DNA from: Mustelus asterias
Lineage: Eukaryota
Length of the DNA: 64,000 nt
Direction of reading: 5' to 3'
Assembly (NCBI RefSeq): GCF_964213995.1
Contig: NC_135818.1
Span: forward strand, 69,316,001 to 69,380,000
Shown here: one piece after another, positions 1-64,000 of the stretch
Layout of the letters: each line of letters opens with the position of its first letter
Numbering within the stretch: position 1 is the stretch's first letter
Translations under genes and position numbers: made by a program
Notes under the pieces: model-generated
Database searches by the model: none
What the model was told of the DNA's origin: nothing
What the model saw: the letters and a program-made list of their open reading frames with translations, nothing else

Positions 1-29
1 CAACCAGAGTTGCTTCCCTGTTCCCATCA

Positions 30-360
30 GGGGCGGCACGGTGGCACAATGGTTAGCACTGCTGCCTCACAGCGCCAGGGACCCGGGTTCAATTCCGGCC
101 TCGGATAACTGTCTGTGTGGAGTTTGCACACATTCTCCCCGTGTCTGCGTGGGTTTCCTTCGGGTGCTCCGGTTTCCTCCCAGAGTCCAAAGATGTGCAG
201 GTTAGGTGGATTGGCCAGGCTAAATTGACCCGAGTGTCAGGGGGATTAGCAGGGTAAATATGTTACGGGAATAGGGCCTGGGTGTGATTGTGGTCAGTGC
301 AGACTCGATGGGCCGAATGGCCTCTTTCTGCACTGTGGGGATTCCATGGATTCTATGATC
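30..360 (+). mobile_element. HE1-type V-SINE with CR1-derived tail, 'type A' (other copies ~980-1297 -, 3677-3912/5558-5640 +, 6285-6597 -, 16866-17205 +, 29270-29605 +, 34010-34320 +, 47738-48058 +, 48737-49033 -, 58350-58643 -, 61085-61420 +)
   Basis: tRNA-like A/B boxes (tggcaca.tggttagc / gggttcaattcc); V-domain (gtgtggagtttgcac..tctccccgtgtctgcgtgggtttcc); tail gactcgatgggccgaatggcct shared with the CR1 at 51920-51945. Confidence 0.9.
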
Positions 361-2754
361 ACCCCAACCACATTCAGAAAAACTAGTTTCCTTTCCCGAC
401 ATAATTTCGAATCAGATTGTATTCCGATTGGGTGCACGCTAATTTTAATATTCAGCGCATGTTTTACTTCCCACCAACTCAAAGAAAAAGATAACAGCAG
501 AGATACAGCTTTGTCCGATCCATAGTTTTTCAAACCTAAAGCAATGCACCTCAAAAAAAAACAATTCAGCTTTGCTCATTTAATGGCTCTGTAGCAAGCC
601 TGTGCTCCCACGGATTGCTGGCTGTCCATTGCAAATCCCTGGTAGCTTTAACAGCTGTCATGAATATGCATTCATCTCATCTGTTTTTTAGGTTAAAGGG
701 CCCCCTGCTGAACGATTTCTCAGTACCTGGTGAGCTCCTGCTCGGAACGTCAAAATGTATCAGTTTGCCCTCTATCATCATAAGGATGTTTGTCCATCTT
801 TTGCATTCTGCTCGAGTTGAGGCTATAGCAGACTGATTTGTCATTGACAGAATCCTTTAAATATAATAGCATTCATCACAGTTTAAAGTGCCTGTGCTTT
901 TGCTAGGTTCTGGGTTGTATGAAGAAATCTGTCATAATTGTGTTACCCCGTATCAGGATACCTCAAAGGCAGATAATGTTCATAGAATCCCTACGGAGCA
1001 GAGAGAGTCCACTGGGCCCATCGAGCCTGCACCGACAACAATCCCACCCAGGCCCTATCCCCGCAATCCCATGTATTTACCCTGCTAATCCCCCCCCCCG
1101 ACACCAAGGGACAATTTAACATGGCCGATTAACCTAACCCGCACATCTTTGGACTGTGGGAGGAAACCGGAGCACCCGGAGGAAACCCACACAGACACGG
1201 GCAGAACATTCAAACTCCACACACAGGCAATGACCCGAGGCTGGAATTGAACCCGGGTCCCTGGCGCTGTGAGGGAGCAGTGCTAACCCACTGTGCAGGC
1301 CCGTGGACTGGAGCTATTTCGTCCTGGCCCTTTTCCCCACCGCCATTCTCAAAAACGTCACTAGTTGGAATTCAGTTAATCGGTACCAGGTATTGAAAGT
1401 CTTTAAGTACCCAGAAAGCTAATACAGTCTTCAAAAGAAAACCTAAGAAAAACTACATTGGGACTTCAGGTGTAACGATTGCCCCATCATGCATTTTTCT
1501 GGAGGCAAATATAACAGCAGCCCACACATCCCAATACTCAACTTAAAAACAAAACAAGTGACTTGACACCCTAACTCTAAAGTGTTCAATAAAATGAACT
1601 GCAAAGTTTAGAACATTTTACGGGATTGAAAATGCTCCAGAGAAAAGACCTTGAGACACTTTACCGCCATGTTAAAGGTACTGGTGGTTGATTGGACCCA
1701 GATTGACAGTAGCTTTGGGTAAATTTGAGCAATACTGATGAAGTTCAAGTTATTTCCCATTTCATGGATTCTTACGCAAAGCGTGCAGCTCCAGTATTTA
1801 GTGGCACAATAGTCAGTATCGCTGCCTCACAGCGCCAGGGACCCGGGTTCGATTCCCGGCTTGGGTCATTGTCTGTGCGGAGTCTGCATGTTCTCCCCGT
1901 GTCTGCGTGGGTGTTTGCTCCAGGTGCTCTGGTTTCCTCCCACAGTCCGAAAGATATGCTGGTTAGGTGCATTGGCTATGCTAAATTCTCCCTCAGTGTA
2001 GCCAAACAGGCCCCGGAATGTAGCAATTAGGGGATTTTCACAGTAACTTCATTGCAGTGTTAATGTAAGCCTACTTGTGACACTAATAAATAAACTTTAA
2101 TAAAGCTTGAAGGCTACACACTTGGATAAGGCAACCCATCATCAGACTGCACAGTATACTAAAGATCTGCATCCCTAGAGCTTGGGTGTTGACCCACTCT
2201 GTTTCCCAATTTTGAATCCAATCTTGACAATGAGACTCTACATAACTAGGACCATGGGGCTCCGACACATATGGGACTAAGAAAGAGGTTCTGCCGAGGG
2301 AGTACGAGCAGTTGGGTATCAAGTTAAAAAGTAGAACTATAAAAAGTTAATAATTTCTGGATGACTACCCGAGCCATGAGCAAATGAGATTAGACAGCTA
2401 GATGGATCGCCCAAAGATTGGTGGGGGAGAAAGAGGTTTCGAATCATGGACACTGGCATTAGTACTGGGGAAAGAGGGAGCTAAACCGCTGTGACCGGCT
2501 ACACCTGAACCATTCTGGGACCAGTGTACTGGTCAATTGCATAACTAAAGTTTTAAAGTTTACTTATTAGTGTCATAAGTAGGCTTACATTAACACTGCA
2601 ATGAAGTTACTGTGAAAATACTGTGAGAATGGGCAGACTCCACACAGACAATGACCCAAACCGGGAATTGAACTTAGGTCCCTGGCGCTATGAAGCTAAC
2701 CATTATGCCACCATGTTACCCATGTCCAAAGGATGACTAAAGAATAATAAAAAT

Positions 2755-5700
2755 GGAGAGACCGTAAGATATAAGAGCAGAACAAGGCCATTTGGCCCTT
2801 TGAGAGATTGGCGTATGAAAAAAAGCTAGCAAGAAATGTAAAATCAGACAGCAAGTTAAAGCTTCTGCAAGTATATAAAAAGGAAGGGAGTAGCTAAAGT
2901 AAGTTTTGGTCCCTTAGAGGGTGACAGAAACAAGGAAATGGCAGAGACTTTCAACAAGTATTTTATATCCCAGTGGAAGATGCAGAAAGCATTCCAAGAA
3001 TAGTAGAAAATCAAGAATCAAAAGAGACAGAGGAACTTGAACAATCACCATCACTGGATAAAAAGTACTAAGAAAACTGATAAGTCCCTTGGTCTTGATG
3101 GCCTTCATTATAGCATCTTAAAAGAAGTGGTTGCAAAGATAGTGGATTCACTCCCAAAATGCCCTAGATTCTAGAAAAATCCCGGGAAATTGGAGGGAGA
3201 CAGAAAGCAGGAAACTAAAAGGCCAGTTAGTCTAACATCTATCTTTGGGGAGGCAACAGCAGGATATTTACAAAATCGTAATACAATCAGGGATTTTGTG
3301 AAAGGGAAATGGTGTTTGACATAAATAAAAGCAAATTACTGCGGGTGCTGGATGCTTTGACAAAGGGTCATCTGGACTCAAAACGTCAGCTCTTTTCTCT
3401 CCTTACAGATGCTGCCAGACCTGTTGAGATTTTCCAGCATTTTCTCTTATGGTGTTTGACATATTTATTAGAGTTATTAGAGCAGGGTGTATAAAGTAGA
3501 ACCAGTGTATTTGGATTTCTAAAAGGCATTCAATAAAGTGCCAATAAAAGATTGCTGCACAGGATAAAAGTTCATAATGTTGGGGCAATATATTAACATA
3601 GATAGAGGATTGACTAACAAACAGGAAAAATGTGTCAGGATAAATGTGTCATTTTCAGGTGGGCAAACTATAACCGGACAGCACAGTGACACGGTGGTTA
3701 GCGCTGATGACTCACAGCGCTAGGGTCCCGGGTTCGAATCCCGACTTGGGTCACTGTGTGGAGTTTGCATAGTCTTCACGTGTCTGTGTGGGTTTCCTCT
3801 GGGTGGTCCAGTTTTCTTCCACAATCCAAAAAATGTGCGGGTTAGGTGGATTGGTCATGCTAAATTGACCCTTAGTGTCAGGGGGGGCTAGCTAGTGTAA
3901 ATGCATGGTGTTATAGAACATAGAACATTACAGTGCAGTACAGGCCCTTCAGCCCTCGATGTTGCGCCGACCTGTGACACCAATCTAAAGCCCATCTAAC
4001 CTACACTATTCCAATATCATCCATATGTTTATCCAATGGCCATTTAAATGCCCTTAATGTTGGCGAGTCCACTACTGCTGCAGGCAGGGCATTCCACGCC
4101 CTTACTACTCTCTGAGTAAAGAGCTTACCTCTGACATCTGTCCTATATCTATCACCCCTCAATTTAAAGCTATGTCCCCTTGTGCTAGCCATCACCATCC
4201 AAGGAAAAAGGCTCTCACTGTCCACCCTATCTAATCCTCTGATCATCTTGTATGCCTCTATTAAGTCACCTCTTAACCTTCTTCTCTCTAACGAAAACAG
4301 CCTCAAGTTCCTCAGCCTTTCCTCATAAGACCTTCCCACCATACCAGGCAACATCCTGGCAAATCTCCTCTGCAACCTTTCTAATGCTTCCACATCCCTC
4401 CTATAATGCGGCAACCAGAACTATACGCAATACTCCAAGTGCGGCCGCACCAGAGTTTTGTACAGCTGCAACATGACCTCATGGCTCCGAAACTCAATCC
4501 CTCTACCAATAAAAGCTAACACACCGTACACCTTCTTAACAACCCTATCAACGTGGGTGCCAACTTTCAGGGATCAATGCCCATGGACACCGAGATCTCT
4601 CTGCTCATCCACACTACCAAGTATCTTACCATTAGCCCAGTACTCTATAATTCTGTTACTCCTTCCAAAGTGAATCACCTCACACTTCTCCGCATTAAAC
4701 TCCATTTGCCACCTCTCAGCCCAGCTCTGCAGCTTATCTATGTCCCTCTGCAACATCCTTCCGCACTGTCCACAACTCCACCGACTTTACTGTCGTCCGC
4801 AAATTTACTAATCCATCCTTCTACGCCCTCATCCAGGTCATTTATAAAAACAACAAACAGCAGTGGCCCCAAAACAGATCCTTGTGGTATGCCACTAGTA
4901 ACTGTACTCCAGGATGAACATTTCCCATCAACCACCACACTCTGTCTTCTTACAGCTAGCCAATTTCTGATCCAAACCACTCAATCCCATGCGTCCGTAT
5001 TTTCTGCAATAGTTTACCGTGGGGAACCTTGTCAAACGCTTTACTGAAATCCATATATACCATATCAACTGCTTTACCCTCATCCACCTCTTTGGTCACC
5101 TTCTCAAAGAACTCAATAAGGTTTGTGAGGCACGACCTACCCTTTACAAAACCGTGTTGACTATCCCTAATCAAATTATTCCTTTCTAGATGATTATAAA
5201 TCCTATCTCTTATAATCCTTTCCAAAACTTTGCCCACAACAGAAGTAAGGCTCACTGGTCTATAATTACCAGGGTTGTCTCTACTCCCCTTCTTGAACAA
5301 GGGGACAACATTTGCTATCCTCCAATCTTCTGGCACTATTCCTGTGGACTTTAACCTGGTGTTGTGAGACTTCTTGCTATTCCTGTAGTCAATGACGACA
5401 TAAAGATCAAAGCGAAAGGCTCTGCAATCTCCTCCCTAGCCTCCCAGAGAATCCTAGGATAAATCCCATCCGGCCCAGGCGACTTATCTATTTTCAAACT
5501 TTCCAGAATTGCTAACACCTCCTCCTTATGAACCTCAATCCCGTCTAGTCCAATAGCCTGGGGATAGGGTCTGGATGGGATTGTGGTCGGTGCAGACTCG
5601 ATGGGCCGAATGGCCTTCTTCTGCACTGTAGGGATTCTATAACCAGTGGATTGCCATAAATTATAATTGCTTAGTATAAGACATTGGTGTGGATCCTGCT

Positions 5701-6830
5701 AACACTCAGTCTGGATGACTTTGATGGAGTGACATACTGTATTACAGCCAAATTTACTGATAACACAAAGATAGGTAGGAAAACAAGCTGCAAGCAGGAC
5801 ACAAATAATCTGTACAGGAATATATATAAGTTAAGTAAGTTAGCATAATGTGAGACCACTTTGGCAGGAAGAGTAGAAAAGCACCATAATATTTAAATTA
5901 AGAGATACTGCATAATGATGCAATACAGAAGGATCTGGGTACCCTTTGCATATAAAACACAAACGGTTAGCATGCAGGTCCAACCAGTCATCAGGAAGGC
6001 AAATGGAATGTTGTCCTTATTTGGAATATAAAAGTAGGGAAGTCTTGTTTCAGTTGTACAGGCCATTGGCGAGACCACACCTATAGGTACTGTGCATAGT
6101 TTTGGTCACCTTACTTAAGGAGGGATATACTTGCATTGGAAGCAGTTGAGAGGTTCATGAGGCTAATTCCTGGGATAAAAGGTTGTCTTATCAGGCAAGG
6201 TTGAACAAGTTGAGCAGGTTGGGCTTATACTCATCGGGGTTTATAAGAAGTGACCTAATTGAAACAAGATTCTGAGGTGGCTTAATAGAATCATAGAAAC
6301 CCTATGGTGCAGAAGGAGGCCAATTGGCCCAGCAAGTCAGCACTGACTCTGACAGAGCATCTTATCCAGGCCCTATCCCCGTAACCCCACATATTCATCC
6401 CACTAATGCCCCTAACTTACAGATCTTTAATCAATCTAACATGCACCTCTTTGGACTGTGGGAGGAAACCGGAGCACCCGGAGGAAATCCACGGAGGCAC
6501 AAGGGAGATGTGCAAACTCCACACAGTCAGTCACCCAAGACCAGAAGTGAACCTGGGTCTCTGGCGCTGTGAAGCAGCAGTGCTGTACGACCGTGCACTT
6601 TAGATGCTGGGAAGATGTTCCTTCCTGCAAGTGAATCTAGAACTAGAGGGGCACAGTTTCAAAATAAGGCATCCCATTCAAGAAGGGGATGATGAGGAAT
6701 TTCTTTAGCCTTTGGAATTCTCTTCCACAGAGCATAGTGGCTGGGTCCTTGCATCAAATCAAGGAATTCTATGATTTTAAGGCTGTGTTAGACAGATTGC
6801 TGGTTTACAGGGGGGCGGGGGGCAGAGTGA
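2755..6830 (+). mobile_element. Older degraded CR1 scaffold split by PLE, V-SINE and younger CR1 insertions
   Basis: Collinear degenerate RT/3' segments at ~2810-3675, 5640-6290 and 6600-6830. Confidence 0.7.
3913..5557 (-). mobile_element. CR1 LINE, 5'-truncated, frameshifted RT
   Basis: Overlapping ORFs 4001-5626 with [32 protein letters not shown] and FADD; (TTCTATG)n tail near 3913-3927. Confidence 0.93.
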
Positions 6831-6839
6831 GTTTTTTTA

Positions 6840-7345
6840 AAAACTTTTTTTACTCCATCTTTAAAGCTACAAAGCCAACGCTCAGAACGGACCAGGTAAA
6901 CCCAAATCCCTGCTTGCTCCAAAAAACAATTCATGGTTCCCACAAGAGAAATAAACAAGATCCAAGCTGACAAGATAAGGCACTGCACCCCTTCTTGGGC
7001 TGGACCTGAACCAAAAGAAGCTTAAGGCCACAAGCAGCAACCTTATCAAAATGACCCCACTCCTAGCAGATTAAACAAGAGGCCATTTCCAGAGATCATT
7101 TTGACCCCTCAACCAAATCCACAGCAAAACAAGGACCAACTCAAAAAAAAGGGTCCAAGATAATAATACTCCATGCTTGGGCCACAATGGAGATTCCTGC
7201 CCCTAGTCTTGTCAACAGCATCCTCAAGGCTCCCTATCAACAGTAACTGTGAAAGAAGAGTTCTTACTCCTCGGCTGCCGTCTCTGCAAACTGCTCCTTG
7301 AAGCCAGCCCTACAACCTCGTGCGGTCAGAGACCCAGAGCCACTT
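6840..7345 (-). mobile_element. Unclassified A-tailed retroposon sharing a 3' core with the U2-headed element
   Basis: Minus strand 7010-6927 aligns by eye with 54657-54748; ends GGAGTAAAAAAA. The 5' boundary is uncertain. Confidence 0.55.
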
Positions 7346-7768
7346 TCTCCATTCTTAAACTTTCACCAGAAAGCAAGTCTCCCCTTTTCCAGCACAGTGC
7401 ATTGGCAATGCTTTTGCAAAAAAAAACAAAAAGACCAAGGGGAAGGGTGGTGGAAATAAAGTATTCTGTTTTTTAAAAAAAATTTAAACCTACAGATCTC
7501 ATCTTCCAAGATTGTGCCCTTTTATCCAATTGCTGGAGATTAGGGACTGAACAAAGTGATGGTGACTGTGCAGCACAGATCAATGCTCATGTCTCTCTCT
7601 CTCTCCCCCTTCCTCTAGCTGGTGAAGCGGGCTTTGCACATGAGTTTCTGCTGCCTTACATCAGCGTTTTATTTCCTGCTCCCTCACAGCCCAGCCACAA
7701 TCCCATTCATCCACCCCCTTCCACCCTAAAACAAAAAGAAAAGATGTGGGGGTGGTCCTCAGCCTTAC

Positions 7769-7863
7769 CTGCAAAGGTCCGCGAAGGCCTGGAAATTCAG
7801 CTTTTTGATCTTCTTCTCGCTCAGCCAGTATCCGACACGTTTGCCTTTCAGCCAAGTCTGCAT
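7769..7863 (-). CDS. ITPK1: Inositol-tetrakisphosphate 1-kinase, first coding exon (MQTWLKGKRVGYWLSEKKIKKLNFQAFADLCR); later exons not found in the window
   Basis: Hand translation of the minus strand from ATG 7863 nearly matches the recalled human ITPK1 N-terminus (MQTFLKGKRVGYWLSEKKIKKLNFQAFAELCR). 95 nt end at an AG|GTAAGG donor; acceptor tttgcag| lies just before 7927. Synteny with LYSET/GON7/UBR7. Confidence 0.95.
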
Positions 7864-8119
7864 CTTGAAGACCAGAACAAGTGCGGAAGTGAAGTCTACA
7901 CCGTGTCTCTGCCGTAGGTTGGCGAACCTGCAAATCAATGGTTAACCTTTTATATAGAGAGAGGGGAAGACACAGCCCCGGCTAACACAGCTCACATTTC
8001 CATGCACAGGGGATAAATGCCAAAAGAAATCGCAATGGCCATGCAGAAATAAATGACAATTAAGGGAGATTTTGGGTTTTAAAAAGGGGGGGAAAAAAGT
8101 GTAAAAGGACCTCGATCAA

Positions 8120-8600
8120 TGCTGAGTGCCCGGCTCATCACAAATCTCTCTCTCTCTCTCTTGCCCTGCTTATTCGCGCCCGGGGCTTTGGATCAGGCTC
8201 CGCTGTCTCTGTAATCGCCTCCTCTTGAGTGGAGCGAGTCCCCGGCTCCCACACTCAGTCTCCAGCCCCCCTCCTGGGGCTACTCTCAAACACAGCCCGG
8301 CCACATACACACACACACACAGAGAGAGCTACAGCCAGCGGCCGCCTCCAGCCCGGTTCCTCCTCCCCCTCTCAAAGAGAAAGCTCATTGAAATCGCACA
8401 CAGCCCGGCTTCGCATTATAAATAAATAGCGGCGGCTGCGGCTCGGGCAAGACAGGGGTCGCTCCCGAGCCGTTCCCCAACATGGTCATTCCTCTCCAAC
8501 ACACACTCTCTCTCTCAATCCTTAAAGATATCCTGCCCTTCCCCGGGAAAAAAAAATCCCAAACCCACCATTGATACATCCGACCGCAATTTACACACCA
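8120..8600 (-). promoter_or_regulatory. ITPK1: Probable ITPK1 promoter / non-coding exon 1 (CpG-rich)
   Basis: CpG-rich, TE-free stretch just upstream of the first coding exon, with a TATA-like TATTTATAA on the minus strand near 8415-8428. Exon 1 donor not determined. Confidence 0.6.
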
Positions 8601-9449
8601 CTTTCTTCTACCCTCTAAACAAGTCTGGCTTGTTCATAAATTAAAATCCTCCTTCTTTTAGATTGTGCACTCTAAATTCGTGATCAATATTTTTGGGGGA
8701 GAGGTGTTTGGGGGGAGGGGGTGAAGCAGGGTGCTGCTGTTCCTAGGTTTTTATTTTATTAGTGTCACAGTTAGGCTTACATTAACATTGCAATGAGGTT
8801 TACTGTGAAAAATCCCCTAGTCGCCACACTCCCACGCCTGTTCAGGTACACCGAGGGAGAATTTTTATGATGTGGAGATGGTACACAGGTGGTACACCGA
8901 GGGAGAATTTTTATGATGTGGAGGTGGTACACTGAGGGAGAATTTTTAAGCGTGGTTACTGTACCTAACCAGCACTTCTTTCAGACTGTGGGAGGAAACC
9001 AGAGCACCCCGAGGAAACTCATGCAGACACAGGGAGAACATGCAGACTCTGCATAGACAGTGACCCAAGCCGGGAATCAAAACCGTGTTCCTGGTGCTGT
9101 GAGGCAGCAGTGCTAACCTCTGTGCCACCATACAACTGGTACCCATCCCATTTATGTGATCCCAATTGTATTCTTTTGAAAACAAGAATTAACCTTGCAG
9201 TAAGTAATGTCCTTTCTGCAATGTTACATTCTGCACCCACTCCTTTCCTTCTCTATATACGGTACGCTTTGTCTGTATAGTGCGCAAGAAATAATACTTT
9301 TCACTGTATACTAATATATGGGACAATAATAAATCAAGTCAAGTCTCCCCAGTGGATCATTGATTTTAATCACCTTATGACACTGAACTTGGTGAACATT
9401 TGTCGTTTGTACCTCTACTCGTGTTTGGAGTGCCTCTCCAGAGATAGCA

Positions 9450-9573
9450 GCTGGAATTTTACCAGCTCACCCACCCCAAAATCGGGGCAAGCAAGGCTCG
9501 CAGAAGAGCATTCTCTGTTGACCTCAGGCGGGATCTTACAAGTCTCTGGTGGGCGAGGTGGTAAAATTCCAGC
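9450..9573. mobile_element. Small MITE-like element
   Basis: 14-bp terminal inverted repeats GCTGGAATTTTACC / GGTAAAATTCCAGC. Confidence 0.55.
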
Positions 9574-10891
9574 AAGCACGTTTTTTCCTAAATGATGTGT
9601 TTTTTAAAATTTGATTTATGCGCTTTATAGGCAAAGCATACCATTCATAAAGTACCTGGGGGAAAAGGAAAAGGATCGGGTGCAGAATATAGTGTTGCAG
9701 TTACAAGTAGGGTGAAGAAAAGGATCAGCTTAATATATGATATTAAGTTTATTTGGTGTCCTCAAGGGTGTCCAAAACACATCTCAGCCATTGAATTTCT
9801 TTTGAGGTAATTTTTAAAAAATCCCTTGTCATATTTATTCATGTGGCTGTCATCGTACTCAATAATTATAAGTTACATTGGAACAAGCGCATCTCATCTC
9901 TCACATACAATATTTTATGGACATAGCTACAAGTTAAAGCGCCAGTCATTTAAAACTGAGGTCCGTAGAAATTTCTTCTTGCAGGGGGTGGTGAATCTCT
10001 GGAATTCTCTGCCCCAAAGAGGCTAGATCATTCAAAGTATTTCAAAGTGGAGGTGGATAAACATTTGATAGTTCGAGGATTGGGGAAATGGCACAGAAAA
10101 GGAGTTAAGGCCGGCATAGATCAGCCATCCTCGTATTGAATGGCAGGGCAAGCTTGAAGGGCAGGTAGCCTACTCCAGCTTCTATTTCTTATGTTCTTGT
10201 TACGTGCTCCAATTGTTGTCACGTCAAATGAAAATAAAATGCTGCAAATGCCTAGCAGGTCTAAGGACATTAGTGGAGAGAATTAGCCAGCTAAACATTT
10301 CATTTGCAGGACAGTTTTGACAAGGGACTACACCCAAAGCATGAACTTATCTGCTGGATGCGGGGACTCGGGTCCTCGCGAATTATGGAGGAGCCTGAGA
10401 CATGAAAATTTATCTTGAAAGTCAAGCTGTTGGAGCGCAGAGTGTCAATGGAGTTTTCACAGAGAGGGATGTGGCACTTCCTGTAGGTATAATGGTTGAT
10501 TTTCAGATAAGCTGCAATGTGGTGTGGAGGTTGAAGAAAGTGAAAGGGAAGTTGAGGTTCAAAGTGACCCAGGCATGGGCTAGGGATTTGAGTGGCAGGG
10601 TGGAATGAGGGCATGTGCTTTGGGGGGGGATGCATTATGCCATGTTTCTTCACCACCTGACATCTAATATGGTTAAAATAATCCTCCTACTGTTACCTGT
10701 TATGAAGTTGCTTACATCTTTTTTATACTTCTGATCAACCTCAGGAACATGTACCTTGTATCTTTGCTTTTCACCTCAGATTTCTGACATTGCTCCAACA
10801 TTAACATTATAATTAGTTGAGGACAGTCGTATGAGTACATGAATTGCATTCCTGAAATGGACACCCTCCAGTGCATGCTTTAATATCTTTG

Positions 10892-11156
10892 GCTCAGTAA
10901 GAAGTCTCACAACACCAGGTTAAAGTCCAACAGATTTGTTTGGTATCACAAGCTTTTGGAACACTGCTCCTTCATCAGGTGAGTGGAGAGGTGGGTTCAC
11001 AAACATGGCATATATAGACACAGACTCAATTGCAAGATAATGGTTGGAATGTGAGTCTTTACAGGTAATCAAGTCTCTACAGGTACAGACAATGTGAATG
11101 AAGAAAGGGATAATCACAGGTACCCACCTTAGTCCAAGTCTGGCATCTCCACATCA
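10892..11156. mobile_element. PLE family 1 terminal fragment
   Basis: Same terminal sequence; 13-bp TSD TTTAATATCTTTG at 10879-10891 and 11157-11169. Confidence 0.8.
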
Positions 11157-11174
11157 TTTAATATCTTTGTAACA

Positions 11175-11965
11175 GATTCAGTTAATATTTGTGCCACACA
11201 AGTGCCAGGAAAGGACCATTTCCAACAAGAGAGAATCTAATCATCACCCCTTGACATTCAATGGCATTCCCATTGCTGTATCCCCCATGACCAACATTCT
11301 GGTGGCTAACATTGACCAGAAACTTAACTGGACTGTCCGAATAAATACTATGGCTACAAGAGTAGGTCAAAGGCTGGGGATCCTGCTGTGAGTAACTCAC
11401 TTCCTGACTCCCCAAAATCCTCTCCACAATTTATAAGAGACAAGTCAGGAATGTGAAGGAATACTCTTCTTGCCTGGATGAGTGCAGCTCCAACAACACT
11501 CAAGAATCTTGACACCATCCAGGGCAAAGCAGCCCACTTGACTGGCACCTCATCCATAAACATTCACTCTCTCCACTACTGCCACACAGTGGCAGCAATA
11601 TGTGCCATCTACAAGATGCACTGCAGGATCTCACCAAGGTTCTTAGGCAGCACCTTCCAAACCCATGACGACTACCACCTAGAAGGATAAGGGGAGCGGA
11701 TACACGGGAACACCACCACCTGGAAGTTCCCCTCCAAACCACTCACTATCCTGACTTCAAAAAAATATTGCCATTCCTTCACTGTCACTGGTTCAAAGTC
11801 TGGGAACTCCCTTCCTAACAGCACTGTGGATGTACCCACAGTACATGGACTGCAGCAGTTCAAGAAGGCAGCTTACCACCACATCCTCAAGGACAATTAA
11901 GGATGGGCAATAAATGCTGGGCTAGCCAGTGAAGCCCACATCCCACGAATGAATTTTAAAAAAGC
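11175..11965 (+). mobile_element. CR1-group (L2/Crack-like) LINE 3' part
   Basis: RT C-terminal-like text (NILVANIDQKLNW...GQRLGIL; KNLDTIQGKAA); tail ggatgggcaataaatgctgg...cccacatccca.gaatgaat. A minus-strand copy lies at ~21990-22205. Confidence 0.7.
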
Positions 11966-12714
11966 ATAATTTCAAAAGGTTGGTACTGAGGAAGAATAAT
12001 TTAGTGAGGATTATATGTCAGATTACAGAGGGATCCTCTCCTAATTTACATGACCTATTGCGCTCATCAAAGAACATCAATGTCATTGTCCTAGTTTTGG
12101 CATTCAAAGTCAACACAGAAAATTCCCAGGTTTTGGTATAATCTGAATGCAGAGGCAAATGTGATCTATATTGCTCCAGTAATATACTTTAGCTTCAATT
12201 ACAGAACAACTCACACTATTTCAGAATCATAGAAATTGCAACCCAGAGATAGTCACTCAATTTATCATATTTCTTTAACTTGAGCTAATACCACATTAAC
12301 TGAGTTTGCACTTTTACAGTTCTGCATAAGTTATCTTTATGGTCTTTCTGAGTCAGACTGTTAAATTGTGCTAAATTACATGTAATTGTGTGTTATAGAC
12401 CAAATCAAATAAAAAGGAAACACATTTCTCCAAGTGTAGCTAGTTCATACACGTGTCATTATTTCAGTGGTTTAAGAAGAGGCCTAGCACAGGTAGATTG
12501 AAAAAGATGATTGCAGGATATATCAGTAACAGAGCAATGGGGGAAATTCCAGGAAGAGATAATTAACTAAGCGTGTTCATTTCAAGAGAAAAGGTAAAGA
12601 AAGCATCCTGAGCAAATGCACCCTGGCTGACAAGTGATGACAAGTTAAAATGAAACAGAGAAAGGTGGGCTTATGACAAATGTCAGGAGCAAGATTCAAT
12701 TAATATTCAGGAAG

Positions 12715-13052
12715 AATGAATTGATTTTTTGTCACATGTATTGGCATACAGTGAAAAATATTGTTTCTTGCACACTATATAGACAAAGCATACCGTTCAT
12801 AGAGTACATTGGGGAGAATGAAAGGAGAGGGTGCAGAATATAGTGTTACAGTCATAACTAGGGTGTAGAGAAAGATCAGCTTAATATATGGTAAGTCCAT
12901 TGAAAAGTCTGGTGGCAGCAGGGAAGAAGCAGTTCTTGAGTTGGTTGGTGAGTGATCTCAGACTTTTGTATCTTTTTCCCAACGGAAGCAGGTGGAAGAG
13001 AGTATGTCCGGGGTGCGTGGGGTCCTTGATTATGCTGGCTGCTTTTCCAGGA
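12715..13052 (-). mobile_element. Rex1/Babar LINE 3' end (other fragments ~9190-9345 +, 9610-9745 -, 62610-63045 -)
   Basis: The 62.6-kb copy encodes SLRSRTNRLKNSFFPAAIRLLNG, typical of Rex1/Babar; tail tttcactgta...tacatgtgaca..aatcaa. Confidence 0.75.
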
Positions 13053-14370
13053 TTCTGCAAAATAAAAGAGAGAATTTAAAAGATTGACATGGAAGGTAGA
13101 GAGAGATTGAGAGAAAAGGTTAGCAGGCAACATTAAAATGGACTCTAAAACATTTGTAAAGTATAAATACTTAGCAAGGGAAAACATTAGGCCAATTAAA
13201 GACTCAAAGGGAAATGTTCACGTAGCTACAGTATTAAATTAATAATTTGCATCTTCACAAAGGAAGTGGATAATGTGAAGGTTACACTAAAAGAGGAGAG
13301 GGAACATGTGGACAAGATTATAATAGATAGAGAAAATATACTGCAAAGATTAGCATTTGTGAAAGTTGGTAAGTCACCCTGGTTCTAATAGAATGTAGCT
13401 GAGGTTGCTGAAAGAAGCAAGGTTAGAAATAGCTGAGGCTTTGATCACACTCCTTCAATCCTGATTGGATATAGGAGTAGTGCCGAAGAACCAGATTGTG
13501 GTTAGTACCACAACTCAAAAAAGAGAAACCAAAAAACAACAACAACTGGTCATCAGCGGCATCAGTGATGGGAAGTTATTGGAAACCGTTAATAGGGACA
13601 ATATAAACTTTTATTCAGAAAAGCATGGGTTAAGGCTAATCAACATTGATTTATCTGACTAACTTGATTGAATGCTTTGATGAGGTACCAGAGAAGTTTG
13701 ATCAAGGTGGTGCAGAGAATGCTGTACATATATGGAGTTCAGAAGAGATTTCACAAAGTACTACAGAGGAGCTTAATAAGAAGGAAGTCCATGAAATGAA
13801 GGGGAATGGGACAGTATGGATACAAAACGGTGATACAGTGGGAAGCACAGCTGCCTCACAGTGCCAGGGATCCGGGTTTGATTCCCGGCTTGTGTCACTA
13901 TCTGTGTGGAGTCTGCACATTCTCTGTGTGGACTTCCTCCAGGTACTCCCACAGTCTGAAAGACGTGCTGGTTGGGTGCATTGGCCATGCTAAATTCTCC
14001 CTTGATGTACCCAAACAGGCGCCAGAGTGTGGCGACTAGGGGATTTTCACAGTAACTTAATTGCGGTGTTAATGTAAGCCTACTTGTGACACTAATAAAT
14101 AAACTTTAAAACAAAATTGACTCGCTCAGTGACAGGTAGACGGATGTGTTTCAGATTAGGACTTGATCTGTATGGTGTTCTCCAAGCATCAGTTTTAGTT
14201 AATTATTCGTTTCAATGTTTTATAAATGGCCTACACTCAGATGTAAGGGGCAGCTTTACGAACGTGCAGTTCATATAAGACTTGTCAAAGCAGTAGGTAC
14301 TGATGAGGATAGTTCTAGACTTCAGAATGACATAGAGTGGTGAAATTATAAATGGAGTTCAATGTGGAAT
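13050..14370 (+). mobile_element. Old CR1 fragments interrupted by a V-SINE (13830-14110)
   Basis: Degenerate RT-like text (LTNLIECFDEV). Confidence 0.6.
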
Positions 14371-15878
14371 TAGAACGCAAGCAATGGAACCTCTCAATAC
14401 TCAATACTGTGTAAGTTAAATGTATCATTTTGATATCATCAGCTTGCGCGCAAGAACATTCACCCTGCTCTGGGACATTCATCCTGTCACTGCAATCATA
14501 CCAAACAATGATGCCTTCAGTTTTATATTCGCTGCGGATTATGAGTTAGTATAAAGTCTAGCAGTGCAGTCAAACCAATTATTTTTGGAGATTCTTCTTG
14601 TACCCATTCAACAACCCAGTCATATTCTCTCTAAAGTGCCTTTCTTGTCACCAGATGGTCGCGACTGAATGTACTTGCAAAAAAATACACCCCACCCCAC
14701 ACAATCGACCACCTAAATTTGGAATAAAAGTAAAATACCGCAGTGGGTGGGGAGGTTGCTGGAAATCTGAAATAAAAACAGAAAATGCTGCAACAAATTC
14801 TCAGCAAGTCTGGCAGCATCTGTGGAGAAAGAGAGAAGAGTTAACGTTGCCAGTCCAATCAGAGCTTCAGATTGAGAATGTGCCTAATGGAGATGTCCCC
14901 ACAGGGCCAACAGAATAGGTAGTCACAAGCGTCCAGTGGCCGAGAAAGGCGCTATCACAATGCAAGTCTCTCTCTGGTTGGATGAGGATTCCCCTAACTA
15001 CAGTTCCCAGGAAGATTGAAGTCCCGAATTCATCCTTAGACGTTTACAAATGGATGTTTTGGGGATGTCAGTCTCTATGTTAGATTTCAATCTGCATTGC
15101 AACACTGCGTGGTTGTTGCTTTGACACTGTTGAATCCAGAGGGGGTCCAGTCTCACTTTAACCACATTGGGTCTGCGAGTGGACTTGCTTATTATAAAAG
15201 CAATCAGGCAAGGCTCACTCGGTCTGAGTTTTATTTATTTCCAATTGAAAAACTGGGGAGATTTTCAATAAAGACTAGCCTATAAAATGGATTGTATAAT
15301 AGGTGTCCAATGGCCAAACAAACCACACAACACCTAAAGCTGCAATCATCATTTTCTAGAGCTGATGATTTGCAGTCTATCCCCAGACAATCCCCACTTT
15401 AAATGGAAGGACATCTTGTACTTGCCTTTCCTCGAATGATCAGTGGGTTTTAGTTTTCTCTGGGCGGTTATGCACGACAAAGCTTTGTTTTATTTTAAAC
15501 TTCTGCGGGAAATGAATGGGTTTGCGTTTTAACTGGGTGATTGAGAAGCTTGCAGTGACGGGTCTATTGGGAAGATGTGATGTTGGTGAGTTGCAGTTTG
15601 GTGTTGTCCATAGAAATGTTTCCAGAAAACAGAAGTGTTCATTGTTTAGCTCCTGGTGTAAAACAATTCGGTGATATTCCCCAACTCCCATCTCTGAGGA
15701 GTAGCTACAAACAGCATCTGTGATCTTTGAATAAACGCCTTCGAATTGCCTTGTATGTGAGCGGCATCTCCATTTTAAAAAAATTAGTTGAACTTTTCTC
15801 CATGTTAATTATCAAATTCAACCTTCTTATTGGCTATTGTTGAGTTCCTTTTACTCCAGTAATCCTGGTTAGTGGTGT

Positions 15879-16087
15879 GACCTGTCCCTGGAGAGGGAGC
15901 ATGCAGTGTCCAAGGGCACTCAGGGACTGGGGTGTATTAGTGACCCCTTCAATCACATTTTAATTTGTTTTAAGTTTCCTTTCCACTTAGTCTTTTGTTT
16001 CAGGTGAGTCCCCTCCTTTTGGAAGCTGCCCCTTTTCATTTGTCTCCTCGTTAATTTGATTTAGTTTATTTGGTTGGCCAGAAAGAT
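15879..16087 (+). mobile_element. Tx1-clade non-LTR retrotransposon 3' end
   Basis: Encodes LEREHAVSKGT, resembling the Tx1 ORF2 C-terminus; T-rich 3'UTR; 13-bp TSD TGGTTAGTGGTGT at 15866-15878 and 16088-16100. Confidence 0.6.
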
Positions 16088-17289
16088 TGGTTAGTGGTGT
16101 TACCATTCCATCATCAACTTTCTGCCCCATCTTAATCACCCCGTCGTCCGCTATCCCCCCCTCTCCCCCTATTCCCCATGATAGGGAAACTATTCATCAT
16201 CCAGACCTGACTTTCCAACATTGTTTCTTGCCAATTCCCTTAGCTTCATTCCAAGCAAACTCCCAATTTCTTCAAAACTCTCTGCTGCTGACATTCTGCA
16301 CCACCCCCCCCCCCCCACCCCCCCATCCCTAGTTTCCCCGGAGCGGCGTACCTCACTGAGTTATTTCACAAGACAATTAAAGAGTCAACCACATCAGAAT
16401 GGGGCTAGAGTCACCTGTAGGCCGGACCGGGTAAGGACAGCAGGCTTCTTCCTCTGGGGTTATAATGACAATCTAAAAGCTTTGTTTGCCTCTGAGAAAG
16501 CAATTTTGAATCCTTAAATTGCTAAAATGGGATTTGCATCCACATTCTCCGGGTTATTAATCCAGTCTAGTAACCTAACCAGTCCGTTACTGTGAGTGTG
16601 ACATTCCATTACCCCTGGTTCTGTGATTGCCTGTTGAATTTAGTTGGTCTACGATTATAAATCCCTCCAATGCCTCCCTTCATCTTCCCTCTGCAACCAT
16701 CTTCAGCCCTAGTCCCAGCTCATGCACCTCAACCCTTTGACTCTTTATTTCAGTGCAGACATCATATTCAGCCGTCACAGCTCTATTCTCCTTCTTGCTC
16801 CATCATAACCTTTAATATTCTCCTGAAAACCTATCTTAATCATGGTATTTATGACCACCTCTCTTGGGGTGGCATGGTGACACAGTGATTAATATTGTTG
16901 CCTCACAGCGCCAGGGATCTGGGTTCGATTCCAGCCTCGGGAGACTATGTTGAGTTTGCATGCTCTCCCCGTGTGTGCATATGTTTCCTCCCACACTCCA
17001 AAGATGTACAGGTTAGGTGGATTGGCCATGCTAAATTGACCCTTAGTGGCCAAGATGTGCAGGTTAGATGGATAGCCATTATCAATGTGTGGGGTTACGG
17101 AGTTTGGGCAGGCGATTATGCTTAGGTAGGGTGTTCTTTCGGAGGGTTGGTGCAGACTTGATGGGCCAAATGGCCTCTTCTGCATTGTAGGGATTCTATG
17201 ATTCTGGGCTCTGTAAAACACCTTGGAACATGAAGCATGATTTTGATTTGTGCAAGTCATTATTAGTCTGAAATAGCACCAAGCACCTT

Positions 17290-17430
17290 TTAAAAAAAAA
17301 ATTACTCCATTCTTAAAGTTACAAAGCCAATGCTTCGTACCCACAAGAGAGATAAACAAGTCCAAACTGACAAGAAAAGACATTGCATCCCATCTTGGGC
17401 GTGATCCACCACTTGTTCTTAGGCAGAGTA
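17290..17430 (-). mobile_element. 5'-truncated copy of the 6840-7345 family
   Basis: tactccat..ttaaag.tacaaagccaa...ccacaagaga.ataaacaag.tccaa.ctgacaaga is shared with 6851-6975. Confidence 0.65.
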
Positions 17431-18731
17431 ACATTGAAATGATAGGAGGCCCAAAGCACACCGAGTTTTTAATCAATGTTTGCTCAGATCACTCAATTCA
17501 GGTTGCTCATACCGTAAGGCACAACGGACTGTTTCTCCTGTGCTGAAAGTACTGGTTGCTGCTGGAGTGTGACTTCACATGTAGCGACAGGAGCACAGCC
17601 AGTACCCATTCATTATGTATGAAACTAAAGTGTCAGCGGGTCATATGGATAGATGAACAAAGTGCAGTAAAACCGACTGTGTTCTCATCTAACATCCACA
17701 TGCAACACACTTCCCAACTGGCATCATTGATTTTTCTCCCTTTAATGGCCCATAGGCACTGACACCAATTTTTTCCCCAGGTGAGAACTCGTTCTTATCA
17801 TAACCCGAAGAACTCTCTACATCTCTCAGGTTTTGATGCCTTGGTCTGTATTTACCTGCTAAGCCAATTGACTGTTAACGGGTGTGTGCCAACCAAGTGA
17901 CAAGAAGTGACGTTGTGCCTATCTGCAAGGAGACATGGTCAATCCCTTATTGGATGGCAGTGAGTATATCCTTTGCTATTTGCATCAAAGTTCACAGAAA
18001 TATCAGTTGAAAAGTCACTTTCAATCATAATATTTTAGAATCTGGTTGAAAACTTAGCATTAAAATAAATTGATCCATTCAGTTACATTCTTTCAATATT
18101 CAGCATTTGATTAAATTGCTAATTAAGATAATTTTTTTTGCCAATTTCCCTCTCTAAAGACAGATGTTCCAGGTATCCCTAAACAGGATAATTAAATTAT
18201 CGTCCCACCGGTATAACATTCATATTCTTGGCACACAACCCCTGACAGTGAATGTCTAGTTCATCAAAAGTGGTCTCACAGCCCAGATCGTACAGGCCTC
18301 CCTCCCAATATTCATGCATACGCACCACCAGACGTTGTCACTGAACAATGATCAGGAGTGGGATTTCTGGATGATTTATCCCTCCGCAGCCCAAAGACAC
18401 TGCAATCCTGTTGCTTTCTTGGTTGAGATCAGACAACTCAGCGCAAACTGGGGATGGAATCTGGGACCTTCCTGCTGTGATAAATAAGATAATGTTAAAG
18501 TTAAAAGTTAAAGTTTATTTATTAGTCACAAGCAAGCTTACAATAACACCGCAATGAAGTTAGTATGAAACTCCCCTGAAAATTAATAACCAGATCTTTT
18601 TTTTTGTGATTTTGCCTGAGGAATAAATGTTGGCAAAGCCACCCAGGGATAACCTTCCTGCTCTTTTTCAGAATCATGCTGTGGTATCTTTGCCATCCAT
18701 CTGAAAGGGCAGATGGGGTCTTGGTTTAACA

Positions 18732-19040
18732 CAGTGGTTCCCAAAGGGTGCGCCGCGCCACACTGGTGCAGTGAGAGAGGATGGCAAGTGTGGCGGGAAG
18801 ATTCAAGGACAATCAAAGAAACATTTAAACATGGTTTAAACACGCATTGTTTTATACTTTCTGGATGTCCCATGATCATATTATAAAGTAGTTGTGTTCT
18901 ATGTTATGAATCAAGCACTGCTAGGAGTTGTATTTTTTTTTGTTTTTGAATGTATTTCTTATCAATAAAAAATTCGGTGTGGCGCGAGCAAATTTTTATT
19001 CCGAAAGTGCGGCCCAATGAAAAAAGTTTGGGAACCACTG
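18732..19040. mobile_element. hAT (Charlie-type) MITE, 309 bp
   Basis: TIRs CAGTGGTTCCCAAA / TTTGGGAACCACTG; 8-bp TSD GTTTAACA / GGTTAACA (one mismatch). Confidence 0.85.
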
Positions 19041-19171
19041 GGTTAACATCTCACCTGAAAGATAAAATGAAAAACAAGAATATTTATGTAAATACTAAGA
19101 TAATTATGTAAAAAAGTTAATAGGGTAAGAAATAAAGAACAAGAATCATAAGTCTGACATCAGAAGATAGT

Positions 19172-19356
19172 CATGATGTGGAGATGCCGGTGTTGGACTG
19201 GGGTAAACACAGTAAGAAGTCTAACAACACCAGGTTAAAGTCCAACAGGTTTATTTGGTGGCAAATGCCACTAGCTTTCGGAGCGTGCTGCCAGTGGTAT
19301 TTGCTGCCAAATAAACCTGTTGGACTTTAACCTGGTGTTGTTAAACTTCTTGCTGT
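19172..19356. mobile_element. PLE family 1 short palindromic insertion
   Basis: atgatgtggagatgccgg..aacaacaccaggttaaagtccaacagg / cctgttggactttaacctggtgttgtt inverted arms. Confidence 0.8.
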
Positions 19357-19564
19357 AATCAGAACCATTCAGGGGGGTTTTCACAGTAACTTCATTGCAG
19401 TGTTAATGTAAGCTTACTTGTGACTAATAAACTTTAAACAAAAAAGGTTGGTGATTCAGATTGACTGTACAGTGCAGGTGGCAGGAGATGTGAGGTCCTC
19501 CCGGCACTAGAGGTGCTAGAGATTGACAGAGCGCGGGATGTGTTCCCTCTTGTCTCTCTCTAGC

Positions 19565-19779
19565 TCTCATCGCCCCGCCCCAGCAACGACCCGGAAGCCG
19601 TTGCGGCGGATACGGAAATGGGCCTCTTTGTGACTAGTCAGCCGGGCGGAGAAGGCGCACCGGGAGGAGAGGCGATGGATTAGAGCGAGTGCGGCGGGGG
19701 GGAAGCGCCGCCTGGCCCCGCTCCCGGCCTCACCCTCCCCAACCCCCCGGACACCCACTGCCTTTCCTTTCCCCGCATG
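19565..19779 (+). promoter_or_regulatory. LYSET: LYSET CpG-island promoter and probable non-coding exon 1
   Basis: GC box (ccccgccc), ETS motifs (ccggaag at 19591, cggaaat at 19613), CpG-rich, ending at a consensus donor ATG|GTGAGT after 19779. Confidence 0.7.
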
Positions 19780-19894
19780 GTGAGTGTTGTGAGTGGGAGC
19801 CGGCCTGCGGGGGACAGCCCGCCCCGGGAATGGGGCCGCCGGGCTCGGCCAAGCCGCTGCGGGGGCTGGGGAGCTTTACCCCGCGAAAGGGGCC

Positions 19895-20610
19895 TCGCCT
19901 CCCAGCCAGAGGCAGGTTCCGGGGGTTCAGGTCCCCCTGCAGGGTCTGGAAGATGGGCTGGCGCTCCCCCTCCCCCAGTGCAGCGCTGAGGGAGGGGGTG
20001 CTGCACCGTCGGAGGTGCCGTCTTCCGGATGAGACCTTAAACTGTTGTCTCTCAGGCGGTCGGGAAAGATCCCGATTGCACCATTTTGGAAAAAGAACCG
20101 AGATTTATCCCCCAACCAACATTATTGAAGGAACATGTCGTTTGGTCGCTATCACATTGTGGATTAGCACTGCTCCCCCACAGCGCCAAGGACCCGGGTT
20201 CGATTCCCGGCTTGGGTCACTGTCTGTGTGGAGTCTGCACATTCTCCCCGTGTCTGCGTGGGTTTCCTTCGGGTGCTCCGGTTTCCTCCCACAGTCCAGA
20301 AGACGTGCTGGTTAGGGTGCATTGGCTGTGCTAAATTCTCCCTCAGTGTACCCGAACAGGTGCTGGAGTGTGGCCACTGGGGGATTTTCCCAGTAACTTC
20401 ATTGCAGTGTTAATGTAAGCCCACTTGTGACACAAATAAATAAACTTACTGTGTGGGGGGGGGGCGTGGGAGTGGGGGTGAGAGACTCTGTGCAGCTTTC
20501 CTGCCACGTTTCACTGCATTTTAACAGTGAGTCCACTTGCAAAGTATGCATTTAACTGTAAAATGGTTTGGAATGACTCCAGGTCATGAAACCTGTTCTT
20601 TAAATACAGG
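19895..20610 (+). mobile_element. DeuSINE (SacSINE1/AmnSINE1-like) split by a V-SINE (other copies ~21110-21280, 42265-42560, 57100-58040 -, 18580-19065 -)
   Basis: cagtgcagcgctgaggg..gctgcac.gtcggaggtgccgtctt.cggatgagac and tttatccc.caaccaacat resemble the recalled Deu-SINE consensus. Confidence 0.65.
20160..20448 (+). mobile_element. V-SINE 'type B' with a different tail (other copies ~1801-2100 +, 8745-9130 -, 13830-14110 +, 31830-32105 +, 32517-32810 -, 34979-35275 +, 38694-38878 +, 39971-40270 -, 42795-43057 -, 61720-62020 -, 62704-62995 +)
   Basis: Same head and V-domain, but tail ctcagtgtacccgaacagg..gactaggggattttcacagtaacttcattgcagtgttaatgtaagcctacttgtgacactaataaa. Confidence 0.9.
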
Positions 20611-22210
20611 TCTGTGTCTTGTTGTAGGGTTTGGTCAGGGCTCGTCTTGATAACTATTTTGTCAGTGAACAAGATTATCTTGAGCAGATAATCTTGGTTC
20701 ACACTGCAGTGCAGGATTGGGGAGCTTTGCCTTGTCAGGGGTGCATCCTTCTGATGCCTCATCTGCTTATGTGAATGAAAGATCTTGGGCCACTAATAAA
20801 AGAACAGGATATTTAACCAGGATGAACAGCATCTATCTCTGAACCACACCCACCAAAGACTAACATGAGACTATATATGTTAATCCATGTAACAAGAGTA
20901 GATACATAGCATTCATTCTAGGAGAAGCAGTTTGCGATGTTTCTAAGAACTTGGGAGCAGGAGTAGGCCATTCAGCCCTTCAAGCCTATTCCTCCACCTC
21001 AATAAGATCATTGACTCTTTTGTTTATCAATAATCTGTCTAACTCAACCTTGAATAAATTCAATGACCAACCTCCACAGCTTTCTGGGGAAGAGAATTCC
21101 ACATACTAACTGCCCTCTGAGAGTAAGGCAGGTTCCGGGGTTCAGATTCCCCTCCAGGGTCTGGAAGATGAGCTGACACTCTACCCCCCCCCCCCCCCCC
21201 TGCAGTGCAGCGCTGAGGGGCTGCTGCACTGTCGAAGGTGCCATCGTTCGGATGAGACTGTTGTCTCTTGGGTGGTCATGTCTGTCTTAAAAGGGAGACT
21301 TTATTATTAGACTGTGTCCCTTAGGTCTAGATTCCCCCCCACAAGTGGAAATATTCTCCCAGTATCTACCGTATCAAGTTCCCTGAGGATCTTGTATGTT
21401 TCAATAAGATCACCTCTCTTAACTTCAATTGGTATCAACCTTTCTTCGTAAGATAAGACCTTCATTTGAGGAATGAGTTGTGAACCTTCTGAACTACTTC
21501 AAATCCAATGATATATTTTGTTGAAGAGGTCAAAACTGTATGCAGGACTCCAGATGTGATCTCACTAATACCCTGTGCAGCTGCAGTAAAACATCCCTAC
21601 TTTGTGTTTAAAATGTGATGAGGTGTTCTGTAAGTATATTGTTTATCAACTATTGCTTAGATTTAAGTATGAATGTCATAACTGGATTTCATTATCCCCT
21701 GAGAATGATATTGGCTTTGCATTCGAAGACCTTTCACAAAGGAAATGCAATTGTGATCTGGAACTTATCTACTATCTTAGGTCAGTGACCAATTTTTTTA
21801 AGCTGATGCTAGAGCAGAGTGTCATTTGTTGCATTGCCAGTTCCATACGGACCCACTGGTAAAGGAAATGTCTGATTATACCTGGAACTGAACCTGCTTG
21901 AATGCTTCCCAATTTTCCTGCAGGTTTCTCTCCTTTGAGGCCTTGTGCACAGGTCTTGCATTGCTGTATCCTCTGAAGTTTAGGAGAATGCTTTTTATTC
22001 TTTCACAGGATGTGGGCATCACTGGCTCGGCCAGCATTTGTTGCCAATCCCTAATTGCACTTTGACAGTGGTGGTGAGCCACGTTGTTGGTACACCCACA
22101 ATGCTGTCACTGAAGCAACAGCAATATAGTTCCAGGACAGAGAGTGTGTGGTTTAGAGGGGAACTTGTTGGTGGTGGTGTCCCATGCATGTAATGCCCTT
22201 GTCCTTCTAG

Positions 22211-22618
22211 GTGAGATTGGGTAGACTGGGGTTGTTCTCCTTGGAAAGACGGAGAATGAGGGGAGATCTAATAGAGGTATACAAGATTATGAAGGGTATA
22301 GATAGGGTGAACAGTGGGAAGCTTTTTCCCAGGTCGGAGGTGACGATCACGAGGGGTCATGGGCTCAAGCTGAGAGGGGCGAAGTATAACTCAGACATCA
22401 GAGGGACGTTTTTTACACAGAGGGTGGTGGGGGCCTGGAATGCGCTGCCAAGTAGGGTGGTGGAGGCAGGCACGCTGACATCGTTTAAGACTTACCTGGA
22501 TAGTCACATGAGCAGCCTGGGAATGGAGGGATACAAACGATTGGTCTAGTTGGACCAAGGAGCGGCACAGGCTTGGAGGGCCGAAGGGCCTGTTTCCTGT
22601 ACTGTTCTTTGTTCTTTG
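22211..22618 (+). mobile_element. Young CR1 3' end
   Basis: [24 protein letters not shown]...FFTQRVVGAWNALP; (TTCTTTG)n tail. Confidence 0.9.
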
Positions 22619-24467
22619 ATAAGAATTTGAGCGTTTGGAAGGCTCTGTTGAACGAATGTGATCTAATTGAAACATATTCTCAGTAGCTGCCCTGACAAAT
22701 ATCTTTTTCCTGGATGAGAAATCTAGAACGCGGGGTTGCAGTCTCAGAATAAGCGATTGACTATTTAGGGCTGAAATGAGGAGCAGTTAACAAGGTAAAT
22801 CTTTTAAATTCTCCACTCCAGGGGACTGCGTTTGCTCCTTGTGCAATACTCTCGAGATCGAGTTTGATAGATTTTTGGATGCCAAATGAATTAAGGAATG
22901 TGGAGCTTGTGCAGGAAGATAGAGTTGAGGCAGAAGATCAGTCATGATCTTATTGATTGGTGGAGCAGGCTAGAAGGGCCAAATGGCCTACTCAATCCAA
23001 CTCCTATTTCTTATGTAGTCACCAAATTCTTTCTCATAAGCTAATTTCCAAATAGCTCACTGCAGGAGAAACCCACTGTTTTTGTGGTTGTGTCAATATA
23101 CCATTCAACTGCTGACATTTTTCTGTTGCCTACTTTAAATGGCATATTTAGATTATGAGAAACTTGCTAGTTTTGTGGACAGGTACATGAGCTGTACTCC
23201 ATTTGTTGCGGTGCAAACTCACCCTGCCAGCAGTTACGAGGTTTGCTGAAGCCAACACTGGTTCTTAAGTAACATTCTAGGCCAATTTGTAGCAGTTTTT
23301 ATATTAAGCTGTATTTTTATTGGTTCCGAATGCTTTGCAAGCTGCAGGAAAGACTAATCATTCAGTTGTCTAACAAAAAAAACCTATGTATTGTTCTCAG
23401 GAGTTGGATAAGGCATCAACAGATCATGTACATCAGATGTATTGTGTTTAGTGCAGATACTACTGTCACATGTCTGAAATTATCAGGCATTTTACAAGGG
23501 CCTTATTTGGGTTGCTGAGAGAGAAAAATGGTGAACTGGGAAAAGTTCTGATAGGTAACCAACTTCAATAGCATCATACCTCACTTTGGAGCCAGCATTT
23601 TCAGAAGGTGAGAAAGGGAACACTCTATATACTCACATATATATAGCAATACTCTCTACCAGCACCTGCTTGAAGCAACTGTGGTACGTATGGAGAAAGC
23701 AGATTTTGAATAAGTCCTTGGAATGATGTGTGTTCAGTTTCTTTAGGCCTGTTTACAGCAAGCCCTTAAACATTCCAGACCAATGCTTGGGATAAGTATA
23801 GACTAATTCACTCTGACGCTTATCTTTTCAAATCAAAATACGCATATTGTTCCCTTTTGTCTCATAACACTGTGTACAAATGGATAACAATGGGAAGGCA
23901 TGGAAACAAGAAGTTGGGGTCCTAAAGTCTTACATGCATAGAAATAATTCTGAATACTTAAAAAGCCAGCCGAAGACTGGATGCCACGCAGCTAGAAGAA
24001 ATGGATAATTGAGGACAAAAACATGCTTGTCTTTTGAAGGCAGGGAGAGAAATGAGAAGGTGGGGTGCTGGATGGGAGAAGAGAGAAATCCAATGTGTGG
24101 GGTGTGGGGGATGTTAGCTGATGGAGTGCCCTCCCCACCCACCCCCTTCAGTTGTAGAACAGAGTTCAAAGTCCAAGTCAGTATCAGAGAGCAGGGGCTG
24201 TAATGATCAACATCTGAAAGAGAAATATAGATGGCCTTTCACAACTGAAACGTTACCCCAGCTTCCTCTTTCAGTTGCTGTGTGTATTTACAAGTTCCTC
24301 CTTGGTTTAACCACCATCATCTCGTGCTGTTCAGAAGGAGAGCTGCTTGCAGTTTCTGGGTGACGGGGCAAATCATGTGCTAACAATCCAGACGGGCAAG
24401 AGCTTTTCATTTATTTTAACCTATCTTTCCCCCTCTTTTCTATTGCAGAAAAAGTAGATTATGGAGA

Positions 24468-24863
24468 ATGATGAACTTTCGCCAGCGAATGGGTTGGATT
24501 GGTGTAGGATTGTACCTGCTAGCAAGTGCTGCAGCCTTTTATTATGTATTTGAAATAAATGAAACTTACAACCAACTGGCTTTGGAGCATATTCAGCGGA
24601 ACTCGGAGGACGTGGGGAGTGGAGCCTCTTGGACACAGACAGTAACAGCACGCTTGTTTTCTCTCCCATTCTGGCTCTGGGGCCTTCTGTTCCTGATTCC
24701 GTACCTGCAAATCTTCCTATTCTTATACTCGTGTACAAGAGCAAATCCCAAGACCGTTGGCTACTGCATTTTCCCAATCTATCTGGCTGTCGTCTGCAAT
24801 CGCCACCAAGCTTTTGTCAAAGCCTCCAATCAAATTAACAGATTGAAAATAATTGACACATGA
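24468..24863 (+). CDS. LYSET: Lysosomal enzyme trafficking factor (TMEM251), 131 aa, single coding exon
   Basis: ORF MMNFRQRMGWIGVGLYLLASAAAFYYVFEI...YSCTRANPKTVGYCI...NRHQAFVKASNQINRLKIIDT matches the recalled human short isoform. Two hydrophobic segments; acceptor tattgcag| lies just before 24449. Confidence 0.97.
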   Translation: MMNFRQRMGWIGVGLYLLASAAAFYYVFEINETYNQLALEHIQRNSEDVGSGASWTQTVTARLFSLPFWLWGLLFLIPYLQIFLFLYSCTRANPKTVGYCIFPIYLAVVCNRHQAFVKASNQINRLKIIDT

Positions 24864-27800
24864 TTGGACCTGTCACGTTGGGTTACATTAAATTAACCCT
24901 GAATCCACATTCGAAGCATGGAGTGCTTAAATTTGATGTGATCTGTAATGAAATGTCTGGCTGTATCTGAAATTTCATTACTGGGGTGTTTTTTTTTAAA
25001 ATAATAGAACTTTCTTTGGGACGGTACAGATCCTGCAGACAACTGTGTAACATGACATTGTTAGGATTCTGTTGGTGTTTCAATATCACTCACCGTAAGC
25101 CACTCCATTAGCCCCCTTGGCAAACATATACTTTTCAGGAATTTTCATTATTTTTCAATGGGAATTCCTAGCTCTTTTAGGCCACTTTGGTGGGAAAGGG
25201 TTTCATTCTTCTTCCGTCCAGATGCTTAAACCTATATTTTTATTTTTCACACTTCAGTTTTAACCTCTTGACTGAAAATAAGGTGCAGTAAATGTTTTCT
25301 AATTCTGGCAAGATGTCGATTTCGGTATAAGCAAATGATGCAGATTACATTCACAGCAACCATTTTTGGAAATGGTGTTTTCAAAATGGCCTCGTGAATA
25401 AAGATTATTTGACCATCTACTACTATCATTTCCTGGCTATTTATTTTTTTAAAAAGGTAAACCTTAACCTGTGTTCACAACTGTTTCCTTGCCATAGTGT
25501 AGCAAAACAGGATAGGATGCTGTGAATGCATGTATTCTCCAGTTATTAAGTGACTGTAACTGAAGGCATTTTAGATTAATTGAAAGAGGCGGTGATCTGT
25601 GTTCAGGATGTATTTGCATCTTCTCATTAAGGCTTTGGAAATCACCAGGTTATGAACACAATACTTGACCTAGTGTAACGGCGACTACAGGACTGTGTTA
25701 TTTGGTTGATCAGTGTATCATTGTGACTCTTTCCTGGTAGTTCTATACTGAAGGATAACTCGGTGATTCAGGATCAATTATTTTTATAATGCCAGTACAT
25801 GTTCTGTATAGACCATTTTTTTGATACAAACTTTAAACCGCCTATCTCGGCTGAGCATTCACACTGAGCTGTGCATTAAGTTTGGGGTCAAATAAGCATT
25901 AAACTGTACTATAGCTAATAGCCATTTACTGTGCATTACAATCCGATCAAAAGTATCTGTCGATGGACACATTTGGATTTTAAATGATAATCACAAGTTC
26001 TTTGCAAAAGCAGTGACAGGGAAATTAATCTCCATGTGAGCCAACCAAAGTATCACCTGCAGAACAACAAGGCAGTGATACAGAAAGACACTGCGCACTC
26101 TTAACACTTTTGTACAAATTCTAATACAAATAGTTTTTATTTTTTTAGTGAAGGGAACTTCAGTGATCATGTCACAGTGAGAGATCTAACTTTTATTATT
26201 GATCCTGATTTGCAGATTATTAATTTATTCCCGAAAACATCAGTTCCTTTTAGGATAAATTTAATCCCTTGCAGCTTTCTCCTCACTCTCTGATGTAACT
26301 TTATTATTGGAATCGGAAGGGGGAAATACAACTGCCACAAATTTAACATCACGCAATTAATTGTACATAAAAGTATGAAAGGAGTGTTTACTGACTTTTG
26401 AGAAGTGCTGAATAACCAAGGTGGAACAAGCACGAGTCTATAAGAAGGGTGCATCTGTTCCCTCTTTGCCCTCAATATGGGGATGTTGAAAATTAAATTT
26501 TTGGGAAAATATTTGTTGCACAATGAGGCCAAATAGGGATTTGTTTGCAGTCCCTACATGCGAAAGTAATTCATTGTACCTGGAGCACCTTGAAATATTT
26601 CTGTAGCAATGTCATCAAGTGCTGCGCAAATGCAAGTATTTTTGGTAACTGTTTGGTTGGAAACCCTGATGCTAATCTTGACCGCGTGGAATGAATATGA
26701 GAGGAATAAGGGGTAGTTGGACTGAGTTGAGGCACTTCCTCCTCTCGCCTGGTGTATGAATTTGGAGCAATCATTTGGCTGAAGAGCAGACTATGCAGGG
26801 GGACTTTTTACTGATGTGTGTGGCTGGTTGCTGCATGTGAAATTAATTTAATGCCGTTGCCATAAATGTAACACGATGTCAATAAGACAGCTGTGAATGT
26901 TTCTCTTAAAATAAAAATGTTAAAGCCATTTAGGTGTTCAAGATCTTTGCGAGTGTTTGAAACCCTGCCTGTCATGCAGAATGCAAATGCCTTTTAACTT
27001 TTGTACAGACAATTGTAAGAAAAATGGTGCTGGATTTGCTGCTGCTTCTATCGTTTCAAAACTGTCTGCTAATAAAGTATTGCCTTGCACTGAGTATGAA
27101 CTCGTTGGTTTAAACCAGTTTCAAAATGTCCACATTACATCGACAGGTTTGCTATTTTCAATACCCAAATGAAACTACTTCATTTCTAGAGCTGGGACGT
27201 TGGGTGCATTAATGTTCCTACGAGGTGGAACTGGATCAAATGAAAACCACCTTGCGTTAAAATAGTTTGACCAGAAAACATCTTATGGTTGACTATTGCT
27301 CTACTTAAAGTTTTCAATATTTAATCCTGGTTTTATAACTTTCGTCTGCATTCTATTCTTTTAAATTTCTGCACCTGCTGAGTGAGTCCTTAATCACTGA
27401 CACCAGGAAAGTTATTTTACTGTCTGCTGTTAAACACAACTCTTCAGCACAAGTCCAAAGAAGCAAGATTTGTCAAGTTATGATGGTTGCCTGATGTTTG
27501 GAGGTGAGATTTCTGAATGTGGTGGAGTTGAACCATATTTTCTGATGGAAAGAGTCATAAGCAGCTGGCAGGAACTTTTAAGGGCTTCTTTTAGGAAAAC
27601 TGCTGTGCTAGTTTGACATTGTGTATGATTACAGGACTGATTTAACACTGACAGGTCAAGATAGGCATCTTTTTAAAAGAAAATTCATTACCAGGTCAAA
27701 TGGCCTGTGCATGTGTAATGCCAAACTTTTAAGTGGTCTAACTTTCGCAGCCAACATTTTCCCCATTGTAAAACTTGTGTAATTTGGGAGTTTGGTCTCT

Positions 27801-30009
27801 AAATGCTTATTTAGGTCTTGAGGAAAATACAATCCATCCCTCAAATCAATGGTAACTTCACTTTAAGCATCAGTTTCATTCTATACCACTCCATTCAAAT
27901 GATTGGATAATTCGTGTTATATTTACCACTGCGTTATCAGGAAGGCAGGTTATGGTTTTCCTGCTCAGATAGTTCCTGATCTAAGTCTCTCATGGTAGAA
28001 ACAACAGACTACCAATTTTAAAACACTTGCTGCAGTAGAGGAGTTAGGTCATCCGCTGTGCTTCTACTTGGAGAGCTGTGCAGGGAATAAACAAGCACTG
28101 TATTTAATGAATTCCCAGCAATGTCTCATACGTATAAAGTTTGTAAACAATTTTGATGGAAGTTCTCAAAACTAGCTTGTTTTTGTGGCATTTAATTCCC
28201 GTGTGTGCTTTTATCCATGTATACATGTTTTTCTTCGGAAACTGCTGTGCAGCCAAGAAATAATTCAATCATATTTAACCCAATACACTTCTTTCAAAAT
28301 CAATAATCTACCCATTCTTTTTAATGCCCTATCTTTTATTTAGCAGTTTGTCTGCATACCAGTTTTGGATCTATGGCCCTAGGCAACACTGGAATTAACA
28401 AGGGACTATTTAAAAAGTCAGGACATTCTTGATCTCAATGCTTAATCTGCAGGAGAAAGCTAATGTTAAGGAAATGTTTTCAACAGAGTGAATATGAGTT
28501 TCAGAATTTTATATCTTGAATGAAATAAACCCTTAACTAGTCCAGTAAACTCCAAGCGTATGCTCTTAAAAATTACCCACTCCTAGCCGCTGGGTAGCAC
28601 CTGGTGTATTTTGGACCAGACGGTTCAATTCATGTCTGTATGGAATTTGCTCATGTCAGCCAGAGCAACAGTTGGAGTGTTTACAACATCCCATCATGTA
28701 GCAAAGTGACTGCATGTCAGTGTTGAGAAAGAAATCACGCTTGTGCTTACCTCCGTGACTAATCTGCAAGAATGGCTACAGTGGCTTGGAAGCAGAGAAG
28801 GTTCAGGTAATTGTGTAAACATAAACTTATATTTAAATGCAAGATTATTGTGGTACTGTGCACCAGTCAGGTGTTAAAATGTTGGTAGGGAAGGCAAGAT
28901 GACAACTTAGAGAAACAACCAAGAGGTAATGATTGCTTACTGTTTTTCCGTGGAACAAGGTATATTAACTGTTGTAGAAGTATCTGATGATGTTTCTGGT
29001 ACAGTAACTTGATATTTGGGTCACCTAAAACTGAATCATTAAGTTAATGTAAGTGTTTCGCAGCAAAACCTTATTTTTGATCTGATGTCAAACAAATATG
29101 TCAACCTTCTAAACTCTGTTTCCTTTGTTTGAGAATTAAAAACAAATATTGTATAACCATTATTTCAATGATTGTCCATAGGGTCGTTTTGCTGAAATAT
29201 AATAAATGTGGGTTTTAGTATAGAATTGTTTTAAGTGATTTTTAATGAGTTTAAGAAAAGCTAAAGAAAGGTGGCATGGTAGCACAGTGGTTAGCACTGC
29301 TGCTTCACAGCTCCAGGGATCTGGGTTCGATTCCCGGCTTGGGTCACTGTGTGGAGTTTGCACATCCTCCTCGTGTCTGCGTGGGTTTCCTCTGGGTGCT
29401 CCGGTTTCCTCCCACAGTCCAAAGATGTGCGAGTTAGGTTGATTGGCTATGCTAAAAATTGCCCTTCATGTCCTGAGATGCGTAGGTTAGAGGGATTAGC
29501 AGTTAAATATGTAGGGATATGGGGGTAGGGCCTGGGTGGGATTGTGGTCGGTGCAGACTCGATGGGCCGAATGGCCTCTTTCTGTACTGTAGGGTTTCTA
29601 TGATTAACCTGAAGTCATGTCAGTGATCCTGGATGCTGTTATCTTGCTTATTACAAAGAGATTTTTTTTAAATCACTCAAACAGCCAACACCACTCATGC
29701 ACCTATTATACACAGCTATCTACTGAAATAAGAGGGTAGAGAAACTATTCTCTCAATGTGGAGTTTGTACAAACTGCATATTTTAAAAGTGCAGTTATGC
29801 TTCAAACTAATTTTACAAGTGCTGAATCAGATATTGATCAAACTCCAAGCCCACTCCAATTCTAACAGGCAACCTAGATCCTTGCTGCCACCTGTTCAAC
29901 TGATATTACTGCAGTCCAGAAATTCATTGTACAATTTCATTAGCTTTGGTTTTCGACCCCTTACTAAGGAAAGACATCTGTATAAAATATTGATGTGTGT
30001 CAATTTGGG

Positions 30010-31185
30010 CATGACACTGTGAAGGTATTGGAGGATGCAGAAAAAAGTCACAAGAATTATTCCAGGGATGAGGAACTCCCAGTTTCGTGGATAGGTTGGA
30101 AAAGTTGAGGCCATTCTCAAAGGATATCACCTGGAGATCACATGGTCTGGAATGGGGGGGTAGGGGTGAGTTAATAGGTTGTGATGAACAAAGCATCATA
30201 GCTGTGAGGGACAGCTCGGGGATAGGATATTAGTTTGTAGATAGGCTGGAATCTCTGCTAAAGTTGAGAGCTTCACAAAAATAAGAGACAAAAAGTAATG
30301 GCCTTGAGTGTTTGTAATTAAGCTCAATTCCCATTACCTTTTCTTCCTGCCACAGCCAAACTATCGACAATCCTTGTACAAGAGAATGTTAATGTGGAAA
30401 GTAAGCATGCAGGTGCAGCAGCCTTCTTGGAGAGGATTTGAGTACAGGAACAGGGATACAAGGCCTTGGTGAGACCACACCTGGAACAGTGTGTGCCGTT
30501 TTGGTCTCCTTTATCTGAGGAAAGTTGTTCTTGCTATGGAAGGAGTGCAGCAAAGGCTCGCCGGATTGATTCCTGGGATGACGGGACTTGTGTATGAGGA
30601 GAGATTGCATCAGTTAGGATTATATTCGCTGGAGTTGAAAAAATGAGGGCGGGGCAGAACTCAGAAGCCTATAAAATTCTAACAGGACTACACAGGTAGA
30701 TGCAGGAAGGATGTTCTCAATGGTGGGGGAGTCCAAAGCCTGGGGTGACAGTCCGAGGATATGGGGAGACTGTTTAGATGTGGAGATGCCGGCGTTGGAC
30801 TGGGGTAAACACAGTAAGAAGTCCAACAGGTTTATTTGGTAGCAAATGCCACTAGCTTTCGGAGCGCTGCCCCTTCGTAAGGTGGAGTGGGAGATGTACC
30901 AAATAAACCTGTTGGACTTTAACCTGGTGTTGTTAGACTTACTGAGACTGTTTAGGACAGAGATGAGAAATCTTCTTAGCCAGCAAGTTGGCAGTCTGTG
31001 GAATTCTCTACCACAGAAAGCAATTGAGGCCAAAACATTGTTTGCTTTAAAGAAGGTGTTAGATATAGCTCTTGGGGCTAAAGGAATCAGGGGACATGAG
31101 GGAAAGTGGGAACAGGTTACTGAGTTGGATGATAGCCATGATCATAATCAATGGTGGAACAGGCTAAATGGCCTACTCCTATTAT
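30010..31185 (+). mobile_element. CR1 3' fragments interrupted by a PLE
   Basis: FRTEMRN..SQQVGSLWNSLPQKA; CR1 3'UTR. Confidence 0.75.
30778..30943. mobile_element. PLE family 1 short palindromic insertion inside CR1
   Basis: 12-bp TSD GAGACTGTTTAG at 30766-30777 and 30944-30955. Confidence 0.8.
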
Positions 31186-31567
31186 CTACATCCCCCAATG
31201 GCAGCACATGACTTAATCAGTGCTGTAATGTCCCAAAATGCTCAATCATTTAAGTTAATCACCGTCATTCCGACAAACATTCGAGGGCATGATTTCCAGA
31301 GCTAATCTTAAATGTTTCATTTCCTTTTCTCTCAGACAAAGAAAATTGTGGAATTACTTAACTTTTTATAGTCTCTATAAGAATTAAACAAATGCCAGGT
31401 TTTTAAAAACATGTATGCTTTTAAAAAAATCTTTGGGTTGTAGAAAAAGTTGAGTAGCTTTTTAAATGCATTAAAAAAATCTTAAATTGGTAAGCGTCTT
31501 TTAGGAAGTCAGTCATCATTTGCAGCACCTCAAACAATGGAGCAGGTAGATTGTTTCAGATGGTCCG

Positions 31568-31665
31568 TCAACATTGATTCTTAGTCCTTTTCGCTGGAGG
31601 GGCATCTCCATCTGCTTTATTAACTTGTTCATCTTCATCATCATCATCATCTTCTTCATCGTCAC
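31568..31665 (-). CDS. GON7: GON7 (EKC/KEOPS subunit, C14orf142) exon 2: (G)DDEEDDDDDEDEQVNKADGDAPPAKRTKNQC*
   Basis: Acceptor tttcaatcag| just before 31665; phase 1 matches exon 1. Acidic tract plus PPAKR motif resembles the human C-terminus (GDDEDDAED...GPSAKRPK). Stop TGA at 31570-31568. Confidence 0.9.
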
Positions 31666-33017
31666 CTGATTGAAAGATTTAAAAGGAAAATGTAGCAAAA
31701 CATTTAATAGATGCATATCTAGTGATCTGGCTCCAACATGGAACAGAATCAAACTATTCTGGATGCTGGAAATACTGAGGATTTCAGGCAGCATCAGTTA
31801 TGAGAGGAAACAAAGCTAATGGTCCAGACTGGCAGGACAGTGGTTAGCATTGTTGCCTCATAGTGCCAAGGACCTGGTTTTGATTCCCGGCTTGGGTGAA
31901 TGTCTGTGGAATCTGCACGTTCTCCCCGTGTCTGTGTGAGTTTCCTCTGCGTGCTCAGATTTCCTCCCACAGTCCAAAAGACATGCTGGTTAGGTGCATT
32001 AGCCATGCTAAACTCTCCCTCAGTGTACCTGACCAGGTGCCAGAGTGTGGCGACCAGGGGATTTTCACAGTAACTTCATTGTAGTGTTAATGTAAGCCAA
32101 CTTTTGATGGCTGAAGAGCCTGTTCCTGTGCTGTAATTTTCTTTGGTCTTTTCCCCGGAAGGGTAGAAGGTTTTAGTTCAGTCGGGCAGCATGGTCGGTG
32201 CAGACTTGAAGGGCCTGTTCTTGTGCTGTAATTTTCTTTGTTCTAAATAAACTCTAAACCTAATAAACCAGTGACTTTTTAAAAAAAAATCAGAACTGAA
32301 AAACGTTTGCAATGTAACAGGATTTTTAAACAAGTGCAGAGCCAGGAAAAGGAGGAAAGAACAATAAAAAAGGGAAGGTCTGATACGGTGGGAGAATGTG
32401 ACAAAAATAAATGAGCTGGAAGCCAAAAGGGGGCAGCAATGGGTCAAGAATTAAAAGATGGGTCGAGACCAGGAGCTGTAAATAGTCTTTTTAAAGTGTA
32501 ATCTCTAACTCAGTTCTAAGTAAAGTAAAAAGTAAAGTTTATTTATTAGCCACAAGTAAGGCTTACATTAACACTGCAATGAAGTTACTGTGAAGTTACT
32601 CCCAGAGTTGCCTCACTCCAGCGCCTGTTGGGGTCAATGCACCTAACCAGCACGTCTATCAGAACGTGGGAGGAAACCAGAGCACCCGGAGGAAACCCAC
32701 GCAGACACGGGGAGAATGTGCAGACTCCGCACAGACAGTGACCCAAGCCGGGAATTGAACCCAGGTCCCCTGGCGCTGTGAGGCAGCAGTGCTAACCACT
32801 GTGCCATCGAGCATCGACCTGAAGCATTATCTTTGTCTCTTTCCAGTGATGCCAGCAGGTCTGCTTAGTGTTTCTAGCATTTTTTTATCAATAAGCTGCA
32901 TTTGATATCAATAATCACATGTCCAGTAGTCTAGTGGTTATGGTAGTAGATTAACCATTTACAAAATCCCAAATTGAGAAATTGTAGCCATTTGTGGGTC
33001 AGTACCAGGAAGAGGGA

Positions 33018-33143
33018 TTAATGTTTTAAGTTTCCTTTGTGATAGATTTTTGGTTCGGGCTGTTCCCCCTCCTTTTGGGGAGCTGCCCCTTTTACTTTGT
33101 CCCTATGTTAATTTGAGTTTGTTTATTTGGTATTCAAAAAAGA
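33018..33143 (+). mobile_element. Tx1-clade 3'UTR fragment (same family as 15879-16087)
   Basis: Shares cctccttttgg..gctgcccctttt..tttgtc..gttaatttga; A-tail; 15-bp TSD TACCAGGAAGAGGGA at 33003-33017 and 33144-33158. Confidence 0.6.
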
Positions 33144-36100
33144 TACCAGGAAGAGGGAGTGACAGCTGCAGGAGTGCCTTAAATACACAACTAAATCCCC
33201 ATGTCTTGCAGAAGCGGCCACTCCTACCCAATCCATTCTTTCACTGAGCTCTAACGTGGGGACTAAGCTGAAATCAAATTGACAAATAAACTTCAAGTGA
33301 TCATGCATTAAACTCATTCTCCATACGTGCATTTGTCGAGTTTCAGGTTGCCATTTCTTTCCCCAAGTTTGAAGTCTCACAACACCAGGTTAAAGTCCAA
33401 CAGGTTTATTTGGTGTCACGAGCTTTCAGAACACTGCTCCTTCATCGGGCGAGTGGAGAGCTGGGGTAATGACTGAAGAACCCTTGGTTAAGGAAGTTTA
33501 AAAAGATGATGAGGGTGTTCCTGATCCTCGATATCCAGGCTCCTTGCAAAGGAGTATGGATGCAAGATGAGGATGGGATCAAACGCAACCTCCCATCCCA
33601 CCAACTTCCCAAAGAAACTAGCCAACAATTACTCATATTCACACATCAATGACCATCTGGATGAGCAAGTCACATGTGACCAGCAGCCATGGAACCATAT
33701 GCCAGAAGTTCATTATATATCTCAATGTTGATATCCATTTGGATCAACATAGTCCTTCTTTCCAGGAAGGCCCTGTACATAAGTTTCCAAAATTATAGCA
33801 GGACTCTACTGCAATTGGCCAAGGTGAAGCAGGTCCAGCTTCACAAAGAATCAGATGCTTCTCTGTCAAAAACATCCTTTTTTTTGCACATGTCTCAGTT
33901 AAACTAATTTCCCATAGGAAGAAGTGGGGGTCTATGTCGGGATTGGAAGGACTAGGGAGGCAATAAGAGCAACAAGCTATTAGGAGGCAAGATATTGCTA
34001 TAGGGGAGCAGGGATACACGGTGGCACAGTAGATAGCACTGCTGTCTCACAGCGCCAGAGATCCGAGTTCAATTCCCGACTTGGATCACTGTCTGTGTGG
34101 ATTTTGCACGTTCTCCCCGTGTCTGCGTGGGTTTCCTCCCACAATCCAAAAGACGTGCTGGTTAGATGGATTAGCCATGCTAAATTGCTCCTTAGTATCA
34201 GGGGGAACTAGCTAGGGTGAATGGATGGGGTTATGGGGATAGGGCCTGGGTGGGATTGTGGTTGGTGTCGACTCAATGGGCCGAATGGCCTCCTTCTGCA
34301 CTGTAGGAATTTCTGATCCCATGAAAAGCAGACATCGGGAGCTGGAATTCCACTCCCCATTTTGTATTGCTTTCCTACTGCCACCCTGTGACCCGCCACT
34401 CATAGCAAGTTAGCAAATCTAGGCGATTCCCTAACCCTGACTACCCACACCTCACATCGAGACAAGGAAAGGGACAATAGAACAAAGTGTGCCCTTGCGA
34501 CAGGCAGGGCAGGATGTTCTGTCCCTAGATACATTGATGGAGTGGAAAGAGTATTGTGTGGAATATAAACATTGGCAGGGACCTGTTTGCGCCAAAAGAC
34601 CTGTTTCCGCGCTGTAAATAGTTTGGAATACTTCGTATGTCGCAACTTCCCCGAGCTGACCTACCTTATTTTTAAATGAAGTTGATCCATTGTCATCTTT
34701 GAATCTACTATTGGGGGGAGAGGGGGTTAACTTGCATTTTAACTGCTCAAAATGAATATGAAGATCAGTCTGCAAAAATAGGAACAATTTCATACAGGAT
34801 TGTGTGCAAACTGACTGGGAAACGTTTGGATACAAAGTACACCTGAAATTTTAAGATAGAATTTTGCTGGAAGTGCTCTTCATTAGGTGAACACTTACAT
34901 GCTCAAAACATACAAAAACAAAACGCAAAGGCATACAGCTCCATCTCGACAGTTCCACACAGTTGTAGGCATCGCAATGGGCACAGCGGTTAGCACTGCA
35001 GCCTCACAGCGCCAGGGACCCGGGTTCGATTCCCGGCTTGGGTCACTGTCTGTGTGCAGTCTGCACGTTCTCCCCGTGTCTGCGTGGGTTTCCTCCGGGT
35101 GCTCTGGTTTCCTCTCAGTCTGAAAGACGTGCTGGTTAGGTGCATTGGCCATGCTAAATTTTCTCAGTGTACCTGAACAGGCGACAGGAGTGTGGCGACT
35201 AGGGGATTTTCACTGTAGTTCCATTGCAGTGTTAATGTAAGCCTTACTTGTGATTAATAAATAAACTTTACTTTATGACAACATTAACACCCCTCTCCCA
35301 CCCAAAACCATGTATTCTCCTGGGAAAGGCAAACCAGATTTATAAAATCCCAGGTCAATTAAACGGAAAAATAGACTGGGAACAAAATAACTTATTCTGC
35401 GTCTTGCCAAGTCCTGACTGGCCAACTGTGTACTTTGTGTGGTCCGGTTATTTTATTTTAGATTTCCAGCATTTACGATCGTCTCCTTTTATGTTACTGA
35501 CATTTTAAACAGCCATTTCACAGTTAACAAGGTAGAACGCTCAATGTGTGTTATATAAAAAGGATTTCCTTTGAGGATGGAAAAGGTAACTGTACCCCAA
35601 GGTCGCAAACAGAGGTTTTAACTGATCAAATAACTCAAATTTTCAGCCCTAAATGTTTTATTGTGCTGGCAAAAGGCCACTTCACTCTCCAACCCCATTG
35701 TTAAAATGTGCTAGCTTGGGGGTTATTAGATTAAATTAATTATGCTACCACTCAGGGCCTGGTAAAACTAAAACAGCCACTTCTGATACACTGAGCAGTG
35801 ACTGGTAGATTTAATCAGTGATTTTAAAATTATGCTCAAATGGCAACTTGTACTTCATGCTGGAATGTTGCCAACAGTGCAGTCCCGAATTCTGTGTTCT
35901 CCAGAAAGACTGACTGTGTGGACTTGACAAGTACTTTCTCTAATAACGAGCAAAAAGGAAGGAAACTACATGTTAACAATTAAAATGATAAAGTGTAAAT
36001 ATCTGCAATATTTTGTGAAATGTACCGCTCCATAAAATACAAAGCATGTCTTGTAAGTTGCTTTAAAAAAGGTTACAAATGATGTTTCGCAATTAATTTA

Positions 36101-36255
36101 GTTATAGGCGCCAACAACATGATTTACAAGTAACAATAATTATTCAACATCAATATTTGTTCTTGTTAGAGGGACAGCAGATCAAACATGTACTATAATC
36201 AAAGCGAGCAGAAATCAGGTGGTTTTCCAATAGTCAGGCTGTATAAGGAAAGGTT

Positions 36256-37441
36256 GTCATGATGTGGAGATGCCGGCGTTGGACTGGGGTAAACACAGTA
36301 AGAAGTTTAACAACACCAGGTTAAAATCCAACAGGTTTATTTGGTAGCAAAAGCCACACAAGCTTTCGGAGCTCCAAGCCCCTTCTTCAGGTGAGTGGGA
36401 ATTCTGTTCACAAACAGAGCATATAAAGACACAAACTCAATTTACATGAATAATGGTTGGAATGCGAATACTTACAGCTAATCAAGTCTTTAAGAAACAA
36501 AACAACGTGAGTGGAGAGAACATCAAGACAGGCTAAAAAGATGTGTATTGTCTCCAGACAAGACAGCCAGTGAAACTCTGTGGGGGTTACAAATAGTGTG
36601 ACATGAACCCAATATCCCGGTTGAGGCCGTCCTCGTGTGTGCGGAACTTGGCTATCAGTTTCTGCTCAGCGACTGCGCCGTCGTGTGTCGCGAAGGCCGC
36701 CTTGGAGAACGCTTACCCGACATCTCCTCCGGAGCCTTCAACATGTCATTGATGAAGACGAACATCTCGCCAAGGCCATCCCCACACCCCCACTTCTTGC
36801 CTTCAAACAACCGCACAACCTCAAACAGACCATTGTCCGCAGCAAACTACCCAGCCTTCAGGAGAACAGTGACCATGACACCACACAACCCTGCCACAGC
36901 AACCTCTGCAAGACGTGCCGGATCATCGACACAGATGCCATCATCTCACGTGAGAACACCATCCACAAGGTACACGGTACATACTCTTGCAACTCGGCCA
37001 ACATTGTCTACCTGATACGCTGCAAGAAAGGATGTCCCGAGGCATGGTACATTGGGGAAACTATGCAGATGCTGCGACAACGGATGAATGAACACCGCTT
37101 GACAATCACCAGGCAAGACTGTTCTCTTCCTGTTGGGGAACACTATTTGTAACCCCCACAGAGTTTCACTGGCTGTCTTGTCTGGAGACAATACACATCT
37201 TTTTAGCCTGTCTTGATGTTCTCTCCACTCACGTTGTTTTGTTGCTTAAAGACTTGATTAGTTGTAAGTATTCGCATTCCAACCATTATTCATGTAAATT
37301 GAGTTTGTGTCTTTATATGCTCTGTTTGTGAACAGAATTCCCACTCACCTGAAGAAGGGGCTTGGAGCTCCGAAAGCTTGTGTGGCTTTTGGTACCAAAT
37401 AAACCTGTTGGATTTTAACCTGGTGTTGTTAAACTTCTTAC
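36256..37441. mobile_element. Penelope-like element family 1: inverted terminal arms around a GIY-YIG endonuclease fragment
   Basis: ORF 36637-37152 contains PCHSNLCKTC...NIVYLIRC..WYIGET..LRQRMNEHR (PLE Cys-rich linker plus GIY-YIG). Arms ~36297-36595 and ~37141-37441 are reverse complements; 12-bp TSD TAAGGAAAGGTT. Confidence 0.9.
37346..37382 (+). ncRNA. Minimal type-I hammerhead ribozyme (PLE family 1)
   Basis: cac CTGAAGA a ggggc-ttgga-gctcc GAAA gc TT gtg: CUGANGA/GAAA/UH core, stem II, palindromic AGCT stem III, cac/gtg stem I. Confidence 0.75.
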
Positions 37442-37453
37442 TAAGGAAAGGTT

Positions 37454-37811
37454 AACACAGTAAGAAGTTTAACAACACCAGGTTAAAGTCCAACAGGTTT
37501 ATTTGGTAGCAAAAGCCACACAAGCTTTCGGAGCTCCAAGCCCCTTCTTCAGGTGAGTGGGAATTCTGTTCACAAACAGGGCATATAAAGACACAGACTC
37601 AATTTACATGAATAATGGTTGGAATGCGAATACTTACAACTAATCCAGTCTTTAAGAAACAAAACAACGCAAGTGGCGAGAGCATCAAGACAGGCTAAAA
37701 AGATGTGTATTGTCTCCAGACAAGACAGCCAGTGAAACTCGGCAGGTCCAGGCAACTGTGGGGGTTACAGATAGTGTGACATGAACCCAATATCCCGGTT
37801 GAGGCCAGTTT
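37454..37811 (-). mobile_element. Second PLE family-1 terminal copy inserted at the same site
   Basis: Near-identical to 36292-36627; followed by a third target copy TGAGGAAAGGTT at 37812-37823. Confidence 0.85.
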
Positions 37812-37920
37812 TGAGGAAAGGTTAGACAGGTTAGGCTTGTATGCGTTGGGAGTTTAGAAGAGCAAGAGGCAACTTGACTGAAACATACAAGATCCAAGAT
37901 ACAAGAGGGGAATGGGGGGG

Positions 37921-38910
37921 AAGCAAAATACTACCGATGCTGGAATCGGAAATAAAACAGAAAAGCTGGAAAATCTCAATGGTCTGACAGCATCCGTGGA
38001 AAGAAAACAGCCAACGTTTCGAGTCTGGATAAGTCTAAGTTAGAGCTGAAGACGACAGCCAGTGCGGGAGATTGGGGGGGGGGGGGGGGTGGAGGAGGCA
38101 GTGGGTGGCTGAATAGAGGGCCAGCGAGAGGTGGAGGCAAGGGAGAAATTGACAAAAGGAATGTAGATGGTGGTGATCATGGCCAAGAAGGGTGTTGGTA
38201 GGGGCACATTAAGAGATCAGAATGTGTTAATAGCAGAAGAAAGGTAAGCAGTGTGACAAAGGACAACTTGAAATAGGTAACAGATGGCCCCAGTGGGGTT
38301 TGGGGAGGGGAGACAGTGGTAAGAGGAAAAGATGGAAAAGTGTGATTTTTAAAAAAGGGGTGAATGGAAAAATGAATCAATGGAAGAATTTTAAAAAATT
38401 AATTGATGGAAATGGGGTGAACGTGGAGAAAAGGGTTCCTGCTCTGAAGCTGTTGAACTCAATGTTAAGTCTGAAGGGAGTAAAGCGCCTAATCAGAAGA
38501 GGTGCTGTTCCTGCAGTTTGCATTGGGCTTCAGTGGAACATTGCAACAGGCCAAGGATGGACATGTGGACAGAACAGCAGGGTGGTGTGTTGAAATGGCA
38601 AGTGACAGGAAGGTCTGGGTCCTGCCTGCGGACGGACCGAATGTATTCTGCAAAGCGGAAACCCAGTCTGCGTTTGGTCTCTCCAATTTAGAGTGTGTTT
38701 GCGTGGGTTTCCTCCAGGTGCTCCGGTTTCCCCTCAGTCCAAGGATGTGCTAGTTAGGGACATTGGCCCTCAGTGTGCCCAAAAAGGCGCCAGAGTGTGG
38801 TGACTAGGGGATTTTCACAGTAACTTCATTGCAGTGTTAATGCAAGCCTACTTGTGACACTAATAAATAAACTTTAAACCACATTGGGAGCAGCAAATAC
38901 AATAGATCCC
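37921..38910 (-). mobile_element. Penelope-like element family 2, degraded GIY-YIG plus 3' terminal region, interrupted by a V-SINE (38694-38877)
   Basis: Minus-strand translation IYCICCSQCG|(SINE)|L*IGETKRRLGFRFAEYIRSVRRQDPDLPVTCHFN...LQEQHLF*LG. Confidence 0.85.
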
Positions 38911-40327
38911 GAGGGATCTTGGCAGGGTGGATATGGAAAAGATGTTTCCTCGTATGGGAGAATCTAGGGCTAGGGATCACTGTTTAAAAAGAAGGGGGTC
39001 ACTCATTTAAGACAGAGACAAGGAGAATTTTTCTTCTCTCAGAGTTGTAAGTCTTTGGAATTCTCTTCCTCAAAAAGGTAGTGGAAGCAGAATATTTTAA
39101 GAGAAAGCTAGATAGATTCTTGATAAGCAAAAGGATGAAAGGTTATCAGGGTTGGGTGAGAATGTGGGGTTGAGGTTAATTCAGATTGCCATGATCTTAT
39201 TAAATGACAGAGCAGCCTTGAAAGGCTGTGTGGCCTACTCCTGCTCCTACTTGGTACGTTCGTCCATATATAATGGAATCACTCTAGGCTTGTTTTGTTT
39301 GTCTTGGAACAGTTGAAAAGCCCGACTGACAGATTTCTGGGAGGATGGCTTCAAAACATCTCAAAAAAGAGGGAAAAAAAAACAACTTCTATCGAAATCA
39401 ATATCAAAAATGTAATTAAGTAGGAATCCAACCCTAGTTGTAAAACAGATAACTGTAGAATATTTATAATGGAGAGGGGAGGGTTGGCTTCCAAACAATC
39501 CTCCTGATTGTTAAATAATTAAAAGGGCTAATTGAAAATTCAACATCAGTGAAACTTCAAAAGGGTTTAACAGCATTCACCACAACAGCCAGAATATATT
39601 TTTGTTTAAAAAAGTATCGCAAATACTGAAAATCTGCCAATACTTGTTAGTAGAGCAACTCATGTTCCACTGTGTATCTTTGGATTCCCCCGCCCCCAGA
39701 GTAAACATTTTGATGAGAATATAAACTAATAACTATGGCTACATAGTTAAATGTTCAAGAGAATGTTTTCAATAATAAAATGCCTGTTGTTAGTAGGAAC
39801 CATACCCATTTTAGGAACACATCAAGCAACAACACTAACCTCAACCCCGAACAATTCACCAAATGCGAATCCCAATTCCGATTCCAAAATTCCTACTTTG
39901 GTCCAGAATCATTAATTCACATCATTCCAAAAACACACCTGCAGCATCAACAGCCATTGTTGATGATGTAGTTTAAGTTTATTTATTAGCGTCACAAGTA
40001 GGCTTCCATCAACAAAGAGGTTACTGTGAAAAATCCCCTAGTCGCCAGACTCCGGCACCCGTTTGGGCACACTGAGGGAGAATTTAGCATGGCCAATGCA
40101 CCCTAACCAGCATGTTTTTTGGACTGTGGGAGAAAACCAGAGCACCTGGAGGAAACCCACATAGACACAGGGAGAATGTGCAGACTCTGCACAGACAGTA
40201 ACCCAAGCCAGGAATCGAACCTGGGTCCCTGGCACTGTGAGGCAGCAGTTGTGACCACTGTGCCACCCCCATAGTTTGGCCCATTGGCAATAATCACAAA
40301 ACACATTCCCCTGTCTTTCTTCATTGC

Positions 40328-40911
40328 GTGGTGTGGAGATGCCGGCGTTGGACTGGGGTAAACACGTGGTGTCTCACAACACCAGGTTAAAGTCCAACAG
40401 GTTTATTTGGTAGCAAAAGCCACTAGCTTTCGGAGCGCTGCTCCTTCATCAGGTGAGTGGGAGTTCTGTTCACAAACAGGGCATATAAAGACACAAACTC
40501 AATTTACAAAATAATGGTTGGAATGCGAGTCTTTACAGGTAATCAAGTCCTAAAAGGTACAGACAATGTGAGTGGAGAGAGGGTTAAGCACAGGTTAAAG
40601 AGATGTGTATTGTCTCCAGACAGGACAGTTGGTGAGATTTTGCAAGCCCAGGCAAGTGGTGGGGGTTAGAGATAGTGTGACATGAACCCAAGATCCCAGT
40701 TGAGGCCGTCCTCATGTGTGCGGAACTTGGCTATCAGTCTCTGCTCAGCGACTCTGCATTGTCGTGAATTGAGTTTGTGTCTTTATATGCTCTGTTTGTG
40801 AACAGAACTCCCACTCACCTGATAAAGGGGCAACGCTCCAAATGCTAGTGGCTTTTGCTACCAAATAAACCTGTTGGACTTTAACCTGGTGTTGTGCGAC
40901 ATCTTACTGTG
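40328..40911. mobile_element. PLE family 1 palindromic non-autonomous insertion
   Basis: Inverted arms; 12-bp TSD TTTCTTCATTGC at 40316-40327 and 40912-40923. Confidence 0.85.
40421..40455 (-). ncRNA. Minimal hammerhead ribozyme (PLE family 1), sense to GON7 pre-mRNA
   Basis: cac CTGATGA a ggagc-agc-gctcc GAAA gc TA gtg. Further minus-strand copies at 36357-36393 and 37519-37555. Confidence 0.75.
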
Positions 40912-43900
40912 TTTCTTCATTGCTACACCACACTTTGTTTCCTTCCCTTTCCATATATTTCAGTCCATTCCCCTTCCCTACAGTTCCTGATCCCCCCCCT
41001 CTTCCCCCATCCACTTCATTCCTATCCCAGGCATGAGAAGGGTTTAAAAAAAGTCTCCTGCCAACGCAAGATGCGCAGAAAAGCAATGATGTCATTTGCA
41101 GCATACACAATGCCAGTTGGATCTTATTCGGATCCTGGAGCCATTCACCCAGCTTCTGAGCCCCGCAATGGGTGGTCAGTCTGGTCACAGCCTTCCCGCA
41201 GATTCTGGGGATTGGGATGGGAAGGGAGGGGAGGCTTCAGATTCACCCAGTGATGGCCGCAATTCCAGACTATAACCTCCATATCCCAAGTTTCCAGTTC
41301 CGGGGCTTCTTACCAGTGACAGGCCTGGGTTAAGGCTCCGGAGTCAGAGATGGCGACGGACTCAGAAACTGGGTGAATGGCTTCATGATCCCAATAAGAT
41401 CCAACCGGGAGAAGCCCCAGAACTGCAAATGTGGGTTAGGGTTGTAATCCGGAATTGCAGCCGTCACTGGGTGATTGGGAAGGCTGACATCCCCTCCATC
41501 CCAATCCCCAGCTCCATTTTTTAAAAATTAACTCACGGGACGTGGGCACCTCTGGCCGGGCCAGCATTTATTGCCCATCCCTAACTGCCCTCCATTTCAG
41601 AGGGTATTTGAGAGTCAACCACATTGCTGTGGATCTGGAGTCACATGTGGACCAGATCAGATAAGGGCAGCAGATTTCCTAAAGGACATTAGTGAACCAG
41701 ATGGGCTTTTTGTGACAATCGACGATGGTTTCATGGTCATTAGACTTTTAATTCCAGATTTTTATTGAATTCAAACTTCACCATCTGCCATGGTGAGATT
41801 TGAACCCGGGTCCCCAGAGCATCACGCTGGGTCTCTGAATTACTAGTTCAGCGACAATACCACTACACCACCGCCTCCATTCCTCCCCTCTGCCCCCGAG
41901 AAGATGGGACTTTCTTTACTTATAACGTTTGATAAACATCTCTGCTCCTGACCACTGCCTAATCCATCCCTCACAATGGTGTCACAGAGTAAAACAGTAG
42001 ACGTGTCCTTGGCAGCAAATACAGTCTTAAAGAAATGGCATTAGGTTCACCCATCATGGATTCTGAATCGCTATCTACGATAGACAATAAAGACACTTTG
42101 CCATGATCTTTTATTAGGTAGAAATATGGTTGGAGAGAGGCGGGTTATAAAAGGAAAGACAGGAGAAGGGGTTGAATTTGAGAGAGATGCCCAAGAATTG
42201 ATGGGGTGGGCATTTTGGGGGGGGCTGATGGAAGGAGCAGAAGAGGTACTCCAGGATGTTTGCCCTGGCTCAATGGCAACACTTTCCCCAGAGTCAGAAG
42301 GTCGTGGGTCAAAACTCAACCCGAGAGATCTGAGAACATGCTGACACTTCAATGTAGTGTAAAATGCTGCATGTTGTTTTGAATGAGACATCAAACTGTG
42401 GTCACTCTAAAAGATAACAGTTAAAAGGACAGGGAGTTGGCCTGAAGCCCTGGCCAACTTTTATCACTCAACCAACACCCAAAATGAACGATCTGGCCAT
42501 CCATCTCATTCGCAGTTTGGGTTACTTTGCTGTACAGAAGTTGGTTGCTGCACTGTGTCGGTGTCACTGGTGGAGCCAGCATCTGGTGCCTATCTCCAAT
42601 TTCCCCATGAACTGAGTGACTTGCTGGACCATTTCAGAGGGCAGTTAAGCGTCAACCGCATTGCTGTCGATCTAGAGTCACATGTAGGCCACACGAGGTA
42701 AGGATGACACATTTCCCTAAAGGACAATAATGCTTTAACCAGAGGGTTTTTATGACAATCGATATCCCCTGGAGGTGGAGGGCAGGGGTCCCTCCTAAAG
42801 TTAAGGTTTATTTATTAGTCACAAGTAGGCTTACATTCACACTGCAAAGACGTTATTATGAAAGTCCCCTAGTCGCCGCACTGTGGTGCCTGTTTGGACA
42901 CACTGAGGGAGAATTTAGCATGGCCAATGCATCTAACCTGCACATCTTTGGACTGTGGGAAGAAACCGGAGCACCCGGAGGAAACCCAGGCAGGCACGGG
43001 AGAATGTGCAAACTCCATACAGACAGTGACCCAAGCCAGGAATTGAACCCGGGTCCCTATCTTGAGTCTCTGGATTACTAGCCCAGTGACATTACCTCGA
43101 CGCCACCACCTCCCATTGCCTACTTTACACTTCAGACAGTACTGCACTGGCAGTGAAACACTTTGGAGCATGCTAAGGTGCTGTACAGACTGATGGAATA
43201 GTTACAGCACCGAAGGAGGCTATTCGTCCTTCAAGTCTGTGCTGGCTCTCTGAAGGAGCAATTCACCTGGTGCCACTCCTCCACCTTATTCCCGTGACCT
43301 TGCACATTCTTCCTTCTCATTTAATAATCCAATTCTCTTCAGAACACCTCGATCAGAGCTGCCTCTACCACACATTCTCACGCAGCGCCTTCCAGATCCT
43401 AAGCACCCCTGTGTGAAAAACCTTGTCCTCATATTGTCAATTAACTTTACATCTGACGCCTGCTGGTCTCAATCCTTTTATTAATGGCAATACTTTCCCC
43501 CCCAATCTCTCCACATCAATACTTTCCCCCCCAAGCATTGTGACCTATAGATGCAGGACTATTTCCTGGTTGGGCGGAGGTGCAAGTAGACTACAGGGGT
43601 GGTGGTGGGAAGAGGATGTGAGCAAACCACAATGGGTTTCTGGGAGGATGGGTTGAAAACTCAACAAAAAGGAGCAAGAAAAACAAAAACAACTTGTAGC
43701 CAGGAAACAGGGGGAATGGAGGGTTGATTCCAAACACTGCAGGCTGGGAGAAAGCAGGGCATGTGCAAGGTCTCACCCACGTGTATGCCAGATACCCCAA
43801 TCCCCAAGATAAAAACAAAATACTGCAGATGCTGGCATCTGAAACAAAAACAGAAAATGCTGGAAAATCTCTGACGAAGGGTCACCCTGACTCAAAATGT

Positions 43901-44079
43901 TGGCTCTGTTCTCTCTCCACAGATGCTGTCAGACCTGCTGAGATTTTCCAGCACTTTTCTGTTTTTGTTGTGTTGACCCCAGTCCCCTGGCTGGATCAAC
44001 CGCTCCCTCAATGCAGGGAAAAAAAGGCCCAATACCCACAGAAAAAGGCCTGCAGATTTTAGCAGAGTTGCTTTCCCCA

Positions 44080-45555
44080 TGGGGAAAGAGGAAGAAGGGG
44101 GGGGGTTTAAGGGGGGGAGAGAGAAGAAAGGGGGGGGTTAAAGGGGAGAGAGGAAGAAAGGGGGGGTTAAAGGGAGAGAGGAAGAAAGGGGGGGGTTAAA
44201 GGGGAGAGGGGAAGAAAGGGGGGGGGTTAAAGGGGAGAGGGGAAGAAAGGGGGGGTTAAAGGGGAGAGGGGAAGAAAGGGGGGGGGGTTAAAGGGGAGAG
44301 GGGAAGAAAGGGGGGGGGTTAAAGGGGAGAGAGGAAGAAAGGGGGGGTTAAAGGGGGGAGAGGAAGAAAGGGGGGGTTAAGGGGGAGAGAGGAAGAAAGG
44401 GGGGGTTAAAGGGGAGAGAGGAAGAAAGGGGGGGGGTTAAAGGGGAGAGAGGAAGAAAGGGGGGGGTTAAAGGGGAGAGAGGAAGAAAGGGGGGGGTTAA
44501 AGGGGAGAGGAAGAAAGGGGGGTTAAAGGGGAAGAGGAAAAAGGGGGGGGTTAAAGGGGAGAGAGGAAGAAAGGGGGGGGTTAAGGGGAGAGAGGAAGAA
44601 AGGGGGGTTAATGGGGAGAGAGGAAGAAAGGGGGGGTTATGGGGGAGAGAGGAAGAAAGGGGGGTTATGGGGAGAGAGGAAGAAAGGGGGGGTTATGGGG
44701 GAGAGAGGAAGAAAGGGGGGTTTATGGGGAGAGAGGAAGAAAGGGGGTTATGGGGGAGAGAGGAAGAAAGGGGGGTTATGGGGGAGAGAGGAAGAAAGGG
44801 GGGGTTATAGGGGAGAGAGGAAGAAAGGGGGGGTTATGGGGAGAGGAGGAAAGGGGGGTTATAGGGGAGAGAGGAAAAAAGGGGGGTTATAGGGGAGAGA
44901 GGGAAAGGGGGTTATAGGGGAGAGAGGAAGAAAGGGGGGTTATAGGGGAGAGAGGAAGAAAGGGGGGGTTATAGGGGAGAGAGGAAGAAAGGGGGGTTAT
45001 AGGGAGAGAGAAGAAAGGGGGGGTTATAGGGGAGAGAGGAAGAAAGGGGGGGTTATAGGGGAGAGAGGAGAAAGGGGGGGTTATAGGGGAGAGAGGAAGA
45101 AAGGGGGGGTTATAGGGGAGAGAGGAAGAAGAAAGGGGGGGGTTATAGGGGAGAGAGGAAGAAAGGGGGTTTTGGGGGGGTTTGTTTAGGGGGGGGGTGT
45201 GTGTTTTGGGGGGGGGTGTGTTTGGTTTGGGGGGGGGGGGTGTTTGGTTGTTTGTTGGGGTTTGTTGTTTTGGGGGTGTGGTTTTTGGGGGGTGTTTTTT
45301 GGNNNNNNNNNNNNNNNNNNNNNNNNNNNNNNNNNNNNNNNNNNNNNNNNNNNNNNNNNNNNNNNNNNNNNNNNNNNNNNNNNNNNNNNNNNNNNNNNNN
45401 NNNNNNNNNNNNNNNNNNNNNNNNNNNNNNNNNNNNNNNNNNNNNNNNNNNNNNNNNNNNNNNNNNNNNNNNNNNNNNNNNNNNNNNNNNNNNNNNNNNN
45501 NNGGGGAGAGAGGAAGAAAGGGGGGGGTTAAGAGGGAGAGGAAGAAAGGGGGTTT
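44080..45555. repeat. Purine/G-rich minisatellite (~27-30-bp unit GGGGAGAGAGGAAGAAAGGGGGGGTTA(AA/TG/TA)) spanning an assembly gap
   Basis: Dozens of tandem units at 44080-45170 and again at 45503-45555. Confidence 0.95.
45303..45502. other. Assembly gap (200 N)
   Basis: Run of N. Confidence 1.
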
Positions 45556-45689
45556 CGGAAGCATCCACATCTAGAGTGGAATATTATAACCACAGAGAGG
45601 GTGGGAAGCATTGGGCGCTCACACTTTCGTTTTGACAGCAATACGTGTTAAAAGGCAGTGAGTGGTTATCCTCCACAAGACAGACTCAC

Positions 45690-45879
45690 CGGCCTCCTCC
45701 TCCTGTTGCTCTTTCTCCTGCAGAACCAGTTGAGTGAAGGGGTCGCGGAGCTGCTGCTGCAGGAGGCGGACTCCGCTCAGGATGCCCGCGATGGTGCGGG
45801 GAGAGCGGACAGAGAAGCGCCGGCACTCGCCGCTGCGGTAGCCCAGCTCCCCGCACAGCTCGGAGGTAGACTCGGCCAT
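45690..45879 (-). CDS. GON7: GON7 exon 1: MAESTSELCGELGYRSGECRRFSVRSPRTIAGILSGVRLLQQQLRDPFTQLVLQEKEQQEEEA(G)
   Basis: Similar to human MELLGEY...GLLSGVAQM...LFDPLV; 190 nt ending at a G|GTGAGT donor; head-to-head with UBR7 as in human. Confidence 0.88.
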
Positions 45880-46110
45880 GTGTCTGGTCTCTCCTCCCCG
45901 CAAAGCAACCTCTCAATTCACCAACAATAAAACACACACAGCTTAACGTAACAATATATAAAACAAAAGCCAGCGGCTTGCTGTAACCAAAACAGCCCTG
46001 AATATGCAGCATGCACTTTATTTTAACACAGAGAGGAGGAGGGGGGTAAGGGGGAGGGGTGCAGGCAGCTTTAAATAGCTCCCAACCCGGAAGTCCTTGT
46101 ACATTCGGAG
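45880..46110. promoter_or_regulatory. GON7/UBR7 bidirectional promoter
   Basis: 231 bp between divergent ATGs; ETS/GABP motif CCGGAAGT at 46087-46094; YY1-like AGATGGCGGC spanning the UBR7 ATG. Confidence 0.75.
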
Positions 46111-46260
46111 ATGGCGGCAAATGAGGGAAATCACAAGCGGTCGCTGGAGGAGGATCCCATCGTGTCTTTAGCCGAGGTTTTGGAGGAGAATGAGGAGTTG
46201 GAGAATGAAGCTTGCGCTGTCCTAGGCGGCAGCGACTCGGATAGATGTTCATATTCGGAT
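46111..46260 (+). CDS. UBR7: UBR7 E3 ubiquitin ligase exon 1 (MAANEG...VSLAEVLEENEELENEACAVLGGSDSDRCSYSD)
   Basis: Matches human VSLVDVLEEDEELENEACAVLGGSDSEKCSYS; donor GTGAGT at 46261. Confidence 0.96.
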
Positions 46261-46879
46261 GTGAGTGTGGGGAATGTCTCCTTTGTCTCTGTGTGTGTGT
46301 GTCTGGGTCTGTGTCTGGGGGGCGGGGAATTGCATTCATTCCCAAACCTCAAATCAACTGGGGCTAGATTGGGATTTCCAGCAGGAAAAAAAAACAGCCA
46401 GAATTCACTGCACAAAATAAAGAATCCAGGTTTGTTTGGTTTGTGTATATATACATATATATATATATGTGTGTGTTTGGGGGGGTAATAATTTAATCCC
46501 CATGGAAATTCTCCCCCGATATATCTAACCAAACAGGAGGTAGTTAATTCCACTGATCTGTTTCCGACAGTGGAAATGCCAGCCAGTACATTGTTGTTTG
46601 TTTATTTTTCTTCGAAGATGGCTGTGTGTTTGAGGCCTGGTTGGTGCTCAGGATTGATCCCAGTGGGAGAAGGGAGGGATTTGCCAGGGAAGCAGCTGCT
46701 GTAAAGCACAGAATGGGCCGTGTTAATTTCATGTCAATAACACCTCCCTCCTCCCGGGTTCCGCACCTCCGCCTGGCGCCTTTTTCATGTAACAAATTCC
46801 GCCCTCTTGTGATTGGTCCGCACGGAGGCGGGTGGTTACATTTCGGAACGTTGAGAATTGTCATGGGGGGGGGAGGAAC

Positions 46880-47345
46880 ACCCTGGGATTTGGGGAGGGA
46901 GGTAGGGGGGGTCCCCCCACTCTGTGGATCACTGGGGTGATCTCCTCCCCCCACCTCCCTCCCCAAATCCCAGTGACCCACAGAGTGGGGTGATCCCCCC
47001 CACCTCCCTCCCCAAATCCCAGTGATCCACAGTGAGAGAGATCCCCTCTATCTCCGTCCCAAAATCCCAGTGATCCACAGAGTGGGAGGGATCCCCTCTA
47101 CCTCCCTCCCCAAATCCCACTCTGTGGATCACTGGGATTTGGGGAGGGAGGTAGAGGGGATCCCTCCCACTCTGTGGATCACTGGGATTTGGGGAGGGAG
47201 GTAGAGAGGGTCCCCCCCACCCTAGATCACTGGGATCTGGGGAGGGAGGTGGAGGGGATCCCCCACTCTGGGTCACTGGGATTTGGGGAGGGTTGCAGAG
47301 GGAATTCCCCCACTCTGTTGGGCCTGGGATTTGTGGAGGATGGCA
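46880..47345. repeat. ~45-50-bp tandem repeat array with an internal inversion (UBR7 intron 1)
   Basis: Unit ccactctgtggatcactgggatttggggagggaggtagaggggatccc in + (46880-46937), - (46938-47118) and + (47119-47345) orientation. Confidence 0.85.
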
Positions 47346-47367
47346 GGGACCCTTTTCATGTGAGATA

Positions 47368-47475
47368 CAGTAAGGAGTCTAACAACACCAGGTTAAAGTC
47401 CAACAGGTTTATTTGGTAGCAAACGCCACTAGCCCAGTCCAGGTATTACCCCAGTCCAACGCTGGCATCTCCACA
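47368..47475. mobile_element. PLE family 1 short insertion
   Basis: 12-bp TSD TCATGTGAGATA at 47356-47367 and 47476-47487. Confidence 0.8.
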
Positions 47476-48406
47476 TCATGTGAGATAGGTATTCAGAGTC
47501 CCTGCTCTGTGCTCCTATAGCAAGAGATTTCTGTCGCCTACCACAAATGTTTTTTTGCAGTTGGAGGAAATAAAGGAACCACTTGTAGTTGTATATTGTC
47601 CCACTACTTTCCTTTTGATAGTTGCTACATTCTCTCTAGGTAGGATCTGGTCCTCGGGTGTGTGTCAGCAGAGCCAATATTTGTAGCGAGTCTCTTGCTT
47701 AGGACTATTTTGAAAAGTGCAACCCTAGAAGGATTCTGGGCGGCACAGTGGCACGATAGTTAGCACTGCTGCCTCACAGCGCCAGGGACCTGGGTTCAAT
47801 TCCAGCCTCTGATCACTGTCTGTGTGGAATTTGCACGTTCTCCTCGTGTCTGCGTGGGTTTCCTCTGGGTGCTCCAGTTTCCTCCCACACTCTAAAGTTG
47901 TGCAGATTAGGTGGATTGGCCAGGCTAAATTGCCCCTTAGTGTCAGGGTAATTAGCAGGGTAAATATGTAGGGTTACGGGAGTATGGCCTGGGTAGGATT
48001 GTGGTTGGTGCAGACTTGATGGGCCGAATGGCCTCCTGCACTGTAGGGGTTTTATGATAACCCCGGATCCACTTTCTACAGTTCAGGAAGCTCCTGAATT
48101 TGTTAGCTGGGTTGTGTTCAGTTTGATTTATAAGCTCCTTGTCTAAAATCAGCAATCAAAATTCTAACCGCCAACACCCCCCCAAGCTGAATGCTCAATA
48201 GCACATGAGGCGACTTGATAGCTGCTGTAATTCCAAGTGAAATCCCACTAACTGACTTTTGCATTTCAGCTTCCACCGAAATGCTTTTAATTTTGTGACT
48301 AACCTCCTGTGGATTTGCTCCAGAAATTGCTGCATTAATGGTTGGAAGATTGTCACTGCTGCACTTTGTAACCTCTTTCATTCTGACTTTGCTGTCTTCC
48401 TTACAG

Positions 48407-48540
48407 GGCTATGTAAAGAGACAGGCATTGTATGCTTGTAATACCTGTACACCGAAAGGAGGCCAGCCTGCTGGCATCTGTCTAGCTTGTAGCTACAAGT
48501 GTCATGAGGGCCACGAGCTGTTCGAATTGTATACTAAAAG
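48407..48540 (+). CDS. UBR7: UBR7 exon 2 (GYVKRQALYACNTCTPKGGQPAGICLACSYKCHEGHELFELYTKR), UBR-box zinc finger
   Basis: ttacag| acceptor, AG|GTATAG donor, 134 nt, in frame with exons 1 and 3. Confidence 0.96.
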
Positions 48541-49669
48541 GTATAGTGTTATTCTCCATAACATTCCAAGGTGAGCTAAGACACTGAACTAGACAGAGAA
48601 GGTAAACCAAGAGCAATAGATAATGCACCAAGACACGGCCCTCAGTGTTGTGACAAGTAGCAATGCATTTCTTTGCATGGAGGCTGCTGAACAAGAATAT
48701 TGATGCCAGGATATTGGGCCTCTTACTGTGATGTTCATAGAATCATACAATGCAGAAGGAGGCCATTCAGCCATTTGAGTCTACATCGACCACAATCTCA
48801 CCCAGGCCCTATCCCCATAATCCCATGCACTTGCCCTAGCTAGTCCCCCTGACCCTAAGGGGCAATTTAGCGTGGTCAATCCACCTAACCCGCACATCTT
48901 TGGACTATGGGAGGAAACCGGAGCACCCGAAGGAAACCCACGCAGACACGGAGAGAACGGGCAAACTCCACACAGACAGTGACTCAAGCCAGGAATCGAA
49001 CCCGGGTCCTTGTGCTAACCACTGTGCTGCCCAGGTGCAGCTGCCAAGCCCTTTAGTCTGCCCATGACCATGCCCAATGTTGTTCCATTTGTGCTTTTTC
49101 TTTTGTGGCACCTGTAGGTTGGGAAAGACTGTTCTTGGTGTTGGCATCTAATCTTCGGACAGAGCTTAAATAGAGATCTGTTGGTCTCGGTGACTGTGGA
49201 TCCACACAATTGAGTGTAATATATGCACATAAATGGGAACATTAATTTTAAACTTTATACTTGGCCCCTGAAACTCCGTGTGATGCGAGTGTGGGATTTT
49301 AAATAGATAGTGTTCTGGAAGGATGAAATCTAATATGTGGAAGGCTTGGGTGACACAAATCCAATAAAGAAAATACTAAAATTTGAGATTAAATTTGTTG
49401 CAGATGCTTTTGTGAAAATGTATACTTAAGAGGAATCCTGTTTTTTTGGGGGGCAGTAGGCAATAATGGATATTTGTAATATTCAGTAAGTTCAATCAGT
49501 GGGACTTTAGTTGAAATTCAGTAATATTTAAATTACTGCATGATATTGGGCTTTTTTTTAAAGAGGAACATGACGAGTGCTGACTTTGAGAGAGCAGTAG
49601 TCAAATTGTAAAAGCTTGTTTTGGAGGGTAATTTCAAATGCTAATATCTACCTACTTGTATTGTTCCAG

Positions 49670-49730
49670 AAACTTTCGTTGCGATTGTGGGAACAGCAAG
49701 TTTAATAATCTGCAGTGCAAGTTTTTCTCG
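49670..49730 (+). CDS. UBR7: UBR7 exon 3 (NFRCDCGNSKFNNLQCKFFS)
   Basis: ttccag| acceptor, GTAAGT donor, 61 nt; RNFRCDCG UBR-box motif. Confidence 0.96.
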
Positions 49731-50269
49731 GTAAGTTTCTGTGGCAGTGGCCAATAGACCTTTTAATTCACGATCATTTTCAATGTGCTTCTTAATGGTA
49801 GTGTAGGAACTGTTGTGTGAAACCTATCAGCAGGAGCTAAGAGCCATGAGTGATTCTAGCATTTTAAAACATGTACATGTTCCCAGCTCGGGAACAGGCT
49901 GTTCGGCCCTCCAAGCCCGTGCTGCTCATGATGCCCCAACTAAACTAAAGAGAAAACCTTCTGCCCTTACTTGGTTTGTATCCCTCTATTCCTTCCCTAT
50001 TCATGTGCCCATCCAGATGCCTCTTAAATGTTGCTAATGTGCCTGCTTCCACCACCTCCTCGGGGCAGCGCGTTCCAGGCACCCACCACTCTCTGCCTGA
50101 AAAACGTCCCCCGCGCATCTCCCTTAAACTTTCCCCTTCTCATCCTGAACCTGTGCCCCCTTGTAATTGATACTTCCACCCTGGGAAAAAGCCTCTTGAC
50201 TATCCACCCTGTCTATGCCTCTTATAATGTTTGTATGTTGTGCTTCTCAGCCTTGACTTTGGACACAGA

Positions 50270-51982
50270 TTGCATGATCAGTCTTCACAGTAGAAGACAT
50301 GAGTAATATCCCAACAATTCAGGAAAGTCAGGGGGCAGAGTTGAATATGGTTGCCATCACAAAGGAGAAAGTGCTAGAGAAACTAAAAGGTCTGAAAATT
50401 GATAAATCTCCGGGCCCAGATGGGCTACATCCTAGAGTTCTAAAGGAGATAGCTGAAGAAATAGTGGAGGCGTTAGTTATGATCTTTCAAAAGTCACTGG
50501 AGTCAGGGAAAGTCCCAGAGGATTGGAAAATCGCTGTTGTAACCCCACTGTTCAAGAAGGGAACAAGAAAAAAGATGGAAAATTATAGGCCAATTAGCCT
50601 AACCTCAGTTGTTGGCAAAATTCTAGAATCCATCGTTAAGGATGAGATTTCTAAATTCTTGGAAGTGCAGGGTCGGATTAAGACAAGTCAGCATGGATTT
50701 AGTAAGGGGAGGTCGTGCCTGACAAACCTGTTAGAGTTCTTTGAAGAGATAACAAATAGGTTAGACCAAGGAGAGCCAATGGATGTTATCTATCTTGACT
50801 TCCAAAAGGCCTTTGACAAGGTGCCTCACGGGAGACTGCTGAGTAAAATAAGGGCCCATGGTATTCGAGGCAAGGTACTAACATGGATTGACGATTGGCT
50901 GTCAGACAGAAGGCAGAGAGTTGGGATAAAAGGTTCTTTCTCAGAATGGCAACCGGTGACAAGTGGTGTCCCGCAGGGTTCAGTGTTGGGGCCACAGCTG
51001 TTCTCTTTATATATTAACGATCTAGATGACGGGACTGGGAGCATTCTGGCCAAGTTTGCCGATGATACAAAGATAGGTGGAGGGGCAGGTAGTATTGAGG
51101 AGGTGGGGAGGCTGCAGAAAGATTTAGACAGTTTAGGAGAGTGGTCCAAGAAGTGGCTGATGAAATTCAACGTGGGCAAGTGCGAGGTCGTACACTTTGG
51201 AAAAAAGAATAGAGGCATGGACTATTTTCTAAACGGTGACAAAATTCATAATGCTAAAGTGCAAAGGGACTTGGGAGTCCTAGTCCAGGATTCTCTAAAG
51301 GTAAACTTGCAGGTTGAGTCCGTAATTAGGAAAGCAAATGTAATGTTGTCATTTATCTCAAGAGGCTTGGAATACAAAAGCAGGGATGTACTTCTGAGGC
51401 TTTATAAAGCACTGGTTAGGCCCCATTTGGAGTACTGTGAGCAATTTTGGGCCCCACACCTCAGGAAGGACATACTGGCACTGGAGCGGGTCCAGCGGAG
51501 ATTCACACGGATGATCCCAGGAATGGTAGGCCTGACATACGATGAACGTCTGAGGATCGTGGGATTATATTCATTGGAGTTTAGGAGGTTGAGGGGAGAT
51601 CTGATAGAAACTTACAAGATAATGAACGGCTTAGATAGGATGGACGTAGGGAAGTTGTTTCCATTAACAGGGGAGACTAGGACGCGGGGGCACAGCCTTA
51701 GAATAAAAGGGAGTCACTTTAGAACAGAGATGAGGAGAAATTTCTTCAGCCAGAGAGTGGTGGGTCTGTGGAATTCATTGCCACAGAGGGCTGTGGAGGC
51801 CGAGACGTTGAGCGTCTTCAAGACAGAAATTGATAAATTCTTGATTTCTCGAGGAATTAAGGGCTATGGGGAGAGAGCGGGTAAATGGAGTTGAAATCAA
51901 CCATGATTGAATGGTGGAGTGGACTCGATGGGCCGAATGGCCTTACTTCCGCTCCTATGTCTTATGGTCTTATGGTCTTATG
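50270..51982 (+). mobile_element. Young 5'-truncated CR1 LINE; open 531-aa ORF2 reverse-transcriptase fragment (50299-51894)
   Basis: [38 protein letters not shown] and FADD motifs with no stops; 3' tail (TCTTATGG)n. Confidence 0.95.
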
Positions 51983-52764
51983 ATCCATATACCCAATTTG
52001 CGTCCTCTTTCTCAGTATTTTGTTGAAGTATTCTTATTCTATTGTGTGGGGTTCATGTTTCAAAACACATCACACTCATCCTTTTAGTAATTGAGTTCAC
52101 CAGCAAGAGGACTCTGTCTCCAACATCCTATGGTCTCTGTACCCTTTGTAAGGGCTCCAATTCTAGAAGGTAGAAATTAAAATTGTACACAGTGAGTCAG
52201 TAATTTTAAAACGGGAGCAATCATTGAGAACAATTATTTTTTTTCAACAAGCATTAGTTAAGAGGCCAAATTCCAGTGACGCTCTTGTCAGCTTTCTATG
52301 ACACAGCGCATTTGCAAATTAGTTTTACTTAATTAACGATGATGGTAAAATAGTCCTCTGATCAGAATGCTTGTAGAATAAATTTTAAGAAATCCAAAAT
52401 TGCACCGCCATAATTCAGTACGGCGGGTGAGAGGGTTGGGGAAGGTACCTGCTCGATGAACTTGGCCTTGAAATGACCCTCTGGCATTAAGCTGAACATA
52501 GGAAACAAGCAGGCTGAAAGGCGAGCTGGTATATCAAACCTGCCTCGCATCTTTATAACGGCTGGAGTATCATGACTCAGCACTTTATCCACCTCTTTCC
52601 TTCACAGCCAGGGAGGCAAATTCCAGAAGGGGAAAAACCCTGGCTCGTGAAGGAATTGGGTGGGGAGGAGGAAAGAATTCCTCTATAATCTCCTTGTACA
52701 AGGGCAAAATGAATGGCAGCACTACTGCTACTATTGTGTGCAACAGCAGGAATAAAAGGAAGGC

Positions 52765-53100
52765 CATGGCCTAGTGGTATTATCACTAGACTATGAATCC
52801 AGAAACTCGGCTAATGGTTTGGAGACCCGGGTTCGAATCCCATCATGGCAGATGGTGGATTTTGAATTCAATAAAATAAAATCTGGAATTAAGAATCTAC
52901 TGATAACCACGAAACCATTGTTGATTGTCGGAAAAACCCATCTGGTTCACTAATGTCCTTTAGGGAAGGAAATCTGCCGTCCTTAGCTGGTCTGGCCGAC
53001 ATGTGACTCCAGAGCCGCAGCAATGTGGTTGACAACTAGGGATGGGCAATAAATGCTGGCCAGCCAGTGACACCCATGTCCCATGAATGAATAAAGGTTT
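52765..53100 (+). mobile_element. Third tRNA-derived SINE family (copies ~41515-41875 -, 55745-56090 -, 42565-42760 -, 16340-16590 -)
   Basis: A/B boxes (tggcctagtggt / gggttcgaatccc); core cccatctggttcactaatgtcctttagggaaggaaatctgcc; tail matches the LINE tail at 11900-11955. Confidence 0.8.
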
Positions 53101-53675
53101 TTTTTCTTTGCGCAAAGTGGCATGTCTCGGAAACAAAGAAGACTCTCGATCAGTGTGGGACTGGGAGAGGGTAATAGGGACAAAGGTAAAGAAGGAACGC
53201 AAGAGATGGAGAGGGAAAAGAATGGGAAATGAGGACAACCAGCATGTTGAGGGAGGAGGATCGGAGAGAAACCGGGTAGAGACATGTCATTAAATGTTTG
53301 TGGGAGGGAGAGGGGGGGCTTTAGTAACATTGTCTAGAATAGTAACATTGCATTTTGGACCTGTACACATTCCAGGTCACACACTGTATTTACAATGTGC
53401 TGTTGTGGTGAAGGAATTGGTGATTCATCAATATTTTTCTATTGTTCTTTCCCAGTTGCATTTTCTGGAAGCTTTTACTTTAGAATTCTGCATCATTTCA
53501 TGCTCTCATCTGTGTCTTTGCTCTCATTATCACAGCGAGGGTGATCATTGTCAAATGTTGTTCAGTATATCAATAATTTGGGGTTTAATTGTAATGGAGC
53601 GACGCAGTTTCATGCTTGCAGTTAATAATCGGAAAATGTTTTCTGCTGACTTCCTGTGGCTTTGTTGTTTTTCAG

Positions 53676-53771
53676 GAAAAGGAGAAAGCAAATGAGGGCA
53701 ATAAATATAATGACAATTTCTTTGGATTGTACTGTGTCTGCAAGAGGCCTTATCCAGATCCCGAGGATGAG
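53676..53771 (+). CDS. UBR7: UBR7 exon 4 (EKEKANEGNKYNDNFFGLYCVCKRPYPDPEDE), start of PHD finger
   Basis: tttcag| acceptor, GTAAGC donor, 96 nt. Confidence 0.96.
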
Positions 53772-53867
53772 GTAAGCTATTCGGAAGCTGGTCTTAAAAG
53801 TGCTGCACGTTTGAGTTATAAGGCATGGCCACTGCCTCACTGAGCCTGTGTGTCCTTATTTCTCCAG

Positions 53868-53921
53868 ACGCCTGATGAAATGATTCAATGTGTCGTATGT
53901 GAAGACTGGTTCCATGGAAGG
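53868..53921 (+). CDS. UBR7: UBR7 exon 5 (TPDEMIQCVVCEDWFHGR)
   Basis: ctccag| acceptor, GTAAGA donor, 54 nt; follows a 96-nt intron. Confidence 0.96.
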
Positions 53922-54063
53922 GTAAGACAACTGTTCATGTGTACATAGTTTTTATTTAAGTTTGACGGTCTTTTGTTTTGGAACCATTTGAGGTGTGGAG
54001 AACAGAAACAGAGAATGCCGGAAAACCTCAGCAGGTCTGACAGCATCTGTGCGGAGAGAATAG

Positions 54064-54102
54064 AGCCAACGTTTCGAGTCTGGATGACCCTTCGTCAGAG
54101 TT
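54064..54102 (-). ncRNA. Minimal hammerhead ribozyme (PLE family 2)
   Basis: aact CTGACGA a gggtc-atcca-gactc GAAA cg TT ggct; palindromic ACGT stem III. Confidence 0.7.
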
Positions 54103-54458
54103 GTGAGCAAAGAGAATCAGCAGAGATTTATACTGTTGGGATGGGGGGAGAGGGGGGTGTGGAATGGGGCAAAGGGAATGTAAATGAGGATACAGAAGGC
54201 TGAGAAGGTGCTAAAAGTGTCCATTAGGTGATCAGAATGGCAGAATCTGTACCTCTGTTCTGCCATTCACACATTCTGATCACTTAATGGACACTTTTAG
54301 CACCTTCTCAGCCTTCTGTATCCTCATTTACATTCCCCTTGCCCCATTCCACACCCCCCTCTCCCCCCATCCCAACAGTATAAATCTCTGCTGGTTCTCT
54401 TTGCTTTCAACTCTGATGAAGGGTCATCCAGACTCGCAACGTTGGCTCTATTTTCTCC

Positions 54459-54786
54459 TCGCTTCTCGGCCTTTTGGCTAAGATCAAGTGTGGTCTGGTG
54501 ATGCTGCACTTGGTCATGGCCATTGGGTTGCTTTTAAGCTTCATTTTCACATGAAGCAATTTTTTAAAGCGGCATCTCGGCCTTTTGGCTAAGATGCAAA
54601 TGAGATCAAGCCTTGGGGGACGGAGACGTCTGCCTACTCCAATCAGCTTGGCTCATGTAGATCAGGCCCAGGACAGGGTAAAGGGTTGCATGCCCTGTCT
54701 TGTCAGCCTGGATCGGAAATGTCTCAACTTGTTGAGACTCTGAATTGGACTTGATTTGATTGAATTGGAAAAGTACAAAAAAAACA
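54459..54786 (+). mobile_element. U2 snRNA-headed retroposon (SINEU-like) with poly(A) tail and TSD
   Basis: 54459-54491 equals U2 nt 2-34 (TCGCTTCTCGGCCTTTTGGCTAAGATCAAGTGT). A second U2-derived segment lies at 54572-54610, A8 at 54777-54784, and the direct repeat TTGGCTCTATTTTCTCCTC at 54442-54460 and 54787-54805. Confidence 0.85.
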
Positions 54787-57385
54787 TTGGCTCTATTTTC
54801 TCCTCTCAGATGCTGTCAGACCTGCTGAGATTTTTGAGTACTTTCTGTTTTTGTTTCATATTCCAGCATCCGCAGTATTTTGCTTTCATCATGAGGTTAT
54901 AGAATGTAGTTCGTTGCTTATCAGTCCAATAGCAATCTCTCTTTCTCTCTCTCTCTCACATACACACACACACACACACACAACGCCCCCCCCTCCACCC
55001 CCCGTGGCCTTATATTGTCTGCCTCAACTATTTATCCACTTTTTCCCTTTAAAAATCGGTGACTTGATGGGCTGAATGACCTCTTCTGCGCTGTAGGGAT
55101 TCTATGAAAATATTTATCAGTCCTTGTCTCATCTACTCCATATTCCATCAGCTCTTCATGGAGAAAGTAAAATGGATTGTTGTTACCTGGTTGTTGGAAA
55201 ATAAGAATGATTTTAGATCACTTTTTAAAATGATTGCTGTTCGGTTTTTGTTATCTGAGCTTGAGGGGAGAGAAAGGAGAGTAATCCGTCTAGTTTAAAG
55301 TGTGCAATGGATGGATGTGATTTTTCTTTGTTATCCAAACTCCTGGAAATGTTGTAGTTAATCTGGTGTCAAACCCATTTGGTATTTGAGTGATTATTTA
55401 GGGTGTGAGATTGTAGCCATAGCTGTGACTGACCTATTGGCTATACTGTTTTACACGGAGGATGGTGGGTGTCTGGAACCATGTCTCCATAGATTAATTC
55501 CAGCTTGTTTACTCCAAATTGCAGTAGTCTGTGTTCTGGCTGTCCTTCTGATAGTCTTTACCCACACCCTCACAGCTACTAAGAACATTGCACCTATTGG
55601 GTGAATCCGTTTCTGCAGTCTTTGTTTGTCATCTCAACCGGATTCTCCTCGCTCTGGAACTATCGGTCTGATCAATGTCTGTAGCAAACCTGGCCAGATA
55701 CTGCTCCCCAACCCTAATAGCTTAGCATGTTTCAACACACACTCTAGTTCAATGACCGTGAACCTGTGGGTGTCATTGGCAAGGCTCGCATTATTTTTGC
55801 ACATCCTTAATTGCCCTTGAACGGGATGGTTTGCCATTTCAGGAGGCAGTTAAGGGTCCGTCACATGTAGGCCGGACCAGATAAGGACAGCATATTTCCT
55901 TCCCTAAGGTTTATTAATGAGGATAGTTTCATAGTCTCAGTAATGGTGGCCATGTTTTAATTGCAGATTTTGTTTTAATTGAATTTAAATTCCACTAAGT
56001 GCTACGGTGGGATTTGAACCCGTGTGCCCCAGAGCATTCTCCTGGACCTCTAAATTACTGATGCAATGACAATACCACCACGTCACTGTCTCCCCACATA
56101 CTGCAGGCCAGCCTCAGTGTTCACAAACTCATTCTGCAGTCCAGACACACAACCTGTTCTGCTGTTCAGACTGGATTATTCACATCTACTGCTTGGTTTG
56201 TATGTTTGCTTTTGTGCTTCTTTTGCACAGATGCCGTCAGACCCTGAGCTTCTCCGGCATTTTCTGTTTTTTGGCCCATCTTTTACATCCTGTTTATGAT
56301 TTACTCTGTTTACGCTCACTCTTTGCATCAGCAGATACACATATACCTGTGTACACCCAGTTACAGAGACACACAAGTTGCAGTTTCCTGCTCACAGTAA
56401 TTGGCACCTGTTTTAGGTGATCATTAATGACAATCTGATTCTGTTCACTAGTTTGCAGTTCCTTTTACCGTTTATTTTTTAAATTCCAAGCTAAATGTAA
56501 AATGCACACCCACTATTTAATCTTTCTTCATTTTTCTTCCCCCACTCTTTTTCCCCCTACTTATCCCTCTTCCCTTCCCTTTTTCTCCCCCTTTGCTTCT
56601 CCTTTTCTAAACCCTACCTCTGTCCCATCCATTTTCCTTCCCCTCCACTCCCTCCCCCAACATCTTCATTTCAGCTTCTCTGCCGTTTGGCCATTCGCAC
56701 CTTTTATTCTCTCTGGGGACAGCCATTAGCAGCCTTTTCCCCTGGTTTCTGTGGCTATGACTCATCTTTCATTCCCTCACCCTGCAGTATAAATATCTCC
56801 CATTTTCTGTGCCTTTCAGCTTTGACGAAGGGTTAGCTGGACTTGAAACGTCAGCTCTTTTCTCTCCTTACAGATGCTGCCAGACCTGCTGAGATTTTCC
56901 AGTATTTTCTCTTTTCGTTTCAGATTCCAGCATCCGCAGTAATTTGCTTTTATTCATGTATTCATCTAGATGTCCCTTAAGTACCTGCTCCCACCACCTC
57001 CCCAAGCAGTGCGTTCCAGACATTCGCCACCCTTTTTAAAAAAAAACTTGCCTCGCACATCTAAGCTTTTCCCCACGCACCTTAAACTTATGCCCCGTAG
57101 TACTTGCCAACTTATGCACTCTGTTTATAATGCATTCTATTTGCATCTGCAGTTTACAGCCAGTTAAATACTTGGAGCATTGTCAGTGTTGTAAAGAAAT
57201 AACGAGCTGCCACATACAGCAATGTAATGGAGACCAAATCACCTTTTGTTTTAATGATGTTGATTTGAGGGATAAATACAGCTCAGCCACTGAGGATTAC
57301 CCCCTGCCCTTGTTCAGAATAAAGCTCTGGGATAGTTTTCATTCATCTGAGGTAGTTTAATGGTTCCTCTGCACTGCACAGGAAT

Positions 57386-57933
57386 GATGTGGAGATGCCG
57401 GCGTTGGACTGGGGTAAACACAGTAAGAAGTCTCACAACACCAGGCTATAAAGTCCAACAGGTTTATTTGGTAGCAAAAGCCACTAGCTTTCGGAGCGCT
57501 GCTCCTTCGTCAGGTCAGCGGGAGTTCACGACACACGACAACACAGAGTCGCTGAGCAGAGACTGATAGCCGAGTTCCGCACACGTGAGGACAGCCTCAA
57601 CCGGGATCTTGGGTTCATGTCACACTATCTGTAACCCCCACAACTTGCCTGGGCTTGCAAAATCTCACTAACTGTCCAGACTGGAGACAATACACATCTC
57701 TTTAACCTGTGCTTAACCCACTCTCCACTCACATTGTCTGTACCTTTAAGACTTGATTACCTGTAAAGACTCTTCCAACCATTATTTTGTAAATTGAGTT
57801 TGTGTCTTTATACGCCCTGTTTGTGAACAGAACTCCCGCTTATCTGACGAAGGAGCAGCGCTCCGAAAGCTAGTGGCTTTTGCTACCAAATAAACCTGTT
57901 GGACTTCAACCTGGTGTTGTGAGACTTCTTATT
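57386..57933. mobile_element. PLE family 1 palindromic insertion, inside a DeuSINE
   Basis: Inverted arms; 12-bp TSD CTGCACAGGAAT at 57374-57385 and 57934-57945. Confidence 0.85.
57841..57875 (+). ncRNA. Minimal hammerhead ribozyme (PLE family 1), sense to UBR7 pre-mRNA
   Basis: tat CTGACGA a ggagc-agc-gctcc GAAA gc TA gtg; stem I relies on G-U pairs. Confidence 0.65.
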
Positions 57934-58049
57934 CTGCACAGGAATAGCAACTCAGAATTTTGTATTGCAGCTACTGGGGTGGGACTTTGAACCCATAACC
58001 TTCTGACTCAGCAAGAATATTAGCAACCAAGCCCTTACTCGCAATAGAA

Positions 58050-61000
58050 ATTGCAGATGGTCGAAGAATCTGGGCAAGCAGTCTAACAGCACAGCAGCAG
58101 GGAGGTAGCAATTGGGTATCATTGGCCATTGAGATGCCATTTGGTTCCAGTGCAGGTTCAGTGTTACGACTAAAAATGTGAGAGAGTGATGTTAAAAAAC
58201 AAATGTCACCCAAAATGAAACCAGTTTAGGACTTGACCAGTACTTGTGAATTAGAGGGGATGGTGCAGTGCGGCATTTGTCACCAGTTGGATCAAATTGT
58301 GGATAAATCTTAAGATATTTTAACTTTGGATAAGTGGATACAATATATATCATAATCCCTAGAATGCAGAAGGAGGCCATTTAGCCCATTGAGCCTGCAC
58401 CGACCACAACCCCACCCAGGCCCTATTCCCATAACCCCACATATTTACCCTGCTAATTCCCTGACACTAGGGCTAATTTAGCATGGCCAGTCAACCTAAC
58501 CCACACATCTTTTGGACTGTGGGAGGGAACTGGAGCAGCCGGAGGAAATCCACACAGACATGGGGAGAACATGCAAACTCCACACAAACAATGACCCAGG
58601 TCCCTGGCACTGAGGCAGCTGTGCTAACGACTGTGCTATCGTGCACAGATTTTAAGTTGTAGCAACCCATGTCTTGCACATACAGATGAAGAATGTACAT
58701 GACACCATAAGATAAAGAAACAGAATTAGGCCATTCAGCCTATCGAGTCTGTTCCGCCATGCAATTATGGCTGAGAGAGAGAATAGACTTCCAGTTATCT
58801 TCTGAAAAGTCTGAATCAAAATCTTGCTCCCAAAGAGTTTTTGAGGTAGAAAGCGAAGAGCAGTGTAGTGAAAAGATTAGAGAATGATTAAATCCCTACC
58901 ATTCTATCATTGAATAAAATGATAGAATTCTATTCAATGAATAGAATTGAATGCAGAGGGAGGCAATTTGGCCCATCGAGTCTGCATCGACCACAATCCC
59001 ACCCAGGCCCTATCCCCATAACCCAATGCATTTACCCTTGCTAGTCCCCCCGACACTAAGGGGCAATTTAGCATGCCCAATCCACCTAACCCGCACATCT
59101 TTGGAGAACTTAATGTGGAAATGGACTCCCTAACTAAAGGATTTATTTCTAATAGAAGATCTATCTGTGATTAATGGGCACCAATGGAAATGGAGCGTTT
59201 TCCCCCCCCCCCTCAAAATCTCTGATTTGTAAGTCGTGAGGGACGTGTGTGCGGGCTGATCGTATTCCCAAGAGAGTGAAAAGAAGCAAAAAAATATTAT
59301 CCGTATACAAGTTAGCAAGAGTTTTGGTATCTTGTGTGCAGAATCTCCTAATAAAGGTAGAAATAATTGACAATGGGGTTTGAAGACAAGTAACTGGTTG
59401 AGAAAGGAATGGAGCAGGCAGTGAGGTGGATTGATGGGAGGCTGCTTCCAATTGCACCCACTCTAAACTAGCCAAATCTAAATGAAGCCAAATAAATTAT
59501 CAGACATTGGCAGACCACTAATAAAACTGAAAATTTGACAGGCAGTGCTAAGCCACCTAAATGCTGGGGGCTTTGTAGAAAAACTTTCTGGGTATTTTCT
59601 TATTCCAAATAAAAGAAGTGATTAATGCACTTGCCTTTTCAAAAAAAAAAGCTTGGGCAGTGCACTGAAATAAGTATTTAGAGAAATTATACAACCAACT
59701 AAAGAGCGGTAAATTAGACCAATGTGCTAAGTCCTACTTCATATGTTCCAGCAAAGGGTCAACGTTGAGCTTAAAGGTTTCCAAGGGGTTGATTAATTAA
59801 AATTCCTAAAATATTTAGAACTGTTTACGGAGACCTTGAAAAGGAAAGGATAAAGAGATCACTTTTGGCAAGGAATAGAAGAAAAATTCACACTTTTTTG
59901 TAAATTAATTTTAAAACCTGAAATATGACAAATTGCTCCAGAATAGAGACTCGCAGCCTCGTTCGACCCGAGACTGGAAAATTCCACCCGAGGTCAATGG
60001 ACATTTCCATTGTCTGCTCCAATTCCGTGGCGGGCGTTAGAATTCTGGCCAATATGTGAGAGAATAAGGCCAGGTCAGAGGTGTAAATAAGCAGGTCATC
60101 AGGGTATATGGAGAGTTTCTATTCAACTCCACCATGTAGAACAAAGAACAGTACAGCATAGGAAAAGGCCCTTCAGCCCACCAAGCCTGCGCCGATCAAG
60201 TTGTCCTATCTAGACCAACTGCCTGTTCATGTGCCTATCCAGATAAGTCTTAAATGTCGCTAACGTGTCTGCCTCAACCACCTCACTTAGCAGTGCCTTC
60301 CAGGTGCCCACCACCCTCTGTGTTTAAAAAAAAAACTTCCCCAGCACATCTCCACTGTACCTTTTTCCCCCCCCCCTTAACTTGAACTTGTGCCCCCTTC
60401 TCGTTCCTGCCCTGGGAGAAGGCTTCCAACTGTTCCCCTTATCTATGCCCCTCATAATTTTATAAACTCCTATCAGGTCCCCCCCTCAGCCTCCGTCTTT
60501 CCAGGGAGAACAATCCCAGTTTACACGATCTCTGCTCATAGCTCCTACCCTCTGTACCAGGCAACATCCTGGTAAACCTTTTCTGTACTCCCTCCAAAGC
60601 CTTCACGTCCTTCTGGTAGTGTGGTGACCAGAATTGGACACAGTATTCCAAATGTGGCCTAACCAGCGTTTTATATAACTAACATAATTTGCCAACTTTT
60701 ATACTAGATGCCCTGGCTGATGAAGGCAAGCATGCCATATGTTTGCTTCACCACCTTTTACACCTCTGGTGCTTCTTTTAAGGATCTGTGGACCAGTACT
60801 CTCAGATGCTCTTGATAGTTTTGTCATTAATTTTATAACTCCTACCTGAATTGGACCTACCAAAATGCATCACCTTGCATTTGTCCAGATTAAATTCCAT
60901 CTGTCATTTCTCCACCCAATTTTCCAGCCTATCTATATCCTGTATAACAACCTGTATATCTTCACATATTTATAGTGATATTTCTAGGGGCTCAATAGTA

Positions 61001-63830
61001 AAATTAGGGGAGAGAGGGGATATCCTTGTTTGGTAAATTGCCACTTGGTGTCCAACGATGTGTAGGTTAGATGGTTTAGTCATGGTAACGTGTGTGGGGA
61101 TAGGGGCTGGAACAGTGGATAGCACTGCTGCCTCACAGCGCCATGGATCTGGGTTCAATTCCGGCCTTGGGTTACTGTCGGTGTGGAGTTTGCACGTTCT
61201 CTCCGTGTCTGCGTGGGTTCCCTCCAGGTGCTCAGGTTTCCTCCCACAGTCTAAAGATGTGCAGGTTAGGTGATTGGCCATGCTCAATTGCCCCTTAGCA
61301 TCAGGGAGATTAGTAGAGTAAATACGTGGGATTATGGGGCTAGGGCCTGGGTGGGATTGTTGTTGGTGCAGGCTTGATGGGCCAAATGGCCTCTTTGTGC
61401 ATTGTAGGGATTCTATGACTCGAGGGGAGGGTGGGCCTTTATAAGATGATCTTTTGGAGAGTCAGTGCAGACTCAACGGGCCAGATGGTCTCTTGCACCA
61501 TAGGGATTCTATGGTACCTTGGTGGAAGTCAAAGAGTGGATATCGTTCATGCCTACTGAGGGAGGAATACAATAAATGTGCATGTTAGGTGGATTGGCCA
61601 TGCTAAATTGCCCCTTAGTGTCAGGAGACTAGCTAGGGTAAATGCATGGGGATAGGGCCTGGATGGGATTGTGGTCGGTGCAGACTCGATGGGCCAAATA
61701 GCCTCCTTCTGCACTGTAGAAGTAAAATGTATTTATTAGTGTCATAAGTAGGCTTACATTCACACTGTAATGAAGTTACTGTGAAAATCCCCTAGTTGCC
61801 ACACTCCGGCACTTGTTCGGGTACACGGAGGGAGAATTTAACATTGCCAATGCACCTAACCTGCACACCTTTGGACTGTGGGAGGAAACCGGAGCATCCG
61901 GAGGAAACCCACGCAGACAGGAGGAGAATGTCCGTGTGGAGTTTGCACAGTGACCTAAGCTGACAATTGAACCCAGGTCCCTGGTGCTGTGAGGCAGCAG
62001 TGTTAACCACTGTGCCGTGCATAGAATTCTATGATTCTGTGAATAGTTTTATCCAATTCAAAAAAACTGGCCCAAAGTGGGGAAAGAAAGCCTTTTCTGC
62101 CTCCATAGAAATAAGAACCTCAGGAAGAGGAGTAGATTAATGCGTTTAAATAACATTGAAAAAAACATCTTAAATTTGAGAAAGATTGTCTGCCCTGTAT
62201 GAAACCTGTCTGGTCAGGAGAGATATTAAATAGAAGGGCTAAGATCGTGGGCTAAGGCTTTAGCTAGTATCTTGATTTCCATCTTTAAAAAGGAAATAGG
62301 CTAGTATGAACTGCAATTCAGAGGATCTTTATCCATTTAAAAGAATGGACAAAGATGCTTCGCACGGTGTAGGAGGGAGCATTTTAGAGAGAAAGCATTG
62401 TGAAAACAGACCATATAATGAGAAAGTCATGATGACAATTTAAATTAAACCATTACAAAGAAAGGATTGAATATTTCTCAACCAAAACTCCTCCATCTGA
62501 AAAATGTTAAAAGCTGCCCAAAAGGAAAATCTATGTATCTTTGGAAAATTACGAGAAGAAGAAATAAAATACAAGTTTTATTAATAAGTGCTGGCCCAGC
62601 CAGTGACACTCATGATCAACTTAGTGCAAGGTAAGTCCATTCAAAAGTCTGATGGCAGCAGGGAAGAAGCTGTTCTTGAGTCGGTTGGTACGTGACCTCA
62701 GACTGGGCGGCATGGTGCACTGTTGCCCCTCAGCGCCAATGACCCAATTTCGATTCCTGGCTTGGCTCACTGTGCAGAGTCTGCACTTTCTCCCCGTGTC
62801 TGCATGGGTTTCTTCCGGGTGCTCCAGTTCCCTTCCGGAGTCCAAAAGATGTGCTGGTTAAGTGCATTGGCCATGCTAAATTCTCCCTCAGTGTACCCGA
62901 ACGGGTGCTGGAGTGTGGCGACTAGGGGATTTTCACAGTAGCTTCATTGCAGTGTTAATGGAAGCCTACTTGTGACACTAATAAATAAGCTTAAAACCTA
63001 AACTCTTGTATCTTTTTCCTGATGGAAGAAGGTGGAAGAGGGAATTTAAAAAAAACATAAAGTTTATGTGTAACTTACTGCAATTAATACAGTTTGAACA
63101 GAAGATACAAAGGGATTGGTTAACCAACTTATCTTGAATGGGAGAGCAGGCTCAAAGGGCTGAATGGCCTACTCTATTTTCTATGTTTCTGTGTTACAGA
63201 ACCAATGCACGTTGTTACCTGAATAAGCAATGAGCACCGTTTAGTCTTGGGTGAAGTTGCATTATGATTTATTAAGGGAAGCTACAAGTGTGTCCTTGGG
63301 AAAAGGCTGAAGCCTCTTGTTGTGTTGAAAATCTTACTCGGTCTGAAAGTTACACATGGGTGAGCAGGGTGGAGAAGGCCATGTTTATGTCCGATTTCAC
63401 AAAGTTGGGCTTCAGTGTCTTTGTATTCTTAATGGTGCTGGGTTAACTTACACTTAGGTCATGGTAGATGAATACCTTACTCCCACGGAAGTATAGTTGC
63501 CCTTTTTCTCAAGTGAGGCACATAATTGACTCTTTCTCTCTATCGTGATTTGGTTTGGGGTGTGGGTGTGCTGTGCTGCTGTTGCAAAGCCAAAGACCGA
63601 TGAGCTCAATCCACTGCCAATGGTGAATCAACTCCTTGCCAAAAACCTCTGAAAGAAGTGCCCCAGTATAAGTTGCAGGGTTTCTCTGTTCTACACCCTT
63701 GGGCACCAAGAGAATCCTTAACTTTTCTGTCCTGCCGCAATTCTCCAGATCATCCACCTTTTGTCGGCAGTTTGGTGTTTTGTGCTTCTAGCTGGGTGCA
63801 GCGAGTTGCCAGAGCTGCAATTTACCCAGG
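58050..63830 (-). mobile_element. Ancient degraded L1-clade element split by later insertions
   Basis: Minus-strand order: ORF1-like DDLENCGR..LRILLVPKGVE (63.7k), GLLHPAH (63.37k), RT DKDPLNCSSY*PISF..KILAKALA..ISPDQTGFIQGR (62.2-62.3k), SFIWNK..GGLALP (59.6k), Zn-knuckle-like DPTGDKCR..HKYWSSPKLVSFW (58.2k). Confidence 0.75.
60135..60945 (-). mobile_element. CR1 3' fragment
   Basis: [31 protein letters not shown]. Confidence 0.85.
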
Positions 63831-64000
63831 ACTGAATATTCAAGTAATGATGTGCATTGGTTCTGTTACACAGAAACATAGAAAATAGAGTCGGCCATTC
63901 AGCCCTTTGAATCTGCTCTGCCATTCAAGATAAGTTGGTTAACCAATTCCGAACGGAGACCAGCAAATTCAGTGAGAATGGTGCTCTGCAAGTCAACAAG

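Follow-up and report, generated by a model that had tools for sequence, protein, structure and literature searches.

Retroposons headed by small nuclear RNA (snRNA) sequence, the SINEU elements, are reported by Kojima (2015; PMC4494074) only from crocodilians. That study reports sequential addition of heads, poly(A) ends, a preference for insertion into Mariner-N4_AMi, and Tx1-Mar partners, and it leaves open both how SINEU is transcribed and why U1 and U2 heads recur. No snRNA-headed retroposon of sharks turned up among the papers listed in searches of the open-access literature, a body of text without most subscription journals or Repbase Reports, and a term search of the available text of PMC11979771 and PMC12361510 returned no mention of snRNA. 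A catalogue entry for the element described below may therefore exist already, although we think it less likely than not.

The window considered here is the whole stretch of shark DNA that was analyzed, 64 kb in length. It contains a discrete insertion of 326 nt (54459-54784, plus orientation), a retroposon that is real and SINEU-like, carries an antisense arm that we have not found described, and is known from one copy in the 64 kb. A first-pass annotation had recognized a SINEU-like layout, and the element does combine the features given for SINEU in PMC4494074: a U2 head, short length, lack of coding capacity, poly(A), a target-site duplication (TSD), and no pol III promoter. The reading that we favor, with a probability of about 0.5, is that a structured, non-autonomous retroposon of SINEU-like build inserted here recently by an L1/Tx1-type route, after its U2 heads had been gained in repeated captures, possibly with the aid of the arm. 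Within this favored reading, we propose that the likeness to crocodilian SINEU arose by convergence. The parts of the insertion are as follows.

54438..54460, plus strand: left TSD, 23 nt, the last 2 nt doubling as U2 nt 2-3
54459..54494, plus strand: U2 head 1, with nt 2-34 exact, nt 35 changed, and nt 36-37 matching (cmscan alignment and human U2 primer)
54500..54530, plus strand: antisense-U2 arm, from folding and duplex energy, with 54500-54502 added by eye from the cmscan alignment
54538..54565, plus strand: 7-bp hairpin followed by T6, from folding; pol III terminator-like and loosely Sm-site-like
54572..54610, plus strand: U2 head 2, comprising U2 nt 4-27, in which stem-loop I has grown to 10 pairs from the original 7, and behind it a second occurrence of U2 nt 24-31
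54611..54655, plus strand: linker, no more structured than shuffles (z -0.07) and without an Rfam U2 match
54656..54776, plus strand: tail domain, homologous to two older repeats and containing hairpins of 17 bp (54663-54710) and 7 bp (54721-54738)
54777..54784, plus strand: A8 tail, the last two A lying inside the right TSD
54783..54805, plus strand: right TSD, by sequence comparison with the left TSD

Like SINEU-1 (PMC4494074), this element is shorter than 500 nt, stacks U2 5' pieces over an unrelated 3' body, ends in poly(A), has internal T runs and no pol III head, and is inserted in another transposon. Unlike SINEU-1, it has a shark host, a TSD of 23 nt as opposed to the ~10 bp occasionally seen there, and an antisense-U2 arm, of which the SINEU-1 text used here makes no mention. 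Its tail, unlike that of SINEU-1, has identifiable older relatives, and the two elements are likened by architecture, not by sequence. U2-derived parts and repeated 5' additions are shared with SINEU-2, whose additions were made with short junction homology, and a U2-derived 5' piece is shared with SINEU-3, in which it spans 32 bp (PMC4494074). Those two families, however, hold U2 3' or middle sequence, and SINEU-2 also U1, whereas Rfam found neither U1 nor a U2 middle or 3' part in the shark retroposon. A young shark element of SINEU layout would mean that retroposons with snRNA heads originated on two or more occasions, or else that they are much more ancient than has been assumed.

Insertion into a palindromic host repeat

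The insertion lies within a palindromic repeat that also carries a small ribozyme-like motif.

54001..54855, no strand assigned: host palindromic repeat, with its left arm at 54001-54246 and its right arm at 54265-54460, resuming at 54806-54855
54413..54443, plus strand: minimal hammerhead-like motif carried by the host arm in the same sense as the retroposon, with the core GAAA reading GCAA in this copy

The palindrome arms are 94% complementary over 194 nt with an 18-nt spacer, and the retroposon interrupts the right arm. The uninterrupted opposite arm serves as the empty site: both flanks of the insertion align there, overlapping by the TSD only. The two TSD copies (54438-54460 and 54783-54805) are identical at 22 of 23 positions, the sole difference being a CG to CA change, and the 19-nt exact core, the 23-nt length with one CpG difference, and the A8 end are all as first read. 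The insertion is thus a genuine retrotransposition event, with an A-tail, a long TSD, and an agreeing empty-site arm. It is probably young because the TSDs differ at one CpG only and U2 head 1 is nearly exact. The element is short and non-coding; the three ORFs of at least 75 aa that overlap it gave no Pfam match. No further U2-headed copy was found in the 64-kb window by blastn, nhmmer, or a covariance model of the tail (n = 1); the covariance-model search recovered its 3 training sequences, followed by 2 matches at E > 1.

By analogy, we infer that the host palindrome is a Penelope-type repeat. Its hammerhead-like motif, one per palindrome arm, consists of the core, a stem II of 5-6 bp, and then a short palindrome, and minimal hammerheads of such layout are carried by Penelope-like elements (PMC6155905). 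Stem II is kept in all seven folded copies, four of the host repeat and three of a second repeat. The start of the TSD falls inside the GAAA core. Ten places in the window match the host arm, whose ~100-nt end covers 869 of 64,000 bases, and one retroposon insertion is found there. The palindrome also causes microRNA-like Rfam matches at 54200-54336.

The two U2 heads

The Rfam U2 model (RF00004) aligned at 54458-54614 with 39.1 bits (E 3e-6), under the gathering score of 46; at gathering level, Rfam gave no match anywhere in the window, which contains no U2 gene. The exact 33-nt match to the U2 5' end seen at first reading holds: 54459-54491 equals U2 nt 2-34 at 33 of 33 positions, compared by eye with the Rfam consensus line, and U2 nt 1-20 was checked against a published human primer (PMC13019295). 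At nt 35, head 1 has G for A, its one departure from U2 in 36 positions. With this change and an altered loop, head 1 does not look like U2 sequence newly and cleanly copied.

The second, diverged U2 segment at 54572-54610 is borne out both by Rfam (model positions 7-26, E 0.044) and by its identity to head 1 (23 of 24 positions over 54572-54595). Three changes in head 2 each gain one stem-loop I pair, taking the stem-loop from -8.2 to -14.5 kcal/mol. Seven nucleotides follow, and then U2 nt 24-31 occur again at 54603-54610. Upstream of head 2, cmscan placed the T6 hairpin module (54538-54565) on the U2 Sm-site columns with low posterior probability. Downstream, cmscan of 54565-54790 and 54606-54690 for a U2 middle or 3' fragment gave stem-loop I alone, and 54611-54655 could hold a very diverged remnant. 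A resemblance of 54611-54672 to U2 stem-loops III/IV was rejected; it has no Rfam support, and the sequence from 54656 onward is better explained by tail homology. Rfam matches to NEAT1_1, PART1_2, and mir-26 (E 3-9) were taken as chance.

The stretch 54599-54612, in which U2 nt 24-31 recur, has a mean probability of 0.4 of pairing with 54747-54761, at the 3' end of the tail. Because of this predicted pairing, the U2 segment with nt 24-31 may be masked in both modules.

An antisense-U2 arm

The first-pass annotation had described the spacer between the heads as ~80 nt of unrelated sequence. It begins instead with an antisense copy of U2. Over 54503-54530, 25 of the 28 positions find a partner in head 1, in a single register and at a mean pair probability of 0.94 (17 Watson-Crick and 8 G-U pairs, with 3 mismatches), and 54500-54502 are complementary to U2 consensus nt 38-40. 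The duplex energy, -40.1 kcal/mol, compares with -19.7 +/- 3.0 in shuffles, none of 1000 being as good, and is equaled by 4 of 653 background segments of the window. The fold of the whole retroposon (-129.1 kcal/mol, z -5.4) is equaled by none of 100 shuffles. In the fold ensemble, the native stem-loop I of head 1 has a probability of 0.0, and the three hairpins named at first reading (gcttcat/atgaagc, gacaggg/ccctgtc, and gtctcaac/gttgagac) form at mean pair probabilities of 0.93-0.98. The gap in folding energy between plus and minus strands is equaled by 6 of 126 window segments. The bias toward G-U over A-C pairs (8:0) is weakened as proof of RNA selection, as the host DNA palindrome gives 5:1. 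Two other origins of the spacer were considered and rejected: tandem duplication of the body, for which the score of 15 was equaled in 257 of 300 shuffles, and kinship with the 7 kb repeat described below, for which 90 of 300 shuffles did as well.

Relative to an exact complement of head 1, the arm departs at 11 of 28 positions (5 A>G, 3 C>T, 3 other). On sequence divergence, it looks older than head 1, because head 1 departs from U2 at only 1 of 36. By eye, the arm forms 21 Watson-Crick and 7 G-U pairs with real U2 over 31 positions. It fits real U2 better than its own head 1, because it keeps the partner of U2 A35 and the complementarity to nt 38-40. The arm could provide a concrete mechanism for head capture or for masking of spliceosome-active sequence.

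Strong modular folding and an anti-U2 stretch of 28-31 nt, together with a U-rich stretch between hairpins that resembles an Sm site, are also what might be expected if the insertion were a processed retrocopy of a functional single-locus shark RNA, for example a variant form of U2 or a scaRNA-like guide to U2, and not a selfish element. However, no sno/scaRNA family in Rfam matched the retroposon, the arm is not followed by a D box (by eye) and its duplex is rich in wobble pairs, the tail is common to interspersed repeats, and the U-run lacks the G of the Sm consensus. We consider such an origin very improbable.

The arm also bears on the earlier suggestion of insertion into U2 genes and transcription from the U2 promoter. 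In this model, the source would be a non-autonomous Keno/Tx1 derivative residing in U2 genes (nt 37-39) and using the external U2 promoter, the arm would be a 5' UTR pairing with the U2 leader, and the present copy would be a stray off-target insertion. Such a model could apply to a source locus that lies elsewhere, since head 1 extends to the U2 5' end (nt 2-4) and ceases to match at nt 34-37, near the site shared by Keno (Tx1 clade) and Utopia (nt 37-39). The model accounts just as well for a near-exact head next to an arm of greater age. Keno inserts 37 nt into U2 (PMC6136364), the U2 downstream of Utopia begins at nt 39 and reptile Utopia has TSDs of 20 bp, similar in length to that found here (PMC4640811), and Tx1-Mar clusters with Keno and has some U2-headed members (PMC4494074). 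Keno and Utopia are, however, autonomous and have the rest of U2 downstream, whereas the shark copy has neither an ORF nor a U2 flank; no U2 is found after its tail or in its upstream flank, and its flanks belong to the putative Penelope-type repeat. Furthermore, the U2 sequence of head 2 extends no farther than nt 27-31, and the complementarity of the arm takes in nt 38-40, past the Keno/Utopia site, a 3-nt match with a chance of ~1 in 64. This copy does not support residence in U2 genes or use of their promoter, and we regard the model as unlikely.

The tail domain and its older relatives

A body of ~165 nt had been noted behind the second head. The body is there, and most of it, a point new to the first reading, is common to two other, A-tailed repeats in the window.

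6850..7010, minus strand: older relative, 7 kb copy, with the common tail domain; may reach ~7479 (11-nt low-complexity direct repeat)
17301..17410, minus strand: second older relative, 17 kb copy, with the common tail domain; 82% identical to the 7 kb copy

The tail (54656-54776) matches 7015-6927 and 17409-17323, both on the minus strand, and is collinear with them as far as the A-/T-rich ends. Its identity to the relatives is 59-61%. With the retroposon as query, nhmmer found them at E 9e-4 and 0.21; from the 7 kb copy, E was 4e-5, and between the two relatives 4e-11. The homology score of 69 compares with a maximum of 40 among 300 shuffles, and a reversed window gave no match. A 15-letter tail motif is exact in the retroposon and both relatives; allowing up to 2 mismatches, it has 5 matches in the window, a number reached by 1 of 100 shuffles. 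Across the three sequences, 56 of 59 cells preserve the pairing of the 20-pair tail hairpin, with two double-sided changes, and the covariation of these three sequences was not above that of shuffles (48-240 of 500 as good). Neither relative carries a small-RNA head.

The common tail could serve as a handle toward a partner LINE, of the kind that is missing for SINEU-1. The window yielded no such LINE, and Pfam and protein searches gave no Tx1 partner. The 7 kb copy, which may be a truncated LINE, contains an insertion of 51 nt and, upstream, what may be a decayed reading frame. At 7141-7472 (minus strand) lies a possible, Tx1-like LINE ORF2 remnant; no match to it was obtained by word search, in 1.84 billion representatives, or in Pfam. 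Bacterial genomes held no match to the tail motif and one to the host-repeat motif, in DNA of 67% GC in which the 23-mer alone is common, the collection being uninformative for shark repeats.

A tail drawn from an older repeat family, like the single copy in the window, would also be expected of a single- or low-copy chimera, in which an L1/Tx1-like repeat 3' end, U2 pieces, and a fold-back inversion were joined in one or two accidents that never founded a family. Chimeras of snRNA and LINE made by template switching are known (PMC4494074), and these, together with tailless U2 retropseudogenes (PMC5322556), share with our element a U2 5' fragment that starts a TSD-flanked insertion. Unlike them, the shark retroposon has a second head, an antisense arm, and a structured body with an A-tail. 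Divergence is much greater in the arm than in the head with which it pairs, head 2 has stem-extending changes, and the tail shares only 59-61% identity with its relatives, as against 82% between those two; the TSDs, by contrast, differ at a single position in 23. Because arm, head 2, and tail have diverged to this extent while the TSDs have not, the template had a long history before insertion. With a near-exact head 1 adjoining an older arm, an altered and improved head 2, and a diverged tail, this layered history goes beyond one template switch and argues against a single accident. As a lone chimera, the retroposon would be a curiosity; we find this account improbable.

Proposed mechanism

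The insertion was considered and rejected as a classical pol III SINE: no tRNA, 5S, or 7SL head with an internal promoter was matched, and the T runs inside it (four of T4 and one of T6) argue against pol III. Because of these same features, its RNA would be made by pol II from flanking promoters. An A-tail with a TSD of more than 20 nt points to enzymes of the L1/Tx1 clade, not CR1 or L2. In the favored reading, an L1/Tx1-clade LINE would bind the tail and the A-run and insert the element by target-primed reverse transcription. U2 heads would be gained more than once, as the reverse transcriptase jumps from the 5' end of the element onto U2 snRNA. The arm may promote this capture, because with U2 nt 10-40 annealed to it, U2 nt ~40 would adjoin the 5' end of the element; a template jump at that point would yield the observed fold-back. 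In the finished RNA, the arm is predicted to mask head 1. We infer both the repeated template jumping and the arm-promoted capture from geometry alone.

A more elaborate reading joins arm-guided U2 capture in a candidate shark family with Tx1 targeting of the hammerhead core and a ribozyme-made 5' end. Here the encoded anti-U2 arm would anneal U2, steer the reverse transcriptase, and renew the head each time; a Tx1 enzyme would target the hammerhead core of the Penelope repeats; and read-through transcription followed by ribozyme cleavage ~15 nt upstream of the head would supply the 5' end. If true, this combination would account both for the transcription of snRNA-headed elements and for their continued gain of heads. 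We judge it quite improbable as a whole.

Genomic setting

One exon of a host gene lies upstream of the retroposon.

53868..53921, plus strand: host-gene upstream exon, preceding the retroposon in the same orientation

This gene is probably UBR7, judging from the peptide and from synteny with TMEM251. The next exon was not located downstream, so an intronic position of the retroposon is presumed. The first exons of the UBR-box gene start from 46075 (plus strand), and a TMEM251 (LYSET) coding exon lies at 24468-24863 (plus strand). Pfam was run on 190 of the 195 stop-to-stop ORFs of at least 75 aa, leaving out five low-complexity ORFs at 44351-45186, and the matches above curated cut-offs were three RVT_1 pieces, TMEM251, and zf-UBR. 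Reverse-transcriptase (RVT_1) ORFs lie at 50278-51894 (plus strand) and 4004-5435 (minus strand), one of them open for 538 aa; the pieces are presumably CR1-like.

The second repeat with a hammerhead-like layout occurs at 36360-37552, 10950-10978, and 40819-40846, and its three copies flank a repeat ORF (36625-37149). This ORF, which resembles the GIY-YIG region of Penelope, had 76 matches among 120 candidates, one of which carries PF01541. The named matches are all from sharks (Heptranchias, Mustelus, Chiloscyllium, and Scyliorhinus), in line with the shark origin first assigned to the DNA. The segments 44350-45500 and 46900-47400 hold tandem repeats rich in purines, which surround a 200-N gap, and an inverted/tandem repeat of high GC content that gives the most stable fold in the window.
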